From Escherichia phage TH09, in the sequence record MT446387.1: a stretch of 64,000 nucleotides of DNA, one strand, 5' to 3'. Positions 1 to 64,000 of the stretch are shown here, one piece after another. Each line of letters starts with the position of its first letter. Positions within the stretch are counted from its first letter, which is position 1. Below the pieces are notes generated by a model. The model was given only the letters and a program-made list of their open reading frames with translations, did not search any database and had not been told where the DNA came from. A program made the position numbers and the translations under genes.

Positions 1-1
1 T

Positions 2-229
2 GCGCTTTTGGTTGTTTTACTTATTATCGGTTCATTTGTTATTCCTGCACATTTGCATGAAAAATATAAAGATTATAAATGGAAAAAGGATTATGCTTTA
101 CACGTAGAAAATATTGATAGGGCGTATAAAGGTTTACCTCCTATTCAACCCAAGAAATCGGTTATCGTTGAATTTTTAAAAGCTCGTAAAGCTAAAGTAT
201 GTCCTGTTATTGAATATAAGGCTGAATGA
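2..229 (+). CDS. hypothetical protein, 5'-truncated at window edge
   Basis: Reading frame open from the first bases of the window; stop at 227-229. Confidence 0.35.
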   Translation, partial: ALLVVLLIIGSFVIPAHLHEKYKDYKWKKDYALHVENIDRAYKGLPPIQPKKSVIVEFLKARKAKVCPVIEYKAE

Positions 230-1239
230 TGAAAACAGTAATGAAAAGCTATTTTGGTAGTCATCTTTATGGAACTTCTACCCCAGAATCTGATGTAGAT
301 TTTAAAGAAATCTTTGTTCCTCCTGCTCGCGATATTCTTATCGGAAATGTCAAAGAGCACATGAGTAAAAACACTAACAACACATCATCTAAAAACACTA
401 AAGATGATATTGACCATGAACTATACAGTCTTAAATATTTCTTTAAATTAGCAGCAGATGGTGAAACTGTAGCGTTGGATATGCTTCACACTCCACCTGA
501 ACTAGTGGTTAAATCTGATTTGCCTGATGTGTGGAAGTTTATTCAAGACAACCGTTCTCGTTTTTATACGACTAACATGAAATCCTATTTAGGATATGTC
601 CGCAAGCAAGCTTCTAAATACGGTGTCAAGGGTTCTCGTTTGGCTGCATTACGTGATGTATTGAAAGTAGTTAATCAAATCCCCGAGCAATGGGTTGATT
701 ACCAAGAAGACGGTTCCATTAAGCAGCGTCGCACTAAAGTTGAAGATATTAAGCATCGTCTTCCAGAAAACGAATTCTGTGAATGGGTGTTCCATAATCA
801 TGAGAAAACAGGTCCACAAACGTTCTACACTGTATTGGGTCGTAAATATCAGACAACGCTTTCTCTTATTGAGCTTAAGCAGTCTTTGAATAAACTTGAT
901 GCTGAATACGGTGAACGTGCTCGTAAGGCCGAAGCCAATGAAGGCATTGATTGGAAAGCACTAAGTCATGCTTGTCGTGGTGGACTCCAACTATTGGAAA
1001 TTTACAAAACTGGTGACTTGGTTTATCCACTCAAAGATGCTCCATTTATTCTCGACGTGAAGTTGGGTAAACATCCATTTAAAACGGTTCAAGAGTTTTT
1101 GGAAGATGTGGTCGATCAAGTAGAAGCAGCATCTACTGAAGCTTCTAAGAACGGTATGCCTAAAACAGTAGACATGAGTTTCTGGGATGACTTCCTTGAG
1201 AAGGTCTATCTTGAAAACCACCGAAGTTATTATAAATGA
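226..1239 (+). CDS. nucleotidyltransferase-fold protein (Pol-beta superfamily motif), function unknown
   Basis: 337 aa; N-terminal FGSHLYGTSTPESDVDF matches the GS-x(9-13)-DxD NTase signature; terminator follows. Confidence 0.6.
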   Translation: MMKTVMKSYFGSHLYGTSTPESDVDFKEIFVPPARDILIGNVKEHMSKNTNNTSSKNTKDDIDHELYSLKYFFKLAADGETVALDMLHTPPELVVKSDLPDVWKFIQDNRSRFYTTNMKSYLGYVRKQASKYGVKGSRLAALRDVLKVVNQIPEQWVDYQEDGSIKQRRTKVEDIKHRLPENEFCEWVFHNHEKTGPQTFYTVLGRKYQTTLSLIELKQSLNKLDAEYGERARKAEANEGIDWKALSHACRGGLQLLEIYKTGDLVYPLKDAPFILDVKLGKHPFKTVQEFLEDVVDQVEAASTEASKNGMPKTVDMSFWDDFLEKVYLENHRSYYK

Positions 1240-1241
1240 TA

Positions 1242-1266
1242 GGGAGCCTTCGGGCTCCCTTTTTTA
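1242..1266 (+). terminator. rho-independent terminator
   Basis: GGGAGCC-ttcg-GGCTCCC hairpin followed by T-run. Confidence 0.6.
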
Positions 1267-1267
1267 T

Positions 1268-1325
1268 TTCAAAAATTTTTCACAAAACTGTTTACAAGCA
1301 TAAAGCTTTATGGTACTATACAACT
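1268..1325 (+). promoter_or_regulatory. T4-type early promoter
   Basis: AT-rich upstream element, GTTTACA (1290-1296), spacer, TGGTACTATA extended -10. Confidence 0.6.
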
Positions 1326-1357
1326 ATCAAAACAAATGAGTAAATTGGAGATACAAA

Positions 1358-1558
1358 ATGACTACTTTGAATAAACGTTTCGGTAAAGCTAAATCTGGGT
1401 GTGCAGCTGAACGTCGTTATGTTTTCGCTCAGTTAGAAGATGTAGAGTATCAGATTAATCAAGTTCACATTACTGGTATCGAGCCTATGTGTGGCCTTGA
1501 AGCTCTTCGTGAAGTTCGTGACGGGTATCGTCGTGCCATCGAAGAAATGTCAAAATAA
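1358..1558 (+). CDS. hypothetical protein
   Basis: 66 aa ORF with GGAG SD 8 nt upstream. Confidence 0.5.
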   Translation: MTTLNKRFGKAKSGCAAERRYVFAQLEDVEYQINQVHITGIEPMCGLEALREVRDGYRRAIEEMSK

Positions 1559-1615
1559 GTATACAAACTGATAGGACTATGTTATAGTAGTCCTATCAAA
1601 TCAAAGGAGAATAAA

Positions 1616-2584
1616 ATGAAAACTGTAACTATCAATAAGGGTATCTACTTCGGTAAAGAAATCTCTGGAACTTTTGAGCTCTTAGGTGAATGGTTCCCAG
1701 ATAATGCTCCGGTGGATGCACAAGGAGATGGTAAAGTTTTTGTTGAAATTGACGGTAAGCGTCGCGGTGTTTGGGTTTACAAATCAGACATTTCATATGA
1801 TGGTGTAAAAGTTGAAGAAGTTAAAGAATCATATGAAGATATGAAAACCCGCATTAATAAAAGATTTAATGTTATGGGAATGATGACGAATGGTATTATT
1901 AACGGAAACATTCGTTCATTAATTATCTCTGGTGCGGCAGGCATTGGTAAAACGTATTCTTTAGATAAAGCTTTAAATAAAGCAAATGATATTGGATACA
2001 TTGAATATAAAAGCATTAACGGTAAAATCTCTGGTATCGGTCTTTATGAACAGCTCTGGAATAATCGTGAAGAGAATTCTGTCCTTTTGATTGATGATGT
2101 GGATGTTTTCTCTGATATGGACATTCTTAATCTTTTGAAAGCTGCTCTGGACACTGGAGAGACCCGTAAAGTCTGCTGGAGCACTGCATCTTCTTACTTA
2201 GAAGAAAAAGGCATTGAGCGTGAGTTTGAATTTAAAGGAACGATTGTTTTTATCACAAACGTTGACATTGACCGCGAATTAGACCGTGGTACTAAACTTG
2301 CTCCACATTTACAAGCATTAGTTTCCCGCTCGGTTTATTTAGATTTGGGTGTTCACACTAATGAAGAAATTATGGTCAGGGTTGAAGATGTTATTCTTTC
2401 AACCGACATGATGCAAAAGCGTGGTCTTTCTGATGAAGAAACTTATAAAGCATTATCATGGATGAAAGTCAATGTTAATCGTTTACGCAATGTTTCACTG
2501 CGTACTGCTCTTTATCTTGCTGACTTTATTATGACCGACAAAAATGGTTGGGAAGAAATTGCTGAGGTTACTCTTCTGAAATAA
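1616..2584 (+). CDS. AAA+/P-loop ATPase, function unknown
   Basis: 322 aa; Walker A GAAGIGKT, Walker B LLIDDVD, sensor-1-like FITN; AAGGAG SD. Confidence 0.65.
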   Translation: MKTVTINKGIYFGKEISGTFELLGEWFPDNAPVDAQGDGKVFVEIDGKRRGVWVYKSDISYDGVKVEEVKESYEDMKTRINKRFNVMGMMTNGIINGNIRSLIISGAAGIGKTYSLDKALNKANDIGYIEYKSINGKISGIGLYEQLWNNREENSVLLIDDVDVFSDMDILNLLKAALDTGETRKVCWSTASSYLEEKGIEREFEFKGTIVFITNVDIDRELDRGTKLAPHLQALVSRSVYLDLGVHTNEEIMVRVEDVILSTDMMQKRGLSDEETYKALSWMKVNVNRLRNVSLRTALYLADFIMTDKNGWEEIAEVTLLK

Positions 2585-2685
2585 TTCATAAGAGGCCTTC
2601 TATGACAAAAAGGCAGTTCAGAAATAGATTATATGGACTGCCATTAAAAAGATGACTAGAATTAAACTGGTAAATGGAGGTAGTG

Positions 2686-2988
2686 ATGTTATACTCAAAG
2701 GCTCGTGAAATTTACGAAACTAAAATTAAAGAAGCAGTATTTCAGTTCGCAACAACGATGCGATGGACAAATGATTGGGAATACTCCAAGAATCATAAGA
2801 AGCCCTTGGTGACAAGAAAGGCTCATATGTTAGTGTTAATAGACCGTGAGCAGATTAAAGCCCGAGAAGCCCTCCAGAATCATAAAAAGGCTGCCTTTGA
2901 ATGGTTTATGGATAACACTGCTCCTGAGACTAAGAAAGCAGTGAGTGCGTGGTTCAGTGGAAAAAATTGTGAAAGAAGTTTCTTTTAG
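2686..2988 (+). CDS. hypothetical protein
   Basis: Track ORF 2674-2988; GGAGG SD favours ATG at 2686. Confidence 0.45.
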   Translation: MLYSKAREIYETKIKEAVFQFATTMRWTNDWEYSKNHKKPLVTRKAHMLVLIDREQIKAREALQNHKKAAFEWFMDNTAPETKKAVSAWFSGKNCERSFF

Positions 2989-3030
2989 TTGTTTACAATA
3001 CCGTTCCTCTGTGGTACTATACAACTATCA
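2975..3030 (+). promoter_or_regulatory. T4-type early promoter
   Basis: GTTTACA 2991-2997, TGGTACTAT -10 region; near-identical to cassette at 56060-56112. Confidence 0.6.
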
Positions 3031-3048
3031 ACTACGGAGGAACACAAA

Positions 3049-3576
3049 ATGAACGCTAAAGATATTTTCAACCTGGTAAATTACAACGATGGTAAATTTA
3101 AATCAGAAGCACAAAGCAAGTTCTTTAATGACATCTCAATTGGAGGTGAAATCACTGTTGATGGAGGACAAATTTACAAATCCCGTTGGAATTGGATCGT
3201 TATTATTGACGAGATCGGTATTGTAGAAATTTACAAGAATACGAATAAAAATCGTACATTACACTGGTCTCGTGATACTAACGAACAGTACAAAAAGGAT
3301 AAAGCATCTAAATTATCTCGTGTAACTCAAGAAGATATTGAGTTCATCAAGAAAGATATTTTGATGTATGATAACTTAATTGCTGAAGAGCAAGCTGTTA
3401 TTGATAAATTTGACGAGATTAAAGCTTCTCGTGAAATTCCTGATTTTATGAAAGAATCAGTAAATGAACGATACAATCTCATTTCAGAGCGTATTGAAAC
3501 TTACAAAAAGCAAAGAGCTGAACGCCAGAACACTCTTCGGAAGTTTGAAGAACGGTTAAAGACGGTACTCGCATAA
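3049..3576 (+). CDS. hypothetical protein with C-terminal coiled coil
   Basis: Track ORF starts inside promoter; ACGGAGG SD places start at 3049; heptad-like C-terminus. Confidence 0.55.
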   Translation: MNAKDIFNLVNYNDGKFKSEAQSKFFNDISIGGEITVDGGQIYKSRWNWIVIIDEIGIVEIYKNTNKNRTLHWSRDTNEQYKKDKASKLSRVTQEDIEFIKKDILMYDNLIAEEQAVIDKFDEIKASREIPDFMKESVNERYNLISERIETYKKQRAERQNTLRKFEERLKTVLA

Positions 3577-3631
3577 CCGCTTTATACCAAGGATGGTATA
3601 ATGGTTCTAAGCCCTTTTAATTGAGATTATT

Positions 3632-4039
3632 ATGAAACAGTTGATAATTAAAAGATTGAATTTATTGATATGTTGTTTATGTATAGCAATTGCATATGGT
3701 TATTATGCTATTAATGATTATATGCATTATAAAGATTATGATGTTACTGTAGTTAATACCTTTACAGGAACTCAAGGAAAGGGGTCTAGTTTATCGTTTA
3801 TTGCCGTATATGAACTAAATGACGGTTATAGATTTAGCGAATATATTTCACCGGAGATGTATTCTTCAATAGAAAAAGGTGATAATATTACTGTAAGTTT
3901 ACGTCCTTTCGACGTAAAACAGACATTGTTTGATAATATTGTTTGGTTCTTTGGAATGGTATTAGTTCAATCTGTGTGTGGTGCTTATATAGTCTGTTCC
4001 ATCTTATTCTGTATATTTAGTAAAATTGAAATTGAGTGA
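3632..4039 (+). CDS. hypothetical membrane protein
   Basis: 135 aa; hydrophobic N- and C-terminal segments. Confidence 0.5.
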   Translation: MKQLIIKRLNLLICCLCIAIAYGYYAINDYMHYKDYDVTVVNTFTGTQGKGSSLSFIAVYELNDGYRFSEYISPEMYSSIEKGDNITVSLRPFDVKQTLFDNIVWFFGMVLVQSVCGAYIVCSILFCIFSKIEIE

Positions 4040-4046
4040 GGAAAAT

Positions 4047-4934
4047 ATGTCAGTAGTAATTAATAATGTCAATGCAGTAATTAAATCTTTAGTTAATAAA
4101 AAATTGAATGAATGGACTGTACTTCGTCGTGGAGAGCCAGATAAATTTTTTCATAGATTTAACCCAACTTTGGATTTGAATGTTATTGACAGAGATGTTC
4201 ATGCAGAAATTTTAGATAAGTTTAAAGTTGATATTGGATTTGGATTAGAAAAACATTTACAGCGAACAAACGGATCTGGAATGAGTTTATCTAATCGCAT
4301 TATGAAAGCACTTAATAAAATTGGAGCATTGTCTCGTATTAACGCGAGTGAAATCCTTCGCAATTATAATAAAGGATACGACCTTTATGGTCGACTAATG
4401 CCGAAATTATCATTTGACCAAATGATTGCGGATTTGTGGGAAAATCAACGACGATTATTAGCATTAGGCGCTCGATTAGCTAAAGGTCTAGATAAACAAA
4501 TGATTTTTAAGACCAATAATACAGAAGACCTTAAATGCTTTAAATTTAGTATTCGCGGAGATGATTATTACATCAGAGCTCGCTCTACAGATTATGTTAA
4601 TATGGGGCATCATCTCTGTTTAGCTTTTGAAGTTTTAAAAGAAGTCGGAACATTAGAATATTCATCTGGTGCAAAATGTCCAATTGGTTCAAGTTGTATT
4701 TTAATTTATCGCCCGGATGAATCCAGTTCAACTAAATTGCCTACAAAACCTGTACCAGTTCGTAGTAACGAAAAACATTCTGAACAAATTGATTATTTTA
4801 ATAAGCAAATTGAAGAGCTGAATATTTCTATTCAACAGTATGACGATGAAATTTTCAGACTATCTGGATTGAGTAGTAAAGCTAAATCTGAGCGTGAAAA
4901 ATTAATTAAAATTGTTGATTTACTTAAATCTTAA
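4047..4934 (+). CDS. hypothetical protein with C-terminal coiled coil
   Basis: GAGGAAA SD before ATG 4047; C-terminal 45 aa heptad-like. Confidence 0.6.
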   Translation: MSVVINNVNAVIKSLVNKKLNEWTVLRRGEPDKFFHRFNPTLDLNVIDRDVHAEILDKFKVDIGFGLEKHLQRTNGSGMSLSNRIMKALNKIGALSRINASEILRNYNKGYDLYGRLMPKLSFDQMIADLWENQRRLLALGARLAKGLDKQMIFKTNNTEDLKCFKFSIRGDDYYIRARSTDYVNMGHHLCLAFEVLKEVGTLEYSSGAKCPIGSSCILIYRPDESSSTKLPTKPVPVRSNEKHSEQIDYFNKQIEELNISIQQYDDEIFRLSGLSSKAKSEREKLIKIVDLLKS

Positions 4935-4942
4935 GGAACACT

Positions 4943-5968
4943 ATGAAAACTCGTTCTCAAATTGAAGATATGGTTCGTAATGCCAGCTATACTCGTGATG
5001 TTATGACATTTTTGTGCCAAAATAATTTAGACCCTGATAAAGTTAATCGTGATATTCACTTTAAGTATATGAATAGCAGTGAATGGTTACGTCATTTTGA
5101 TAAAGCTGGATATATTACACAAATGACTGCTCGTGAGCAGCTCACCGATTTCTGTAAAACTATTGATTATAAAAATCCTCTATTTGTTCAAGGCGTCGGT
5201 CAGAGTAAGGTTGATTTATCAACAGGATTTTTTAATCCAAATCATTATCGTCTTGAATGGAGATTTATTGCTCTATTCCGTAAACAATTAAAGCAAATTT
5301 TGTCTACTGCTAGTCGATTAAAAGGCTCTGATATTAACTTAAAGAATTTGAAATTTGATGGTTATACTCTTCAGATGGAAGTAAGACCGTTAAAAGAAAA
5401 TAATAGAACTGCACGAATTAGCTTTAAACCTAATACAAAAAATTCTCTTTCAATTTGTGAATGTCTTAAATCACAGTTGACAGAAGCATTTAAGTATATG
5501 GATGTTGTTGCTGCTGTTCAATCTAAGATTTTACCTCGTTTTGAACGATTTAAATTAGACACAACAACATATGAACTTGATATGGTTGTTTCATTTAAAT
5601 ATGATTTTTTGAGAAAGGACGAAGTCCCGCAAGAGAAAAAGCAGGAAGTACAAGATAACTTAAATTTAAATTTATCCAATTACTTATCAAACGATCCTAA
5701 ATTTTGGATGTATAGTTCAGGTAATAAAGATGCATGGAAATTTAATAAAGTGAATTTTCTTCCTATTGAAAATCCGAGTCTTAAACCTGTTGAAAAATGG
5801 CATGCAGATGCGATTGAGAAGTCTATCAAGGCAGTAGATGATGAACTCGTTAAAGCAACTAATGAAGTGCTAGAAGCTGAAAAGATGTTGGAAAAAGCTC
5901 AAGAAAAAGTCAAAAATCTTACGAAGCAACGTTCTAAACTGAACAATGCACTAAATGCACTGAACTAG
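4943..5968 (+). CDS. hypothetical protein with C-terminal coiled coil
   Basis: 341 aa; AAGGAA SD; coiled-coil tail. Confidence 0.6.
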   Translation: MKTRSQIEDMVRNASYTRDVMTFLCQNNLDPDKVNRDIHFKYMNSSEWLRHFDKAGYITQMTAREQLTDFCKTIDYKNPLFVQGVGQSKVDLSTGFFNPNHYRLEWRFIALFRKQLKQILSTASRLKGSDINLKNLKFDGYTLQMEVRPLKENNRTARISFKPNTKNSLSICECLKSQLTEAFKYMDVVAAVQSKILPRFERFKLDTTTYELDMVVSFKYDFLRKDEVPQEKKQEVQDNLNLNLSNYLSNDPKFWMYSSGNKDAWKFNKVNFLPIENPSLKPVEKWHADAIEKSIKAVDDELVKATNEVLEAEKMLEKAQEKVKNLTKQRSKLNNALNALN

Positions 5969-6000
5969 TTTACTTTGCCACAAGGATGTGGTATAATGTT
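5960..6000 (+). promoter_or_regulatory. T4-type early promoter
   Basis: GTTTACT 5968-5974, TGTGGTATAAT 5987-5997. Confidence 0.6.
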
Positions 6001-6025
6001 CTTACTTTCTACTGAGGAGATTAAT

Positions 6026-7027
6026 ATGACTCGTAACGAATATATCAAATCATTCAATAGCGTTATTGATGATAAAGCTATACCGATGTTTGGTCAAAAT
6101 ATCGTTCTTTCTATTATCAATCAATGGCTCAATAGTGTTGATGCAAGTATTGTTTCTTCTACTAAATTTATTCATGAAATTCGTAAAATTTCTAGCCGTG
6201 TAGATAAAGATGTTATCAAGAAAACTTTTAAAGAGTCTCGTCTTCTTTCATATTTGGTTAATCGGGATATTCTTGGTAATTTTGGGAAAGAAATTAAACG
6301 AACCAAAGATGTAGTAGGATATAATTGGTTCGGTGATGTTAATTCTTATCATCTTAATAATAAAGAAGACCCTGAGAATATTTTTACTCGTCGTTGGATT
6401 AGTAATTTCAGACTTTTCAAAGGACAAATTCTAAAATCAGCTTCTAAATTATGTTATGGCGATTATCGTCAAATTCATCCTTTGGCTTCTGATATGATTA
6501 TCGTAAAAGAATATGAGCTTGATGAAAATAAAGTAGCTATTTTTGTGAATTATGGATTTTTTACACCAAACGCTAACCAAAAGAATATTAATAAATTTTT
6601 CTCAATTGCTAGCACTATAACTCGTCAGTTAGAGACTGCATTACTTTGTATGGAAACAGTAGAAAATATTCATACATATCCTTTTAAGAATATATGCGGA
6701 TGGGAAGGATATAAAATTGTAATTAGTCTTCGTGAAGTGAAATGTGCTTATTCACTGACTGATAAAGAAATTTACCAACAAAAATGTGATGAAATTGTGA
6801 ATACTCCTAAAGAAGAAACTACCCTTGAGGAATTAATGGAATGTCTTGACGATTCACCTGAATCGGTAGAAATTCGTCCAGAAGTTATTGCACTAGAAAA
6901 AGCTTATAAAGAAGTTCTAGAAATTTCTAATAAAGCGCAGAAAGAATATGAGCAGGCTAAAAAGATTTGGGAAGAATCTGTCAATCGCTTGGATCGTCTT
7001 GAACAAGCTTTACAGTTAATTAAGTAA
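6026..7027 (+). CDS. hypothetical protein with C-terminal coiled coil
   Basis: Track ORF 5975 overlaps promoter; GAGGAG SD places start at 6026. Confidence 0.6.
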   Translation: MTRNEYIKSFNSVIDDKAIPMFGQNIVLSIINQWLNSVDASIVSSTKFIHEIRKISSRVDKDVIKKTFKESRLLSYLVNRDILGNFGKEIKRTKDVVGYNWFGDVNSYHLNNKEDPENIFTRRWISNFRLFKGQILKSASKLCYGDYRQIHPLASDMIIVKEYELDENKVAIFVNYGFFTPNANQKNINKFFSIASTITRQLETALLCMETVENIHTYPFKNICGWEGYKIVISLREVKCAYSLTDKEIYQQKCDEIVNTPKEETTLEELMECLDDSPESVEIRPEVIALEKAYKEVLEISNKAQKEYEQAKKIWEESVNRLDRLEQALQLIK

Positions 7028-7079
7028 TTTAAAGCCAAGGATGGCTCGGAGCATAAATCATTAACCAAGTGAGAAGAAC

Positions 7080-8009
7080 ATGAAAACTCGTAAACATTAC
7101 ATTGATTATTTTGACAGTCTTATTACTAAACATCGTAATTATCAGATCGGACACAGAGCAGTAATCAATAATATTCTTCGTGATTTCCTTCAATATGTTG
7201 GCCAGGAAAATCATATCTGTAAAGATACTCAAAACGCTTATTCTCATTCGTTAGGTAATTTGCTTGAATGGTTTAAACGTTCTCGTATGTTATCTTCTAC
7301 TGTAGCTCACGATAACATTAAAAACTTTATGAAGCCGAGCTTTATTAAATCTGAGACATCTATAACCGATTTGGTTGAATTTACTATTGTTAACGATGTT
7401 AAAAAGACTCATTTGGCTGATTGGTTATCTACCATTCCTGAAACTAAATTTGCTGATAAATTTGCTTGTCAATTCAATGACCAAGTGAATATGCTTTTTA
7501 AGCATGCTCGCAAACTGTTTACCGCGGGTGATGACCGTACAAATACAGTTCATGTTAAGGACTGGGTTATTGCTGATGAAGTAACACACAAGCCAGGTGG
7601 TTCATCAGTATTAATTAATATCCAGGTTCCTTATTATTACTCACGTAATCTCGGCACCATGACAGCTAAAGAAATTAATAAGCACAACAAAACTATTCGT
7701 TCGTTGTCTTATAAACTCCGCATGATGTTAAAAATTATGGACGTAGTGGAAATGTATGACGAAACCGAAGATAATGGTTCAATGTTATACAGTTCACGCA
7801 TTCTAATTAAACTGAAGAACCCTAATACATATAAGACAGTTGTAAAAGAGCCTAAAGTAGAAAAGGTTGATAATCTGAGTGAAGAACGTGAATATCTCAA
7901 TGCCCGTTTGATTGAAGTTGAAGCCCAAATTGCAGAACACACCAAATTGTTAAAAGCTCTTAATGCAAAAGCAAATGGTTTACGTAATGCTATTGAGGTA
8001 TTGAAATGA
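7080..8009 (+). CDS. hypothetical protein with C-terminal coiled coil
   Basis: 309 aa; coiled-coil tail. Confidence 0.6.
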   Translation: MKTRKHYIDYFDSLITKHRNYQIGHRAVINNILRDFLQYVGQENHICKDTQNAYSHSLGNLLEWFKRSRMLSSTVAHDNIKNFMKPSFIKSETSITDLVEFTIVNDVKKTHLADWLSTIPETKFADKFACQFNDQVNMLFKHARKLFTAGDDRTNTVHVKDWVIADEVTHKPGGSSVLINIQVPYYYSRNLGTMTAKEINKHNKTIRSLSYKLRMMLKIMDVVEMYDETEDNGSMLYSSRILIKLKNPNTYKTVVKEPKVEKVDNLSEEREYLNARLIEVEAQIAEHTKLLKALNAKANGLRNAIEVLK

Positions 8010-8395
8010 AAAAGCGTTTATTAGAAGACATTGCAGCTTCAAGTAATTCCAGTTTAATTAAAATTATTATGGCTGGTGAGGAAGATGATATGGAAATGCG
8101 TGGAAAGATTCACGGCTGCGACGATTTAGATTTTAAACCTCCAGCATGGGATGCTATTATGGTTATGGTTGAACGACGTGAAAGAGCTTCTAAAAACGTT
8201 CCTAATTGCCCTGAATGCGGTACTGAACAAGTTCAATTGATTAACTGGCGTAAACCAGAGCTTGAATATAAATGCCGTCAATGTAAACATAAATTCAGTA
8301 AGCATGCTCCGGAAATGGTTAAATTGCCTGACTCTACTGAGTTCTTTAAAGAACTTGTGAGTGTTCAACCAATGCCTAATAATATTTTGGATTAA
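8006..8395 (+). CDS. zinc-ribbon protein
   Basis: 129 aa; CPECG...CRQC motif; ATGA overlap with upstream stop. Confidence 0.55.
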
Positions 8396-8397
8396 AA

Positions 8398-8640
8398 ATG
8401 ACCAAGCGTAAAGAATATATGGAGACTGCTGAAAAGGCAGTCCGTGAATTAGCAATAGCTTATTATAATGAACACGGTAAATTTCCTGATAGATGCAGCG
8501 TGCTTAAATCTGCTTTAACTCGTTCATACAAAAATATGCTATCAGAAGTAAGTGATATTATATACAAACATAAAGAACAAACAGGCCAAAGTCTTGATTA
8601 CGATGAGACTTTTAAACAAGTACTAGGAATTAAGGAATAA
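8398..8640 (+). CDS. hypothetical protein
   Basis: 80 aa ORF packed between neighbours. Confidence 0.5.
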
Positions 8641-8641
8641 T

Positions 8642-8905
8642 ATGTTTAAAGTATATGGTTATGATAGCAACATCCATAAATGTGTGTATTGTGATAATGC
8701 AAAGCGTCTTTTGACCGTGAAGAAACAGCCGTTTGAATTTATCAACATTATGCCGGAAAAAGGTGTTTTTGATGATGAGAAAATCGCTGAGCTTCTGACT
8801 AAACTAGGTCGTGATACTCAAATCGGCTTGACAATGCCCCAGGTATTTGCTCCTGATGGAAGTCATATTGGTGGATTTGACCAACTGCGAGAATATTTTA
8901 AATGA
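8642..8905 (+). CDS. nrdC: thioredoxin NrdC
   Basis: 87 aa; recognised as T4 NrdC; CVYC active site. Confidence 0.9.
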   Translation: MFKVYGYDSNIHKCVYCDNAKRLLTVKKQPFEFINIMPEKGVFDDEKIAELLTKLGRDTQIGLTMPQVFAPDGSHIGGFDQLREYFK

Positions 8906-9117
8906 TGCTCGAAGGAACTGACTATATTCATGATTACCGCGGAAGCGCGGTATATGTAGGTGATGAAGTTGCAGTTTATTATGGGTATGGAACTTTGATG
9001 ACAGCCAAGGTTATTCAAATTAAAAATAACCGTGCTAAACTTGAAGTTTATTATTCTAATGGCGAAAAGTCTATTTCTAAGTGGAAATATGGCGATTGTA
9101 TGGTTAAACTGGGGTAA
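8902..9117 (+). CDS. hypothetical protein
   Basis: 71 aa; start overlaps nrdC stop. Confidence 0.5.
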   Translation: MMLEGTDYIHDYRGSAVYVGDEVAVYYGYGTLMTAKVIQIKNNRAKLEVYYSNGEKSISKWKYGDCMVKLG

Positions 9118-9119
9118 AT

Positions 9120-9290
9120 ATGATTTACGATATTAGTGTATCAAGAACTCCGTCAATGGTTACTATTCCAGCCGAAGAACTAGATCGTCTTCAGAAAATT
9201 GAAGAACTTCTTTGGGAAATTGAATGTGACCTGCCATCGGGGCTAGAATCCTGGATTGATGATGAAGAACTTAATAAATTGCGAAATTAA
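9120..9290 (+). CDS. small acidic hypothetical protein
   Basis: 56-codon ORF below track cutoff; ATG 3 nt after upstream stop. Confidence 0.3.
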   Translation: MIYDISVSRTPSMVTIPAEELDRLQKIEELLWEIECDLPSGLESWIDDEELNKLRN

Positions 9291-9300
9291 TTGGTGAAAA

Positions 9301-9621
9301 ATGACTATTGAAAATAAATTAGATGTTGATGCAGTTCTGAGCGAAATCATTGAAGACCATGATGCATTTTCGGAAAACTATGATTTCGATTTTTCCGATT
9401 ATCTTAAACCTGTCGAAATAGAAGACTGGGTGCAAGATGGTAAATGTCAATATCGTCAGTGTGTTTACTTTAGTCCAAAACATAATGTACATGTGGCTGT
9501 AAATGAATCTCGGTCAGGTTCTTATCATTCTGACTGGTATTATGCAGTTCCGACTGTTGAACTAGTCGAGCCCCATGAACGTGTAGTAACTCAGACAGTA
9601 CGAGAATGGATTACGCTATAA
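9301..9621 (+). CDS. hypothetical protein
   Basis: 106 aa ORF. Confidence 0.5.
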   Translation: MTIENKLDVDAVLSEIIEDHDAFSENYDFDFSDYLKPVEIEDWVQDGKCQYRQCVYFSPKHNVHVAVNESRSGSYHSDWYYAVPTVELVEPHERVVTQTVREWITL

Positions 9622-9744
9622 AACCTTGGTGGGCGGCTAGATGGGAAACTGTAGAGCCAGAGCCGGAAGAACCGGTTTACACTGATGAAGAAACAGTATA
9701 TAATGAACCAACGATAAATGACTTAATTGATATGGAGATGGGAC

Positions 9745-10230
9745 ATGATTACAGTAGATAAGTGGTTTAGAATTAATCGTGCTGATACAGGGCTGTGTAA
9801 TTACTGGCCGGAACTTAGTGCAGGTACTGTCTTTAAAGTTCGTGAACTTGCAAAAGAATGTGAAGATGATATAGAGCCTGATACTGGAATTATTGAAATT
9901 GAACTTTCTGATGGAAAGATTATTAACATCTACGATAAGCCAATTACGTATTGGTGCTTGTGGAATACTGAATCAGTAGAAAATGGCGAAATTGAAGAAG
10001 TTGTAGATAGAACTAATCAAGTTGTTCAGAAGCCTAAAGCTGATTTTCAAGGTGAACGTATTTCATACGCATTAGCTAAATTAGCTGCACAAGAAAATAA
10101 CGATGGCTATGAAGGAAATTTAATGCAAGCTGCCGCAGAGTACATTGAATGGCTTGAAACTCAAATTTCTTTTTCTGACCAAAAGATTCGGCAATATAAG
10201 CGATTGAATCAAATGTTTTACAATACTTGA
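9745..10230 (+). CDS. pin: putative Pin (inhibitor of host Lon protease)
   Basis: 161 aa, size and position (just upstream of gene 49) match T4 pin; GGAG SD. Confidence 0.5.
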   Translation: MITVDKWFRINRADTGLCNYWPELSAGTVFKVRELAKECEDDIEPDTGIIEIELSDGKIINIYDKPITYWCLWNTESVENGEIEEVVDRTNQVVQKPKADFQGERISYALAKLAAQENNDGYEGNLMQAAAEYIEWLETQISFSDQKIRQYKRLNQMFYNT

Positions 10231-10239
10231 AAATAATAA

Positions 10240-10270
10240 ATACCCTTATCTATTTAAGGTAAGGGTTTAT
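10240..10270 (+). terminator. hairpin, possible terminator
   Basis: Inverted repeat TACCCTTA / TAAGGGT followed by TTTATT. Confidence 0.35.
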
Positions 10271-10271
10271 T

Positions 10272-10745
10272 ATGTTATTGACTGGCAAATTATATAAAGA
10301 AGAAAAACAGAAATTTTATGATGCACAAAATGGTAAATGTTTAATTTGCCAACGAGAACTAAATCCTGATGTTCAAGCTAATCACCTCGACCATGACCAT
10401 GAATTAAATGGACCAAAAGCAGGAAAGGTACGTGGATTGCTTTGTAATCTCTGCAATGCCGCAGAAGGTCAAATGAAACATAAATTTAATCGTTCTGGCT
10501 TAAAGGGGCAAGGTGTTGATTATCTTGAATGGTTAGAAAATTTACTTACTTATTTAAAATCCGATTACACCCAAAATAATATTCACCCTAACTTTGTTGG
10601 AGATAAATCAAAGGAATTTTCTCGTTTAGGAAAAGAGGAAATGATGGCTGAGATGCTTCAAAGAGGATTTGAATATAATGAATCTGACACTAAAACACAA
10701 TTAATAGCTTCATTTAAGAAGCAGCTTAGAAAGAGTTTAAAATGA
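10272..10745 (+). CDS. 49: endonuclease VII (Holliday junction resolvase)
   Basis: 157 aa; recognised as T4 gp49. Confidence 0.9.
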   Translation: MLLTGKLYKEEKQKFYDAQNGKCLICQRELNPDVQANHLDHDHELNGPKAGKVRGLLCNLCNAAEGQMKHKFNRSGLKGQGVDYLEWLENLLTYLKSDYTQNNIHPNFVGDKSKEFSRLGKEEMMAEMLQRGFEYNESDTKTQLIASFKKQLRKSLK

Positions 10746-12559
10746 CAATTGAAAAAGAAATTGAAGGATTGATTCATAAAACTAATAAAGACCTTTTAAA
10801 CGAGAATGCTAATAAAGATTCTCGTGTTTTTCCAACTCAACGGGACCTTATGGCTGGTATTGTGTCTAAACACATTGCCAAAAATATGGTCCCGTCTTTT
10901 ATTATGAAAGCGCATGAAAGCGGAATTATTCATTTCCATGATATTGATTATTCCCCTGCTCTTCCATTTACTAATTGTTGTTTAGTAGATTTAAAAGGAA
11001 TGCTTGAGAACGGATTTAAGCTTGGCAATGCGCAGATTGAAACTCCTAAATCAATTGGCGTTGCTACTGCAATTATGGCACAAATTACTGCGCAAGTTGC
11101 TTCCCATCAATATGGCGGAACGACTTTTGCGAATGTAGATAAAGTACTTTCTCCTTATGTTAAACGCACCTATGCAAAACATATTGAGGATGCAGAAAAA
11201 TGGCAAATCGCTGATGCGTTGAATTATGCTCAATCTAAAACAGAAAAAGACGTATACGATGCATTCCAAGCTTATGAATATGAAGTAAATACTCTCTTTA
11301 GTTCAAACGGACAAACACCTTTTGTAACAATTACATTTGGTACAGGAACTGACTGGACTGAACGAATGATTCAGAAAGCAATTCTGAAAAATCGTATTAA
11401 AGGTCTCGGTCGTGATGGGATAACTCCTATTTTCCCTAAGCTTGTTATGTTCGTTGAAGAAGGTGTTAATCTTTACAAAGACGATCCGAACTATGATATT
11501 AAACAGCTTGCTCTAGAGTGCGCAAGCAAAAGGATGTATCCTGATATTATTTCAGCTAAGAACAATAAAGCTATCACCGGCTCATCTATTCCTGTTTCTC
11601 CAATGGGTTGTCGTAGTTTCTTGAGCGTATGGAAAGATTCGACTGGCAATGAAATTCTTGATGGACGTAATAATCTCGGTGTTGTAACACTGAATCTTCC
11701 TCGTATCGCGTTAGATTCTTATATTGGAACACAATTCAATGAACAGAAATTTGTTGAATTGTTCAATGAACGAATGGATTTATGTTTTGAAGCATTGATG
11801 TGTAGAATTAGTTCCTTAAAAGGAGTTAAAGCGACTGTTGCTCCTATTCTTTACCAAGAAGGTGCATTCGGGGTTCGTCTTAAACCTGATGACGATATAA
11901 TTGAGTTATTTAAAAATGGCAGAAGTTCAGTGTCTCTAGGATACATTGGTATTCACGAATTGAATATTCTTGTCGGTCGTGATATTGGACAAGAAATTTT
12001 AACTAAAATGAATGCTCATCTTAAGCAGTGGACTGAAAGAACTGGGTTTGCTTTTAGTTTATATTCGACTCCTGCTGAAAACCTTTGTTATCGCTTCTGT
12101 AAACTTGATACAGAAAAATATGGAAGCGTAAAAGATGTTACTGATAAAGGCTGGTACACTAATAGTTTCCATGTTTCAGTAGAAGAAAATATTACTCCGT
12201 TTGAAAAGATTTCTCGTGAAGCGCCATATCATTTCATTGCGACAGGTGGTCACATTTCTTATGTTGAACTTCCTGATATGAAAAATAATCTAAAAGGTCT
12301 TGAGGCCGTATGGGATTATGCTGCACAGCATTTAGATTATTTTGGTGTTAACATGCCAGTAGATAAGTGTTTTACATGCGGAAGTACTCATGAAATGACT
12401 CCTACTGAAAACGGATTTGTTTGTTCTATCTGTGGAGAAACTGATCCTAAAAAGATGAACACAATAAGAAGAACATGTGGTTATTTGGGAAATCCGAACG
12501 AACGCGGATTTAATCTTGGCAAAAATAAAGAAATCATGCATAGGGTTAAACACCAATGA
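10742..12559 (+). CDS. nrdD: anaerobic ribonucleoside-triphosphate reductase
   Basis: 605 aa continuous ORF, no intron; glycyl-radical C-terminus and CxxC cluster. Confidence 0.95.
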   Translation: MTIEKEIEGLIHKTNKDLLNENANKDSRVFPTQRDLMAGIVSKHIAKNMVPSFIMKAHESGIIHFHDIDYSPALPFTNCCLVDLKGMLENGFKLGNAQIETPKSIGVATAIMAQITAQVASHQYGGTTFANVDKVLSPYVKRTYAKHIEDAEKWQIADALNYAQSKTEKDVYDAFQAYEYEVNTLFSSNGQTPFVTITFGTGTDWTERMIQKAILKNRIKGLGRDGITPIFPKLVMFVEEGVNLYKDDPNYDIKQLALECASKRMYPDIISAKNNKAITGSSIPVSPMGCRSFLSVWKDSTGNEILDGRNNLGVVTLNLPRIALDSYIGTQFNEQKFVELFNERMDLCFEALMCRISSLKGVKATVAPILYQEGAFGVRLKPDDDIIELFKNGRSSVSLGYIGIHELNILVGRDIGQEILTKMNAHLKQWTERTGFAFSLYSTPAENLCYRFCKLDTEKYGSVKDVTDKGWYTNSFHVSVEENITPFEKISREAPYHFIATGGHISYVELPDMKNNLKGLEAVWDYAAQHLDYFGVNMPVDKCFTCGSTHEMTPTENGFVCSICGETDPKKMNTIRRTCGYLGNPNERGFNLGKNKEIMHRVKHQ

Positions 12560-13026
12560 ATTATGATAGATTTTATCCTTGCGATTTTGTTAATGGCCCT
12601 GGTTGCAGGGTCGTTCTTTTCGTTACAGGTTGTTTGCATAAATGCGAAGGGTGTTATAATAAATCAACATGGAATGCTAGAAATGGTATTCCATTCACTG
12701 GAGAGACACTAGAGCAATTAATTGAATGTTTGAATAATGATTATATAGAAGGATTAACTATAACTGGGGGTGACCCTCTTTATCCTGATAACAGAGATGT
12801 GATTCATTGCATTGTTCAAACAGTAAAAAATCTTTATCCCAATAAAAGCATTTGGTTGTGGACAGGATATAAATTTGAAGATATTAAACAACTAGAAATG
12901 CTTAAATATGTTGATGTTATTATTGATGGGAAGTATGAGAAAAATCTTCCGACCAAAAAGCTGTGGCGAGGATCAGATAATCAGCGACTTTGGTCAAATA
13001 CCGATGGGGTGTGGAAACATGATTAA
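12556..13026 (+). CDS. nrdG: anaerobic RNR activating enzyme (radical SAM)
   Basis: 156 aa; CxxxCxxC motif (CLHKCEGC); overlaps nrdD stop. Confidence 0.9.
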   Translation: MNYDRFYPCDFVNGPGCRVVLFVTGCLHKCEGCYNKSTWNARNGIPFTGETLEQLIECLNNDYIEGLTITGGDPLYPDNRDVIHCIVQTVKNLYPNKSIWLWTGYKFEDIKQLEMLKYVDVIIDGKYEKNLPTKKLWRGSDNQRLWSNTDGVWKHD

Positions 13027-13140
13027 ATTGAATTATATTATGGACACTATAAATGATATGATTTTTCATTTTGGTCCAGAATTTTATTCGCAATATAGTT
13101 TAGTGCTTATCAATGCTTGGTTAATCAATTAAGGGTAAAT

Positions 13141-13353
13141 ATGTATAAATTTCGTAAAGGTTTAGCTGATTTTCTTACAACCGTAACATTCTTTTTGTTT
13201 ATGGCAGTTGGAGCTATTTTCCTTATTCCTTTTATTGCTATATTTTTCGTGATTAGTTTGATTTCTCCAGAAAAAGGACTATCTTCTAGTGAGTTCAATG
13301 AGCGTCTGGATAAAATTACTAATAAGCTGAATTCTGCTCTTAGTAAGGAATAG
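13141..13353 (+). CDS. small membrane protein
   Basis: 70 aa with hydrophobic core; AAGGG SD. Confidence 0.45.
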   Translation: MYKFRKGLADFLTTVTFFLFMAVGAIFLIPFIAIFFVISLISPEKGLSSSEFNERLDKITNKLNSALSKE

Positions 13354-13355
13354 TT

Positions 13356-13664
13356 GTGAAACAAAACAAGATTGAAGTCTATGGAATTCCAGATGAAGTA
13401 GGTCGTTGTCCTGGATGTCAATCAGTTACAAAACTTCTAAAGGAGCTCAATGCTCCTTTTACTTTCTATAAAGTTCTTACAAATAATGGTAAGATTGAGT
13501 ATGATCGTCCACTGATTGTATCTCTTGCTAAACGCGCTGGATTCACATCTCTTAACATTCGTTATCCAGTCATTTTCATCAATGATTCTAGACAAAAGAA
13601 CATTAAACACTTCAAAGAAACTCTCATTTCACTTGGATATGATAGAGATATCATAGAAGACTAA
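13356..13664 (+). CDS. nrdH: glutaredoxin-like protein
   Basis: 102 aa; CPGC redox motif; GTG start. Confidence 0.65.
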   Translation: MKQNKIEVYGIPDEVGRCPGCQSVTKLLKELNAPFTFYKVLTNNGKIEYDRPLIVSLAKRAGFTSLNIRYPVIFINDSRQKNIKHFKETLISLGYDRDIIED

Positions 13665-13666
13665 GA

Positions 13667-13690
13667 CGGGCCCTCTGGGCCTTTCTTTCT
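13667..13690 (+). terminator. rho-independent terminator
   Basis: GGCCC-tct-GGGCC hairpin then T-rich tract. Confidence 0.5.
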
Positions 13691-13744
13691 TACATTCTGT
13701 ATATTACCATTCTAAGCTATCGTTCCCTTCTTATCATTCCCTAA

Positions 13745-13800
13745 AATAATTTTCACAAAGTTGTTTACAACAAGTTCAAACCGTGGTATTATTAACATAT
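13745..13800 (+). promoter_or_regulatory. T4-type early promoter
   Basis: GTTTACA 13763-13769, TGGTATTAT -10. Confidence 0.55.
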
Positions 13801-13822
13801 GAATTGCCTTTGAGGATTTGAT

Positions 13823-14005
13823 ATGGTTGTGGTTGATAAAGAAATTAAAAAGGGACAATATTATTTTATTAATGGTAATGTTGTTCGTGTTACTTACGTA
13901 AATGGTTATGATGTTTATTATCTTATACTTAAGTTACATAAACACATGATTTGTGATCGTGCTGTATTTAGTTCAGTTGCTAAGGAAATTAAACTCCATG
14001 GGTAA
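13823..14005 (+). CDS. hypothetical protein
   Basis: 60 aa ORF. Confidence 0.4.
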   Translation: MVVVDKEIKKGQYYFINGNVVRVTYVNGYDVYYLILKLHKHMICDRAVFSSVAKEIKLHG

Positions 14006-14291
14006 AACGTATCGTCGTAAAGACTTGAAAGTTCGTGATTATGACTATTTCGGAAAGCGTAAAGCCCCTGATGGGGTAAGTCATAAAGATATGGTTGAAA
14101 ACATTTTTCGCTCAGATAAATGGCGTAGAATGAAAGGCATTGATTCAGAAGTTAAAGATGAGCTAAATCGCCAATTACGTGGTGAAGTAAGAAAGTTGAA
14201 AAAATCAGTTTACATTGACGATGATTTTGATTACAATACATCTCAACGAGTTGCTAAGCGCAAATCAAACGAGTGTTATCGTTACAGCTGA
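13998..14291 (+). CDS. hypothetical basic protein
   Basis: Track ORF 13953; AAGGAA upstream of ATG 13998. Confidence 0.45.
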   Translation: MGKTYRRKDLKVRDYDYFGKRKAPDGVSHKDMVENIFRSDKWRRMKGIDSEVKDELNRQLRGEVRKLKKSVYIDDDFDYNTSQRVAKRKSNECYRYS

Positions 14292-14298
14292 GGAAAAT

Positions 14299-14430
14299 AT
14301 GAATATCAAACGAATGCTTTTTAAGCAGGGGTTATACACTTTAAATGTTACTCCAAAAGGCGATACAACTAAGTGGTCAGTAAATGACTGGATTAAATTT
14401 ATTGATGAAAATGGTAACTGGAAAATTTAA
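14299..14430 (+). CDS. small hypothetical protein
   Basis: GAGGAAA SD before ATG 14299 in frame of track ORF 14215. Confidence 0.4.
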   Translation: MNIKRMLFKQGLYTLNVTPKGDTTKWSVNDWIKFIDENGNWKI

Positions 14431-14631
14431 ATGAATCCTGAATCTAAATTATCGCAACGAATTGCTGAAGCTCGTCGTCAGTTCTTTGAAAATATGATAG
14501 CCCAAGGTATTGATGACGAAGTTTTTCTAAACTGGTTTTGGAATCACAAATATTCAAAATGCTCAGGAGCAATATTAATATCAGCCGCAATGATGTACGA
14601 AGGCTGGAAGGGTGCCAAACAGTTTAGCTAA
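14431..14631 (+). CDS. hypothetical protein
   Basis: 66 aa ORF. Confidence 0.45.
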   Translation: MNPESKLSQRIAEARRQFFENMIAQGIDDEVFLNWFWNHKYSKCSGAILISAAMMYEGWKGAKQFS

Positions 14632-14650
14632 GGGCTTCGGCCCTTTTTGG
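14632..14650 (+). terminator. rho-independent terminator
   Basis: GGGCTTCGGCCC hairpin plus TTTTT. Confidence 0.6.
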
Positions 14651-14683
14651 ATAATAAAATTTTAACGCAATTGAGGATAATGT

Positions 14684-15010
14684 ATGACTATTCAAATTAA
14701 AAACGCCATCAATTCTTATGCATATGATAAAGTAGTTTCTTTGCTAGAAAAAGGCGATATTGTAACTCCTCAAAGTTTGGATAAATGGGAAAAAGAGCTT
14801 CATCAGACGATGAAACAGAATGATCAGAAGATTGGACGCAACACTATCCGCGAATTGTTGGTTCAATATATCTTGTCAGAATTTGATGTTAAAGCTTTTG
14901 GCGTAGAATCTAAAGCTTATCAAAAACATGAAATTTCCGATAAAACTATTCGTCGTATGAAAAATCAACGCAAGAAAAAATTTGCTGACCTGAAAATTAC
15001 TAAGGTATAA
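14684..15010 (+). CDS. hypothetical protein
   Basis: 108 aa; GAGGA SD. Confidence 0.5.
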   Translation: MTIQIKNAINSYAYDKVVSLLEKGDIVTPQSLDKWEKELHQTMKQNDQKIGRNTIRELLVQYILSEFDVKAFGVESKAYQKHEISDKTIRRMKNQRKKKFADLKITKV

Positions 15011-15012
15011 TT

Positions 15013-15228
15013 ATGAACGAAGCTCTTATTAACGATTTGCGTCTTGCCGGATATGAAGTAAATACAAATGGCATTGGTTTAACTCAAATTGAAGGAAATG
15101 GATTCATCCTTGAGTATGAATTTAGCCAATGGTGGTTATACGCTAATTACGGCGAATTGATTGAATACGTCGACCAATTTGATTCACTAGATGCAGCTCT
15201 CGAAGCGGCTAAGTTGATGAATGTATGA
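15013..15228 (+). CDS. hypothetical protein
   Basis: 71 aa. Confidence 0.45.
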   Translation: MNEALINDLRLAGYEVNTNGIGLTQIEGNGFILEYEFSQWWLYANYGELIEYVDQFDSLDAALEAAKLMNV

Positions 15229-15494
15229 AATTTATTAATATTTCTATTACTATTGAAAATTATGGAATTTTCTATGTTGACCAATACATGAAAATTTCAT
15301 TTTTCCCAAATAAGACTGGTGTTGGATATTGGGAAAGCCATGTTTCTGAATTAAATGAAAGCGAATATGCTAGCACACATGAAAAGTTTTTAGACTTTTT
15401 ATATCATGCTGATTTAACTAGTCATTATATAGATATTCATGAATTTAAAAAGATGATGGAAAAAGTGTTCCAAGCATACTGCTTACTTAGATAA
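15225..15494 (+). CDS. hypothetical protein
   Basis: 89 aa. Confidence 0.45.
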   Translation: MKFINISITIENYGIFYVDQYMKISFFPNKTGVGYWESHVSELNESEYASTHEKFLDFLYHADLTSHYIDIHEFKKMMEKVFQAYCLLR

Positions 15495-15572
15495 CTGATA
15501 TCCTCTATGCTTTAAGATAGATCTTCAAATATTATGATATAATAGATCTATGAATTGAGCTAAGAGGTGAAA

Positions 15573-16130
15573 ATGTCAGAAACTAAGCCTAAATATAATT
15601 ACGTAAACAATAAAGAGCTTTTACAAGCTATTATTGATTGGAAAACAGAATTAGCAAATAATAAAGACCCAAATAAAGTAGTTCGTCAGAATGATACTAT
15701 CGGATTAGCCATTATGCTTATTGCAGAAGGCTTATCTAAACGTTTCAACTTTTCAGGATACACCCAGTCTTGGAAACAAGAAATGATTGCAGATGGTATA
15801 GAAGCTTCTATTAAGGGGCTTCACAATTTTGATGAAACGAAATATAAAAACCCACATGCGTATATAACTCAAGCTTGTTTTAATGCATTCGTCCAGCGTA
15901 TTAAAAAAGAACGTAAGGAAGTTGCAAAGAAATATAGTTACTTCGTTCACAATGTCTATGACAGTCGTGACGACGATATGGTTGCGTTAGTAGATGAAAC
16001 TTTTATTCAAGACATCTACGATAAAATGACGCATTACGAAGAATCAACCTATAGAACACCCGGGGCTGAAAAGAAAAGTGTTGTAAACGATTCTCCTAGT
16101 TTGGATTTTTTATATGAGGCTAACGATTAA
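15573..16130 (+). CDS. 55: late-transcription sigma factor gp55
   Basis: 185 aa from ATG 15573 ([13 protein letters not shown]...); recognised as T4 gp55. Confidence 0.9.
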
Positions 16131-16332
16131 CCTCTCCGGATTCTTGGAAGAAATACCTGAAGTTGAAGCTATTCCCTATTTGCTTAAAATGTATCTCAGG
16201 GAAGTTTTAGCTCTTGACATTGATATTGATCCAGAAAATCCGTATGATACCGCTTTTAAATCTAATGGTGTAGAATTAAATTACAGGTATCATTTAACAG
16301 ATGATGATTTTTATTTTATATTAGAGAAATAA
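16114..16332 (+). CDS. hypothetical protein
   Basis: 72 aa overlapping the gene 55 stop. Confidence 0.4.
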
Positions 16333-16333
16333 T

Positions 16334-16651
16334 ATGACTGATAAACCCGAAATTAATGATGAAGTGGAAAAGCTTATTTCTTCTATTGAAGAAAAGAACC
16401 GTCTTGAAGCAGAAAGAAAAGCAAATAAGTTATTGTCTAAAAACAAACGCGAACTGAATCGTCTTTATAAGCACGCTCAGATCGCAGCTGAAAACAATAA
16501 TTTTGCTCAATACGAATATGCTATCAAGAAAAGTCGGGATATTCTAAAACAGCCATATAACGATGAACTCATCAGTATTCTTTGGAAGACTACTAGATCG
16601 CAAATTGAGGATATGATTGATGCTTACACACGTAAAATTCAAGCGTCTTAA
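16334..16651 (+). CDS. hypothetical protein
   Basis: 105 aa. Confidence 0.5.
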   Translation: MTDKPEINDEVEKLISSIEEKNRLEAERKANKLLSKNKRELNRLYKHAQIAAENNNFAQYEYAIKKSRDILKQPYNDELISILWKTTRSQIEDMIDAYTRKIQAS

Positions 16652-16823
16652 AATTAATGCAGGATTTACTGAATCTTTGAATGGTCATCTTTGTGTGAAA
16701 ATTTCTGAAAAAGAATACCATGATAGTTCAATTAAAGAAGTTAATCCTCCTATTGTAAGAGCAGACCCTAATATGAAAGTGTGGGTTGATTCTTATCAAG
16801 TCAAAAAATGGTGGCAGTTATGA
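16617..16823 (+). CDS. hypothetical protein
   Basis: 68 aa track ORF. Confidence 0.35.
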   Translation: MMLTHVKFKRLKINAGFTESLNGHLCVKISEKEYHDSSIKEVNPPIVRADPNMKVWVDSYQVKKWWQL

Positions 16824-16999
16824 AAGATGAACATCCAGACTTCTGAAATAGATTATAATAAAATTCGTTCCTCTAAAGAGGAAATGATGAGACGCTTTAA
16901 AGAGTCTCATGATAAAGCTAAAGCAGAAGGAACTATAAAATATAAGCGCATAAAATTTAAAAGTTCTAACGAGCCTCTGTATGGCGTATTATGCGGATA

Positions 17000-17013
17000 G
17001 GAGCTTCGGCTCC
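17000..17013 (+). other. UUCG-tetraloop hairpin
   Basis: GGAGC-TTCG-GCTCC; no strong T-run. Confidence 0.4.
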
Positions 17014-17015
17014 TA

Positions 17016-17045
17016 TATTGCTTTATAAATTTTTGGTAAAATAAA
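17016..17045 (+). promoter_or_regulatory. putative MotA-dependent middle promoter for a-gt
   Basis: MotA box TTGCTTTA 17018-17025, TAAAAT 17037-17042 after 11 bp. Confidence 0.4.
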
Positions 17046-17066
17046 CCAAAACAAAGAGGATATTAA

Positions 17067-18269
17067 ATGAAAGTATGTATTTTTATGGCTCGAGGTCTTG
17101 AAGGTTGTGGTGTAACAAAATTCTCACTCGAGCAACGTGATTGGTTTATTAAAAATGGTCATGAAGTAACTTTGGTTTATGCTAAAGATAAATCATTTAC
17201 TCGTAATTGCGCGCATGATTATAAATCATTTTCAATTCCGGTTTTATTGGCAAAAGAATATGATAAAACACTTAAGCTGGTAAATGATTGTGATATTCTA
17301 ATTATCAATTCGGTTCCTGCTACTTCGGTTGAAGAAGACACGATTAATAACTATAAAAAAATTATTGATAACATTAAACCTTCTGTTCGTGTTGTAGTTT
17401 ATCAACATGACCATTCTTCTCTTTCTTTGCGTCGAAATTTGGGATTAGAAGAAACTGTTCGTCGAGCTGATGTTATTTTTAGCCATTCTGATAATGGTGA
17501 TTTTAATAAAGTTCTGATGAAAGAGTGGTATCCTGAAACAGTTTCTCTGTTTGATGATATTGAAGAAGCGCCGACAGTATATAACTTTCAGCCTCCGATG
17601 GATATTGCGAAGGTTCGATCAACCTACTGGAAAGATGTTTCTGAAATTAACATGAATATCAACCGTTGGATTGGTCGTACTACTACATGGAAAGGTTTTT
17701 ATCAGATGTTTGATTTTCATGAAAAACATCTTAAACCTGCAGGACTAAGTACTATTATGGAAGGTCTGGAACGTTCTCCAGCGTTTATTCCTATTAAAGA
17801 AAAAGGAATTCCATACGAGTATTATCGTCTTCATCAAGTAGACCAAATTAAAATTGCTCCTAATTTGCCAACGCAAATTCTTGACCGTTATGTAAATAGC
17901 GAAATGCTTGAACGCATGAGTAAATCCGGTTTTGGTTATCAGTTGAGTAAGTTGGATAAAAAATATCTACAACGTTCTTTAGAATATACTCATCTCGAGC
18001 TTGGTGCATGTGGAACAATTCCGGTATTTTGGAAATCTACTGGCGAAAATTTAAAATTCCGTGTTGATAATAATCCTTTGACCTCGCATGATAGCGGTAT
18101 CATTTGGTTTGATGAAAATGACATGGAATCAACATTTGAACATATTAAAGAACTGTCATCTGACCGAGCTCTTTATGACCGTGAGCGAGAAAAAGCATAT
18201 GAATTTTTGTATCAGCATCAAGATTCAAGCTTCTGCTTTAAAGAACAGTTTGACATTATTACAAAATAA
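17067..18269 (+). CDS. a-gt: DNA alpha-glucosyltransferase
   Basis: 400 aa; recognised as T4 a-gt. Confidence 0.95.
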   Translation: MKVCIFMARGLEGCGVTKFSLEQRDWFIKNGHEVTLVYAKDKSFTRNCAHDYKSFSIPVLLAKEYDKTLKLVNDCDILIINSVPATSVEEDTINNYKKIIDNIKPSVRVVVYQHDHSSLSLRRNLGLEETVRRADVIFSHSDNGDFNKVLMKEWYPETVSLFDDIEEAPTVYNFQPPMDIAKVRSTYWKDVSEINMNINRWIGRTTTWKGFYQMFDFHEKHLKPAGLSTIMEGLERSPAFIPIKEKGIPYEYYRLHQVDQIKIAPNLPTQILDRYVNSEMLERMSKSGFGYQLSKLDKKYLQRSLEYTHLELGACGTIPVFWKSTGENLKFRVDNNPLTSHDSGIIWFDENDMESTFEHIKELSSDRALYDREREKAYEFLYQHQDSSFCFKEQFDIITK

Positions 18270-18286
18270 AGGGCTTCGGCCCTTTA
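18270..18286 (+). terminator. rho-independent terminator
   Basis: GGGCTTCGGCCC plus TTT. Confidence 0.55.
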
Positions 18287-18445
18287 GCTTTATACGGAGT
18301 TTGATATAATGATATTTCTTGGATATGTGATACTTTTTCTTGCATTTTATCTATTCACTAGAGCATGCTGGATTGGTTTCTTTAGCACTCCAGATGGATT
18401 TATTTCAATAATTTTATTTTGCATTTCAATGACGGTTCTTGATAT

Positions 18446-19465
18446 ATGAAAATTTTAAATTTAGGTGATTGGCATTTAGGCGTTAAAGCCGATGATGAGT
18501 GGGTTCAATCTATTCAGTTGGATGGAATTAAACAAGCAATAGAATATTCTAAGAAAAATGGAATTACTACATGGATTCAATACGGCGATATTTTTGATGT
18601 GCGAAAAGCAATCACACATAAAACTATGGAGTTCGCTCGTGAAATAGTTCAAATGCTTGATGATGCTGGTATTACCCTACATACTGTTGTAGGAAACCAT
18701 GATATGCACTTTAAAAATACTTTAACTCCAAATGCCTCTACTGAGCTTTTGGCTAAATATCCTAATGTTAAAGTATATGATAAGCCTACTACAGTAGATT
18801 TTGACGGGTGTTTGATTGATTTGATTCCTTGGATGTGCGAAGAAAATACTGGTGAAATTCTTGAACACATCAAAACTTCATCTGCTTCTTTTTGTGTTGG
18901 TCACTGGGAGCTGAATGGATTTTATTTTTATAAAGGAATGAAATCTCACGGTCTTGAACCTGATTTCCTTAAGACTTATAAAGAGGTGTGGTCTGGTCAC
19001 TTCCATACTATCTCTGAGGCTGCTAACGTCAGATATATTGGGACACCATGGACACTAACTGCAGGTGACGAGAATGACCCTCGTGGGTTCTGGATGTTTG
19101 ATACAGAAACAGAACGAATGGAATTTATTCCAAACAATACTACCTGGCACCGTAGAATTCATTATCCATTTAAAGGAAAAATTGACTATAAAGATTTTAC
19201 AAATCTATCAGTACGTGTTATAGTAACTGAAGTAGACAAAAATCTGACGAAGTTCGAATCTGAACTAGAAAAAGTTGTGCATTCATTACGAGTTGTGTCA
19301 AAGATTGATAACTCTGTCGAGTCAGATGACAGTGAAGAAGTTGAAGTTCAATCTCTTCAGACGTTGATGGAAGAATACATTAATGCAATTCCAGACATCA
19401 CTGATTCTGATCGTGAAGCACTTATTCAATATGCAAATCAGTTATATGTAGAGGCAACACAATGA
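18446..19465 (+). CDS. 47: recombination nuclease subunit gp47 (Mre11-like)
   Basis: 339 aa; GDWHLG and phosphoesterase histidines. Confidence 0.9.
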   Translation: MKILNLGDWHLGVKADDEWVQSIQLDGIKQAIEYSKKNGITTWIQYGDIFDVRKAITHKTMEFAREIVQMLDDAGITLHTVVGNHDMHFKNTLTPNASTELLAKYPNVKVYDKPTTVDFDGCLIDLIPWMCEENTGEILEHIKTSSASFCVGHWELNGFYFYKGMKSHGLEPDFLKTYKEVWSGHFHTISEAANVRYIGTPWTLTAGDENDPRGFWMFDTETERMEFIPNNTTWHRRIHYPFKGKIDYKDFTNLSVRVIVTEVDKNLTKFESELEKVVHSLRVVSKIDNSVESDDSEEVEVQSLQTLMEEYINAIPDITDSDREALIQYANQLYVEATQ

Positions 19466-19725
19466 CTTTTGATGAATTTAAAAATGTTATGATGAGTCAG
19501 CATTTTGAATGCGAAGTAAAAGATGATATTGGTCATAAAGAAATTATTGAATATTGGTTTGAACCGCTAGAGGTTGAAGATAATTGTATTAAAAAGGTTA
19601 CAGTCTGCACTGACTGGGCTGTATCTTTTAACTTCAACATTTTAGATAATGACACACCTAAATCATTGCGAGATATGGCTGTATCTTGTATTAAGGATGC
19701 ATACTGTGAAGTTTTCGACATTTGA
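19462..19725 (+). CDS. hypothetical protein
   Basis: 87 aa between genes 47 and 46. Confidence 0.5.
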   Translation: MTFDEFKNVMMSQHFECEVKDDIGHKEIIEYWFEPLEVEDNCIKKVTVCTDWAVSFNFNILDNDTPKSLRDMAVSCIKDAYCEVFDI

Positions 19726-19912
19726 CATTAATGATGAATTCATAGCAAATATTGATTATACCGAAGAAGATTCTAGATATGTTGGAATAATTTATATTAC
19801 ATCAAAAACAACACAAGGTGTTGTTTGCGTGGCTGAATTTGATGAATACTTTTTAGATTATGATGATATGATAGAATGGTCTAAAAGATACATTAAAAGG
19901 AATCTTTTGTGA
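19697..19912 (+). CDS. hypothetical protein
   Basis: Track ORF 19649; internal ATG 19697 more plausible; start uncertain. Confidence 0.35.
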   Translation: MHTVKFSTFDINDEFIANIDYTEEDSRYVGIIYITSKTTQGVVCVAEFDEYFLDYDDMIEWSKRYIKRNLL

Positions 19913-21591
19913 AGAATTTTAAACTAAACCGAGTTAGGTATCAAAATATAATGTCAGTAGGTGGAAATCCTATTGACATTCAATTAGATAAGGTTCAAAA
20001 AACTCTTATTACTGGACGAAATGGCGGTGGTAAGTCTACTATGTTAGAAGCCATCACGTTTGGGCTTTTTGGCAAGCCATTTCGTGATGTAAAGAAAGGT
20101 CAATTAATAAACAGCACAAATAAGAAAGAACTTTTAGTTGAACTGTGGATGGAATATGATGAGAAAAAGTACTATATCAAAAGAGGACAAAAACCAAACG
20201 TTTTCGAAATCACCGTTAACGGTACACGTCTTAATGAATCTGCCAGCAGTAAAGATTTCCAAGCAGAATTTGAACAGCTTATCGGAATGTCATATGCCAG
20301 TTTCAAGCAGATTGTTGTCCTTGGTACAGCAGGGTATACCCCTTTCATGGGTTTGTCGACCCCTGCGCGAAGAAAGCTTGTGGAAGACCTGCTTGAGGTA
20401 GGAACATTAGCTGAAATGGATAAGCTTAATAAAGCACTAATACGTGAATTAAATTCACAAAACCAAGTGCTTGATGTTAAAAAAGATAGTATTATCCAGC
20501 AAATTAAAATATATAATGATAATGTTGAACGCCAGAAAAAATTGTCTGGTGACAACCTTACTCGTCTACAAAATATGTATGATGATTTGGCAAAAGAAGC
20601 TAGAACGCTAAAATCGGAAATAGAAGAAGCTAATGAAAGATTAGTTAATATTGTTTTGGATGAAGACCCGACTGATGCATTTAATAAAATCGGTCAAGAA
20701 GCAGTTTTAATTAAATCAAAAATTGACTCGTATAATAAAGTCATTAATATGTATCACGAAGGTGGATTATGTCCAACCTGTTTGTCACAATTAAGTTCCG
20801 GCGATAAAGTTGTTTCTAAAATTAAAGATAAAGTTTCTGAATGTACGCATTCGTTTGAACAGCTTTCAACGCACCGTGATAATTTAAAAGTTCTTGTTGA
20901 TGAATACCGAGATAATATTAAAACCCAACAGTCGTTGGCAAATGATATTCGCAATAAAAAGCAATCTCTAATCACGACGGTAGATAAAGCTAAAAAGGTT
21001 AAAGCGGCTATAGAAAAAGCATCTTCTGAGTTTATTGACCATGCTGATGAAATAGCACTGCTTCAAGAAGAACTTGATAAAATTGTTAAGACAAAAACTA
21101 ATTTAGTAATGGAAAAATACCACCGAGGAATTTTGACTGATATGCTCAAAGATTCTGGTATTAAAGGTGCTATTATTAAAAAGTACATTCCATTATTCAA
21201 TAAGCAGATTAACCATTATCTTAAAATAATGGAAGCGGATTATGTGTTTACATTAGATGAAGAATTTAATGAGACAATTAAATCCCGTGGTCGTGAAGAT
21301 TTTAGTTATGCTTCATTTAGTGAAGGTGAAAAGGCACGAATCGATATTGCTCTTTTATTTACTTGGCGTGATATTGCTTCTATTGTATCTGGTGTTAGTA
21401 TTAGTACATTAATACTCGATGAAGTGTTTGATGGGTCATTTGATGCCGAAGGTATTAAAGGTGTAGCTAATATTATAAATTCAATGAAAAACACTAATGT
21501 TTTTATAATTTCACATAAAGACCATGACCCGCAAGAATATGGTCAGCATCTTCAAATGAAGAAAGTTGGTCGATTTACTGTAATGGTTTAA
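19909..21591 (+). CDS. 46: recombination ATPase gp46 (Rad50/SbcC-like)
   Basis: 560 aa; GTG start; Walker A GRNGGGKST, CxxC zinc hook, coiled coil. Confidence 0.9.
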   Translation: MKNFKLNRVRYQNIMSVGGNPIDIQLDKVQKTLITGRNGGGKSTMLEAITFGLFGKPFRDVKKGQLINSTNKKELLVELWMEYDEKKYYIKRGQKPNVFEITVNGTRLNESASSKDFQAEFEQLIGMSYASFKQIVVLGTAGYTPFMGLSTPARRKLVEDLLEVGTLAEMDKLNKALIRELNSQNQVLDVKKDSIIQQIKIYNDNVERQKKLSGDNLTRLQNMYDDLAKEARTLKSEIEEANERLVNIVLDEDPTDAFNKIGQEAVLIKSKIDSYNKVINMYHEGGLCPTCLSQLSSGDKVVSKIKDKVSECTHSFEQLSTHRDNLKVLVDEYRDNIKTQQSLANDIRNKKQSLITTVDKAKKVKAAIEKASSEFIDHADEIALLQEELDKIVKTKTNLVMEKYHRGILTDMLKDSGIKGAIIKKYIPLFNKQINHYLKIMEADYVFTLDEEFNETIKSRGREDFSYASFSEGEKARIDIALLFTWRDIASIVSGVSISTLILDEVFDGSFDAEGIKGVANIINSMKNTNVFIISHKDHDPQEYGQHLQMKKVGRFTVMV

Positions 21592-21646
21592 ATTTATAAG
21601 AGATTATGCTTTAATTTATTAGAGTATAATCTCTATGGAGGAAAAC

Positions 21647-21835
21647 ATGGAATATTCAACTGGACAGCATCTATTAACTATTCCTGAAATAAAACGATAT
21701 ATTCTGAGAAATAATTTTTCTAATGAAGAGCATATAGTTACTGAATCTATGCTTAGGAATGCATTTAAAGCAGAATATACAAAAATAATGTCCAATAGAA
21801 ATGAAGCTTGGACTGTTACTGATTATTATGACTAA
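21647..21835 (+). CDS. hypothetical protein
   Basis: GGAGG SD before ATG 21647. Confidence 0.45.
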   Translation: MEYSTGQHLLTIPEIKRYILRNNFSNEEHIVTESMLRNAFKAEYTKIMSNRNEAWTVTDYYD

Positions 21836-21844
21836 AGGTGTATT

Positions 21845-22234
21845 ATGACTAAAATTACTGTGAATTATACTGTTGACGTAAAAGATATTCAGCCAAAACA
21901 CGTGCGTTCTGAATCAAATCCACAAAATCAAAATAAAATTCGTCGAGCATGGGTTTTGTCTCTTTCTGATAACGCAATGGAAGTTATTCAGAACAAAATT
22001 AAATCTGCACCTGCTCGTCATGCGTATTATGAAGCTATCGATCGTGAAGTAAGTAATAAATGGATTGAACTAATGCGCAAACATACTGCAGAATCCCTAA
22101 ACGCCGGTGCTAAATTTATTATGACTTCATGCGGTGAACGTTTAGAAGATGATTATTGCGGTAATGCAGATGAACGTCTAATTGTTGCTGCTCAAATTGT
22201 TGCGGAAACAATTGCGGCTGATTTTAATCGTTAA
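21845..22234 (+). CDS. rpbA: RNA polymerase-binding protein RpbA
   Basis: 129 aa directly upstream of gene 45. Confidence 0.7.
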
Positions 22235-22262
22235 TTGCTTTATTAAATTAGTTATAAAATTA
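22233..22262 (+). promoter_or_regulatory. putative MotA-dependent middle promoter for gene 45
   Basis: MotA box TTGCTTTA 22235-22242, TATAAA 22253-22258. Confidence 0.45.
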
Positions 22263-22289
22263 AATCTCATTTGAATTGAAGGAAATTAC

Positions 22290-22976
22290 ATGAAACTGTC
22301 TAAAGATACACTGAATATTTTGAAAAATTTCGCTACTATTAACTCTGGCATTATGCTTAAATCCGGTCAATTTATTATGACTCGCGCAGTTAATGGTACA
22401 ACTTATGCAGAAGCAAATATTTCTGACGTTATTGATTTTGATGTAGCAATTTACGATTTGAACGGTTTTCTCGGTATTCTGTCTCTAGTTAATGATGATG
22501 CAGAAATTTCCCAGTCAGAAGATGGAAATATTAAAATTGCTGATGCCCGCTCAACAATTTTTTGGCCAGCAGCCGATCCGAGTACAGTAGTTGCTCCTAA
22601 TAAACCAATTCCATTCCCGGTAGCATCTGTTGTTACTGAAATTAAAGCTGAAGACCTTCAACAACTGTTGCGTGTATCTCGTGGTCTGCAAATTGATACA
22701 ATTGCTATCACGGTAAAAGAAGGTAAAATCGTAATTAACGGTTTTAATAAAGTAGAAGATTCTGCTCTGACCCGTGTTAAATATTCTTTGACTCTTGGTG
22801 ATTATGATGGTGAAAATACATTTAATTTCATTATCAATATGGCAAATATGAAAATGCAACCAGGAAATTATAAACTTCTGCTCTGGGCAAAAGGTAAACA
22901 AGGTGCTGCTAAATTTGAAGGTGAACATGCGAATTATGTAGTAGCTCTTGAAGCTGATTCTACCCACGATTTTTAA
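22290..22976 (+). CDS. 45: sliding clamp gp45
   Basis: 228 aa; recognised as T4 gp45. Confidence 0.95.
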   Translation: MKLSKDTLNILKNFATINSGIMLKSGQFIMTRAVNGTTYAEANISDVIDFDVAIYDLNGFLGILSLVNDDAEISQSEDGNIKIADARSTIFWPAADPSTVVAPNKPIPFPVASVVTEIKAEDLQQLLRVSRGLQIDTIAITVKEGKIVINGFNKVEDSALTRVKYSLTLGDYDGENTFNFIINMANMKMQPGNYKLLLWAKGKQGAAKFEGEHANYVVALEADSTHDF

Positions 22977-22979
22977 TAA

Positions 22980-22996
22980 AGGGCTTCGGCCCTTTA
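22980..22996 (+). terminator. rho-independent terminator
   Basis: GGGCTTCGGCCC plus TTT. Confidence 0.55.
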
Positions 22997-23027
22997 TAAT
23001 TTACACTAAAACTTGAATGAGGAAATT

Positions 23028-23987
23028 ATGATTACCGTAAATGAAAAAGAACACATTCTTGAACAGAAATATCGTCCATCTACTATCGATGAATGTATTC
23101 TTCCCGCCTTTGATAAAGAAACCTTTAAATCTATTACAAGTAAAGGTAAGATTCCACATATTATTCTTCATTCTCCTTCTCCAGGAACAGGTAAAACAAC
23201 TGTAGCAAAAGCATTGTGTCATGATGTAAATGCTGATATGATGTTTGTGAATGGATCAGATTGTAAAATTGATTTCGTTCGTGGTCCTTTGACTAATTTT
23301 GCCAGCGCCGCTTCATTTGATGGTCGTCAAAAAGTAATCGTTATTGATGAATTTGACCGCTCAGGATTAGCAGAGTCTCAGCGACATCTTCGTTCCTTTA
23401 TGGAAGCTTATAGTTCAAACTGTAGTATTATTATTACTGCTAACAATATTGATGGTATTATTAAACCGCTTCAGTCACGCTGTCGAGTTATTACATTCGG
23501 TCAACCAACTGATGAAGATAAAATTGAAATGATGAAGCAGATGATTCGTCGATTGACTGAAATCTGCAAGCATGAAGGAATTGCTATAGCTGATATGAAA
23601 GTTGTAGCAGCTTTGGTTAAAAAGAATTTTCCTGATTTTCGTAAAACTATTGGCGAGCTCGATAGTTATTCATCTAAAGGTGTTTTGGATGCTGGTATTT
23701 TATCACTGGTTACTAACGATCGTGGTGCTATTGATGATGTTCTTGAGTCTCTCAAAAATAAAGGTGTTAAACAACTCAGAGCTTTAGCACCAAAATATGC
23801 AGCTGATTATTCGTGGTTCGTGGGTAAACTTGCCGAAGAAATCTATTCACGTGTAACTCCGCAAAGTATTATTCGTATGTACGAAATTGTTGGCGAAAAT
23901 AATCAGTATCATGGTATTGCAGCTAATACTGAGTTACATTTAGCATATCTTTTCATTCAATTGGCATGCGAAATGCAGTGGAAGTGA
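23028..23987 (+). CDS. 44: clamp loader large subunit gp44
   Basis: 319 aa from ATG 23028 (GAGGAAATT SD); Walker A GTGKTT. Confidence 0.95.
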
Positions 23988-23988
23988 T

Positions 23989-24552
23989 ATGAGCTTATTT
24001 GAAGATGATATTCAATTAAACGAGCATCAAGTTGCTTGGTATTCAAAAGATTGGACAGCTGTCCAATCCGCTGCTGATTCTTTTAAAGAAAAAGCTGAAA
24101 ATGAATTTTTTGAAATAATTGGAGCTATTAATAATAAAACTAAATGCTCTATTGCTCAAAAAGATTATTCAAAATACATGGTTGAGAATGCATTATCACA
24201 ATTTCCTGAATGCATGCCAGCTGTATATGCTATGAATTTAATTGGATCAGGTTTAAGTGATGAAGCCCATTTTAATTATCTGATGGCTGCTGTTCCTCGG
24301 GGTAAAAGATATGGTAAATGGGCAAAACTGGTTGAAGATTCTACCGAAGTATTGATTATTAAGTTACTTGCTAAGCGGTATCAAGTTAATACAAATGATG
24401 CAATTAACTATAAATCAATTCTTACTAAAAATGGAAAACTTCCTTTAGTATTAAAAGAACTAAAAGGTTTAGTCACGGATGATTTTTTGAAAGAAGTGAC
24501 TAAGAACGTAAAAGAACAGAAACAACTCAAAAAACTAGCATTGGAATGGTAA
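23989..24552 (+). CDS. 62: clamp loader small subunit gp62
   Basis: 187 aa; recognised as T4 gp62. Confidence 0.9.
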
Positions 24553-24553
24553 A

Positions 24554-24922
24554 ATGATTGAAATTACTCTTAAAAAACCTGAAGATTTTCTGAAAGTAAA
24601 AGAAACTTTGACTCGTATGGGAATTGCTAATAATAAAGATAAAGTTCTGTATCAGTCCTGTCATATTCTTCAGAAAAAAGGACTATACTATATCGTTCAT
24701 TTTAAAGAAATGCTTCGTATGGATGGTCGCCAAGTTGAAATGACAGAAGAAGATGAAGTTCGTCGTGATTCGATTGCATGGCTATTAGAAGATTGGGGAC
24801 TAATTGAAATCGCTCCCGGTCAAAGAACTTTTATGAAAGACTTAACTAATAACTTCCGAGTTATTTCTTTTAAGCAAAAACATGAATGGAAACTCGTTCC
24901 TAAATATACGATTGGTAATTAA
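24554..24922 (+). CDS. regA: translational repressor RegA
   Basis: 122 aa; recognised as T4 RegA. Confidence 0.9.
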   Translation: MIEITLKKPEDFLKVKETLTRMGIANNKDKVLYQSCHILQKKGLYYIVHFKEMLRMDGRQVEMTEEDEVRRDSIAWLLEDWGLIEIAPGQRTFMKDLTNNFRVISFKQKHEWKLVPKYTIGN

Positions 24923-24925
24923 GCA

Positions 24926-24946
24926 AGGGGCTTCGGCCCCTTATTT
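24926..24946 (+). terminator. rho-independent terminator
   Basis: GGGGCTTCGGCCCC hairpin. Confidence 0.55.
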
Positions 24947-24963
24947 GGAGTATAATATATCAA

Positions 24964-24999
24964 GAGCCTAATAACTCGGGCTATAAACTAAGGAATATC
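24964..24999 (+). promoter_or_regulatory. putative gene 43 translational operator
   Basis: Short hairpin (AGCC...GGCT) immediately upstream of the gene 43 SD, as described for T4 gp43 autoregulation. Confidence 0.45.
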
Positions 25000-25000
25000 T

Positions 25001-27697
25001 ATGAAAGAATTTTATATCTCTATTGAAACAGTCGGAAATAACATTGTTGAGCGTTATATTGATGAAAATGGAAATGAACGTACTCGTGAAGTAGAATATC
25101 TTCCAACTATGTTTAGGCATTGTAAGGAAGAGTCAAAGTACAAAGACATCTATGGTAAAAACTGCGCTCCTCAAAAATTTCCATCAATGAAAGATGCACG
25201 AGACTGGATGAAGCGAATGGAAGACATCGGTCTCGAAGCTCTTGGTATGAACGATTTTAAACTTGCTTATATCAGTGATACATATGGTTCAGAAATTGTT
25301 TATGACCGAAAATTTGTTCGTGTAGCTAACTGTGACATTGAGGTTACTGGTGATAAATTTCCTGACCCAATGAAAGCAGAATATGAAATTGATGCTATCA
25401 CTCATTATGATTCAATTGACGATCGTTTTTACGTCTTTGATTTGTTGAATTCAATGTACGGTTCAGTATCAAAATGGGATGCAAAGTTAGCTGCTAAGCT
25501 TGACTGTGAAGGTGGTGATGAAGTTCCTCAAGAAATTCTTGACCGAGTAATTTATATGCCATTTGATAATGAGCGTGATATGCTCATGGAATATATCAAT
25601 CTTTGGGAACAGAAACGACCTGCTATTTTTACTGGTTGGAATATTGAGGGATTTGACGTTCCGTATATCATGAACCGTGTTAAAATGGTTCTCGGTGAAC
25701 GCAGTATGAAACGTTTCTCTCCAATCGGTCGAGTAAAATCTAAACTTATCCAAAATATGTACGGTAGCAAAGAAATTTATTCTATTGATGGCGTATCTAT
25801 TCTTGATTATTTAGATTTGTACAAGAAATTCGCTTTTACTAATTTGCCGTCATTCTCTTTGGAATCAGTTGCTCAGCATGAAACCAAAAAAGGTAAATTA
25901 CCATACGACGGTCCTATTAATAAACTTCGTGAGACTAATCATCAACGATACATTAGTTATAACATCATTGACGTAGAATCAGTTCAAGCAATTGATAAAA
26001 TTCGCGGGTTTATCGATCTAGTTTTAAGTATGTCTTATTACGCTAAAATGCCTTTTTCCGGTGTAATGAGTCCTATTAAAACTTGGGATGCTATTATTTT
26101 TAACTCATTGAAAGGTGAACATAAGGTTATTCCTCAACAAGGTTCGCACGTTAAACAAAGTTTTCCGGGTGCATTTGTATTTGAACCTAAACCAATTGCT
26201 CGTCGATATATTATGAGTTTTGACTTGACGTCTCTGTATCCGAGCATTATTCGTCAGGTTAACATTAGTCCTGAGACTATTCGTGGTCAGTTTAAAGTTC
26301 ATCCAATTCATGAATATATCGCAGGAACAGCTCCTAAACCGAGTGATGAATATTCTTGTTCTCCGAATGGATGGATGTATGATAAGCATCAAGAAGGTAT
26401 CATTCCAAAGGAAATCGCTAAAGTATTTTTCCAGCGTAAAGATTGGAAAAAGAAAATGTTCGCTGAAGAAATGAATGCCGAAGCTATTAAAAAGATTATT
26501 ATGAAAGGCGCAGGGTCCTGTTCAACTAAACCTGAAGTTGAACGATATGTTAAGTTCAGTGATGATTTCTTAAATGAATTATCGAATTACACCGAATCTG
26601 TTCTTAATAATTTGATCGAAGAGTGTGAAAAAGCAGCTACACTTGCTAACACAAATCAGCTGAACCGTAAAATTCTTATTAACAGTCTTTATGGTGCTCT
26701 TGGTAATATTCATTTCCGTTACTATGATTTGCGAAATGCTACTGCTATCACAATTTTCGGCCAAGTTGGTATTCAGTGGATTGCTCGTAAAATTAATGAA
26801 TATCTGAATAAAGTATGCGGAACTAATGATGAAGATTTCATTGCAGCAGGTGATACTGATTCGGTATATGTTTGTGTAGATAAAGTTATTGAAAAAGTTG
26901 GTCTTGACCGATTCAAAGAGCAGAACGATTTAGTTGAATTCATGAATCAGTTCGGTAAGAAAAAGATGGAACCTATGATTGATGTTGCATATCGTGAGTT
27001 ATGTGATTATATGAATAACCGCGAGCATCTGATGCATATGGACCGTGAAGCTATTTCTTGCCCTCCACTTGGTTCAAAGGGCGTTGGTGGATTTTGGAAA
27101 GCGAAAAAGCGCTATGCTCTGAACGTATATGATATGGAAGATAAGCGATTTGCTGAACCGCATCTAAAAATCATGGGTATGGAAACTCAGCAGAGTTCAA
27201 CGCCTAAAGCGGTCCAAGAAGCTCTTGAAGAAAGTATTCGTCGTATTCTTCAAGAAGGCGAAGAGTCTGTTCAAGAATATTATAAGAACTTTGAGAAAGA
27301 ATATCGTCAACTTGACTATAAAGTTATTGCTGAAGTAAAAACTGCAAACGATATAGCGAAATATGATGATAAAGGTTGGCCAGGATTTAAATGCCCGTTC
27401 CATATTCGTGGTGTGCTAACTTATCGTCGAGCTGTTAACGGTTTAGGTGTAGCTCCAATTTTGGATGGAAATAAAGTAATGGTTCTTCCATTGCGTGAAG
27501 GAAATCCATTTGGTGACAAGTGCATTGCTTGGCCGTCGGGCACAGAACTTCCAAAAGAAATTCGTTCTGACGTATTGTCTTGGATTGACTACTCAACTTT
27601 GTTCCAAAAATCGTTTGTTAAACCGCTTGCAGGCATGTGTGAATCGGCTGGTATGGACTATGAAGAAAAAGCTTCGTTAGACTTCCTGTTTGGCTGA
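25001..27697 (+). CDS. 43: DNA polymerase gp43
   Basis: 898 aa; family B polymerase and exonuclease motifs; recognised as T4 gp43. Confidence 0.97.
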   Translation: MKEFYISIETVGNNIVERYIDENGNERTREVEYLPTMFRHCKEESKYKDIYGKNCAPQKFPSMKDARDWMKRMEDIGLEALGMNDFKLAYISDTYGSEIVYDRKFVRVANCDIEVTGDKFPDPMKAEYEIDAITHYDSIDDRFYVFDLLNSMYGSVSKWDAKLAAKLDCEGGDEVPQEILDRVIYMPFDNERDMLMEYINLWEQKRPAIFTGWNIEGFDVPYIMNRVKMVLGERSMKRFSPIGRVKSKLIQNMYGSKEIYSIDGVSILDYLDLYKKFAFTNLPSFSLESVAQHETKKGKLPYDGPINKLRETNHQRYISYNIIDVESVQAIDKIRGFIDLVLSMSYYAKMPFSGVMSPIKTWDAIIFNSLKGEHKVIPQQGSHVKQSFPGAFVFEPKPIARRYIMSFDLTSLYPSIIRQVNISPETIRGQFKVHPIHEYIAGTAPKPSDEYSCSPNGWMYDKHQEGIIPKEIAKVFFQRKDWKKKMFAEEMNAEAIKKIIMKGAGSCSTKPEVERYVKFSDDFLNELSNYTESVLNNLIEECEKAATLANTNQLNRKILINSLYGALGNIHFRYYDLRNATAITIFGQVGIQWIARKINEYLNKVCGTNDEDFIAAGDTDSVYVCVDKVIEKVGLDRFKEQNDLVEFMNQFGKKKMEPMIDVAYRELCDYMNNREHLMHMDREAISCPPLGSKGVGGFWKAKKRYALNVYDMEDKRFAEPHLKIMGMETQQSSTPKAVQEALEESIRRILQEGEESVQEYYKNFEKEYRQLDYKVIAEVKTANDIAKYDDKGWPGFKCPFHIRGVLTYRRAVNGLGVAPILDGNKVMVLPLREGNPFGDKCIAWPSGTELPKEIRSDVLSWIDYSTLFQKSFVKPLAGMCESAGMDYEEKASLDFLFG

Positions 27698-27709
27698 TAG
27701 AATAAATCT

Positions 27710-27732
27710 AGGGACCTCCGGGTCCCTTTTTC
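27710..27732 (+). terminator. rho-independent terminator
   Basis: GGGACC-tccg-GGTCCC plus TTTTT. Confidence 0.6.
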
Positions 27733-27794
27733 ATACAAGTAATATAAATCTATACTTATGAAAAACAGATGATTCTGGACCTTTAGAATTCCCT

Positions 27795-27850
27795 AAAAAA
27801 TTTTCACAAAACTGTTTACAAGACTGTTCTTCCATGGTACTATACAACTA
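27795..27850 (+). promoter_or_regulatory. T4-type early promoter
   Basis: GTTTACA 27814-27820, TGGTACTATA -10. Confidence 0.6.
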
Positions 27851-27880
27851 TCAACTATTGATACAGATTTGGAGAATAAA

Positions 27881-28117
27881 ATGAAAATTGTTATGGGATG
27901 CTTAGCAGTTTGTTTAGTTGCATTAGCAGCAGTTCCATTTGTTAGTGTTGAAAATGATACTCAACCTGTGATTGAATCTAGCACCGTTATTCACACTAAT
28001 GGTAAAATATCAGTTAAAATTGATGATAATCTTCATGTGAATACAAATGGATCTTTAGGTGTGCAAATGGGTAATACCTGCATAAGCACTACTGGAGTAA
28101 TTACTACTTGCATTTGA
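27881..28117 (+). CDS. secreted small protein (signal peptide)
   Basis: 78 aa from ATG 27881; hydrophobic N-terminal leader. Confidence 0.5.
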   Translation: MKIVMGCLAVCLVALAAVPFVSVENDTQPVIESSTVIHTNGKISVKIDDNLHVNTNGSLGVQMGNTCISTTGVITTCI

Positions 28118-28127
28118 GGAAATTATT

Positions 28128-28508
28128 ATGAAAATCGCTATTTTGGTTATTGCATTAGGTCTTACTGGTTGTGTAGCTCAAGGACCGGTAGTAAATCAGT
28201 CTGATGTAGGAAAAATTGTAAACTGTTCAAGCAAATTTTATAATCCTAATGTCAAGTGTTATAAAGAAGCTCCAAAACAGACAGTAGAACAAATGCAGGC
28301 GAATTTTGACGAAGCTATTCGTCCAGATGAATCTGCTCAAGCATATCGTAATTCGGATGTAATTACACGCGAAGAAAAAATTGAAAACTACTGCGCCGAG
28401 CTTTGGGCTAATTGGGCTAATAATTACCAATGGCGTACTGGTAAAAATGCTCCGATGGAGTATGTAGTGAATTCTTATAATTCATGTGTAAAAAATTTGA
28501 CTAAGTGA
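28128..28508 (+). CDS. putative lipoprotein
   Basis: 126 aa; signal peptide with lipobox LTGC. Confidence 0.55.
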   Translation: MKIAILVIALGLTGCVAQGPVVNQSDVGKIVNCSSKFYNPNVKCYKEAPKQTVEQMQANFDEAIRPDESAQAYRNSDVITREEKIENYCAELWANWANNYQWRTGKNAPMEYVVNSYNSCVKNLTK

Positions 28509-28515
28509 GGAAAAC

Positions 28516-28767
28516 ATGGAAACTTTAGTAGCAGGTTCAATTTTTATGGTTTTAGTTTCAGGTGTGTTGGCTATTATTATATACATGCTTCCATGGTTTA
28601 TCGCCTTGATGCGTGGGTCAAAATCGACAGTAGGAATCTTTTTCACATCTTTACTGTTTAACTGGTCAATTATTGGTTGGTTTATTACATTTATTTGGTC
28701 AATTGCGGGTGAAACTAAAAAGTCTGCACAGCCAAATCAGGTAATTATCATCAGAGAGAAGGAATGA
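28516..28767 (+). CDS. imm: superinfection immunity protein Imm
   Basis: 83 aa, two TM segments, directly upstream of gene 42. Confidence 0.65.
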   Translation: METLVAGSIFMVLVSGVLAIIIYMLPWFIALMRGSKSTVGIFFTSLLFNWSIIGWFITFIWSIAGETKKSAQPNQVIIIREKE

Positions 28768-28913
28768 AAAGCAAAATTATAACAGTGTTGCTTTTAATCT
28801 TGATGATTATAATAAGTATATACTATAGTGTAACGGTTCCTCTTATGATTCCAACTATTATTTTAGGTTGGAGCTTATTACTGTTACAAGTTAAATATGA
28901 ATGTATCAATTGA
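28764..28913 (+). CDS. small membrane protein
   Basis: 49-codon hydrophobic ORF; ATGA overlap with imm stop. Confidence 0.35.
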   Translation: MKSKIITVLLLILMIIISIYYSVTVPLMIPTIILGWSLLLLQVKYECIN

Positions 28914-28920
28914 GGTTTAA

Positions 28921-29661
28921 ATGATTAGTGACTCTATGACAGTTGAAGAAATCCGTCTTCATTTGGGGCTTGCATTAAAAGAAAAAGATTTCGTAGTTGA
29001 TAAAACTGGTGTTAAAACTATTGAAATTATTGGCGCATCATTTATAGCAGATGAACCGTTTATTTTTGGCGCTCTTAATGATGAATACATTCAGCGTGAA
29101 CTTGAATGGTATAAATCTAAGAGCTTGTTTGTTAAAGATATTCCAGGTGAAACACCAAAGATTTGGCAGCAGGTAGCATCTTCTAAAGGCGAAATTAACT
29201 CGAATTACGGTTGGGCTATTTGGTCAGAAGATAACTATGCCCAGTATGATATGTGTTTAGCTGAACTTGGTCAAAATCCTGATTCTCGACGTGGTATCAT
29301 GATTTATACTCGTCCATCTATGCAGTTTGACTATAATAAAGATGGTATGTCAGATTTCATGTGTACGAATACAGTACAGTACCTGATTCGTGATAAGAAA
29401 GTCAATGCAGTAGTAAGCATGCGCTCAAATGATGTGGTCTTCGGATTCCGTAATGATTATGCATGGCAAAAATACGTATTAGATAAATTAGTATCTGATT
29501 TGAATGCCGGCGATTCAACTCGTCAGTATAAAGCAGGTTCTATTATATGGAATGTTGGAAGTCTTCATGTATATTCTCGTCATTTTTACTTGGTTGATCA
29601 TTGGTGGAATACTGGCGAAACTCATATTGTGAAAAAAGACTATAAAGGTGAGTGGAAATGA
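28921..29661 (+). CDS. 42: dCMP hydroxymethylase gp42
   Basis: 246 aa; recognised as T4 gp42. Confidence 0.95.
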   Translation: MISDSMTVEEIRLHLGLALKEKDFVVDKTGVKTIEIIGASFIADEPFIFGALNDEYIQRELEWYKSKSLFVKDIPGETPKIWQQVASSKGEINSNYGWAIWSEDNYAQYDMCLAELGQNPDSRRGIMIYTRPSMQFDYNKDGMSDFMCTNTVQYLIRDKKVNAVVSMRSNDVVFGFRNDYAWQKYVLDKLVSDLNAGDSTRQYKAGSIIWNVGSLHVYSRHFYLVDHWWNTGETHIVKKDYKGEWK

Positions 29662-30500
29662 TTCAATTCGTAATTCCGAGCTATCAGCGTGTTGGGGCAG
29701 TTTCTGCCCTTGATATGTTTCCGACTGATTATGAACCACATATTGTAGTGCGTGAACATGAAGAAAAAGCTTATCATGACGCTTATGGGTCTAGAGCTAA
29801 AATTATAGCTATTCCTGATGATGTAAACGGAATTGCCGGTACTCGTAAAGCAATTACTGATATGTATGCAGGTCAACGAATTTGGATGATTGACGATGAT
29901 ACTACTATTCGTATGAGTTCAATGCGAAAAAGAGATGATCGTCGTTGTGTGGATAAAGTCAATCAATTAACCCGTGAACAGTTCTATGAATTGATTCAAT
30001 ACGTTGAAGATGCTATGGATTGCGGGTATTATCACGGTCATGCTCGTCTACCTATTTTTAAAATTACTTCATCTTGGGGTAATTATCGTGAAAATTCATA
30101 TGGATTCACGAATACATGGTATGACCTCGGAAAACTTACGACAGAACAAATTGGGTATGGAAAAATTGATTTGTGCGAAGATATGTATGCATTTCTCAAT
30201 TTAATTAATCAAGGTTATCCGCATTTGGCCTTGTTCAAATATCTGGTTGTATCTGGAAAAGCACAAGCTCCTGGCGGGTGCAGTTCAATTCGCAGTAATT
30301 CTAAACATAATAGAGCGCTTGAGCAGATCAATAGAGAGTTTCCAGAGCAAGCTCGTTGGAAAACTTCTAATATTGAAAAACGAAAATCGTTGGGTGAAGA
30401 AGACGAGCCATTAAAGGTTCTTCGTATGTGTGTTTCACGTAAAGAAAAATCAGAAGCATTTCATAAGTTTAATGCTATTCATCCAATAGCAGTTGATTAA
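29658..30500 (+). CDS. putative DNA glycosyltransferase at the beta-gt locus (not T4 beta-gt type)
   Basis: 280 aa from ATG 29658; DxD-like WMIDDDTT; sits between 42 and uvsX. Confidence 0.55.
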   Translation: MIQFVIPSYQRVGAVSALDMFPTDYEPHIVVREHEEKAYHDAYGSRAKIIAIPDDVNGIAGTRKAITDMYAGQRIWMIDDDTTIRMSSMRKRDDRRCVDKVNQLTREQFYELIQYVEDAMDCGYYHGHARLPIFKITSSWGNYRENSYGFTNTWYDLGKLTTEQIGYGKIDLCEDMYAFLNLINQGYPHLALFKYLVVSGKAQAPGGCSSIRSNSKHNRALEQINREFPEQARWKTSNIEKRKSLGEEDEPLKVLRMCVSRKEKSEAFHKFNAIHPIAVD

Positions 30501-30577
30501 TGCCTAAATTTATTGTGTTATAATTACTCTATCTTTAACCAGTGAGGAAAATATAATGATGCCTATGGAAAAAATGA

Positions 30578-31759
30578 ATGTCTATTGCAGATTTAAAATC
30601 CCGTTTGATTAAAGCTTCCACTTCTAAAATGACTGCTGAACTGACTACATCTAAATTCTTTAATGAAAAGGATGTAATCCGTACAAAAATCCCAATGCTT
30701 AATATTGCTATTTCTGGCGCGATTGATGGCGGTATGCAGTCTGGTTTAACTATTTTCGCAGGGCCTTCTAAACACTTTAAATCAAATATGTCTTTAACTA
30801 TGGTTGCGGCATATTTGAACAAATATCCTGACGCAGTTTGTCTATTCTATGATAGCGAATTTGGTATTACTCCAGCTTATTTGCGATCCATGGGAGTTGA
30901 CCCGGAACGAGTAATTCATACGCCAATTCAGTCAGTTGAACAGCTGAAAATTGATATGGTGAACCAACTTGAAGCTATTGAGCGTGGTGAAAAGGTTATT
31001 GTATTCATCGACTCAATTGGTAATATGGCTTCTAAGAAAGAAACTGAAGATGCCTTGAATGAAAAATCTGTGGCAGATATGACTCGTGCTAAATCACTGA
31101 AGTCATTATTCCGTATTGTTACTCCTTACTTTAGCATTAAAAATATTCCATGTGTTGCGGTTAACCATACAATTGAAACAATTGAAATGTTTAGTAAAAC
31201 CGTGATGACAGGTGGTACAGGCGTAATGTATTCGGCTGATACCGTATTCATTATCGGTAAACGTCAGATTAAAGATGGTTCTGATCTTCAGGGGTATCAA
31301 TTTGTTCTAAATGTAGAAAAATCTCGTACCGTTAAAGAAAAAAGTAAATTCTTTATTGATGTTAAATTTGACGGTGGTATCGATCCTTATTCTGGATTGT
31401 TAGATATGGCTCTAGAATTAGGATTTGTTGTAAAACCTAAAAATGGCTGGTATGCTCGTGAATTTCTTGACGAAGAAACTGGCGAGATGATTCGCGAAGA
31501 AAAATCTTGGCGTGCAAAAGATACCAACTGCACTACATTCTGGGGTCCTTTATTTAAGCATCAACCGTTCCGAGATGCTATTAAACGTGCTTATCAGTTA
31601 GGTGCTATTGATAGTAATGAAATTGTTGAAGCTGAAGTTGATGAATTAATTAACTCAAAAGTTGAAAAATTTAAATCTCCAGAAAGTAAAAGTAAATCAG
31701 CTGCTGATTTAGAAACTGACTTAGAACAGTTAAGTGATATGGAAGAATTTAATGAATAA
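30578..31759 (+). CDS. uvsX: RecA-like recombinase UvsX
   Basis: 393 aa; Walker A GPSKHFKS; recognised as T4 UvsX. Confidence 0.95.
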   Translation: MSIADLKSRLIKASTSKMTAELTTSKFFNEKDVIRTKIPMLNIAISGAIDGGMQSGLTIFAGPSKHFKSNMSLTMVAAYLNKYPDAVCLFYDSEFGITPAYLRSMGVDPERVIHTPIQSVEQLKIDMVNQLEAIERGEKVIVFIDSIGNMASKKETEDALNEKSVADMTRAKSLKSLFRIVTPYFSIKNIPCVAVNHTIETIEMFSKTVMTGGTGVMYSADTVFIIGKRQIKDGSDLQGYQFVLNVEKSRTVKEKSKFFIDVKFDGGIDPYSGLLDMALELGFVVKPKNGWYAREFLDEETGEMIREEKSWRAKDTNCTTFWGPLFKHQPFRDAIKRAYQLGAIDSNEIVEAEVDELINSKVEKFKSPESKSKSAADLETDLEQLSDMEEFNE

Positions 31760-32096
31760 AGATGATTTGGATTTAGATCTAGAAATTATCGACGAATCCC
31801 CCTCTTCGGAGGGGGAAGAAGAAAGAAAAGAACGTCTTTTTAATGAATCTCTTAAGATAATTAAATCTGCCATGGAAAATGTTATCCAGGAGATTGTCAT
31901 TAAACTAGAAGACGGTTCTACACACATTGTGTATGTGACAAAATTAGATTGGGTTGATGGAAAAGTCGTAATGGACTTTGCTGTTCTTGACCAAGAAAGA
32001 AAAGCTGAGTTAGCTCCTCATGTAGAAAAATGTATTACAATGCAACTGCAAGATGCATTTAATAAAAGGTCAAAGAAAAAATTTAAATTCTTTTAA
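31752..32096 (+). CDS. 40: putative gp40 head assembly factor
   Basis: 114 aa from ATG 31752, between uvsX and 41. Confidence 0.55.
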   Translation: MNKDDLDLDLEIIDESPSSEGEEERKERLFNESLKIIKSAMENVIQEIVIKLEDGSTHIVYVTKLDWVDGKVVMDFAVLDQERKAELAPHVEKCITMQLQDAFNKRSKKKFKFF

Positions 32097-32105
32097 GGAG
32101 TAAGT

Positions 32106-33533
32106 GTGGTAGAAATTATTCTTTCTCATCTCATATTTGATCAAGCTTATTTTTCAAAAGTTTGGCCATATATGGATTCAGAATATTTTGAAAGTGGTCC
32201 AGCTAAAAATACATTCAAATTAATTAAATCTCATGTTAACGAGTATCATAGCGTTCCATCTATTAATGCGTTAAATGTTGCGTTAGAAAATAGTTCATTT
32301 ACTGAAACAGAATATTCTGGTGTAAAAACACTTATTTCAAAACTGGCCGATTCTCCGGAAGACCATAGCTGGTTAGTAAAAGAAACAGAAAAATATGTTC
32401 AGCAAAGGGCGATGTTTAATGCTACGTCTAAAATAATCGAAATTCAAACTAATGCTGAGCTTCCTCCGGAAAAACGAAATAAGAAAATGCCGGATGTTGG
32501 TGCTATTCCTGACATCATGCGACAAGCATTATCAATTTCATTTGATAGTTATGTTGGTCATGATTGGATGGATGACTACGAAGCACGCTGGCTATCTTAT
32601 ATGAATAAAGCTCGTAAGGTTCCATTTAAACTCAAAATTCTAAATAAAATTACTAAAGGCGGAGCTGAAACTGGAACACTGAACGTTTTAATGGCTGGTG
32701 TTAACGTTGGTAAGTCATTAGGTCTGTGTTCATTGGCAGCAGATTATTTGCAGCTCGGACATAATGTTCTTTACATTTCCATGGAAATGGCAGAAGAAGT
32801 CTGTGCTAAACGTATTGATGCTAATATGCTTGACGTTTCTCTTGATGACATTGACGATGGGCATATTTCTTACGCTGAATATAAAGGAAAAATGGAAAAA
32901 TGGCGTGAGAAATCTACTCTCGGCCGTTTAATCGTTAAACAGTATCCTACTGGTGGAGCAGACGCTAATACATTTCGATCGCTTTTAAACGAATTAAAGC
33001 TCAAGAAGAATTTTGTTCCAACAATCATTATTGTTGACTATCTAGGTATTTGTAAATCTTGCCGCATCAGAGTTTATTCAGAAAATAGTTACACAACTGT
33101 TAAAGCCATCGCAGAAGAATTGCGTGCTCTTGCTGTTGAAACCGAAACTGTTCTTTGGACCGCAGCACAGGTTGGTAAACAAGCTTGGGATTCTTCTGAT
33201 GTTAACATGAGCGATATTGCAGAATCTGCCGGTCTTCCAGCAACAGCCGATTTTATGCTTGCGGTCATTGAAACTGAGGAGTTAGCAGCTGCTGAACAAC
33301 AACTCATTAAGCAAATCAAATCACGATATGGCGATAAGAATAAGTGGAATAAGTTTTTGATGGGTGTTCAAAAGGGAAATCAGAAATGGGTAGAAATTGA
33401 ACAAGATTCTACTCCAACTGAAGTGAGTGAAGTAGCAGGTTCACAACAGATTCAGGCTGAACAGAATCGCTATCAAAGAAATGAATCCACTCGAGCACAG
33501 TTAGATGCTTTGGCAAATGAATTAAAATTTTAG
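32106..33533 (+). CDS. 41: replicative DNA helicase gp41
   Basis: 475 aa; GTG start; Walker A GVNVGKS. Confidence 0.95.
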   Translation: MVEIILSHLIFDQAYFSKVWPYMDSEYFESGPAKNTFKLIKSHVNEYHSVPSINALNVALENSSFTETEYSGVKTLISKLADSPEDHSWLVKETEKYVQQRAMFNATSKIIEIQTNAELPPEKRNKKMPDVGAIPDIMRQALSISFDSYVGHDWMDDYEARWLSYMNKARKVPFKLKILNKITKGGAETGTLNVLMAGVNVGKSLGLCSLAADYLQLGHNVLYISMEMAEEVCAKRIDANMLDVSLDDIDDGHISYAEYKGKMEKWREKSTLGRLIVKQYPTGGADANTFRSLLNELKLKKNFVPTIIIVDYLGICKSCRIRVYSENSYTTVKAIAEELRALAVETETVLWTAAQVGKQAWDSSDVNMSDIAESAGLPATADFMLAVIETEELAAAEQQLIKQIKSRYGDKNKWNKFLMGVQKGNQKWVEIEQDSTPTEVSEVAGSQQIQAEQNRYQRNESTRAQLDALANELKF

Positions 33534-33570
33534 TTTACAAGCTGACAAGACTATGGTATAGTAGTCTTGT
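33525..33570 (+). promoter_or_regulatory. T4-type early promoter
   Basis: GTTTACA 33533-33539 overlapping the gene 41 stop; TGGTATAGT -10. Confidence 0.55.
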
Positions 33571-33591
33571 TGGTTAAATGAGGAGATTGTT

Positions 33592-33774
33592 ATGGAATTG
33601 GTAAAGGTAGTTTTTATGGGGTGGTTTAAGAATGAAAGCATGTTTATTAAAGAAACCACAATGATGAAAGATGACGTTCAATGGGCTACTACTCAATATG
33701 CTGAAGTTAATAAAGCATTAGTTAAAGCTTTCATTGATGACAAGAAAGTATGTGAAGTAGATTGCCGAGGATAA
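33592..33774 (+). CDS. dmd: Dmd, antitoxin against host RnlA/LsoA
   Basis: 60 aa; recognised as T4 Dmd. Confidence 0.85.
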   Translation: MELVKVVFMGWFKNESMFIKETTMMKDDVQWATTQYAEVNKALVKAFIDDKKVCEVDCRG

Positions 33775-33775
33775 T

Positions 33776-34033
33776 ATGCATATTGTTTTATTTAAACCTA
33801 CTCCGTATAACGTCAGGAAAAATACGCAATTCAAAGCGCTTATTGCGGATACATGGGAATTGGTGTTAGATATTCCAGCAGAAGAAAGTCCTCCATTTGG
33901 TCGAGTGGAATTTATTAAGTTTGTTGTACGTCCTACGAAGAGGCAGATTCGTCAGTGTAAAAGGCATTTTCGTAAGATCGTTAAGCTAGAGAAACAGTTT
34001 GTAACATGTGATTATGCAGAAGTTTTAAAATAA
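33776..34033 (+). CDS. hypothetical protein
   Basis: 85 aa. Confidence 0.5.
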   Translation: MHIVLFKPTPYNVRKNTQFKALIADTWELVLDIPAEESPPFGRVEFIKFVVRPTKRQIRQCKRHFRKIVKLEKQFVTCDYAEVLK

Positions 34034-34093
34034 CTATTTACTTTTGTTGGAAATTGAGATACTATATAAACATAAACTACTGAGGAGATTATC

Positions 34094-34387
34094 ATGAAAA
34101 AATTTATTTTTGCTACAATTTTTACTTTGGCTTCTTGTGCTGCTCAGCCTGCTATGGCAGGATATGATAAAGATTTGTGTGAATGGTCTATGACTGCAGA
34201 TCAGACTGAAGTTGAAACTCAAATTGAAGCGGATATTATGAATATCGTTGAGCGCGATCGTCCTGAAATGAAAGCTGAAGTACAAAAACAGCTTAAGTCT
34301 GGTGGTGTAATGCAGTATAATTACGTTCTGTATTGTGATAAAAACTTCAATAATAAAAATATCGTAACCGAAATCACAGGCGAATAA
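34094..34387 (+). CDS. sp: spackle periplasmic protein
   Basis: 97 aa with signal peptide; size and position match T4 sp. Confidence 0.7.
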   Translation: MKKFIFATIFTLASCAAQPAMAGYDKDLCEWSMTADQTEVETQIEADIMNIVERDRPEMKAEVQKQLKSGGVMQYNYVLYCDKNFNNKNIVTEITGE

Positions 34388-34388
34388 T

Positions 34389-35021
34389 ATGATTTATTAT
34401 ATGCACAAAAATCCACCGTTTAAATACGGTAAATTTCCTGATGCACAATGTTATAATATAACGCCTGATGAAAATAACCGTGGATATCTTATTGGCACAA
34501 TTTTTGTAATTGTTAAAGATAACGAAATCGTTGCCTGGGCAGATTTTAAAGGTACAACATATGATGTTAATCCGGTGCCTTTCACATATTACAATTTAAT
34601 GGATTTGGCATACGATTATAATTGGTTTAATCATGACACTTTGGCTCATATTGAAGGTGTAGGATTTGATATTTCATATTCGGAATACACTTTAAGCCCT
34701 ATGAGTCGAGCCCATAAAGAACCTGAATATTTTTCATTTAGGAAACGTGTAAACTTTAAACGCAGCACAGAGTATGTCGGTGGAATATTTGTTAAAGATA
34801 ATCGAATTACTCGCATTATTTATCCTTTGGGCTGTGGTCAAAAAGATATTGATGTTAATTTAGACTTTACTGAAAACATCATTAATCATATTGCTTCTGT
34901 GTATTTTGGTATCGATCACAAAATTGTAATATGTGGATATGAATTACCGTTTGAAGAACAGCCTAAAGTAAAAGTTTCTATTGACGATCAAATTTTTAAT
35001 GCTTTTATGAATAAAGGTTAA
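34389..35021 (+). CDS. hypothetical protein
   Basis: 210 aa; C-terminal SIDDQIFNAFMNKG shared with next ORF. Confidence 0.55.
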   Translation: MIYYMHKNPPFKYGKFPDAQCYNITPDENNRGYLIGTIFVIVKDNEIVAWADFKGTTYDVNPVPFTYYNLMDLAYDYNWFNHDTLAHIEGVGFDISYSEYTLSPMSRAHKEPEYFSFRKRVNFKRSTEYVGGIFVKDNRITRIIYPLGCGQKDIDVNLDFTENIINHIASVYFGIDHKIVICGYELPFEEQPKVKVSIDDQIFNAFMNKG

Positions 35022-35025
35022 TATG
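34977..35025 (+). repeat. 49-bp direct repeat, copy A
   Basis: 46/49 identical to 35335-35383; covers last 14 codons, stop, SD and next ATG. Confidence 0.8.
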
Positions 35026-35379
35026 TATAGTTCTGAATTTTCATATTTAAAAATGGAAAAAATTTCATACGATTTTATAGATGAAAAGGTTTATTACAGT
35101 TTCCATGAACCGCGTTTTAATAGTGAGGTTGGGTTTATTGTAGTAAAAGACAATTTCATTTTAAAGATATATTCGGCATTAAAGGATTTTCACTATGAAA
35201 ATATTAACCTAAAATTTGATAAAGAAAACGTTCGTAATTGTGCAGTAACAATTACAGGAAATAAAGGTACGTGTGTTATGCTATCTGATGAAATTAATGA
35301 TTTGCTAAATGATGCAGAAAATATTACTGCGCCATCTATTGATGACCAAATTTTTAATGCTTTTATGAATAGAGGTTAA
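35023..35379 (+). CDS. hypothetical protein
   Basis: 118 aa; C-terminal SIDDQIFNAFMNRG. Confidence 0.55.
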   Translation: MYSSEFSYLKMEKISYDFIDEKVYYSFHEPRFNSEVGFIVVKDNFILKIYSALKDFHYENINLKFDKENVRNCAVTITGNKGTCVMLSDEINDLLNDAENITAPSIDDQIFNAFMNRG

Positions 35380-35383
35380 TATG
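35335..35383 (+). repeat. 49-bp direct repeat, copy B
   Basis: See copy A. Confidence 0.8.
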
Positions 35384-35545
35384 AAAACATATAAAGAATT
35401 TATCAAAGAAGATATGGTCGCTGGAGATTCAGGTGGTAGTCCTGAAAATATCTCTACTGGAACAACGTCAGGCGCTGTAGTAAATAAAGGTCCTGAACAG
35501 ATTCCTAAAAAGAAAAAAGAGGAATCTAAAGAAAAAGAAGAGTAA
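35381..35545 (+). CDS. small protein with capsid-targeting-like N-terminus
   Basis: 54-codon ORF below track cutoff; N-terminus MKTYKEFIKE resembles the T4 internal-protein targeting sequence; lysine-rich acidic tail. Confidence 0.4.
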   Translation: MKTYKEFIKEDMVAGDSGGSPENISTGTTSGAVVNKGPEQIPKKKKEESKEKEE

Positions 35546-35547
35546 AA

Positions 35548-36576
35548 ATGTCATCAATACCTTGGATTGATAATGAGTTTGCATACCGTGCATTAGCTCA
35601 TTTACCTAAATTCACACAAGTAAATAATAGTTCAACTTTTAAATTACGGTTTAGATGTCCTGTTTGTGGAGATTCAAAAACCGACCAGAATAAAGCTCGT
35701 GGATGGTATTATGGTGATAATAATGAAGGAAATATTCATTGTTATAACTGTAACTATCATGCACCAATCGGAATATATTTAAAGGAGTTTGAACCTGATT
35801 TATATCGTGAGTATATCTTTGAAATAAGAAAAGAAAAAGGTAAAAGTCGTCCAGTAGAAAAACCTAAAGAACTTCCTAAACAACCCGAAAAGAAAATAAT
35901 TAAATCTCTTCCGTCATGTGTTAGATTAGATAAACTGGCGGAAGACCATCCAATTATAAAATATGTAAAAGCTCGTTGTATTCCAAAGGATAAATGGAAA
36001 TATCTTTGGTTTACAACTGAATGGCCTAAATTAGTTAATAGCATAGCACCAGGAACATACAAAAAGGAAATTTCTGAGCCTCGTCTTGTTATTCCAATTT
36101 ATAATGCTAATGGAAAAGCTGAGTCTTTTCAAGGACGTGCATTAAAGAAAGATGCTCCTCAAAAATATATCACCATTAAAGCTTATCCTGAGGCAACAAA
36201 AATTTACGGTGTTGAACGAGTTAAAGATGGTGATGTATATGTTCTAGAAGGACCTATAGATTCACTTTTTATTGAAAATGGTATAGCTATTACGGGTGGT
36301 CAATTAGACCTAGAAGTTGTTCCATTTAAAGATAGACGAGTGTGGGTTTTAGATAATGAACCTCGTCACCCTGACACTATCAAACGAATGACTAAATTAG
36401 TTGATGCAGGAGAAAGGGTTATGTTTTGGGATAAATCTCCCTGGAAATCAAAAGATGTCAATGATATGATTAGAAAGGAAGGTGCAACCCCTGAACAAAT
36501 TATGAAATATATGAAAAATAATATTGCCCAGGGGTTGATGGCTAAAATGCGGCTATCTAAATATGCTAAGATTTAA
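35548..36576 (+). CDS. 61: DNA primase gp61
   Basis: 342 aa; zinc ribbon CPVCGDS...CYNC; recognised as T4 gp61. Confidence 0.95.
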   Translation: MSSIPWIDNEFAYRALAHLPKFTQVNNSSTFKLRFRCPVCGDSKTDQNKARGWYYGDNNEGNIHCYNCNYHAPIGIYLKEFEPDLYREYIFEIRKEKGKSRPVEKPKELPKQPEKKIIKSLPSCVRLDKLAEDHPIIKYVKARCIPKDKWKYLWFTTEWPKLVNSIAPGTYKKEISEPRLVIPIYNANGKAESFQGRALKKDAPQKYITIKAYPEATKIYGVERVKDGDVYVLEGPIDSLFIENGIAITGGQLDLEVVPFKDRRVWVLDNEPRHPDTIKRMTKLVDAGERVMFWDKSPWKSKDVNDMIRKEGATPEQIMKYMKNNIAQGLMAKMRLSKYAKI

Positions 36577-36773
36577 ATTAACCCAACTAAAGCAAATGCT
36601 AAATCTACGAATGTATCAAGAGTAACTACTGGAATATTAATACCATGTGCAATTGCAACAGGTGATAAAATAAAGTTCCAGAGTAAAATTCCTACCATAG
36701 CAGAAATAGTAAAAGCTATACGTTTTTTATTACCTTTTATGGCATTAACAAGTGCCATTAATTTTTGTACCAT
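36573..36773 (-). CDS. small membrane protein, antisense to surrounding operons
   Basis: 66 aa hydrophobic; GGAGGA SD 4 nt before the ATG on the - strand. Confidence 0.5.
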   Translation of the reverse strand: MVQKLMALVNAIKGNKKRIAFTISAMVGILLWNFILSPVAIAHGINIPVVTLDTFVDLAFALVGLI

Positions 36774-36783
36774 GTGTCCTCCT

Positions 36784-36812
36784 TATTGCTTTATATATTT
36801 ATTGTATAATTA
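36784..36812 (+). promoter_or_regulatory. putative MotA-dependent middle promoter for gene 56
   Basis: MotA box TTGCTTTA 36786-36793, TATAAT 36805-36810. Confidence 0.4.
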
Positions 36813-36844
36813 ATCTACTAACCCATGAATTGAAAGGAAAAATA

Positions 36845-37363
36845 ATGGCTTACTTTAATGAATGTTCACAACTGATCGAAGGCGCTGATAAAGCTCAAAA
36901 TGAATACTGGGATATTCTCGGTGATGAAAAAGACCCGCTGCAGGTTATGCTTGATATGCAGAAATCTCTGCAGGTTCGTTTAGCTAAAGATAAACCTGAA
37001 TATAACCGTCATCCTGATGATTTGGCTACTGCAGGTGAAGTTGTTGATTGGCTGCGCAATCAGAAAGATTATATTGATGATGAATTCCGCGAACTTCTGA
37101 CTTCTCTTGGTGGTATGAGCAATGGTGAAAAAGATGCATCTGCTGTATGGAAGCCATGGAAAGCTCAACATGGTGAACGTCGTGAAACTCTGATTACTGA
37201 TTTGTCTCCACAAGACCAGTTGGAAATTAAATTCGAAATGATTGATATTCTTCATTTCGTTCTGAACATGTTCCAAGGTCTCGGTCTTACGGCTGAAGAA
37301 ATCTTTAAACTTTATTATCTGAAAAATGCTGAAAACTTCGCTCGCCAAGACCGAGGTTACTAA
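36845..37363 (+). CDS. 56: dCTPase/dUTPase gp56
   Basis: 172 aa from ATG 36845 (GAAAGGAAAA SD); recognised as T4 gp56. Confidence 0.9.
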   Translation: MAYFNECSQLIEGADKAQNEYWDILGDEKDPLQVMLDMQKSLQVRLAKDKPEYNRHPDDLATAGEVVDWLRNQKDYIDDEFRELLTSLGGMSNGEKDASAVWKPWKAQHGERRETLITDLSPQDQLEIKFEMIDILHFVLNMFQGLGLTAEEIFKLYYLKNAENFARQDRGY

Positions 37364-37563
37364 TGGCTCGTTTAAATAAACGACAGCTTAAGAAAGCCCA
37401 CAAGAAACATATTGACCAGCTATTTAAAAATTATGACAAGGAGCTCGTATGTGAGCTCTTATCTAATCAGCTTCGTGTGGTTGATTGGGTTGTAGAAGAA
37501 GGTCCTGATGAAATTTTTGTCAGTGAAGAAGCTTTAAAATTAATTATAGAGCATTCAAAATGA
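37363..37563 (+). CDS. hypothetical protein
   Basis: 66 aa. Confidence 0.45.
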   Translation: MARLNKRQLKKAHKKHIDQLFKNYDKELVCELLSNQLRVVDWVVEEGPDEIFVSEEALKLIIEHSK

Positions 37564-37733
37564 AAATATCCAAAGAAGAATTTATTAGACGACAAAAAGC
37601 TTTAATTAATTTACACGAGTGGTATGCTTATCAGCTTAAAGTAGATAGCTCTAATATAAATGCTGTAATGGCTTTATATAAACAAATTCATGATGAACAC
37701 GAATTCCTAGCACAAGTTTTCATTGAAGACTGA
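37560..37733 (+). CDS. small hypothetical protein
   Basis: 57-codon ORF; ATGA overlap. Confidence 0.3.
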   Translation: MKISKEEFIRRQKALINLHEWYAYQLKVDSSNINAVMALYKQIHDEHEFLAQVFIED

Positions 37734-37741
37734 TATAAATA
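37734..37741 (+). promoter_or_regulatory. late promoter for soc
   Basis: Exact TATAAATA about 30 bp upstream of soc. Confidence 0.5.
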
Positions 37742-37772
37742 CACCTGTAATTAAACAATAAAGGAGTTTATT

Positions 37773-38009
37773 ATGGGTGGTTTCGTTAACATCAAGACCT
37801 TTACTCATCCAGCGGGTGAAGGCAAAGAAGTTAAAGGTATGGAAGTTTCTGTAGCATTTGATGTATATTCAAATGAACACCGTATCGCAGATTCTCATTA
37901 TCAAATCTTTCCGTCAGAAAAAGCAGCTTATTCTGATGTAGTTTCCGATGCAGCAACTTGGAAAACTAAGAATGCTGCAATGTTTACGCCTACAGAAATA
38001 GGTGGTTAA
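37773..38009 (+). CDS. soc: small outer capsid protein Soc
   Basis: 78 aa; recognised as T4 Soc-like. Confidence 0.85.
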   Translation: MGGFVNIKTFTHPAGEGKEVKGMEVSVAFDVYSNEHRIADSHYQIFPSEKAAYSDVVSDAATWKTKNAAMFTPTEIGG

Positions 38010-38016
38010 TAATTCA

Positions 38017-38042
38017 AGGACTCCCGAAGGAGTCCTTTTTTC
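38017..38042 (+). terminator. rho-independent terminator
   Basis: GGACTCC-cgaa-GGAGTCC plus TTTTTT. Confidence 0.65.
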
Positions 38043-38044
38043 AT

Positions 38045-38090
38045 TTTACCGGTTTACTTTCCAAAATGAGTATGGTATAATAGAATTATC
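38045..38090 (+). promoter_or_regulatory. T4-type early promoter
   Basis: GTTTACT 38052-38058, TGGTATAAT 38073-38081. Confidence 0.6.
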
Positions 38091-38107
38091 TTATAGAGGA
38101 GAGCACT

Positions 38108-38314
38108 ATGTTAAATCGCTGGATTAAACCAAATGAAGATTTAGATATTATCATTTCACGGCATGTAATGAAAAAATATGAACTGCAGCCATGGTCTACA
38201 GAAGTTGTTGTGCATTCATTTATGATGTACGCAGATGGTTCTGTCGAATTTAATGCAGAGATTCGATATGATTATGGCGAGAAGCAAGTCGAATTCAAAA
38301 GAGGCTTTTTGTAA
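38108..38314 (+). CDS. hypothetical protein
   Basis: 68 aa. Confidence 0.45.
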   Translation: MLNRWIKPNEDLDIIISRHVMKKYELQPWSTEVVVHSFMMYADGSVEFNAEIRYDYGEKQVEFKRGFL

Positions 38315-38655
38315 TGTTTATCTTTAATTGGTTTAAAAATTTCTTTACAGATTTTTTCTCTACAACTCCCGGAGAAGGTGTAGTTCCTATTTCAAATGAC
38401 TACCTTCCTTTAACTGTAGTTGAATATGTTTATATGGGAGATGGAACAGTAGAAGCAGTTACTATGACTTATGAAGAAGCCCAAGAATATTATAAAAATC
38501 CTTGGCGTTGGTCAACACCTACTACATCATCTAATGCACAGAATACACAGTCTAGTTCTGATTCATATGACACCAATGTTCCTGTTCATGTATGGGCAGG
38601 TGATTCATGTGGAAGTTCTTGTGATTCTAGTTGTTCATCTACATCTTGTGATTGA
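38314..38655 (+). CDS. hypothetical protein with Cys/Ser-rich C-terminal tail
   Basis: 113 aa; C-terminus [18 protein letters not shown]. Confidence 0.5.
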
Positions 38656-38663
38656 GGAAAATT

Positions 38664-39149
38664 ATGGAAGCGATTTTGTTTGAAATGTATATTAGCAGTA
38701 ATAGCATGTCGTTTGCTAAAGATGTTCCAATTACTGTAGCCGTAGTGATTGATAAGGGTTATTGTAACCCTATGTATCTCGTAGAAAATTTCGTTTCAAT
38801 GCCAGTTCCAGAAGATGTTGAAATAAAACTTAAAAAGATCGGAATTATTGAAACTGTGCCAAATAGTCCGTTTAGAGCAATTGAAGCATTTACTAAATCC
38901 GAATACATTAATGTTAGCGCAGAACAATATAATGGTAATCCTTTATCTTTTTATTCGTACGATTCAGTATATGACTGGAAAATAAATGAAGGAAATAAAT
39001 TTATAATTGCGAGTGAAGATGCTTTATCATACTTTATTTATTATGTATGGAATAATTTAAATCCAAAATTGCTAAAAATTCATGAATTTGACGATGCTCC
39101 TACTATTGTTTTAGGTAAAACAAATGAAAGTTCTGAAGAAAATGCTTGA
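38664..39149 (+). CDS. hypothetical protein
   Basis: 161 aa from ATG 38664 (GAGGAAAATT SD). Confidence 0.5.
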
Positions 39150-39327
39150 ATGGTTCAATAGACCAAACTCAATGTATATTGATGATGGTTGGGTTGAACA
39201 GGCAAATAAAGAAATGCAGAACGAATCGGAAGAATGGATGAAATCAATGATTAGTGCTGAGAAAGAAAAGAAATTAGAGCGCTCAGCTCTTAAATTAATG
39301 AGAGATATTTACGGTGATAAATCATGA
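39124..39327 (+). CDS. hypothetical protein
   Basis: 67 aa. Confidence 0.4.
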
Positions 39328-39488
39328 GCAAAGATATGACGTTAGAAGAGGCCAAAGCAAAAGCAAATGAAGCAATGGATTTGCTTCTTAAAATTGGTAG
39401 TAAAATGATGGAAGAAAATGAGAAATATATCCAGGAAAACAAAATTCCTGATGGTCCATTAGTAGGCAAGAGGAAATCACATGATTGA
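39324..39488 (+). CDS. small hypothetical protein
   Basis: 54-codon ORF; ATGA overlap. Confidence 0.3.
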
Positions 39489-39951
39489 AGTAGCAAAACT
39501 GTATTCAATAGGATTTATGTCTAAAGAAGGTAAATCAGTAAATACACTTGATAAAAAATGCTCGTTAATTATTCCTTTAGCAGAAAATCCGGATATTTTA
39601 ATTAAAGATATAAAAGAAAGAAAATATCCAGAAAATGTTATTCTAATTATAAAGCATACTGAAGATATTTTGCAGAATACTGATTCACCGTTTTCTTCTT
39701 CCGAAGCTTTAACTATTAAAGGCTATAAAAGAGCTCATGAATATGGTCTTTTTGACATGTTTGAAGACGATAAAGTTAAATTAGCGAGTCAACCTTCTAA
39801 AAGTAAAACATTCATTATTGAAGATATTAAAGATATAAATGCATTTGTTAGGATGGTCTGGGCTCATTTTGATGTTGGACTACGCTGGAGAATGTCCGAA
39901 GAAGAAAGAAAGATTATTGAAGCTAATCGTCAATTTGGTTTTTATCGCTAG
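39481..39951 (+). CDS. hypothetical protein
   Basis: 156 aa. Confidence 0.5.
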
Positions 39952-39959
39952 GAATTAAT

Positions 39960-40142
39960 ATGGATTTATTTGAGATGTTAGAAGATAATCATTCTACGAA
40001 TATCCAGAATGATTCTAGTGATTATAAGAAAGAGTACCGTATAGTATTACAGAATTATGGAATTGAAGCCCCAGATGCTCTTCTAGAAGAACTAGCTTCA
40101 TACCATCTTGACCCTCCGCCTTGGGCTCCCTGGGCAAAATAA
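39960..40142 (+). CDS. hypothetical protein
   Basis: 60 aa. Confidence 0.4.
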   Translation: MDLFEMLEDNHSTNIQNDSSDYKKEYRIVLQNYGIEAPDALLEELASYHLDPPPWAPWAK

Positions 40143-40192
40143 TTCAAAAAGTTGTTTACTTTCCTTTCTAACGATGATATGATAGCTTCTGA
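40140..40192 (+). promoter_or_regulatory. T4-type early promoter
   Basis: GTTTACT 40154-40160; TGATATGATAG -10 region. Confidence 0.5.
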
Positions 40193-40209
40193 AGTATACG
40201 GAGGCTATC

Positions 40210-40833
40210 ATGATTATTAATCCTGCAGATGTTGAACAGTTATCTATAAAAGCTGAAAGCGTTGATTTTCAATATGATATGTATAAAAAGGTCTGTGAAA
40301 AATTTACTGATTTTGAGCAGTCTGTTCTTTGGCAATGTATGGAAGCAAAAAAGAATGAAGCTCTTCACAGACAGTTGAATAAAATCATTAAAAAGCATTT
40401 AACTAAATCGCCTTATCAATTATATCGTGGTATATCAAAATCGACAAAAGAACTTATTAAAGATTTGCAAGTTGGAGAAGTGTTTTCAACGAACAGGGTA
40501 GATTCATTTACTACTAGTTTGCATACAGCGTGTTCTTTTTCTTATGCTGAATATTTCACTGAAATAGTACTTCGCTTAAAAACTGATAAAGCTTTTAATT
40601 ATTCTGACCATATCAGCGATATTATACTTTCTTCTCCTAATACTGAGTTTAAGTACACGTATGAAGATACTGATGGGTTAGATTCAGAAAGAACTGATAA
40701 CTTAATGATGATTGTACATGAACAAGAATGGATGATTCCAATTGGAAAGTATAGAATAACTTCTATTTCAAAAGAAAAATTACACGATTCATTTGGAACA
40801 TTTAAAGTTTATGATATTGAGGTAGTTGAATGA
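40210..40833 (+). CDS. modB: ADP-ribosyltransferase ModB
   Basis: 207 aa; R-S-E ADP-ribosyltransferase triad context. Confidence 0.65.
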   Translation: MIINPADVEQLSIKAESVDFQYDMYKKVCEKFTDFEQSVLWQCMEAKKNEALHRQLNKIIKKHLTKSPYQLYRGISKSTKELIKDLQVGEVFSTNRVDSFTTSLHTACSFSYAEYFTEIVLRLKTDKAFNYSDHISDIILSSPNTEFKYTYEDTDGLDSERTDNLMMIVHEQEWMIPIGKYRITSISKEKLHDSFGTFKVYDIEVVE

Positions 40834-41432
40834 AATACTCAGTAATGCAACTAAAAGATTTTAAAATAAAATCAATGGATGCATCGGTGCGTGCTTCTAT
40901 TCGTGAAGAATTACTTTCTGAAGGGTTTAATTTATCTGAAATTGAACTTTTAATTCATTGTATTACTAATAAGCCAGATGACCATACTTGGTTAAATGAA
41001 ATAATCAAATCTCGTTTGGTTCCAAACGATAAACCTCTTTGGAGAGGTGTTCCAGTCGAGACTAAGCAGGTGTTAAATCAAGGAATTGATATTATTACAT
41101 TTGATAAAGTCGTATCAGCTTCATATGATAAAAATATAGCTCTACATTTTGCTTCCGGTTTAGAGTATAACACACAGGTTATTTTTGAATTCAAAGCTCC
41201 TATGGTATTCAATTTCCAGGAGTATGCTATAAAAGCTCTACGCTGTAAAGAATACAATCCAAACTTTAAGTTTCCGGATAGCCATCGTTATCGTAATATG
41301 GAATTAGTTTCAGATGAACAAGAAGTAATGATACCAGCTGGAAGTGTATTTAAAATTGCAGATAGATATGAGTACAAAAAGTATTCAACATACACTATCT
41401 ATACTCTTGATTTTGAAGGATTTAATCTATAA
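40830..41432 (+). CDS. modA: ADP-ribosyltransferase ModA
   Basis: 200 aa; paralogue of the upstream ORF. Confidence 0.65.
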   Translation: MKYSVMQLKDFKIKSMDASVRASIREELLSEGFNLSEIELLIHCITNKPDDHTWLNEIIKSRLVPNDKPLWRGVPVETKQVLNQGIDIITFDKVVSASYDKNIALHFASGLEYNTQVIFEFKAPMVFNFQEYAIKALRCKEYNPNFKFPDSHRYRNMELVSDEQEVMIPAGSVFKIADRYEYKKYSTYTIYTLDFEGFNL

Positions 41433-41474
41433 TGGAAGGACTTAGATTCATTATACCATGAAATTTTTAAAGCA

Positions 41475-41525
41475 TTTTTACATAAAGTTGTTTACAAGTT
41501 AAAGTAAAAATGTTATAGTATAAGT
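41475..41525 (+). promoter_or_regulatory. T4-type early promoter
   Basis: GTTTACA 41490-41496, TGTTATAGTAT -10. Confidence 0.55.
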
Positions 41526-41555
41526 AGTTAACCGTCCGTAAGATGTGAGAAAAAT

Positions 41556-42311
41556 ATGAAACTGCATAATATGTCTAATAATCAAATTCGTAAAATTAAA
41601 CGTCGTTTAGAGCATACTCAGGCATCTGCAAAAAGACGTTCTAAAGATTTTAACTTAGACTTCAATTACATTAAGAACATTTTAGATCAAAAAGTTTGTG
41701 CTTACTCGGGAGAACCTTTTGATAATCGTATTGAAGGAGAGAAATTATCATTAGAACGTTTTGATAATAACATTGGATACATTAAAGGGAATGTTATTGC
41801 AGTAAAGAAAAAGTATAATACATTTCGTTCTGATTATACTTTAGAAGAGTTGATTGAAAAACGGGATTTATTTGCTTTGCGAATTGGTCGTTCATCTGCG
41901 AAAAAAGTTCATAAACTAAATTTAGATGAAAAGAAATGGGCTAAAATCAAAAAGACTTATAATCAAATTAAAGCTATACAGAAAAAGCGTGAAAATCGAA
42001 TTGAACACATTTCTCAGCTTTCTAAATCAAAACAGACCTCTGACATTAAGCTAAGGATTATAGCACTTAAAGCTCGTATTGATGGTTCTCGCATAGCAGA
42101 AGGCGCTGAAGTTGTTAAACTGAACGTTCTTCTTAAAGGCTCGGATTGGAAAATTGTGAAAAAGTTGTCAGAAGCAGAAATGCAATATGATATGTGTGAT
42201 AAAATTATTCAAGGTGTAGAGCGGTATCAAAACTTGTCTTTTATTGATAAACTTAAACTGAAAAGAGGATACCCGCTAAATTGTTCAATTTTTAAACTTA
42301 TCCGAGGATAA
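41556..42311 (+). CDS. srd: putative Srd
   Basis: 251 aa between modA and dda; assignment by position and size only. Confidence 0.4.
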   Translation: MKLHNMSNNQIRKIKRRLEHTQASAKRRSKDFNLDFNYIKNILDQKVCAYSGEPFDNRIEGEKLSLERFDNNIGYIKGNVIAVKKKYNTFRSDYTLEELIEKRDLFALRIGRSSAKKVHKLNLDEKKWAKIKKTYNQIKAIQKKRENRIEHISQLSKSKQTSDIKLRIIALKARIDGSRIAEGAEVVKLNVLLKGSDWKIVKKLSEAEMQYDMCDKIIQGVERYQNLSFIDKLKLKRGYPLNCSIFKLIRG

Positions 42312-42312
42312 T

Positions 42313-42624
42313 ATGGTTTATGTATATGCGATAGTTTACCGAGACAAAGACGGATTTACGGCGCCAGTTCCACTTGATGAACATCGTCCTGCTGTGTTTT
42401 TTGAAAGAGAGATTGCTGATAGAGTTTTTACTACTCTCAAAGACCAATATAAACTAGCTTTAGATATGGGAATTCCAAGACTAGTTGAGACTCCACGCAA
42501 GTTTTGGTTTAATAAAATAGAAGTTAAACATGTTAAGCCTGATGTAGATACACAAAGATTATATCAACGAATTCTAGATACTGGGCGTATTGTTAGTATT
42601 CCAATTGCAGGGACTTTCCGATGA
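42313..42624 (+). CDS. hypothetical protein
   Basis: 103 aa immediately upstream of dda. Confidence 0.5.
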   Translation: MVYVYAIVYRDKDGFTAPVPLDEHRPAVFFEREIADRVFTTLKDQYKLALDMGIPRLVETPRKFWFNKIEVKHVKPDVDTQRLYQRILDTGRIVSIPIAGTFR

Positions 42625-43940
42625 CATTTGATGATTTGACAGAAGGCCAGAAAAATGCCTTTAACATCGTTATGAGGGCTATTAAAGAAAAGAAACATCA
42701 TGTAACTATTAATGGACCTGCTGGTACTGGTAAGACTACTCTTACTAAGTTCATCATTGAAGCTTTAATATCAACAGGCGAAACTGGTATCATTTTGGTA
42801 GCTCCTACACATGCAGCTAAAAAGATTCTTTCAAAACTGTCGGGGAAAGAAGCGAGTACTATTCACAGTATTCTTAAAATTAACCCAGTTACGTATGAAG
42901 AAAACGTTCTTTTTGAACAGAAGGAAGTACCAGATTTAGCTAAATGCAGGGTATTAATCTGCGACGAAGTGTCAATGTATGATAGAAAGCTATTTAAAAT
43001 TCTGCTTTCAACTATTCCACCTTGGTGTACTATAATTGGAATAGGTGATAATAAGCAAATTAGACCTGTTGATCCAGGAGAAAATACTGCTTATATCAGT
43101 CCATTCTTTACACACAAAGATTTTTATCAGTGTGAACTTACTGAAGTTAAACGCAGTAATGCTCCTATTATTGATGTAGCTACTGACGTTCGTAACGGTA
43201 AGTGGATTTATGATAAAGTTGTTGACGGGCATGGAGTACGTGGATTTACTGGTGATACCGCTTTACGCGATTTTATGGTAAATTATTTTTCAATCGTCAA
43301 ATCTTTAGATGATTTGTTTGAAAATCGCGTAATGGCATTTACGAATAAATCTGTTGACAAGTTAAATAGCATTATTCGTAAAAAGATTTTTGAAACTGAT
43401 AAAGATTTTATTGTCGGTGAAATTATTGTAATGCAGGAACCATTAATTAAAACATATAAAATTGATGGAAAGCCTGTGTCAGAAATTATTTTTAATAATG
43501 GACAATTAGTTCGTATTATAGAAGCAGAGTATACATCAACCTTTGTTAAAGCTCGTGGTGTTCCTGGAGAATACTTAATTCGTCATTGGGATTTAACAGT
43601 AGAAACTTATGGCGATGATGAATATTATCGTGAAAAGATTAAAATAATTTCATCTGATGAAGAGCTATATAAGTTTAACCTATTTTTAGGTAAAACGGCA
43701 GAAACTTATAAAAATTGGAACAAAGGCGGAAAAGCTCCGTGGAGTGATTTTTGGGATGCTAAATCACAGTTTAGTAAAGTGAAAGCACTTCCTGCATCAA
43801 CATTCCATAAAGCTCAGGGTATGTCTGTAGACCGTGCTTTCATTTATACGCCTTGTATTCATTATGCAGATGCTGAATTGGCTCAACAACTTCTTTATGT
43901 TGGTGTTACCCGTGGTCGTTATGACGTATTTTATGTGTGA
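42621..43940 (+). CDS. dda: Dda DNA helicase
   Basis: 439 aa; Walker A GPAGTGKTT; recognised as T4 Dda. Confidence 0.95.
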   Translation: MTFDDLTEGQKNAFNIVMRAIKEKKHHVTINGPAGTGKTTLTKFIIEALISTGETGIILVAPTHAAKKILSKLSGKEASTIHSILKINPVTYEENVLFEQKEVPDLAKCRVLICDEVSMYDRKLFKILLSTIPPWCTIIGIGDNKQIRPVDPGENTAYISPFFTHKDFYQCELTEVKRSNAPIIDVATDVRNGKWIYDKVVDGHGVRGFTGDTALRDFMVNYFSIVKSLDDLFENRVMAFTNKSVDKLNSIIRKKIFETDKDFIVGEIIVMQEPLIKTYKIDGKPVSEIIFNNGQLVRIIEAEYTSTFVKARGVPGEYLIRHWDLTVETYGDDEYYREKIKIISSDEELYKFNLFLGKTAETYKNWNKGGKAPWSDFWDAKSQFSKVKALPASTFHKAQGMSVDRAFIYTPCIHYADAELAQQLLYVGVTRGRYDVFYV

Positions 43941-43946
43941 GGTTAT

Positions 43947-44207
43947 ATGATTAACATCAATTCAAAATATTTAAATCGTCTAATAGATGGTATAAGGAAG
44001 CATACTAATAAGCAAGATAATCTTAATGTTATGGTAACAGGAGCTGAGCTCCTTCATAAGCTTTATCTTATAAGTGATACTATATTAGCAATTAAACGAA
44101 TTGAAAAACAATCATATCACAGTAATACAGATACGGTAATTACACTAGATGAAAGTGTCTGTAAATTACTAATTAAATTTGAGGAAGCTATTCGTGGAAA
44201 TAACTAA
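43947..44207 (+). CDS. hypothetical protein
   Basis: 86 aa. Confidence 0.45.
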   Translation: MININSKYLNRLIDGIRKHTNKQDNLNVMVTGAELLHKLYLISDTILAIKRIEKQSYHSNTDTVITLDESVCKLLIKFEEAIRGNN

Positions 44208-44439
44208 AGATCAGTTTTATCTTCTTCAGGATAAAGTTAGCGAAATTTATGAAATTGCTCATGGTAAAAATCGTGAAACTGTAAAAATTGAATCTAGTAA
44301 GTTGATGCTTCAATTAGAAGAAATTGAACGAGATTTAATTGCGTTAGAATTCTTTTGTGGTGAAGTGAAAACTGTTACAATCAATGATTACGTTTTAGGC
44401 GAAATTAGCTATCTTTATGAGGCGATTATTAATGATTGA
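44179..44439 (+). CDS. hypothetical protein, tandem paralogue
   Basis: 86 aa; similar to the next ORF. Confidence 0.45.
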   Translation: MRKLFVEITKDQFYLLQDKVSEIYEIAHGKNRETVKIESSKLMLQLEEIERDLIALEFFCGEVKTVTINDYVLGEISYLYEAIIND

Positions 44440-44674
44440 ATTAAGTTGGTACCAGTTTAAATCTCTTATGACAAATGTTAAAGCTGTCATTCAAGAAAAT
44501 CCAGGACCTGATAATGTTACTATTCGCGAAAAAGCTTCAAAGATAGTATACAGTCTTGAAGAGATACAAAAAGACATTGAATCTATGGCAAAATTTATTG
44601 ATGAGCCTATTAATAAAGTTTATATTCAAGACTATACTGTAGGCCAAATTCGCGATTTAGCGAGGAAAGTTTAA
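44417..44674 (+). CDS. hypothetical protein, tandem paralogue
   Basis: 85 aa; similar to the previous ORF. Confidence 0.45.
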   Translation: MRRLLMIELSWYQFKSLMTNVKAVIQENPGPDNVTIREKASKIVYSLEEIQKDIESMAKFIDEPINKVYIQDYTVGQIRDLARKV

Positions 44675-45357
44675 TGTTTGATTTTATTATAGATTTTGAA
44701 ACAATGGGAAGTGGTGAAAAAGCAGCTGTTATTGATTTGGCTGTAATTGCTTTTGACCCTAATCCAGAAGTCGTTGAAACATTTGATGAATTAGTTTCAC
44801 GTGGCATTAAAATCAAATTTGATTTAAAAAGCCAAAAAGGACATCGTCTTTTTACTAAAAGCACTATCGAATGGTGGAAGAATCAATCCCCTGAAGCTCG
44901 AAAAAATATTGCACCATCAGATGAAGATGTAAGCACTATCGATGGTATTGTAAAATTTAATGATTACATCAATGCGCATAATATCGATCCTTGGAAATCT
45001 CAAGGCTGGTGCCGTGGAATGTCGTTTGATTTTCCAATTTTAGTCGATCTCATTCGTGATATTCAACGCCTTAATGGTGTATCTGAGAATGAGCTTGACA
45101 CATTTAAGTTAGAACCGTGTAAATTCTGGAATCAGCGTGATATTCGTACCAGAATTGAAGCACTTCTACTTGTTCGTGATATGACCACATGTCCTCTTCC
45201 AAAGGGAACTTTAGATGGATTCGTTGCACATGATTCTATTCATGACTGTGCGAAAGACATCCTGATGATGAAGTATGCTTTGCGATACGCTATGGGTCTT
45301 GAAGATGCTCCGTCAGAGGAAGAGTGCGATCCTCTGTCTCTTCCAACAAAACGATAA
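44674..45357 (+). CDS. dexA: exonuclease A DexA
   Basis: 227 aa; recognised as T4 DexA. Confidence 0.9.
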   Translation: MFDFIIDFETMGSGEKAAVIDLAVIAFDPNPEVVETFDELVSRGIKIKFDLKSQKGHRLFTKSTIEWWKNQSPEARKNIAPSDEDVSTIDGIVKFNDYINAHNIDPWKSQGWCRGMSFDFPILVDLIRDIQRLNGVSENELDTFKLEPCKFWNQRDIRTRIEALLLVRDMTTCPLPKGTLDGFVAHDSIHDCAKDILMMKYALRYAMGLEDAPSEEECDPLSLPTKR

Positions 45358-45400
45358 AAAGTTGTTTACTTCCTCGGTTAGTTGTGGTATTATAACACCA
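45350..45400 (+). promoter_or_regulatory. T4-type early promoter
   Basis: GTTTACT 45364-45370, TGTGGTATTATAAC -10. Confidence 0.55.
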
Positions 45401-45420
45401 TAGCTACTGAGGATAATAAA

Positions 45421-45933
45421 ATGAAAATTTATCGTGTTGAATCATCGTTTAGCGCATTAAATGATGATAGTGGTATAGTCAAAATTAGGCAAGAGTTATG
45501 CGTTCAATCAACTCCTTATCGTGGATTTGATTCTATGAAAACTCGAACTTGGCTAAAATTTTGTGGTATTAATTCATCGTCATTTCATCATCATAGCGAT
45601 AATTATGAAAGCCATGAAAGTATTCCTATTCCACACGATGATAAGTTATTAGTTGAAAATGCTAATGATGTTATTAAAACTAAATGGAATAAAGATTATT
45701 CACGAATTGAAAATTATATTCCATTGTGGTTTATTGCATTATATCATTTTGCTTTCGCTAGTGAATATGATATGATGAGATGGTTCACTCGAGAAGAGCG
45801 TGAAGACTTAAAAGAACGTGGAATGTACATTGCGATTTATGAAGTGCCAGATGACCAAGTTATCATTGGCGGGCACCAAGTAATGTTCCGTAAATCCCAT
45901 GCCGAATTAAAAGGCTTTATTACCTTAGATTAA
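45421..45933 (+). CDS. hypothetical protein
   Basis: 170 aa from ATG 45421 (GAGGATAATAAA SD). Confidence 0.5.
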   Translation: MKIYRVESSFSALNDDSGIVKIRQELCVQSTPYRGFDSMKTRTWLKFCGINSSSFHHHSDNYESHESIPIPHDDKLLVENANDVIKTKWNKDYSRIENYIPLWFIALYHFAFASEYDMMRWFTREEREDLKERGMYIAIYEVPDDQVIIGGHQVMFRKSHAELKGFITLD

Positions 45934-45943
45934 AGAGAAAATT

Positions 45944-46381
45944 ATGATTAAAAATAATGCTGTTTATCAATTGAAAAAATTTGATGAAATTAAGAATTTT
46001 TCGGTACTGTCTAATACAGCTCATAATAAGTTTTGTGAACTTCTTGGTTTAACTGGCGGATATCCTTTTACTGTTATTAGTGTTAATAGCGGAATTCTTA
46101 TCGGTATGATGTATATTGAAATTAGAAACTATTATGGAATGGTATCACCGCTTATTATTTATGAAAAAGATTTTAGTCTATTGACAGAAATTGAAAAACC
46201 TGAAGATCCAACTGATCTGCTGTGTAAGGCAGTTTATATTCGTCGTCCATTCGCGAATCCTGTGGGTGGATGGGTGACTGATCAGTGGATTGAAGATGGT
46301 GTTGAACTTCTGAACGTAGTTCATGCTGGAGAGTACTCTGTAGTTCCTCGCAGCGCAGTGATTAATGTTCGTGTAAGCTAG
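45944..46381 (+). CDS. MotB-region paralogue 1
   Basis: 145 aa; C-terminal WIEDGVELLNVVHAGEYSVVP shared with next two ORFs. Confidence 0.55.
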   Translation: MIKNNAVYQLKKFDEIKNFSVLSNTAHNKFCELLGLTGGYPFTVISVNSGILIGMMYIEIRNYYGMVSPLIIYEKDFSLLTEIEKPEDPTDLLCKAVYIRRPFANPVGGWVTDQWIEDGVELLNVVHAGEYSVVPRSAVINVRVS

Positions 46382-46415
46382 TTTACAAACTCTTGGGACC
46401 AGAGTATAATGGTCC
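46375..46415 (+). promoter_or_regulatory. T4-type early promoter
   Basis: GTTTACA 46381-46387, TATAAT 46405-46410. Confidence 0.5.
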
Positions 46416-46453
46416 TGCGGAGTATAAATCTTAACAACAAAGAGAGAAAAATT

Positions 46454-46927
46454 ATGATTACTATCGGTGAAATTAAGCGTGTATCGTCTGCATCTCGTTC
46501 TAAAGCTGCAGGTCGTCTAGTTGAAGTGGTAGGACTTCGTACTAATGGTACTGGTCGTGTTAAAGAAGTTAAAGTTCGAATCATTCCTAGTTCTGGAAAA
46601 ACTGAAACTCAGTACGCTTACGTAAGTCCTAAATTTCTGGAAACTCGTGTTAGCTCTCATTTTGCTTCTGTTGAAGAAGTTGAATCCACTGAGTCTAATA
46701 CACAATTTAAATGGGCGTTGTGTAAAGGCGTTGAATTTGTAACTGATGAAGAATTCGATTATATTGATGATTTCGCTGGTCCAAGTAAAACTGATAGGAT
46801 GTGTGGCTTCATCACAGACCAATGGGTTGAAGATGGTAAAAAGCTATACAATATTGTATTTTTAGGTGACTTCCGGGTTGTTGAAGAATCTGAAATCACT
46901 CGTTATGCTTCTCCTCGTAAAGCTTAA
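46454..46927 (+). CDS. MotB-region paralogue 2 (possibly motB)
   Basis: 157 aa from ATG 46454; shared C-terminal motif. Confidence 0.55.
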   Translation: MITIGEIKRVSSASRSKAAGRLVEVVGLRTNGTGRVKEVKVRIIPSSGKTETQYAYVSPKFLETRVSSHFASVEEVESTESNTQFKWALCKGVEFVTDEEFDYIDDFAGPSKTDRMCGFITDQWVEDGKKLYNIVFLGDFRVVEESEITRYASPRKA

Positions 46928-46936
46928 GGAATTATT

Positions 46937-47356
46937 ATGAATATTGTAAATCTCTCTACTGGTGATTACGTATATGTATCCGTTGCTTCTCGTTCTAAAG
47001 TTGCAGGAAAGCTGGTTGAAGTTCTTTCTGTAAGTGATCCAGTTTTTGGTCGTAACGAGGTTAAAGTTCGTGACGCTGATGGTAACATTGGTTATGTCTC
47101 AAGTCAGTTCATTGAGCCAGAAGAAAGCGCATTTAAATGGAAACTTTGTTCTTCAGTTTTAGTTGTAAAAGACCATAAATTCACAATTGCGGCGGCAACA
47201 GATGGAACTCCATGGACAACGAATCAAGTCGCTGGTTTTATTTCGGACCGTTGGGTAGAAGATGGTGTCAAGCTCTACAATATTGTTTTTGCAGGCCAGT
47301 TCATGGTAGTTCCTGAATTCCAAATTAAAAAATGGTGCGAAGCAGCTTTAGCATAA
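46937..47356 (+). CDS. MotB-region paralogue 3
   Basis: 139 aa; shared C-terminal motif. Confidence 0.55.
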   Translation: MNIVNLSTGDYVYVSVASRSKVAGKLVEVLSVSDPVFGRNEVKVRDADGNIGYVSSQFIEPEESAFKWKLCSSVLVVKDHKFTIAAATDGTPWTTNQVAGFISDRWVEDGVKLYNIVFAGQFMVVPEFQIKKWCEAALA

Positions 47357-47384
47357 ATTTGCATAAAGTTTAAAATTTTTTCAT

Positions 47385-47425
47385 AAAACTATATACATCA
47401 GTAGTTGATTATGGTACTATATCAA
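47385..47425 (+). promoter_or_regulatory. possible early promoter
   Basis: TGGTACTAT -10 at 47412-47420 but poor -35. Confidence 0.35.
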
Positions 47426-47463
47426 TATCAACTACTGATACAGAAAATAACTTGGAGAATAAA

Positions 47464-47733
47464 ATGGAAAACTTAATTATCATCGAGCAATCTTTTAACG
47501 ATTATGGTATGGCTTACGGTTATCGTGCGATAATGGAAGATTCTCGTGGATGTGTTATCGATATTGCTGAATGTAAAGATTTACTGCAGCTTTTGAAGAT
47601 TGTTCGTAAAAATTGGGATTGTGAAAATATTAAAGTTCGAGTTGTTACAGAAGAAGAAACTGTTTTTCATGATGTAAAATTCGCTAAAGGTGCTGCTACT
47701 CTTCTGAAACGTATCGCTCCAATGTTTAATTAA
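47464..47733 (+). CDS. hypothetical protein
   Basis: 89 aa from ATG 47464 (GGAGAATAAA SD). Confidence 0.5.
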   Translation: MENLIIIEQSFNDYGMAYGYRAIMEDSRGCVIDIAECKDLLQLLKIVRKNWDCENIKVRVVTEEETVFHDVKFAKGAATLLKRIAPMFN

Positions 47734-47746
47734 TGAGGAAATTGTA

Positions 47747-47962
47747 ATGAAACGTAAAATTGTTCAGAATTGCACTAATGACGAATTTGAAGATGTATTA
47801 TTTGACCCAGATTTGGTAGTGGTTCAAAAGGAACACACCATCAAGTTTACTCACTTGACTTCGGTTTATGTGTATGAAAAGGTTGGTGATAAACAACCAA
47901 TTTACGGTGTATTTCGTGAAATTACTGAAGATGGCACAACTTACTGGAAGGAAATTTATTAA
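47747..47962 (+). CDS. hypothetical protein
   Basis: 71 aa. Confidence 0.5.
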
Positions 47963-48387
47963 TGGCTATTAAATTTGAAGTTAATAAATGGTATCAATTT
48001 AAAAATAAACAAGCTCAAGAAGCTTTTATTAAAGACCATACTGATAACGGAATTTATGCACGACGTTTAGGTATGCATCCTTTTAAAATTTTAGATGTTG
48101 ACCATCTTGGTCGTCCTACTAAAATTATGTCATTTACTGGCACAATTGGATATGCAACACATGGTGATATCCTTGACGAAAACTTTATCTGGCTCTCTAC
48201 TAACGAAGCCGAGTTCTTTGATGAAGTGGAAAATCCATATCAGGCAGCTGAAGAGCAAGAGCAGGAAGAGCAAGAGCAAGAACAAATAGAAGATTTCACA
48301 GAATTCCCAGTCATGAAAGTTACTATTGAAAATAATGAACAGGCATGGTCCTTGTATCAGATGCTGAAAGCTCATTTTAAGGAATAA
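47962..48387 (+). CDS. hypothetical acidic protein
   Basis: 141 aa; [12 protein letters not shown] tract. Confidence 0.5.
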
Positions 48388-48389
48388 TT

Positions 48390-48566
48390 ATGCCAATGTA
48401 TGATTATAAATGCCAATCCGAAGATTGCGGGCATGAATATGAAAAAATTAAAAAGATTTCTGAACGAGAAAATGATGTTTGCCCTAAATGTCATCGTTTG
48501 TCTACTCGTCGGCCTTCTGCTCCTAAGCATGTGAATGGTGGTTTTTACGATTTACTTAAAGGGTGA
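48390..48566 (+). CDS. zinc-ribbon small protein
   Basis: 58-codon ORF below track cutoff; CxxC-x17-CxxC. Confidence 0.45.
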   Translation: MPMYDYKCQSEDCGHEYEKIKKISERENDVCPKCHRLSTRRPSAPKHVNGGFYDLLKG

Positions 48567-48568
48567 TT

Positions 48569-48940
48569 ATGTTTAAAATCGGTAAGAAATATCGTATTCG
48601 CGAAGGCGAAGAAAAGAAATATCTAATGTCTGCTATTTATAGGAATGGTTCTATTAATGCTGTAATATCTACAAGCGAATTTATCGTTGAAGATATGAAA
48701 GGTCATAATGTTACAATGATTAGTACAGCATCTGGAAATGATGGAAAAATTCTTCACAGCTTTCAGAGTAATGTTCTAATTTATGATGAAGAATTTGACT
48801 TCTTCGAAGAAGTTACAGAAGATTTTGATTTTGGATGCACCATCACTATGAAATCTGGTGACCCTCTTTCTTTTACAGTTAAAGATGAAAGAAGTCGCTT
48901 GAGAATTATTAGTCTTCTTCAAGCCATTAAATTTGAGTGA
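48569..48940 (+). CDS. hypothetical protein
   Basis: 123 aa from ATG 48569. Confidence 0.5.
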   Translation: MFKIGKKYRIREGEEKKYLMSAIYRNGSINAVISTSEFIVEDMKGHNVTMISTASGNDGKILHSFQSNVLIYDEEFDFFEEVTEDFDFGCTITMKSGDPLSFTVKDERSRLRIISLLQAIKFE

Positions 48941-48944
48941 AATT

Positions 48945-49205
48945 ATGAAATATGTTAATCGTTCTATCGCAGCATTAGTATTAGCAGTATCTTTAGTAGG
49001 ATGTACTGATGCTGATAATGCAACCAAAATTTTGTCTTCAAGCGGTTTTACTAATATTGAAATCACTGGATATAATTGGTTCGGTTGCTCTGAAAATGAT
49101 TTCCAACATACTGGATTTCGTGCTATTGGACCTACCGGGCAGAAAGTAGAAGGAACAGTATGTTCTGGTCTATTCTTCAAGGATTCGACTATCCGTTTTA
49201 AATAA
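48945..49205 (+). CDS. putative lipoprotein
   Basis: 86 aa from ATG 48945; lipobox LVGC. Confidence 0.5.
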   Translation: MKYVNRSIAALVLAVSLVGCTDADNATKILSSSGFTNIEITGYNWFGCSENDFQHTGFRAIGPTGQKVEGTVCSGLFFKDSTIRFK

Positions 49206-49226
49206 AAGGCCTTCGGGCCTTTAGCT
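49206..49226 (+). terminator. rho-independent terminator
   Basis: AGGCC-ttcg-GGCCT hairpin plus TT. Confidence 0.5.
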
Positions 49227-49271
49227 TTATGATTACCGGAGTATAATATTCCCGAAACCAAACGAGGATAA

Positions 49272-51092
49272 GTGATGATTAAGAATGAAATTAAAATTCT
49301 GAGCGATATTGAACATATCAAAAAGCGTAGCGGCATGTACATTGGTTCTTCTGCTAATGAAATGCATGAGCGCTTTCTGTTTGGTAAATGGGAAAGTGTT
49401 CAGTATGTACCTGGTCTTGTTAAGCTTATTGATGAAATTATCGATAACTCAGTAGATGAAGGTATTCGTACTAAGTTTAAATTCGCAAATAAAATTAATG
49501 TTACTATTAAAAACAATCAAGTAACAGTTGAAGATAACGGTCGCGGTATTCCACAAGCGATGGTTAAAACACCTACTGGTGAAGAAATTCCTGGTCCAGT
49601 TGCTGCTTGGACTATTCCAAAAGCGGGTGGTAACTTCGGTGATGATAAAGAACGCGTCACCGGTGGTATGAATGGTGTTGGTTCTAGTTTGACAAACATT
49701 TTTTCTGTGATGTTTGTTGGTGAAACTGGCGATGGTCAAAATAATATTGTAGTTCGTTGTTCAAATGGCATGGAAAATAAATCCTGGGAAACTATTCCTG
49801 GAAAATGGAAAGGAACTCGTGTTACTTTCATTCCAGATTTTATGTCATTTGAAACTAATGAGCTGTCCCAAGTTTATCTTGACATTACACTGGATCGTCT
49901 CCAGACACTTGCAGTAGTTTATCCTGATATTCAATTTACCTTTAATGGTAAAAAGGTTCAGGGCAATTTTAAGAAATATGCACGACAGTATGATGAACAT
50001 GCTATTGTTCAAGAACAAGAAAATTGTTCTATTGCGGTTGGTCGTTCACCGGATGGATTTCGCCAATTAACTTATGTGAATAACATTCACACTAAGAATG
50101 GTGGCCATCACATTGACTGTGTTATGGATGATATTTGTGAAGACCTTATTCCACAAATCAAACGTAAGTTCAAAATTGATGTAACTAAAGCACGTGTCAA
50201 AGAATGTTTGACTATCGTTATGTTTGTCCGTGATATGAAAAACATGCGATTTGATTCTCAAACTAAAGAGCGTTTGACTTCTCCATTTGGTGAAATCCGT
50301 AGTCATATTCAACTTGACGCTAAAAAGATTTCACGCGCTATTCTAAATAATGAAGCAATTCTGATGCCAATTATTGAAGCTGCACTAGCTCGTAAATTGG
50401 CAGCAGAAAAAGCAGCTGAAACTAAAGCAGCTAAAAAGGCTTCTAAGGCAAAGGTTCATAAACATATTAAAGCTAATCTGTGCGGTAAAGATGCTGATAC
50501 TACTCTTTTCTTGACTGAGGGTGATTCTGCTATCGGATATCTTATTGATGTTCGTGATAAAGAACTTCATGGTGGTTATCCATTGCGTGGTAAAGTTCTC
50601 AACAGTTGGGGTATGTCATATGCTGATATGCTTAAAAACAAAGAACTATTTGATATTTGCGCAATCACTGGATTAGTTCTTGGTGAAAAAGCTGAAAACT
50701 TGAATTATCATAATATTGCTATTATGACTGATGCTGACCATGATGGTCTAGGAAGCATTTATCCTTCTCTGCTCGGGTTTTTTAGTAATTGGCCAGAATT
50801 GTTTGAGCAAGGACGAATTCGCTTTGTCAAAACTCCTGTAATCATCGCTCAGGTCGGTAAAAAACAAGAATGGTTTTATACAGTCGCTGAATATGAGAGT
50901 GCCAAAGATGCTCTACCTAAACATAGCATCCGTTATATTAAAGGACTTGGCTCTTTGGAAAAATCTGAATATCGTGAAATGATTCAAAATCCAGTATATG
51001 ATGTTGTTAAACTTCCTGAGAACTGGAAAGAGCTTTTTGAAATGCTCATGGGAGATAATGCTGACCTTCGTAAAGAATGGATGAGCCAGTAG
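49272..51092 (+). CDS. 39: topoisomerase II large subunit gp39, intact (not split by gene 60)
   Basis: 606 aa single ORF with GyrB-like ATPase N-terminus and a C-terminus matching what T4 encodes as gp60. Confidence 0.95.
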   Translation: MMIKNEIKILSDIEHIKKRSGMYIGSSANEMHERFLFGKWESVQYVPGLVKLIDEIIDNSVDEGIRTKFKFANKINVTIKNNQVTVEDNGRGIPQAMVKTPTGEEIPGPVAAWTIPKAGGNFGDDKERVTGGMNGVGSSLTNIFSVMFVGETGDGQNNIVVRCSNGMENKSWETIPGKWKGTRVTFIPDFMSFETNELSQVYLDITLDRLQTLAVVYPDIQFTFNGKKVQGNFKKYARQYDEHAIVQEQENCSIAVGRSPDGFRQLTYVNNIHTKNGGHHIDCVMDDICEDLIPQIKRKFKIDVTKARVKECLTIVMFVRDMKNMRFDSQTKERLTSPFGEIRSHIQLDAKKISRAILNNEAILMPIIEAALARKLAAEKAAETKAAKKASKAKVHKHIKANLCGKDADTTLFLTEGDSAIGYLIDVRDKELHGGYPLRGKVLNSWGMSYADMLKNKELFDICAITGLVLGEKAENLNYHNIAIMTDADHDGLGSIYPSLLGFFSNWPELFEQGRIRFVKTPVIIAQVGKKQEWFYTVAEYESAKDALPKHSIRYIKGLGSLEKSEYREMIQNPVYDVVKLPENWKELFEMLMGDNADLRKEWMSQ

Positions 51093-51125
51093 TTTACTTT
51101 ACCACAAGGATGTGGTATAATTAAT
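51085..51125 (+). promoter_or_regulatory. T4-type early promoter
   Basis: GTTTACT 51092-51098, TGTGGTATAAT 51111-51121. Confidence 0.6.
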
Positions 51126-51146
51126 TGGGCAAATGAGGATATTGAA

Positions 51147-51350
51147 ATGAAATCATATAGAGTAAATTTAGAACTTTTTGATAAAGCAGTTCATCGAGAA
51201 TATAGAATCATTCAACGCTTTTTCGATATGGGAGAAGCCGAAGAATTTAAAAACCGCTTTAAGGATATTAGAGATAAAATTCAATCCGACACTGCAACTA
51301 AAGATGAACTACTAGAAGTTGCTGAAGTTATTAAGCGTAATATGAATTAA
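51147..51350 (+). CDS. hypothetical protein
   Basis: 67 aa upstream of rIIA. Confidence 0.5.
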
Positions 51351-51360
51351 TGAGGAAATT

Positions 51361-53538
51361 ATGATTATCACCACTGAAAAAGAAACAATTCTTGGCAATG
51401 GTTCTAAATCAAAAGCATTTAGCATCGCAGCAAATCCTAAAGTATTTAAAATCTTATCATCTGATTTGTATACAAACAAGATTCGCGCAGTTGTTCGTGA
51501 ATTGATTACCAACATGATTGATGCCCATGCTCTCAATGGAAATCCTGAAAAATTTATCATTCAAGTTCCTGGACGTTTAGATCCACGATTTGTTTGCCGA
51601 GATTTTGGTCCCGGTATGAGTGATTTTGATATTCAGGGTGATGATAATTCTCCCGGTCTGTATAATTCATACTTCAGTTCATCTAAGGCTGAATCTAACG
51701 ATTTCATTGGCGGATTTGGTTTAGGTTCTAAATCTCCGTTTAGTTATACTGATACATTTAGTATTACTTCGTATCATAAAGGTGAAATTCGTGGCTATGT
51801 AGCTTACATGGATGGTGATGGTCCACAGATTAAACCTACATTCGTAAAAGAAATGGGTCCAGATGATAAAACTGGTATTGAAATCGTAGTTCCAGTTGAA
51901 GAAAAAGACTTTAGAAACTTTGCTTATGAAGTTTCTTATATCATGCGACCGTTCAAAGATTTGGCTATCATTAATGGTCTTGACCGCGAAATTGATTATT
52001 TTCCGGATTTTGATGACTATTACGGTGTAAATCCAGAAAGATACTGGCCTGATCGTGGTGGATTATATGCTATCTATGGTGGTATTGTTTATCCTATCGA
52101 TGGTGTTATTAGAGACCGTAACTGGTTAAGCATTCGTAATGAAGTGAATTACATTAAATTTCCAATGGGTTCACTTGATATTGCTCCATCACGTGAAGCT
52201 CTTTCATTGGATGATCGCACTCGTAAAAATATTATTGAACGAGTTAAAGAGCTTAGTGAGAAAGCATTTAATGAAGATGTAAAACGATTTAAAGAATCTA
52301 CATCTCCTCGTCACACATACCGTGAATTGATGAAGATGGGGTATTCTGCTCGAGATTATATGATTAGTAATTCAGTCAAATTCACGACTAAAAATCTGTC
52401 ATATAAGAAAATGCAGAGCATGTTTGAACCTGACATTAAGTTATGCAATGCAGGAGTTGTGTATGAAGTAAATCTTGACCCTCGACTGAAACGCATTAAG
52501 CAAAGCCATGAAACTTCAGCCGTTGCATCAAGTTATCGTCTGTTTGGTATTAATACAACAAAAATTAATATCGTTATTGATAATATTAAAAATCGTGTTA
52601 ATATTGTTCGTGGATTAGCACGTGCGTTAGATGATAGTGAATTTAATAACACTTTGAATATTCATCATAACGAACGCCTTTTGTTTATTAACCCAGAAGT
52701 AGAATCGCAGATTGATTTACTCCCTGATATTATGGCAATGTTTGAAAGTGATGAAGTTAACATTCATTATTTGTCAGAAATTGAAGCTTTAGTTAAAAGC
52801 TATATTCCAAAGGTAGTTAAAAGTAAAGCTCCTCGTCCTAAAGCTGCTACAGCATTTAAATTTGAAATTAAAGATGGACGATGGGAAAAAGAGGAACTAT
52901 TTACACTTACGTCAGAAGCAGATGAAATTACTGGTTATGTAGCGTATATGCATCGTTCTGATATTTTCTCTATGGATGGTACTACATCGCTTTGTCATCC
53001 ATCTATGAATATTTTGATTCGTATGGCTAATCTTATTGGCATTAATGAATTTTATGTTATTCGTCCGCTTTTGCAGAAAAAGGTAAAAGAGCTTGGTCAG
53101 TGCCAATGTATTTTTGAAGCTTTACGTGATTTATATGTAGATGCTTTTGATGATGTAGATTATGATAAGTATGTAGGTTATTCAAGTTCAGCTCAACGAT
53201 ATATTGATAAAATTATCAAGTATCCTGAACTAGATTTTATGATGAAGTACTTCAGTACAGATGAAGTTTCTGAAGAATATACACGACTTGGTAATATGGT
53301 TAGTTCATTACGCGGTGTGTATTTCAATGGTGGAAAAGATACCATCGGTCATGATATCTGGACAGTAACTAATCTCTTTGATGAATTATCACGTAATGCT
53401 TCAAAAAATAGTGATAAAATGGTTGCTGAGTTTACCAAGAAATTCCGTATTGTTTCCGACTTCATCGGTTATCGCAACTCTTTAAGTGATGATGAAGTTT
53501 CCCAAATCGCTAAAACTATGAAGGCCCTTGCGGCCTAA
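51361..53538 (+). CDS. rIIA: rIIA protein
   Basis: 725 aa; recognised as T4 rIIA. Confidence 0.95.
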
Positions 53539-53549
53539 TAAGGAAAATT

Positions 53550-54488
53550 ATGTACAATATTAAATGCCTGACCAAAAACGAACAAGCTGAAATTGTTAAA
53601 TTGTATTCAAGCGGTAATTACACCCAACAGGAATTGGCTGATTGGCAAGGTGTATCGGTTGACACAATTCGTCGTGTTTTGAAAAATGCTGAAGAAGCTA
53701 AACGCTCTAAAGTTACTATTAGCGGTGACATTACGGTTAAAGTTAATAGCGATACAGCTATTGCTCCAGTTACTAAATCTGACATTATTTGGAATGCATC
53801 TAAAAAATTCATTTCAATTACTGTTGACGGTGTAACTTATAACGCAACTCCTAATACTCATTCAAACTTCCAGGAAATTCTTAATCTGCTTGTAGCTGAT
53901 AAGCTGGAAGAAGCAGCACAAAAAATTAACGTTCGTCGCGCTGTTGAAAAATATATTTCCGGCGATGTTCGAATTGAAGGTGGAAGCTTGTTCTATCAAA
54001 ATATTGAATTGCGGTCTGGTTTAGTTGATCGTATTCTCGATTCGATGGAAAAAGGTGAAAACTTTGAATTTTATTTTCCGTTCTTGGAAAATCTGCTGGA
54101 AAACCCAAGCCAGAAAGCGGTATCTCGACTCTTTGATTTCTTGGTAGCAAACGATATTGAAATTACAGAAGATGGTTACTTCTATGCTTGGAAAGTAGTT
54201 CGTGACAACTACTTTGACTGTCACTCAAACACCTTTGATAACAGTCCTGGTAAAGTAGTTAAAATGCCGCGTACTCGTGTGAATGACGATGATACACAAA
54301 CTTGTTCTCGTGGTCTGCATGTGTGTTCTAAATCTTATATTCGTCACTTTGGCAGTTCAACCAGCCGAGTTGTAAAAGTTAAAGTACATCCACGTGATGT
54401 AGTATCAATTCCGATTGATTACAACGATGCTAAAATGCGTACCTGCCAATACGAAGTAGTTGAAGACGTTACTGAACAATTTAAATAA
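53550..54488 (+). CDS. rIIB: rIIB protein
   Basis: 312 aa; recognised as T4 rIIB. Confidence 0.95.
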   Translation: MYNIKCLTKNEQAEIVKLYSSGNYTQQELADWQGVSVDTIRRVLKNAEEAKRSKVTISGDITVKVNSDTAIAPVTKSDIIWNASKKFISITVDGVTYNATPNTHSNFQEILNLLVADKLEEAAQKINVRRAVEKYISGDVRIEGGSLFYQNIELRSGLVDRILDSMEKGENFEFYFPFLENLLENPSQKAVSRLFDFLVANDIEITEDGYFYAWKVVRDNYFDCHSNTFDNSPGKVVKMPRTRVNDDDTQTCSRGLHVCSKSYIRHFGSSTSRVVKVKVHPRDVVSIPIDYNDAKMRTCQYEVVEDVTEQFK

Positions 54489-54503
54489 GGGCTTTGGCCC
54501 TTA
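54487..54503 (+). other. RNA hairpin after rIIB
   Basis: AGGGCTTTGGCCCT; weak T-run. Confidence 0.35.
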
Positions 54504-54516
54504 ACTAAGGAAAATT

Positions 54517-54711
54517 ATGTTAGGTTATCAAGCACGAGTAAAAGAAGAATACGATCAATTAATGCTCAAAATTAATGCACTGAGCAAATTTTTAGAAAGC
54601 ACAAAGTTTCTAACGATTAATGAAGTCGAGCAAGAATTACTGCTTTCGCAGTTTATTTCAATGAAATCTTACGCAGATTGTTTAGAGAAAAGAATTGCAC
54701 AATTCAAATAA
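54517..54711 (+). CDS. hypothetical protein
   Basis: 64 aa. Confidence 0.5.
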   Translation: MLGYQARVKEEYDQLMLKINALSKFLESTKFLTINEVEQELLLSQFISMKSYADCLEKRIAQFK

Positions 54712-54715
54712 AGTA

Positions 54716-54738
54716 AAGGGCTTCGGCCCTTTTGTTTT
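54716..54738 (+). terminator. rho-independent terminator
   Basis: GGGCTTCGGCCC plus TTTTGTTTT. Confidence 0.6.
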
Positions 54739-54775
54739 AAGAGAAATTATGATTCCGACATAAAGGAAAGTTTAA

Positions 54776-55333
54776 ATGCAGAAAACGAATCCGGGTTTAC
54801 AGAGACTATTTCAGATTCCGACATTTACCCTATCGAACAATGACTTGACTAGTGAAATGAAGGTCAAAATTGCTGATACAGCAAGATACTCTTTAAAACA
54901 AAATCCTAATCAGGATAAAGCAGAAGTCATCGAAAGATGCCGTATCGCTGTGTATGCAGAGTTTTTTGTAGCAGATTGGCTGAGCGGGTATGTTAACAAA
55001 GGCCAAGAGGATGTTAATGACCCGTATACATACGCATGGGATGTATTGGCGCATCCAAGATATTGCGGGCTTCGTGTAGAAGTTAAGACACACCAAACTG
55101 ACTCACGTTGGATTTCGGTAACAACTGGATGCAGCGGAGAATATCCATACGGTTCTGGAATAAATCTAGGGCCCATTCTGAATCACCAAGTCGCTGACTG
55201 TATAATTATATTCAACACTAAAGAAATTCATCCAGGTGTCATCCAATACACTCCGAAGTTCATCGGTGATAGAGAAGACCTTCGTAAAGTTGTAAGAAAA
55301 AGCAACTACAACGGATGGTATCTTTCCATTTAA
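54776..55333 (+). CDS. denB: endonuclease IV DenB
   Basis: 185 aa; size and position match T4 denB. Confidence 0.8.
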   Translation: MQKTNPGLQRLFQIPTFTLSNNDLTSEMKVKIADTARYSLKQNPNQDKAEVIERCRIAVYAEFFVADWLSGYVNKGQEDVNDPYTYAWDVLAHPRYCGLRVEVKTHQTDSRWISVTTGCSGEYPYGSGINLGPILNHQVADCIIIFNTKEIHPGVIQYTPKFIGDREDLRKVVRKSNYNGWYLSI

Positions 55334-55334
55334 A

Positions 55335-55388
55335 AATTTTCACAAAACGGTTTACATACCACAAGGACTGTGGTACTATACAACTATC
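55335..55388 (+). promoter_or_regulatory. T4-type early promoter
   Basis: GTTTACA 55350-55356, TGTGGTACTATA -10. Confidence 0.6.
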
Positions 55389-55413
55389 AACTGATACGGA
55401 TTTGGAGAATAAA

Positions 55414-55620
55414 ATGTTTACTACAGCTGAATTAAAACGAGCAAAAGCTAAGAAAGGGCAAGGAAAATATAAAGCTGAATTAGTTAAAGAACTTCAGTTT
55501 GCTGAGGCTGAATTGAATTCAATGATTATTCAAAATGCTCCAGAAACTGAAATTGCTCTTAAGCGTATTGCGAATAAGTGTCTTCGTGATGCAATCGTCG
55601 ATCTTTTAGCGGATTATTGA
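55414..55620 (+). CDS. hypothetical protein
   Basis: 68 aa from ATG 55414 (GGAGAATAAA SD). Confidence 0.5.
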   Translation: MFTTAELKRAKAKKGQGKYKAELVKELQFAEAELNSMIIQNAPETEIALKRIANKCLRDAIVDLLADY

Positions 55621-55625
55621 GTAAA

Positions 55626-55889
55626 ATGAAATTTAAATTTTATTACGCTAAACATAAAATAACTGATGAGTTTGTGTCAGTTGAATATTCTAGCGATGAT
55701 GAAGGTATGATTTATACTCGCTTGGGACTATCGCATTGGGAGTCTGATACGCCTTATTTTTCAACTCCTGAAGAAATTACACGTTTAGTTAATGGTCATA
55801 TGAATGACCACTGGAATGTAATTCTTTCAGATAGTCTTAAAGCGGCTATTAATAGTAATGAAATGAAAATCGCTGAGATTGAACTATGA
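55626..55889 (+). CDS. hypothetical protein
   Basis: 87 aa from ATG 55626. Confidence 0.45.
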   Translation: MKFKFYYAKHKITDEFVSVEYSSDDEGMIYTRLGLSHWESDTPYFSTPEEITRLVNGHMNDHWNVILSDSLKAAINSNEMKIAEIEL

Positions 55890-55972
55890 GTTCATTGTGG
55901 TGGTGTTTTATTTGGTTAATTAGTATTCCATTAATTTGTTTAACATTTACTTTTGTGATGAGGTTATTATGA
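55886..55972 (+). CDS. tiny hydrophobic ORF
   Basis: 28 codons; ATGA overlap. Confidence 0.25.
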   Translation: MSSLWWCFIWLISIPLICLTFTFVMRLL

Positions 55973-56067
55973 AAATTTTGAATTCTGTACTTATTGCTTG
56001 TGCATGGTGGGTTGCGCAAGTTTCAGCGGTAGTAGTTGGTATTCACATTTATTACGAATATTTTTAA
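55969..56067 (+). CDS. tiny hydrophobic ORF
   Basis: 32 codons, single TM-like segment. Confidence 0.3.
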   Translation: MKILNSVLIACAWWVAQVSAVVVGIHIYYEYF

Positions 56068-56112
56068 AAAAGTTGTTTACAAGACTGTTCCTCTGTGGTA
56101 CTATTACCCTAT
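56060..56112 (+). promoter_or_regulatory. T4-type early promoter
   Basis: GTTTACA 56075-56081, TGTGGTACTATTA -10; cassette similar to 2975-3051. Confidence 0.6.
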
Positions 56113-56132
56113 CAACTACGGAGGAACAGAAA

Positions 56133-56246
56133 ATGAAAAAGATTATTAAAGCTATATGGAATGTAGTTATAATACTAATAGTTTTGAGTATATTCCCAAT
56201 CGTTTTAATGATTGATGTATTAAACGCTTACTTTGGATTTATGTGA
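56133..56246 (+). CDS. small membrane protein
   Basis: 37 aa from ATG 56133 (ACGGAGG SD). Confidence 0.4.
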   Translation: MKKIIKAIWNVVIILIVLSIFPIVLMIDVLNAYFGFM

Positions 56247-56253
56247 GGAAAAT

Positions 56254-56451
56254 ATGAAGCGTAAACGCAGTGCTTTTACATTTATTGAATGGTTTTTCGA
56301 TAATATTTTTCCGGCTTTATTCATTTTCATGCTGATTTTCGCCTTGGGTTCAGTTGTAGTTGGAATCTATTTGATGGCAATTGTCGGAATGGACATTCAT
56401 CAAAATGGCTTAAAATCTGTGGTTGAAACAATTTGGAATGGTGTAAAATAA
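56254..56451 (+). CDS. small membrane protein
   Basis: 65 aa from ATG 56254 (GAGGAAAAT SD). Confidence 0.45.
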   Translation: MKRKRSAFTFIEWFFDNIFPALFIFMLIFALGSVVVGIYLMAIVGMDIHQNGLKSVVETIWNGVK

Positions 56452-56558
56452 TGAATTTACTAAGCATTTGGTTTTATATTCTTATGTTTTACATTGGTGC
56501 AAATTTCCCATACTGGATGGGATGGTCAACAACTGCATTCGGATTTTATACTCCTTGA
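56451..56558 (+). CDS. tiny hydrophobic ORF
   Basis: 35 codons; TAATG overlap. Confidence 0.3.
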   Translation: MNLLSIWFYILMFYIGANFPYWMGWSTTAFGFYTP

Positions 56559-56566
56559 GGCGAATT

Positions 56567-56782
56567 ATGAAAAGTTTTAAAGATGTAAAAGTTGGTGAAA
56601 TTTTCTGTTTAGATAACGGTGATCAGTTAATTCGTATTTCACCTCTTAAGAGCACTAGCGAGAAAATGACAGTTAACGCTACTTTAGCAAATAACAGTAA
56701 TGAACGTTTCTGTATTGAAAATGATACTGAAACTTATACTGTAGAAGAGTTTTGGGAATTGAGCGTCGACTGCGACGAGTAA
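56567..56782 (+). CDS. hypothetical protein
   Basis: 71 aa from ATG 56567. Confidence 0.45.
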   Translation: MKSFKDVKVGEIFCLDNGDQLIRISPLKSTSEKMTVNATLANNSNERFCIENDTETYTVEEFWELSVDCDE

Positions 56783-56842
56783 TTTAATGGCCGTGTGTAT
56801 TCATGCGGCCTTGGAGTAGAAAATAATTTAGAGGAAATTAAT

Positions 56843-57298
56843 ATGAAATATATGACTGTTACTGATCTGAACAACGCAGGTGCTACTGTTATTGGTACAA
56901 TCAAGGGTGGTGAATGGGTTTTTGGAACTCCGCATAAAGACATTTTGTCTAACCCTGGATTTTACTTTTTAGTGAGCAAATTTGGCGGTCCATTTGATAA
57001 TCCATGTGTGTCTGCACGATTTTATGTAGGTAATCAGCGTTCTAAGCAAGGATTCAGTGCAGTTCTAAGTCATATTCGTCAACGTCGGTCTCAGCTTGCA
57101 CGTACTATTGCAAATAACAATGTTCCATACACAGTATTTTATCTGCCTGCTTCTAAGATGAAACCTCTGACGACAGGATTTGGTAAAGGTCAGTTAGCTT
57201 TGGCGTTTACTCGTAATCATCATTCTGAGTATCAAACACTTGAAGAAATGAACCGTATGTTGGCTGATAATTTTAAATTTGTTTTGCAGGCATATTAA
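56843..57298 (+). CDS. ndd: nucleoid disruption protein Ndd
   Basis: 151 aa from ATG 56843 ([11 protein letters not shown]...); recognised as T4 Ndd. Confidence 0.9.
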
Positions 57299-57378
57299 TG
57301 AGCAATTTCCATAACGAACATGTGATGCAGTTCTATCGTAACAATCTTAAAACTAAAGGCGTCTTCGGACGCCAGTGA
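57298..57378 (+). CDS. stp: Stp peptide (activator of host PrrC anticodon nuclease)
   Basis: 26-codon [29 protein letters not shown], recognised as T4 Stp; TAATG overlap with ndd. Confidence 0.85.
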
Positions 57379-57385
57379 GGAAAAT

Positions 57386-57544
57386 ATGAATATCGCAAAA
57401 TTATTAGGAGTTATTTCATTTATTTGTTGGATAGTAGCATGTGTTTTAACTATTTGTATCGATGCTAGCAGTGTGTTTTCACAAGCTTTAGCCCAGGGTA
57501 TGTGTGCATATTTAACATTTGTGTTGTTATCTACTAATGATTAA
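57386..57544 (+). CDS. small membrane protein (possibly ac)
   Basis: 52 aa hydrophobic; GAGGAAAAT SD. Confidence 0.4.
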   Translation: MNIAKLLGVISFICWIVACVLTICIDASSVFSQALAQGMCAYLTFVLLSTND

Positions 57545-57677
57545 GAAAATCTTGGGCTATTCATTAGCCCTTGCTACTTTATTGGTAGCACTATATTATG
57601 GAGTAATGTTCGGATTAATTCAAGTCGTGCTTTTCATTTCTGATGTTATTATGGCACTACATTCACTAGTATGGTAA
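57537..57677 (+). CDS. small membrane protein
   Basis: 46-codon hydrophobic ORF. Confidence 0.3.
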   Translation: MIKKILGYSLALATLLVALYYGVMFGLIQVVLFISDVIMALHSLVW

Positions 57678-57681
57678 ATTT

Positions 57682-59370
57682 ATGCAACTGAATAATCGCG
57701 ATTTAAAAAGTATCATTGATAATGAAGCATTGGCTTATGCTATGTACACGGTTGAAAATCGTGCTATTCCAAATATGATTGATGGATTTAAGCCAGTTCA
57801 ACGATTTGTTATTGCTCGAGCTCTTGATTTGGCACGAGGAAATAAAGATAAGTTTCACAAACTCGCTTCTATCGCAGGTGGTGTAGCGGACCTTGGATAT
57901 CATCATGGCGAAAACTCTGCACAAGACGCAGGTGCTTTGATGGCTAACACTTGGAATAATAACTTTCCTCTGTTAGATGGTCAAGGAAACTTCGGTTCTC
58001 GTACCGTTCAAAAAGCAGCGGCAAGTCGTTATATTTTTGCTCGTGTAAGTAAAAATTTCTATAACGTATATAAAGATACTGAGTATGCTCCGGTACATCA
58101 AGATAAAGAACACATTCCGCCTGCTTTCTATTTGCCTATTATTCCTACTGTTCTTCTTAATGGCGTTTCCGGTATTGCAACTGGTTATGCAACTTACATT
58201 CTTCCTCATAGCGTTTCTTCTGTCAAGAAAGCTGTATTACAAGCTCTTCAAGGAAAGAAAGTAACTAAACCGAAGGTAGAATTCCCAGAATTTCGTGGTG
58301 AAGTCGTTGAAATTGATGGGCAATATGAAATTCGTGGAACATATAAGTTTACTTCACGAACTCAAATGCATATCACTGAGATTCCGTATAAGTATGATCG
58401 TGAAACTTATGTGAGTAAAATCTTAGACCCACTTGAAGATAAAGGCTTCATTATACATCAAGATAAAGAACACATTCCGCCTGCCTTCTATTTGCCTATT
58501 ATTCCTACTGTTCTTCTTAATGGCGTTTCCGGTATTGCAACTGGTTATGCAACTTACATTCTTCCTCATAGCGTTTCTTCTGTCAAGAAAGCTGTATTAC
58601 AAGCTCTTCAAGGAAAGAAAGTAACTAAACCGAAGGTAGAATTCCCAGAATTTCGTGGTGAAGTCGTTGAAATTGATGGGCAATATGAAATTCGTGGAAC
58701 ATATAAGTTTACTTCACGAACTCAAATGCATATCACTGAGATTCCGTATAAGTATGATCGTGAAACTTATGTGAGTAAAATCTTAGACCCACTTGAAGAT
58801 AAAGGCTTCATTACATGGGATGATGCTTGTGGTGAGCACGGCTTCGGCTTTAAAGTTAAATTCCGTAAAGAATATTCTTTGAGCGATAATGAAGAAGAAC
58901 GCCATGCAAAAATTATGAAAGACTTCGGGTTGATTGAGCGTCGTTCTCAGAATATTACCGTCATTAATGAGAAAGGAAAACTACAAGTTTACGATAACGT
59001 AGTTGATTTAATTAAAGACTTCGTTGAAGTTCGTAAAACTTATGTCCAAAAGCGAATTGATAACAAAATCAAAGAAACTGAATCAGCATTTCGTTTAGCC
59101 TTTGCCAAGGCACATTTCATTAAGAAAGTGATTTCAGGTGAAATTGTTGTACAAGGTAAAACTCGCAAAGAACTGACTGAAGAACTTTCTAAAATTGATA
59201 TGTATTCTTCTTATGTTGATAAACTAGTTGGAATGAACATTTTTCATATGACTTCCGACGAAGCAAAGAAACTTGCTGAAGAAGCTAAAGCTAAAAAAGA
59301 AGAAAACGAATATTGGAAAACTACTGATGTAGTTACAGAATACACTAAAGATTTAGAGGAAATCAAATGA
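57682..59370 (+). CDS. 52: topoisomerase II medium subunit gp52 carrying an internal 120-aa tandem duplication
   Basis: 562 aa versus about 442 aa expected; residues HQDKEH...EDKGFI occur twice. Confidence 0.9.
   Translation: MQLNNRDLKSIIDNEALAYAMYTVENRAIPNMIDGFKPVQRFVIARALDLARGNKDKFHKLASIAGGVADLGYHHGENSAQDAGALMANTWNNNFPLLDGQGNFGSRTVQKAAASRYIFARVSKNFYNVYKDTEYAPVHQDKEHIPPAFYLPIIPTVLLNGVSGIATGYATYILPHSVSSVKKAVLQALQGKKVTKPKVEFPEFRGEVVEIDGQYEIRGTYKFTSRTQMHITEIPYKYDRETYVSKILDPLEDKGFIIHQDKEHIPPAFYLPIIPTVLLNGVSGIATGYATYILPHSVSSVKKAVLQALQGKKVTKPKVEFPEFRGEVVEIDGQYEIRGTYKFTSRTQMHITEIPYKYDRETYVSKILDPLEDKGFITWDDACGEHGFGFKVKFRKEYSLSDNEEERHAKIMKDFGLIERRSQNITVINEKGKLQVYDNVVDLIKDFVEVRKTYVQKRIDNKIKETESAFRLAFAKAHFIKKVISGEIVVQGKTRKELTEELSKIDMYSSYVDKLVGMNIFHMTSDEAKKLAEEAKAKKEENEYWKTTDVVTEYTKDLEEIK
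58094..58453 (+). repeat. 360-bp tandem repeat unit 1 inside gene 52
   Basis: 359/360 identical to unit 2. Confidence 0.95.
58454..58813 (+). repeat. 360-bp tandem repeat unit 2 inside gene 52
   Basis: Single difference 58485 C versus 58125 T, synonymous. Confidence 0.95.
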
Positions 59371-59516
59371 GTCCATTCATAGGTATTACAAGCGCGGCAT
59401 TAGTATCTGGTAGCATTTTACTAGCGGGTTTAGGTGTTGTTCCAGCTGTAGCAGGAGGTCTTCTTGCGTTCGGCATTCAACGTGTTATCATGACAGTTAT
59501 CACAGTCATGCAGTAA
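59367..59516 (+). CDS. small membrane protein
   Basis: 49-codon hydrophobic ORF; ATGA overlap with gene 52 stop. Confidence 0.4.
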   Translation: MSPFIGITSAALVSGSILLAGLGVVPAVAGGLLAFGIQRVIMTVITVMQ

Positions 59517-59520
59517 TTTT

Positions 59521-59548
59521 AGGGAGAGCCAAGGCTCTCCCTTTTTAT
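59521..59548 (+). terminator. rho-independent terminator
   Basis: GGGAGAGCC-aa-GGCTCTCCC plus TTTTT. Confidence 0.65.
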
Positions 59549-59554
59549 TTTAAA

Positions 59555-59608
59555 ATTTTTTTCACAAAACGGTTTACAACCAAAGCATACTGTGGTACTA
59601 TACAACTA
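59555..59608 (+). promoter_or_regulatory. T4-type early promoter
   Basis: GTTTACA 59572-59578, TGTGGTACTATA -10. Confidence 0.6.
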
Positions 59609-59642
59609 TCAACTGCTGATACAGAATTACGGAGATTAGAAA

Positions 59643-60278
59643 ATGTCTAAAGTAACTTACATCATCAAAGCTTCTAACGATGTTCTGAATGAAAAAACTG
59701 CTGCGATTTTAATTACCATTGCTAAGAAAGATTTCATTACAGCTGCAGAAGTTCGTGAGGTGCATCCAGATTTAGGTAACGCAGTAGTTAATAGTAATAT
59801 TGGTGTATTGATTAAAAAGGGCCTGGTAGAGAAATCTGGTGATGGATTAATCATTACTGGTGAAGCTCAGGATATTATTTCAAACGCAGCAACTTTATAC
59901 GCACAGGAAAATGCTCCGGAACTGCTGAAAAAACGAGCAACTCGTAAATCTCGTGAGATTACTTCTGATATGGAAGAAGATAAAGACTTCATGTTAAAAC
60001 TTTTAGATGAAAATGGATTTGTTCTTAAAAAGGTTGAAACTTATCGCAGTAACTATCTCGCTATTTTAGAAAAACGCACTCACGGAATTCGTAATTTTGA
60101 AATTAACAACAATGGAAATATGCGAATTTTTGGATACAAAATGATGGAACATCATATTCAGAAATTTACTGACATCGGTATGTCATGCAAAATCGCTAAA
60201 AATGGTAATGTGTATCTTGACATTAAACGCTCGGCAGAAAACATTGAAGCTGTAATCACCGTAGCATCTGAACTGTGA
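59643..60278 (+). CDS. motA: middle-transcription activator MotA
   Basis: 211 aa; recognised as T4 MotA. Confidence 0.95.
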   Translation: MSKVTYIIKASNDVLNEKTAAILITIAKKDFITAAEVREVHPDLGNAVVNSNIGVLIKKGLVEKSGDGLIITGEAQDIISNAATLYAQENAPELLKKRATRKSREITSDMEEDKDFMLKLLDENGFVLKKVETYRSNYLAILEKRTHGIRNFEINNNGNMRIFGYKMMEHHIQKFTDIGMSCKIAKNGNVYLDIKRSAENIEAVITVASEL

Positions 60279-60288
60279 GGAATAAATA

Positions 60289-60618
60289 ATGAACAAGTTA
60301 GAAATTATTAATGAACTTCGTCGCTGTGCAGAACCCACTCAAGAGGGGTGGGATATCTGGTACCACGGAGCTTATCTTGGAACTATTGTAAAGATTAAGA
60401 CTGGTAAATATATGATTATTCGTGAAAGTAAAGATGCTCCAGTAGGTATTCGCAATAATTTCATGGCAGCTATAAGTTCCTTTACGGATTCAGCTTACGA
60501 AATTTACCTTGCTGATTATAAAGAATTCCAGGAATCTCAACCAGTTATTCGCTCAATTGGTGTTAACAAAGCTCAACAGAAAACTTTGTGGCAACGTATT
60601 AAAGGATGGTTTAAATGA
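60289..60618 (+). CDS. hypothetical protein
   Basis: 109 aa. Confidence 0.5.
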
Positions 60619-61076
60619 ATCCATTTATTAATCGTTTAAAAATGCTGAATGTTCCTTTATATCGTGAGACTCCAGAAAGTCTTGTTGAAAAATTTAAAGC
60701 ACACGGTTATAAATGCACAGAAGAAGATATTCTTGCAGAAGTTCCGGAAATCTGTTGGCAGTCTGCATACTGGGATGAAAACCAAAAGTACCAACGACGG
60801 ATTGTTTGCGCAGCCAACCGTTTTAAATTAAAAGATGGACGAATTCTTGTTATTCCGGGTGCTCGTCATTATTCTAAAGATATGGCAGCAGTTTTAGATG
60901 TAGTTAAACCTCAATTAGTTACTCAACAAGTTTGTGATGATGACCAAGGGTTTATTGACCAATATAGTAATTATTGGACACGTGAAGAAGCAATGATTAT
61001 TGCAACTTACGCTGGACAAGTACGTATTGAACGCGGTGGTAGTGAAAAAGAACTTTACTCTGAGGACCTTTACTAA
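60615..61076 (+). CDS. hypothetical protein
   Basis: 153 aa. Confidence 0.5.
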
Positions 61077-61372
61077 TGAATATTAAAAAGTTTCAAATTG
61101 ATGGAATTATGAATCAAATCCAGGCATTGGAATATGCCAATAAAATGATGTCAACCAAATGGGGAATTTATGCCAATGAACCGGCATTTCAGTTCTGTAA
61201 TATGGAATTCACTAAAAAGCTCGTAGGAAAAGATTATGTATGTCCATTTAGTTCCCCAATAAATGGAATGCTAAAGCCTGCTTTACGCGATCTTTATATT
61301 GCGATGAACGAAGAGATGATAAAAGAACTAAAACGTCAACTGAAGGTGATTCAATTTGGCCAGGGAAATTAA
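61076..61372 (+). CDS. hypothetical protein
   Basis: 98 aa. Confidence 0.5.
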   Translation: MNIKKFQIDGIMNQIQALEYANKMMSTKWGIYANEPAFQFCNMEFTKKLVGKDYVCPFSSPINGMLKPALRDLYIAMNEEMIKELKRQLKVIQFGQGN

Positions 61373-61574
61373 TTCAAAATCTGATTATTTTAATTCTCTC
61401 AATGATAAAGATAAAAATCTAATACGGCATTTTATTGTTGAGATGGGATATACCGATACACGTGATTTAAGAGAACATATATTTGAATGTGGTGTAGCTA
61501 AAAAGTTTTCATTCACATGCAAATGTTTGAGAGAGGTAATTCAGCACTATGAACAATTTAGTCGCAAAACATAA
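61356..61574 (+). CDS. hypothetical protein
   Basis: 72 aa. Confidence 0.4.
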   Translation: MAREINSKSDYFNSLNDKDKNLIRHFIVEMGYTDTRDLREHIFECGVAKKFSFTCKCLREVIQHYEQFSRKT

Positions 61575-61657
61575 TTTTAATAAAGCTTCTGTTCATAAGG
61601 ATAAGAAGAAAGCGTTTAAAGAATCTAATCGCAAACAGAAACATAAGGGGAAGGTCT

Positions 61658-61936
61658 ATGATTATTGATTCTCAGTCCGTGGTTCAATACACAATCAAAA
61701 TTGATATTCTAGAAAAGCTATATAAGTTTCTACCAAATTTATACCATTCAATTGTCAATGAATTAGTTGAAGAACTGCATCTTGAGAATAATGATTTCTT
61801 GATTGGAACTTATAAAGACCTCTCAAAAGCAGGATATTTTTACGTAATTCCAGCTCCAGGAAAAAGTATCGATGATGTATTAAAAACTATAATGATTTAT
61901 GTCCATGATTATGAAATTGAAGATTATTTCGAATGA
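61658..61936 (+). CDS. arn: putative Arn (anti-restriction, McrBC inhibitor)
   Basis: 92 aa acidic protein; size and position match T4 arn. Confidence 0.5.
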   Translation: MIIDSQSVVQYTIKIDILEKLYKFLPNLYHSIVNELVEELHLENNDFLIGTYKDLSKAGYFYVIPAPGKSIDDVLKTIMIYVHDYEIEDYFE

Positions 61937-62085
61937 GTCATAATCTTGAAAAAGTAATCGAGCATAATGTAGCTCAGGAACGTGAGTCGTTCAAAGAATT
62001 CGTAGAAAAAATTTTTGAAGAAAATAATACAGACCAGTTTACAAATCAAACGTCTGATGATATTATAACAAAGTCAACTAATTGA
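61933..62085 (+). CDS. small hypothetical protein
   Basis: 50-codon acidic ORF. Confidence 0.3.
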   Translation: MSHNLEKVIEHNVAQERESFKEFVEKIFEENNTDQFTNQTSDDIITKSTN

Positions 62086-62097
62086 GTGGTATAGTTA

Positions 62098-62370
62098 ATG
62101 AATAAAAACATTGATACAGTTCGTGAAATTATTACTGTTGCGTCTATTTTGATTAAATTTTCCAGAGAAGATATTGTTGAAAATCGTGCTAATTTTATTG
62201 CATTTCTGAATGAGATTGGAGTAACGCATGAAGGTAGAAAGTTAAATCAAAATTCATTCCGTAAAATTGTTTCTGAATTAACCCAAGAAGATAAGAAAAC
62301 CCTCATCGACGAATTCAACGAGGGTTTTGAGGGTGTATATCGATATCTAGAGATGTATACGAACAAATAA
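62098..62370 (+). CDS. asiA: anti-sigma70 factor AsiA
   Basis: 90 aa; recognised as T4 AsiA. Confidence 0.95.
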   Translation: MNKNIDTVREIITVASILIKFSREDIVENRANFIAFLNEIGVTHEGRKLNQNSFRKIVSELTQEDKKTLIDEFNEGFEGVYRYLEMYTNK

Positions 62371-63027
62371 TTATTTAGCCCTTCCTAATATTCTGGCCGC
62401 CTGAGCACATATTGATTCAAGGCGGTCATTACTTATATGATCATTTCTATACCAGTACATGGTTATCGTTCCAGCATAGATATTATCCAAATTAAAATAT
62501 GGACAACTGTACATGTAGTTTATTTCGGGAGTAGGCTTTTTAGTTGGTAAAAAAGCAAATTTTGAGTCAGAATAATAATGACGTCCATTTAAATGAACTG
62601 TATATTCATCCATAGTTTTATCAACAGGATATCCTCCAAGTGATTTTTCAGTTATTGTTGAAGGTAATCTTCCTTCGTATGCTATAATATCAACAAAATA
62701 GTTTAAGTTTTTAGGGCGGAAAGAATACACCGCACTAAAGTCTGCCTCAGATGATATATGAACTATCTGGAGTTGTTCCAGGGCGACAGATTCAAAGCGT
62801 GCATTTCTTTCCTTTTCAATAATTTCACTGTATGTTTCATACTTTGATTGCTTATAGTACTCAAAGAAACTATCTCCCCTATACCAAACAATCGCCATCA
62901 TAAATAAAAGAATTACGACAGCTACCCGGGAAGCAAGAACTTTCCCGGTAGCGTTATCTTTGAACAAGCGATCTAGAACACCAAATAGAATATCAGAGGG
63001 CGAAAATGATATTCTAGGTGCTGCCAT
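62371..63027 (-). CDS. t: holin T
   Basis: 218 aa; recognised as T4 holin; stop abuts the asiA stop. Confidence 0.95.
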   Translation of the reverse strand: MAAPRISFSPSDILFGVLDRLFKDNATGKVLASRVAVVILLFMMAIVWYRGDSFFEYYKQSKYETYSEIIEKERNARFESVALEQLQIVHISSEADFSAVYSFRPKNLNYFVDIIAYEGRLPSTITEKSLGGYPVDKTMDEYTVHLNGRHYYSDSKFAFLPTKKPTPEINYMYSCPYFNLDNIYAGTITMYWYRNDHISNDRLESICAQAARILGRAK

Positions 63028-63044
63028 AGACCCTCCTTTTAAGA

Positions 63045-63052
63045 TATTTATA
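63045..63052 (-). promoter_or_regulatory. late promoter for t
   Basis: TATAAATA on the - strand overlapping the gene 38 stop, followed by GGAGG and the t start. Confidence 0.5.
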
Positions 63053-63599
63053 CGTAATGCTTGAATAAACGCTTATACCAAGGCTTCTGTTCTTTTTCAG
63101 GCCATTTAGGAAATTCACCACCTAAATGCTCATGCTTTTCTAAAAGAGCAAAGAACCGCTTAAGGTTTTTATAATAGAATTTTTCCTTTTTATTCGCGAC
63201 AGAAGCTTCAATCATATTATTTAAAACTTGGAATTCTTTGTATAATTCTTCAATTTTTCTATTGCGAATTAAAACGCGTTTATATGTTTCGTCTTCTTTC
63301 CAACCATCATCAGTCCATATATCAAATTCGCCGGGTTCATCAAAAGTTATACCAACCGGGCTTCCTATGTCAGTTATTAAGATTTCTTCTTTATTAAAAG
63401 TCCAAGCCCGTTTACCGCGATGGTCTTCTTCATAAATCCAATCCTGAATACGTTCATCAAATACAACTGCGTATCCTTCTTTAGGTTCTAAAGGTTTTTT
63501 AATTGTTGAATGAGCAGGAAGACCGAGACCTTTAACAGGTTTGTAATTTTCTTCTTTGTAAAATTCTTTAGTGTCAAAATAATAATGATAGATTTTCAT
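63048..63599 (-). CDS. 38: gp38, T4-type 183-aa tail fibre assembly protein
   Basis: 183 aa; recognised as T4 gp38. Confidence 0.9.
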   Translation of the reverse strand: MKIYHYYFDTKEFYKEENYKPVKGLGLPAHSTIKKPLEPKEGYAVVFDERIQDWIYEEDHRGKRAWTFNKEEILITDIGSPVGITFDEPGEFDIWTDDGWKEDETYKRVLIRNRKIEELYKEFQVLNNMIEASVANKKEKFYYKNLKRFFALLEKHEHLGGEFPKWPEKEQKPWYKRLFKHYV

Positions 63600-63630
63600 A
63601 TTTAGAAGGGGCCGAAGCCCCTCTCCTTAT
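63600..63630 (-). promoter_or_regulatory. gene 38 split ribosome-binding site hairpin
   Basis: On the - strand AAGGAGAG, then GGGGC-UUCG-GCCCC hairpin, then the ATG; matches the known T4 gene 38 split SD. Confidence 0.5.
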
Positions 63631-64000
63631 GCTAAACGAACAATATAGTTAAAAGCAATGTTTTTAACCGTGTTTTCTGTATTACCTGTACTATTTACAG
63701 TGATAGTATGACCATGCGAGCCAATTGCTACCGTGTGGGTATGAGCACCGATACCTACAGTATGGGTATGAGCACCAATACCAACAGTATGCGCGTGAGC
63801 GCCTGCGCTTGCAGCAGTACCAGATATAGAGTGCGAATGTGCCCCAGAAGAAGAAGTTCCAAGCGTATTACCACCACCGGCGGATCCTCTTATAGAACCA
63901 GTACCAGGAGAGTTGTTACTTCCCGCATAAAGAGCGCTTGTGTGGCTGTGCGCACCGGCGGTGTTTGTGGAACCGCTCAAACTATGCGTATGAGCACCAG
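63627..64000 (-). CDS. 37: long tail fibre distal subunit gp37, C-terminal part (continues beyond window)
   Basis: C-terminus ...[11 protein letters not shown] with His-rich [16 protein letters not shown] repeats; ORF open to the window end. Confidence 0.9.

Follow-up and report, generated by a model that had tools for sequence, protein, structure and literature searches.

Gene 52 of the T4-like phage sequence analysed here, which encodes the medium subunit of topoisomerase II, contains a 360-bp segment written twice, head to tail and in frame, so that its product reads 562 amino acids instead of 442. The sequence does contain this repeat, which is nonetheless most probably no genuine biological feature. 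The likeliest reading, to which we assign a probability of roughly 60%, is that the second copy is an untrimmed contig overlap or concatenation lying outside the heritable genome of the phage.

The repeat and its setting in gene 52

Compared base by base, the two copies (Table 1) are identical at 359 of 360 positions, and Tandem Repeats Finder returned positions 58094-58813 as a single array with a period of 360, 2.0 copies, 99% matches, no indels and a score of 1433. Tandem identity over such a length far exceeds chance. The sole difference between the copies (T in the first, C in the second) is synonymous, the codons GCT and GCC both specifying Ala, and the period-360 identity ends sharply at 58093/58094 and 58813/58814. 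The duplicated segment opens with the second base of codon 138, and residues 138-257 are repeated exactly apart from the junction codon. This codon, ATA (Ile), is new and differs from both the ancestral GTA (Val138) and ACA (Thr258 in single-copy numbering); the 28-mer AAAGGCTTCATTATACATCAAGATAAAG marks the junction. When one copy is removed, gene 52 becomes colinear, without gaps, with the 1329-nt (442-aa) gene 52 of its relatives. The sequence-only reading from which this work started had placed the copies at these coordinates with a single T/C difference between two Ala codons, and had described a repeat that is in frame, a multiple of three in length and responsible for a product of 562 rather than 442 aa. 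The first description was reproduced by Tandem Repeats Finder and by the base-by-base comparison, the second by translation of the open reading frame and alignment of the collapsed gene.

Table 1. Positions of gene 52, its active-site codon and the parts of the repeat in the window
Feature	Positions	Strand	Remarks
Gene 52 open reading frame as written	57682-59370	+	562 aa plus stop; from the ORF list
Catalytic Tyr117 codon, motif AASRY	58030-58032	+	5' of the repeat, unduplicated; from the translation and PMC11461880
Copy 1	58094-58453	+	residues 138-257; ancestral T at 58125
Copy 2	58454-58813	+	residues 258-377; private C at 58485, 32 nt past the junction
Junction codon ATA (Ile258)	58453-58455	+	breakpoint 58453/58454

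The window, that is, the whole stretch of 64,000 nucleotides that was analysed, comes from a T4-like Tequatrovirus; over tens of kilobases, its best relatives in GenBank match it at 97-99% identity, and none is identical. The open reading frame that holds the repeat is gene 52, for the topoisomerase II medium subunit, a breakage-reunion subunit of GyrA/ParC type, and it is found in the gene order ndd - ac - 52.1 - 52 - motA.1 - motA. Against the profile PF00521 (cut-off 31 bits), the 562-aa product scores 329 bits and the 442-aa product of the relative P0001 scores 260 bits. The match of the 562-aa product is split in two stretches, the best of which aligns residues 27-254 with profile positions 1-245. 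One continuous WHD-Tower-coiled-coil domain of about 440 aa is found in the product minus one copy and not in the product as written. Across its 442 residues, the collapsed product shares about 99% identity with T4/T6 gp52 (PDB 8ylu, 8yo3 and others). Minus one copy, gene 52 encodes an ordinary member of the gp52/GyrA/ParC family.

Y117 is the catalytic tyrosine of T4/T6 gp52 (Nat Commun 2024, PMC11461880). The motif AASRY that contains it occurs once in the product, on the 5' side of the repeat, and both R116 and Y117, the catalytic pair in the WHD, are invariant in an alignment of 36 sequences. The repeat begins 21 residues beyond Tyr117, which agrees with the earlier placement of the repeat just after the active-site AASRY. 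In the T4/T6 enzyme, the Wing-2 hairpin of the Tower puts an isoleucine into the DNA, and Q214, R300, R301, S302 and N304 contact the DNA backbone (PMC11461880). The repeat includes the Wing-2 hairpin and Q214 and excludes R300-N304.

To place gene 52 among the other genes of the window, 245 pairs of stop-to-stop open reading frames were compared with those of JLBYU22, using a reconstruction of the latter in the orientation of the window. Gene 52 is the sole real gene that was resized (566 codons from stop to stop in the window, 446 in JLBYU22); the other flagged pairs are antisense open reading frames or differences located 5' of start codons, and no frameshift was detected among the 245 pairs. 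A generally poor assembly is ruled out, since no other gene is split or resized, and the earlier remark that the other genes have their normal length was borne out by the same pairs.

Distribution and age of the second copy

All matches listed for the 738 GenBank phage records that match gene 52 cover 1329 nt, as one copy would. A probe of 120 nt with the junction at its centre was also used, with a ranking that would list any unbroken match first; in the top-ranked of 495 records it matched in two pieces only, located at opposite ends of one unit. The junction was absent from IMG/VR, from JGI metagenome contigs, from 100,044 GTDB species genomes and from complete E. coli genomes. At the protein level, the best 120 of 2,204 significant clusters are 433-465 aa long, and no record of the exact 562-aa gp52, or of the exact rIIA of the window, was found. 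Contigs encoding exactly the MotA or the Ndd of the window were also inspected, and all 19 of their loci with a complete gene 52 (19/19) encode 442 aa. A lineage feature common to relatives is therefore ruled out, the repeat and its junction having been found in no searched collection or homolog cluster. Comparison with related isolates had been proposed as a check on the basis of the sequence; its outcome is a private repeat among single-copy relatives.

The closest sequence is the Logan contig SRR11575121_41, an independent assembly in which the unit is present once, with the T allele, and which continues without a break through gene 52 and the boundaries of the unit. Its gene 52 is 100% identical to that of the window minus copy 2. 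Besides the repeat and the C allele, a single base (61053) distinguishes this contig from positions 53832-64000 of the window, which corresponds to a flank divergence of 1 in 9449 nt. Further upstream, in rIIA/rIIB, the contig diverges from the window at 79 sites, and hence SRR11575121_41 is a mosaic close relative and not the same isolate. The event that produced the second copy, whatever its nature, postdates a common ancestor of this segment that is itself extremely recent. A recent event was one of the options raised by the sequence-only reading, and it receives strong support from a single-copy contig with one difference in 9.4 kb of flanks.

The T of copy 1 (58125) is ancestral, as the exact 41-mer around it is present in 392 phage records. 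The C allele of copy 2 was absent from GenBank phages and from IMG/VR, where a T-allele control gave 5 matches, and its count among about 450 relatives is 0. With one substitution in its 720 bp, the repeat has about 13 times the substitution density of the flanks. The hypothesis that the copies come from two co-assembled strains is ruled out, because all strain-specific bases are common to both copies and the C is present in no relative.

Breakpoints and predicted structure of the product

In the reconstructed single-copy ancestor, the left breakpoint falls between CTCCGG and TACATC and the right one between TTCATTA and CATGGG, with 0 nt of shared homology on either side. The claim of sharp breakpoints without flanking microhomology is thereby confirmed. 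A microhomology of 0 nt is the commonest outcome for random breakpoints (52%). The pentamer TACAT occurs at both boundaries, displaced by 2 nt. Recombination at this pentamer would produce a frame-shifting repeat of 358 bp, and a comparable nearby 5-mer match is seen for 30% of random position pairs within the window. A microhomology origin at TACAT was consequently rejected: it predicts 358 bp when 360 are observed, and the match is not significant. Inverted repeats were sought at both breakpoints and none was found, which rules out a template switch driven by a hairpin or palindrome. In a study of T4 evolution, every amplification or deletion boundary lay at a microhomology of 6-10 bp (bioRxiv 10.1101/2022.04.14.488369), and earlier T4 studies to which it refers (rII, gene 16-18) had 2-10 bp. 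The gene 52 repeat shares with T4-type microhomology-mediated tandem duplications the head-to-tail arrangement of direct copies and, with 0 nt, lacks their 2-10 bp of boundary homology.

The 562-aa product was modelled with AlphaFold2 from the alignment of 36 sequences (mean pLDDT 78.9, pTM 0.69). In this model, copy 2 has a pLDDT mostly of at least 90 and forms the Wing-2 hairpin, a helix, a four-stranded sheet and a helix packed on the remaining Tower. Copy 1 has a pLDDT of about 25 at residues 140-173, its Wing-2 hairpin being unformed, and of 50-67 at residues 178-253. Since MAFFT put all homologs on copy 2, the choice of the native copy in the model is biased. The prediction that at most one copy can fill the native position is robust, and according to the model the non-native copy must be extruded as a non-autonomous fragment of about 120 residues beside the DNA gate. 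Structure prediction of the 562-aa protein, another proposed check, therefore gave a divided answer, one copy folding confidently and the other being modelled at low confidence.

The left edge of the unit lies in the WHD-Tower linker, and its right edge lies within the Tower, between helix 240-253 and the strand that follows it (single-copy numbering). The repeat unit thus takes in the WHD-Tower linker and about two-thirds of the Tower, counted from its start, and is not a domain. Duplication of a whole domain is ruled out by these edges. The suggestion of a tolerated domain expansion likewise finds no support: the unit is no domain, the extra copy is modelled at low confidence and no relative has the repeat.

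Origin of the repeat and comparison with known systems

Circularly permuted genomes of the T4 type assemble as a "circle", and the ends of the linear contig overlap. If the ends of such a circular contig, or of two adjacent contigs, overlapped and were joined untrimmed, and if the sequence was then rotated or read across the join, an internal head-to-tail repeat would be created. Its boundaries would be arbitrary and free of homology, and base errors would be expected near the join. The true gene 52 would then be an ordinary gene of 1329 nt and 442 aa, without positions 58454-58813; the C at 58485 would be a low-coverage contig-end error, and the divisibility of 360 bp by three would be a one-in-three coincidence. 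In phage assembly, artificial overlaps between contig ends are routine, as is re-orienting a circularly permuted genome (Philipson et al. 2018, PMC5923482). The repeat has the traits that such a process would leave: its copies are nearly identical (359/360), its boundaries are arbitrary and without homology (0 nt), and it is absent from the independent and nearly identical assembly SRR11575121_41. Its sole mismatch lies 32 nt past the junction, which is suggestive and represents a single event.

We infer this mechanism, and favour it, from the uniqueness of the repeat, the single-copy state of SRR11575121_41, the private C near the join, the 0-nt microhomology and the documented occurrence of assembly overlaps. 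The extra segment also interrupts the Tower of a protein whose conservation within the genus is about 99%, and a repeat of this kind is expected to collapse. Several observations stand against the artefact. The repeat is internal and would require an additional rotation, a concatenation or a wrap-around across the ends of the circular record, and an overlap of 360 bp would be unusual for de Bruijn k-mers, the SPAdes end overlap being 127 bp (PMC5923482). The remaining window is clean, pointing to an otherwise careful assembly, and the reading frame is kept. Moreover, short reads can assemble a real two-copy array that has a SNP near the start of the unit. The assembly artefact listed among the options of the sequence-only reading thus agrees with the features of an untrimmed contig overlap, except for its internal position and its length of 360 bp.

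The main competitor, which we hold to be distinctly less probable but still to be taken seriously, is a genuine, spontaneous and very recent duplication that either reached fixation through a plaque-purification bottleneck or is carried by a large subpopulation. Its source would be an illegitimate, homology-independent event, for instance template switching or an exchange mediated by topoisomerase. Illegitimate recombination mediated by the T4 topoisomerase is a homology-independent route, and for this reason the absence of microhomology is compatible with a real event. The product would then be ordered WHD - extra partial Tower - native Tower - coiled coil. From the model, one copy would complete the native fold and the other would form a poorly folded loop of about 120 residues by the DNA gate; activity would probably be reduced or lost. 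The phage would survive because gene 52 is conditionally dispensable, with a DNA-delay phenotype and reliance on host gyrase and recombination-dependent replication. T4 topoisomerase II is indeed not absolutely essential, its mutants being DNA-delay and dependent on host gyrase (PMC4396842; see also PMC3016281), so the description of the enzyme as essential was inaccurate. A viable phage with a damaged gene 52 is therefore possible, and finding the phage viable would be no proof of a working 562-aa protein.

A genuine duplication would account for an in-frame repeat within an otherwise error-free 64-kb sequence, and tandem duplications and amplifications are a documented class of T4 mutations (bioRxiv 10.1101/2022.04.14.488369). 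The existence of a near-identical single-copy relative suits a very young event, and the SNP near the start of the unit would make a two-copy array resolvable from short reads. With one copy modelled at a pLDDT of at least 90 and the other at about 25-67, a folded core of the product is conceivable. On the other hand, the microhomology is 0, against 2-10 bp in T4 events. A real event would also need an extra private substitution in 720 bp, whereas the flanks show 1 in 9449 nt, and this substitution lies 32 nt from the junction, a proximity with a chance of about 9% if it were placed at random. The very active homologous recombination of T4 is expected to collapse a 360-bp direct repeat quickly and, if the repeat were harmful, single-copy revertants should win. 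Finally, the repeat is absent from all other sequences examined. A real repeat would be a young mutation, private to this sequence and of a type already known.

A selected, functional expansion of gp52 seems very improbable to us. In this scenario, two Wing-2/Tower half-modules would alter DNA bending or drug sensitivity, or permit escape from a defence that senses gp52. In its favour, the reading frame is kept and the duplicated block holds the DNA-contacting Wing-2 hairpin with its intercalating Ile, as well as Q214 (PMC11461880). A two-step variant, in which a 358-bp duplication at TACAT was followed by a +2 slippage of "TA" that restored the frame, draws on the junction itself, for CATTA-TA-CAT is the sequence expected if a 358-bp duplication mediated by TACAT had then gained an inserted TA. 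This variant was nevertheless rejected: the TACAT match is one that arises in 30% of cases by chance, and a frame-restoring +2 insertion is far rarer than a simple recombinational collapse of the repeat. Selection is also hard to reconcile with a unit that is not an autonomous domain and whose extra copy is modelled as largely disordered. No such expansion is present in homologs (best 120 of 2,204 clusters), and a 99.99%-identical relative lacks the repeat, with no sign of retention at the level of the lineage. A literature search for gene 52 mutants that escape defence or drugs found nothing relevant. We give still less weight to the specific proposal that the repeat is real and has been kept as useful, a duplicated Wing-2/half-Tower by the DNA gate altering bending or cleavage, sensitivity to intercalators or poisons, or evasion of defence. 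Were it true, it would give the first natural example of a type IIA topoisomerase whose catalytic core has been expanded by part of a domain.

The consequences differ with the origin of the second copy. For an artefact the value lies in curation: positions 58454-58813 should be removed, a 442-aa gene 52 annotated and the 562-aa "variant" kept out of databases and alignments. A real repeat would represent a phage whose own topoisomerase has a repeated 120-residue part of a domain in its DNA gate and which is viable through conditional dispensability of that enzyme; it would allow measurement of the rate at which T4-type recombination removes a 360-bp direct repeat and of the tolerance of the type IIA fold. 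Neither outcome, artefact or real, opens a new biological question.

Several known systems can be set beside the repeat. T4/T6 gp52 and the collapsed product are alike in their R116-Y117 pair, their WHD-Tower-coiled-coil order and their gene neighbourhood. The window product differs from T4/T6 gp52 by 120 extra residues, with residues 138-257 present twice and Ile in place of Val at the junction. The split of T4 gene 39/60, compared with the unsplit gene 39 of T2/T6, indicates that the enzyme tolerates some gene rearrangement. This variation has been placed at a domain insertion in the TOPRIM (PMC11461880), and it is lineage-wide and conserved, while the gene 52 repeat is known from one sequence and cuts the Tower domain. 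The window's own large subunit is unsplit and of T2/T6 type.

The tandem segmental amplifications of T4 (dmd-tifA) resemble the gene 52 repeat in being head to tail, very young and private to one clone. They are of kilobase scale, encompass whole genes, are selected and are bounded by microhomology, one copy of which is left at the junction (bioRxiv 10.1101/2022.04.14.488369). Unlike them, the gene 52 repeat measures 360 bp, is intragenic, has 0 bp of microhomology and is associated with no known selection. Artificial terminal overlaps (PMC5923482) share with the repeat its near-identical copies, its arbitrary boundaries, the mismatch near the join and the absence from independent assemblies. 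Such overlaps are normally located at the ends of records and often equal the assembler's k, whereas the gene 52 copies are adjacent, internal and 360 bp long.

Mosaicism relative to close relatives

Comparison of the window with SRR11575121_41, a Logan contig from a near-identical relative, revealed 79 differences within 51387-53831, inside rIIA/rIIB, and only a single one, at 61053, over the next 9.8 kb (53832-64000). This mosaic boundary is sharp, and such an abrupt change from 79 differences to one indicates that T4-like phages closely related to each other recently exchanged DNA by recombination. Across 45452-47360, alignment to the related phage JLBYU22, otherwise 98.7% identical to the window, is either poor, at ~91% over 45614-46512, or lacking altogether; this stretch is presumably a hyperplastic region where small ORFs are replaced.

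Gene 52 surroundings and phage genomes in draft assemblies

Two hydrophobic ORFs lie side by side and overlap just 5' of gene 52 (57386-57677, + strand), one of them containing an imperfect repeat detected by Tandem Repeats Finder (TRF).

Entire T4-like phage genomes were also encountered as 165-167 kb contigs in NCBI WGS draft-assembly records, whose accessions bear a four-to-six-letter prefix. Gene 52 encodes 442 aa in all four (AASXSC010000007.1, AATAVQ010000003.1, ABTUHW010000001.1 and ABOAXX010000006.1). Such records are an additional, useful source of Tequatrovirus diversity.

Features of the window
Feature	Position	Strand	Description
Tandem array	48250-48282		imperfect, 15 bp x 2.2, GAAGAGCAAGAGCAA
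Gene 39	49272-51092	+	topoisomerase II large subunit, 606 aa, one ORF
rIIA	51361-53538		
rIIB	53550-54488		
ac-like ORF	57386-57544	+	52 aa, hydrophobic
Tandem repeat	57421-57479		imperfect, 31 bp x 1.9, inside ac-like ORF (TRF)
52.1-like ORF	57519-57677	+	52 aa, hydrophobic
Tandem array	63721-63800		imperfect, 27 bp x 2.6, 84% matches, near window's end

Organization of gene 39

Gene 39 is followed by rIIA.1, rIIA and rIIB, in that order. It is of the unsplit T2/T6 form, unlike that of T4, which has a separate gene 60 and a translational-bypass segment, both absent from the window.
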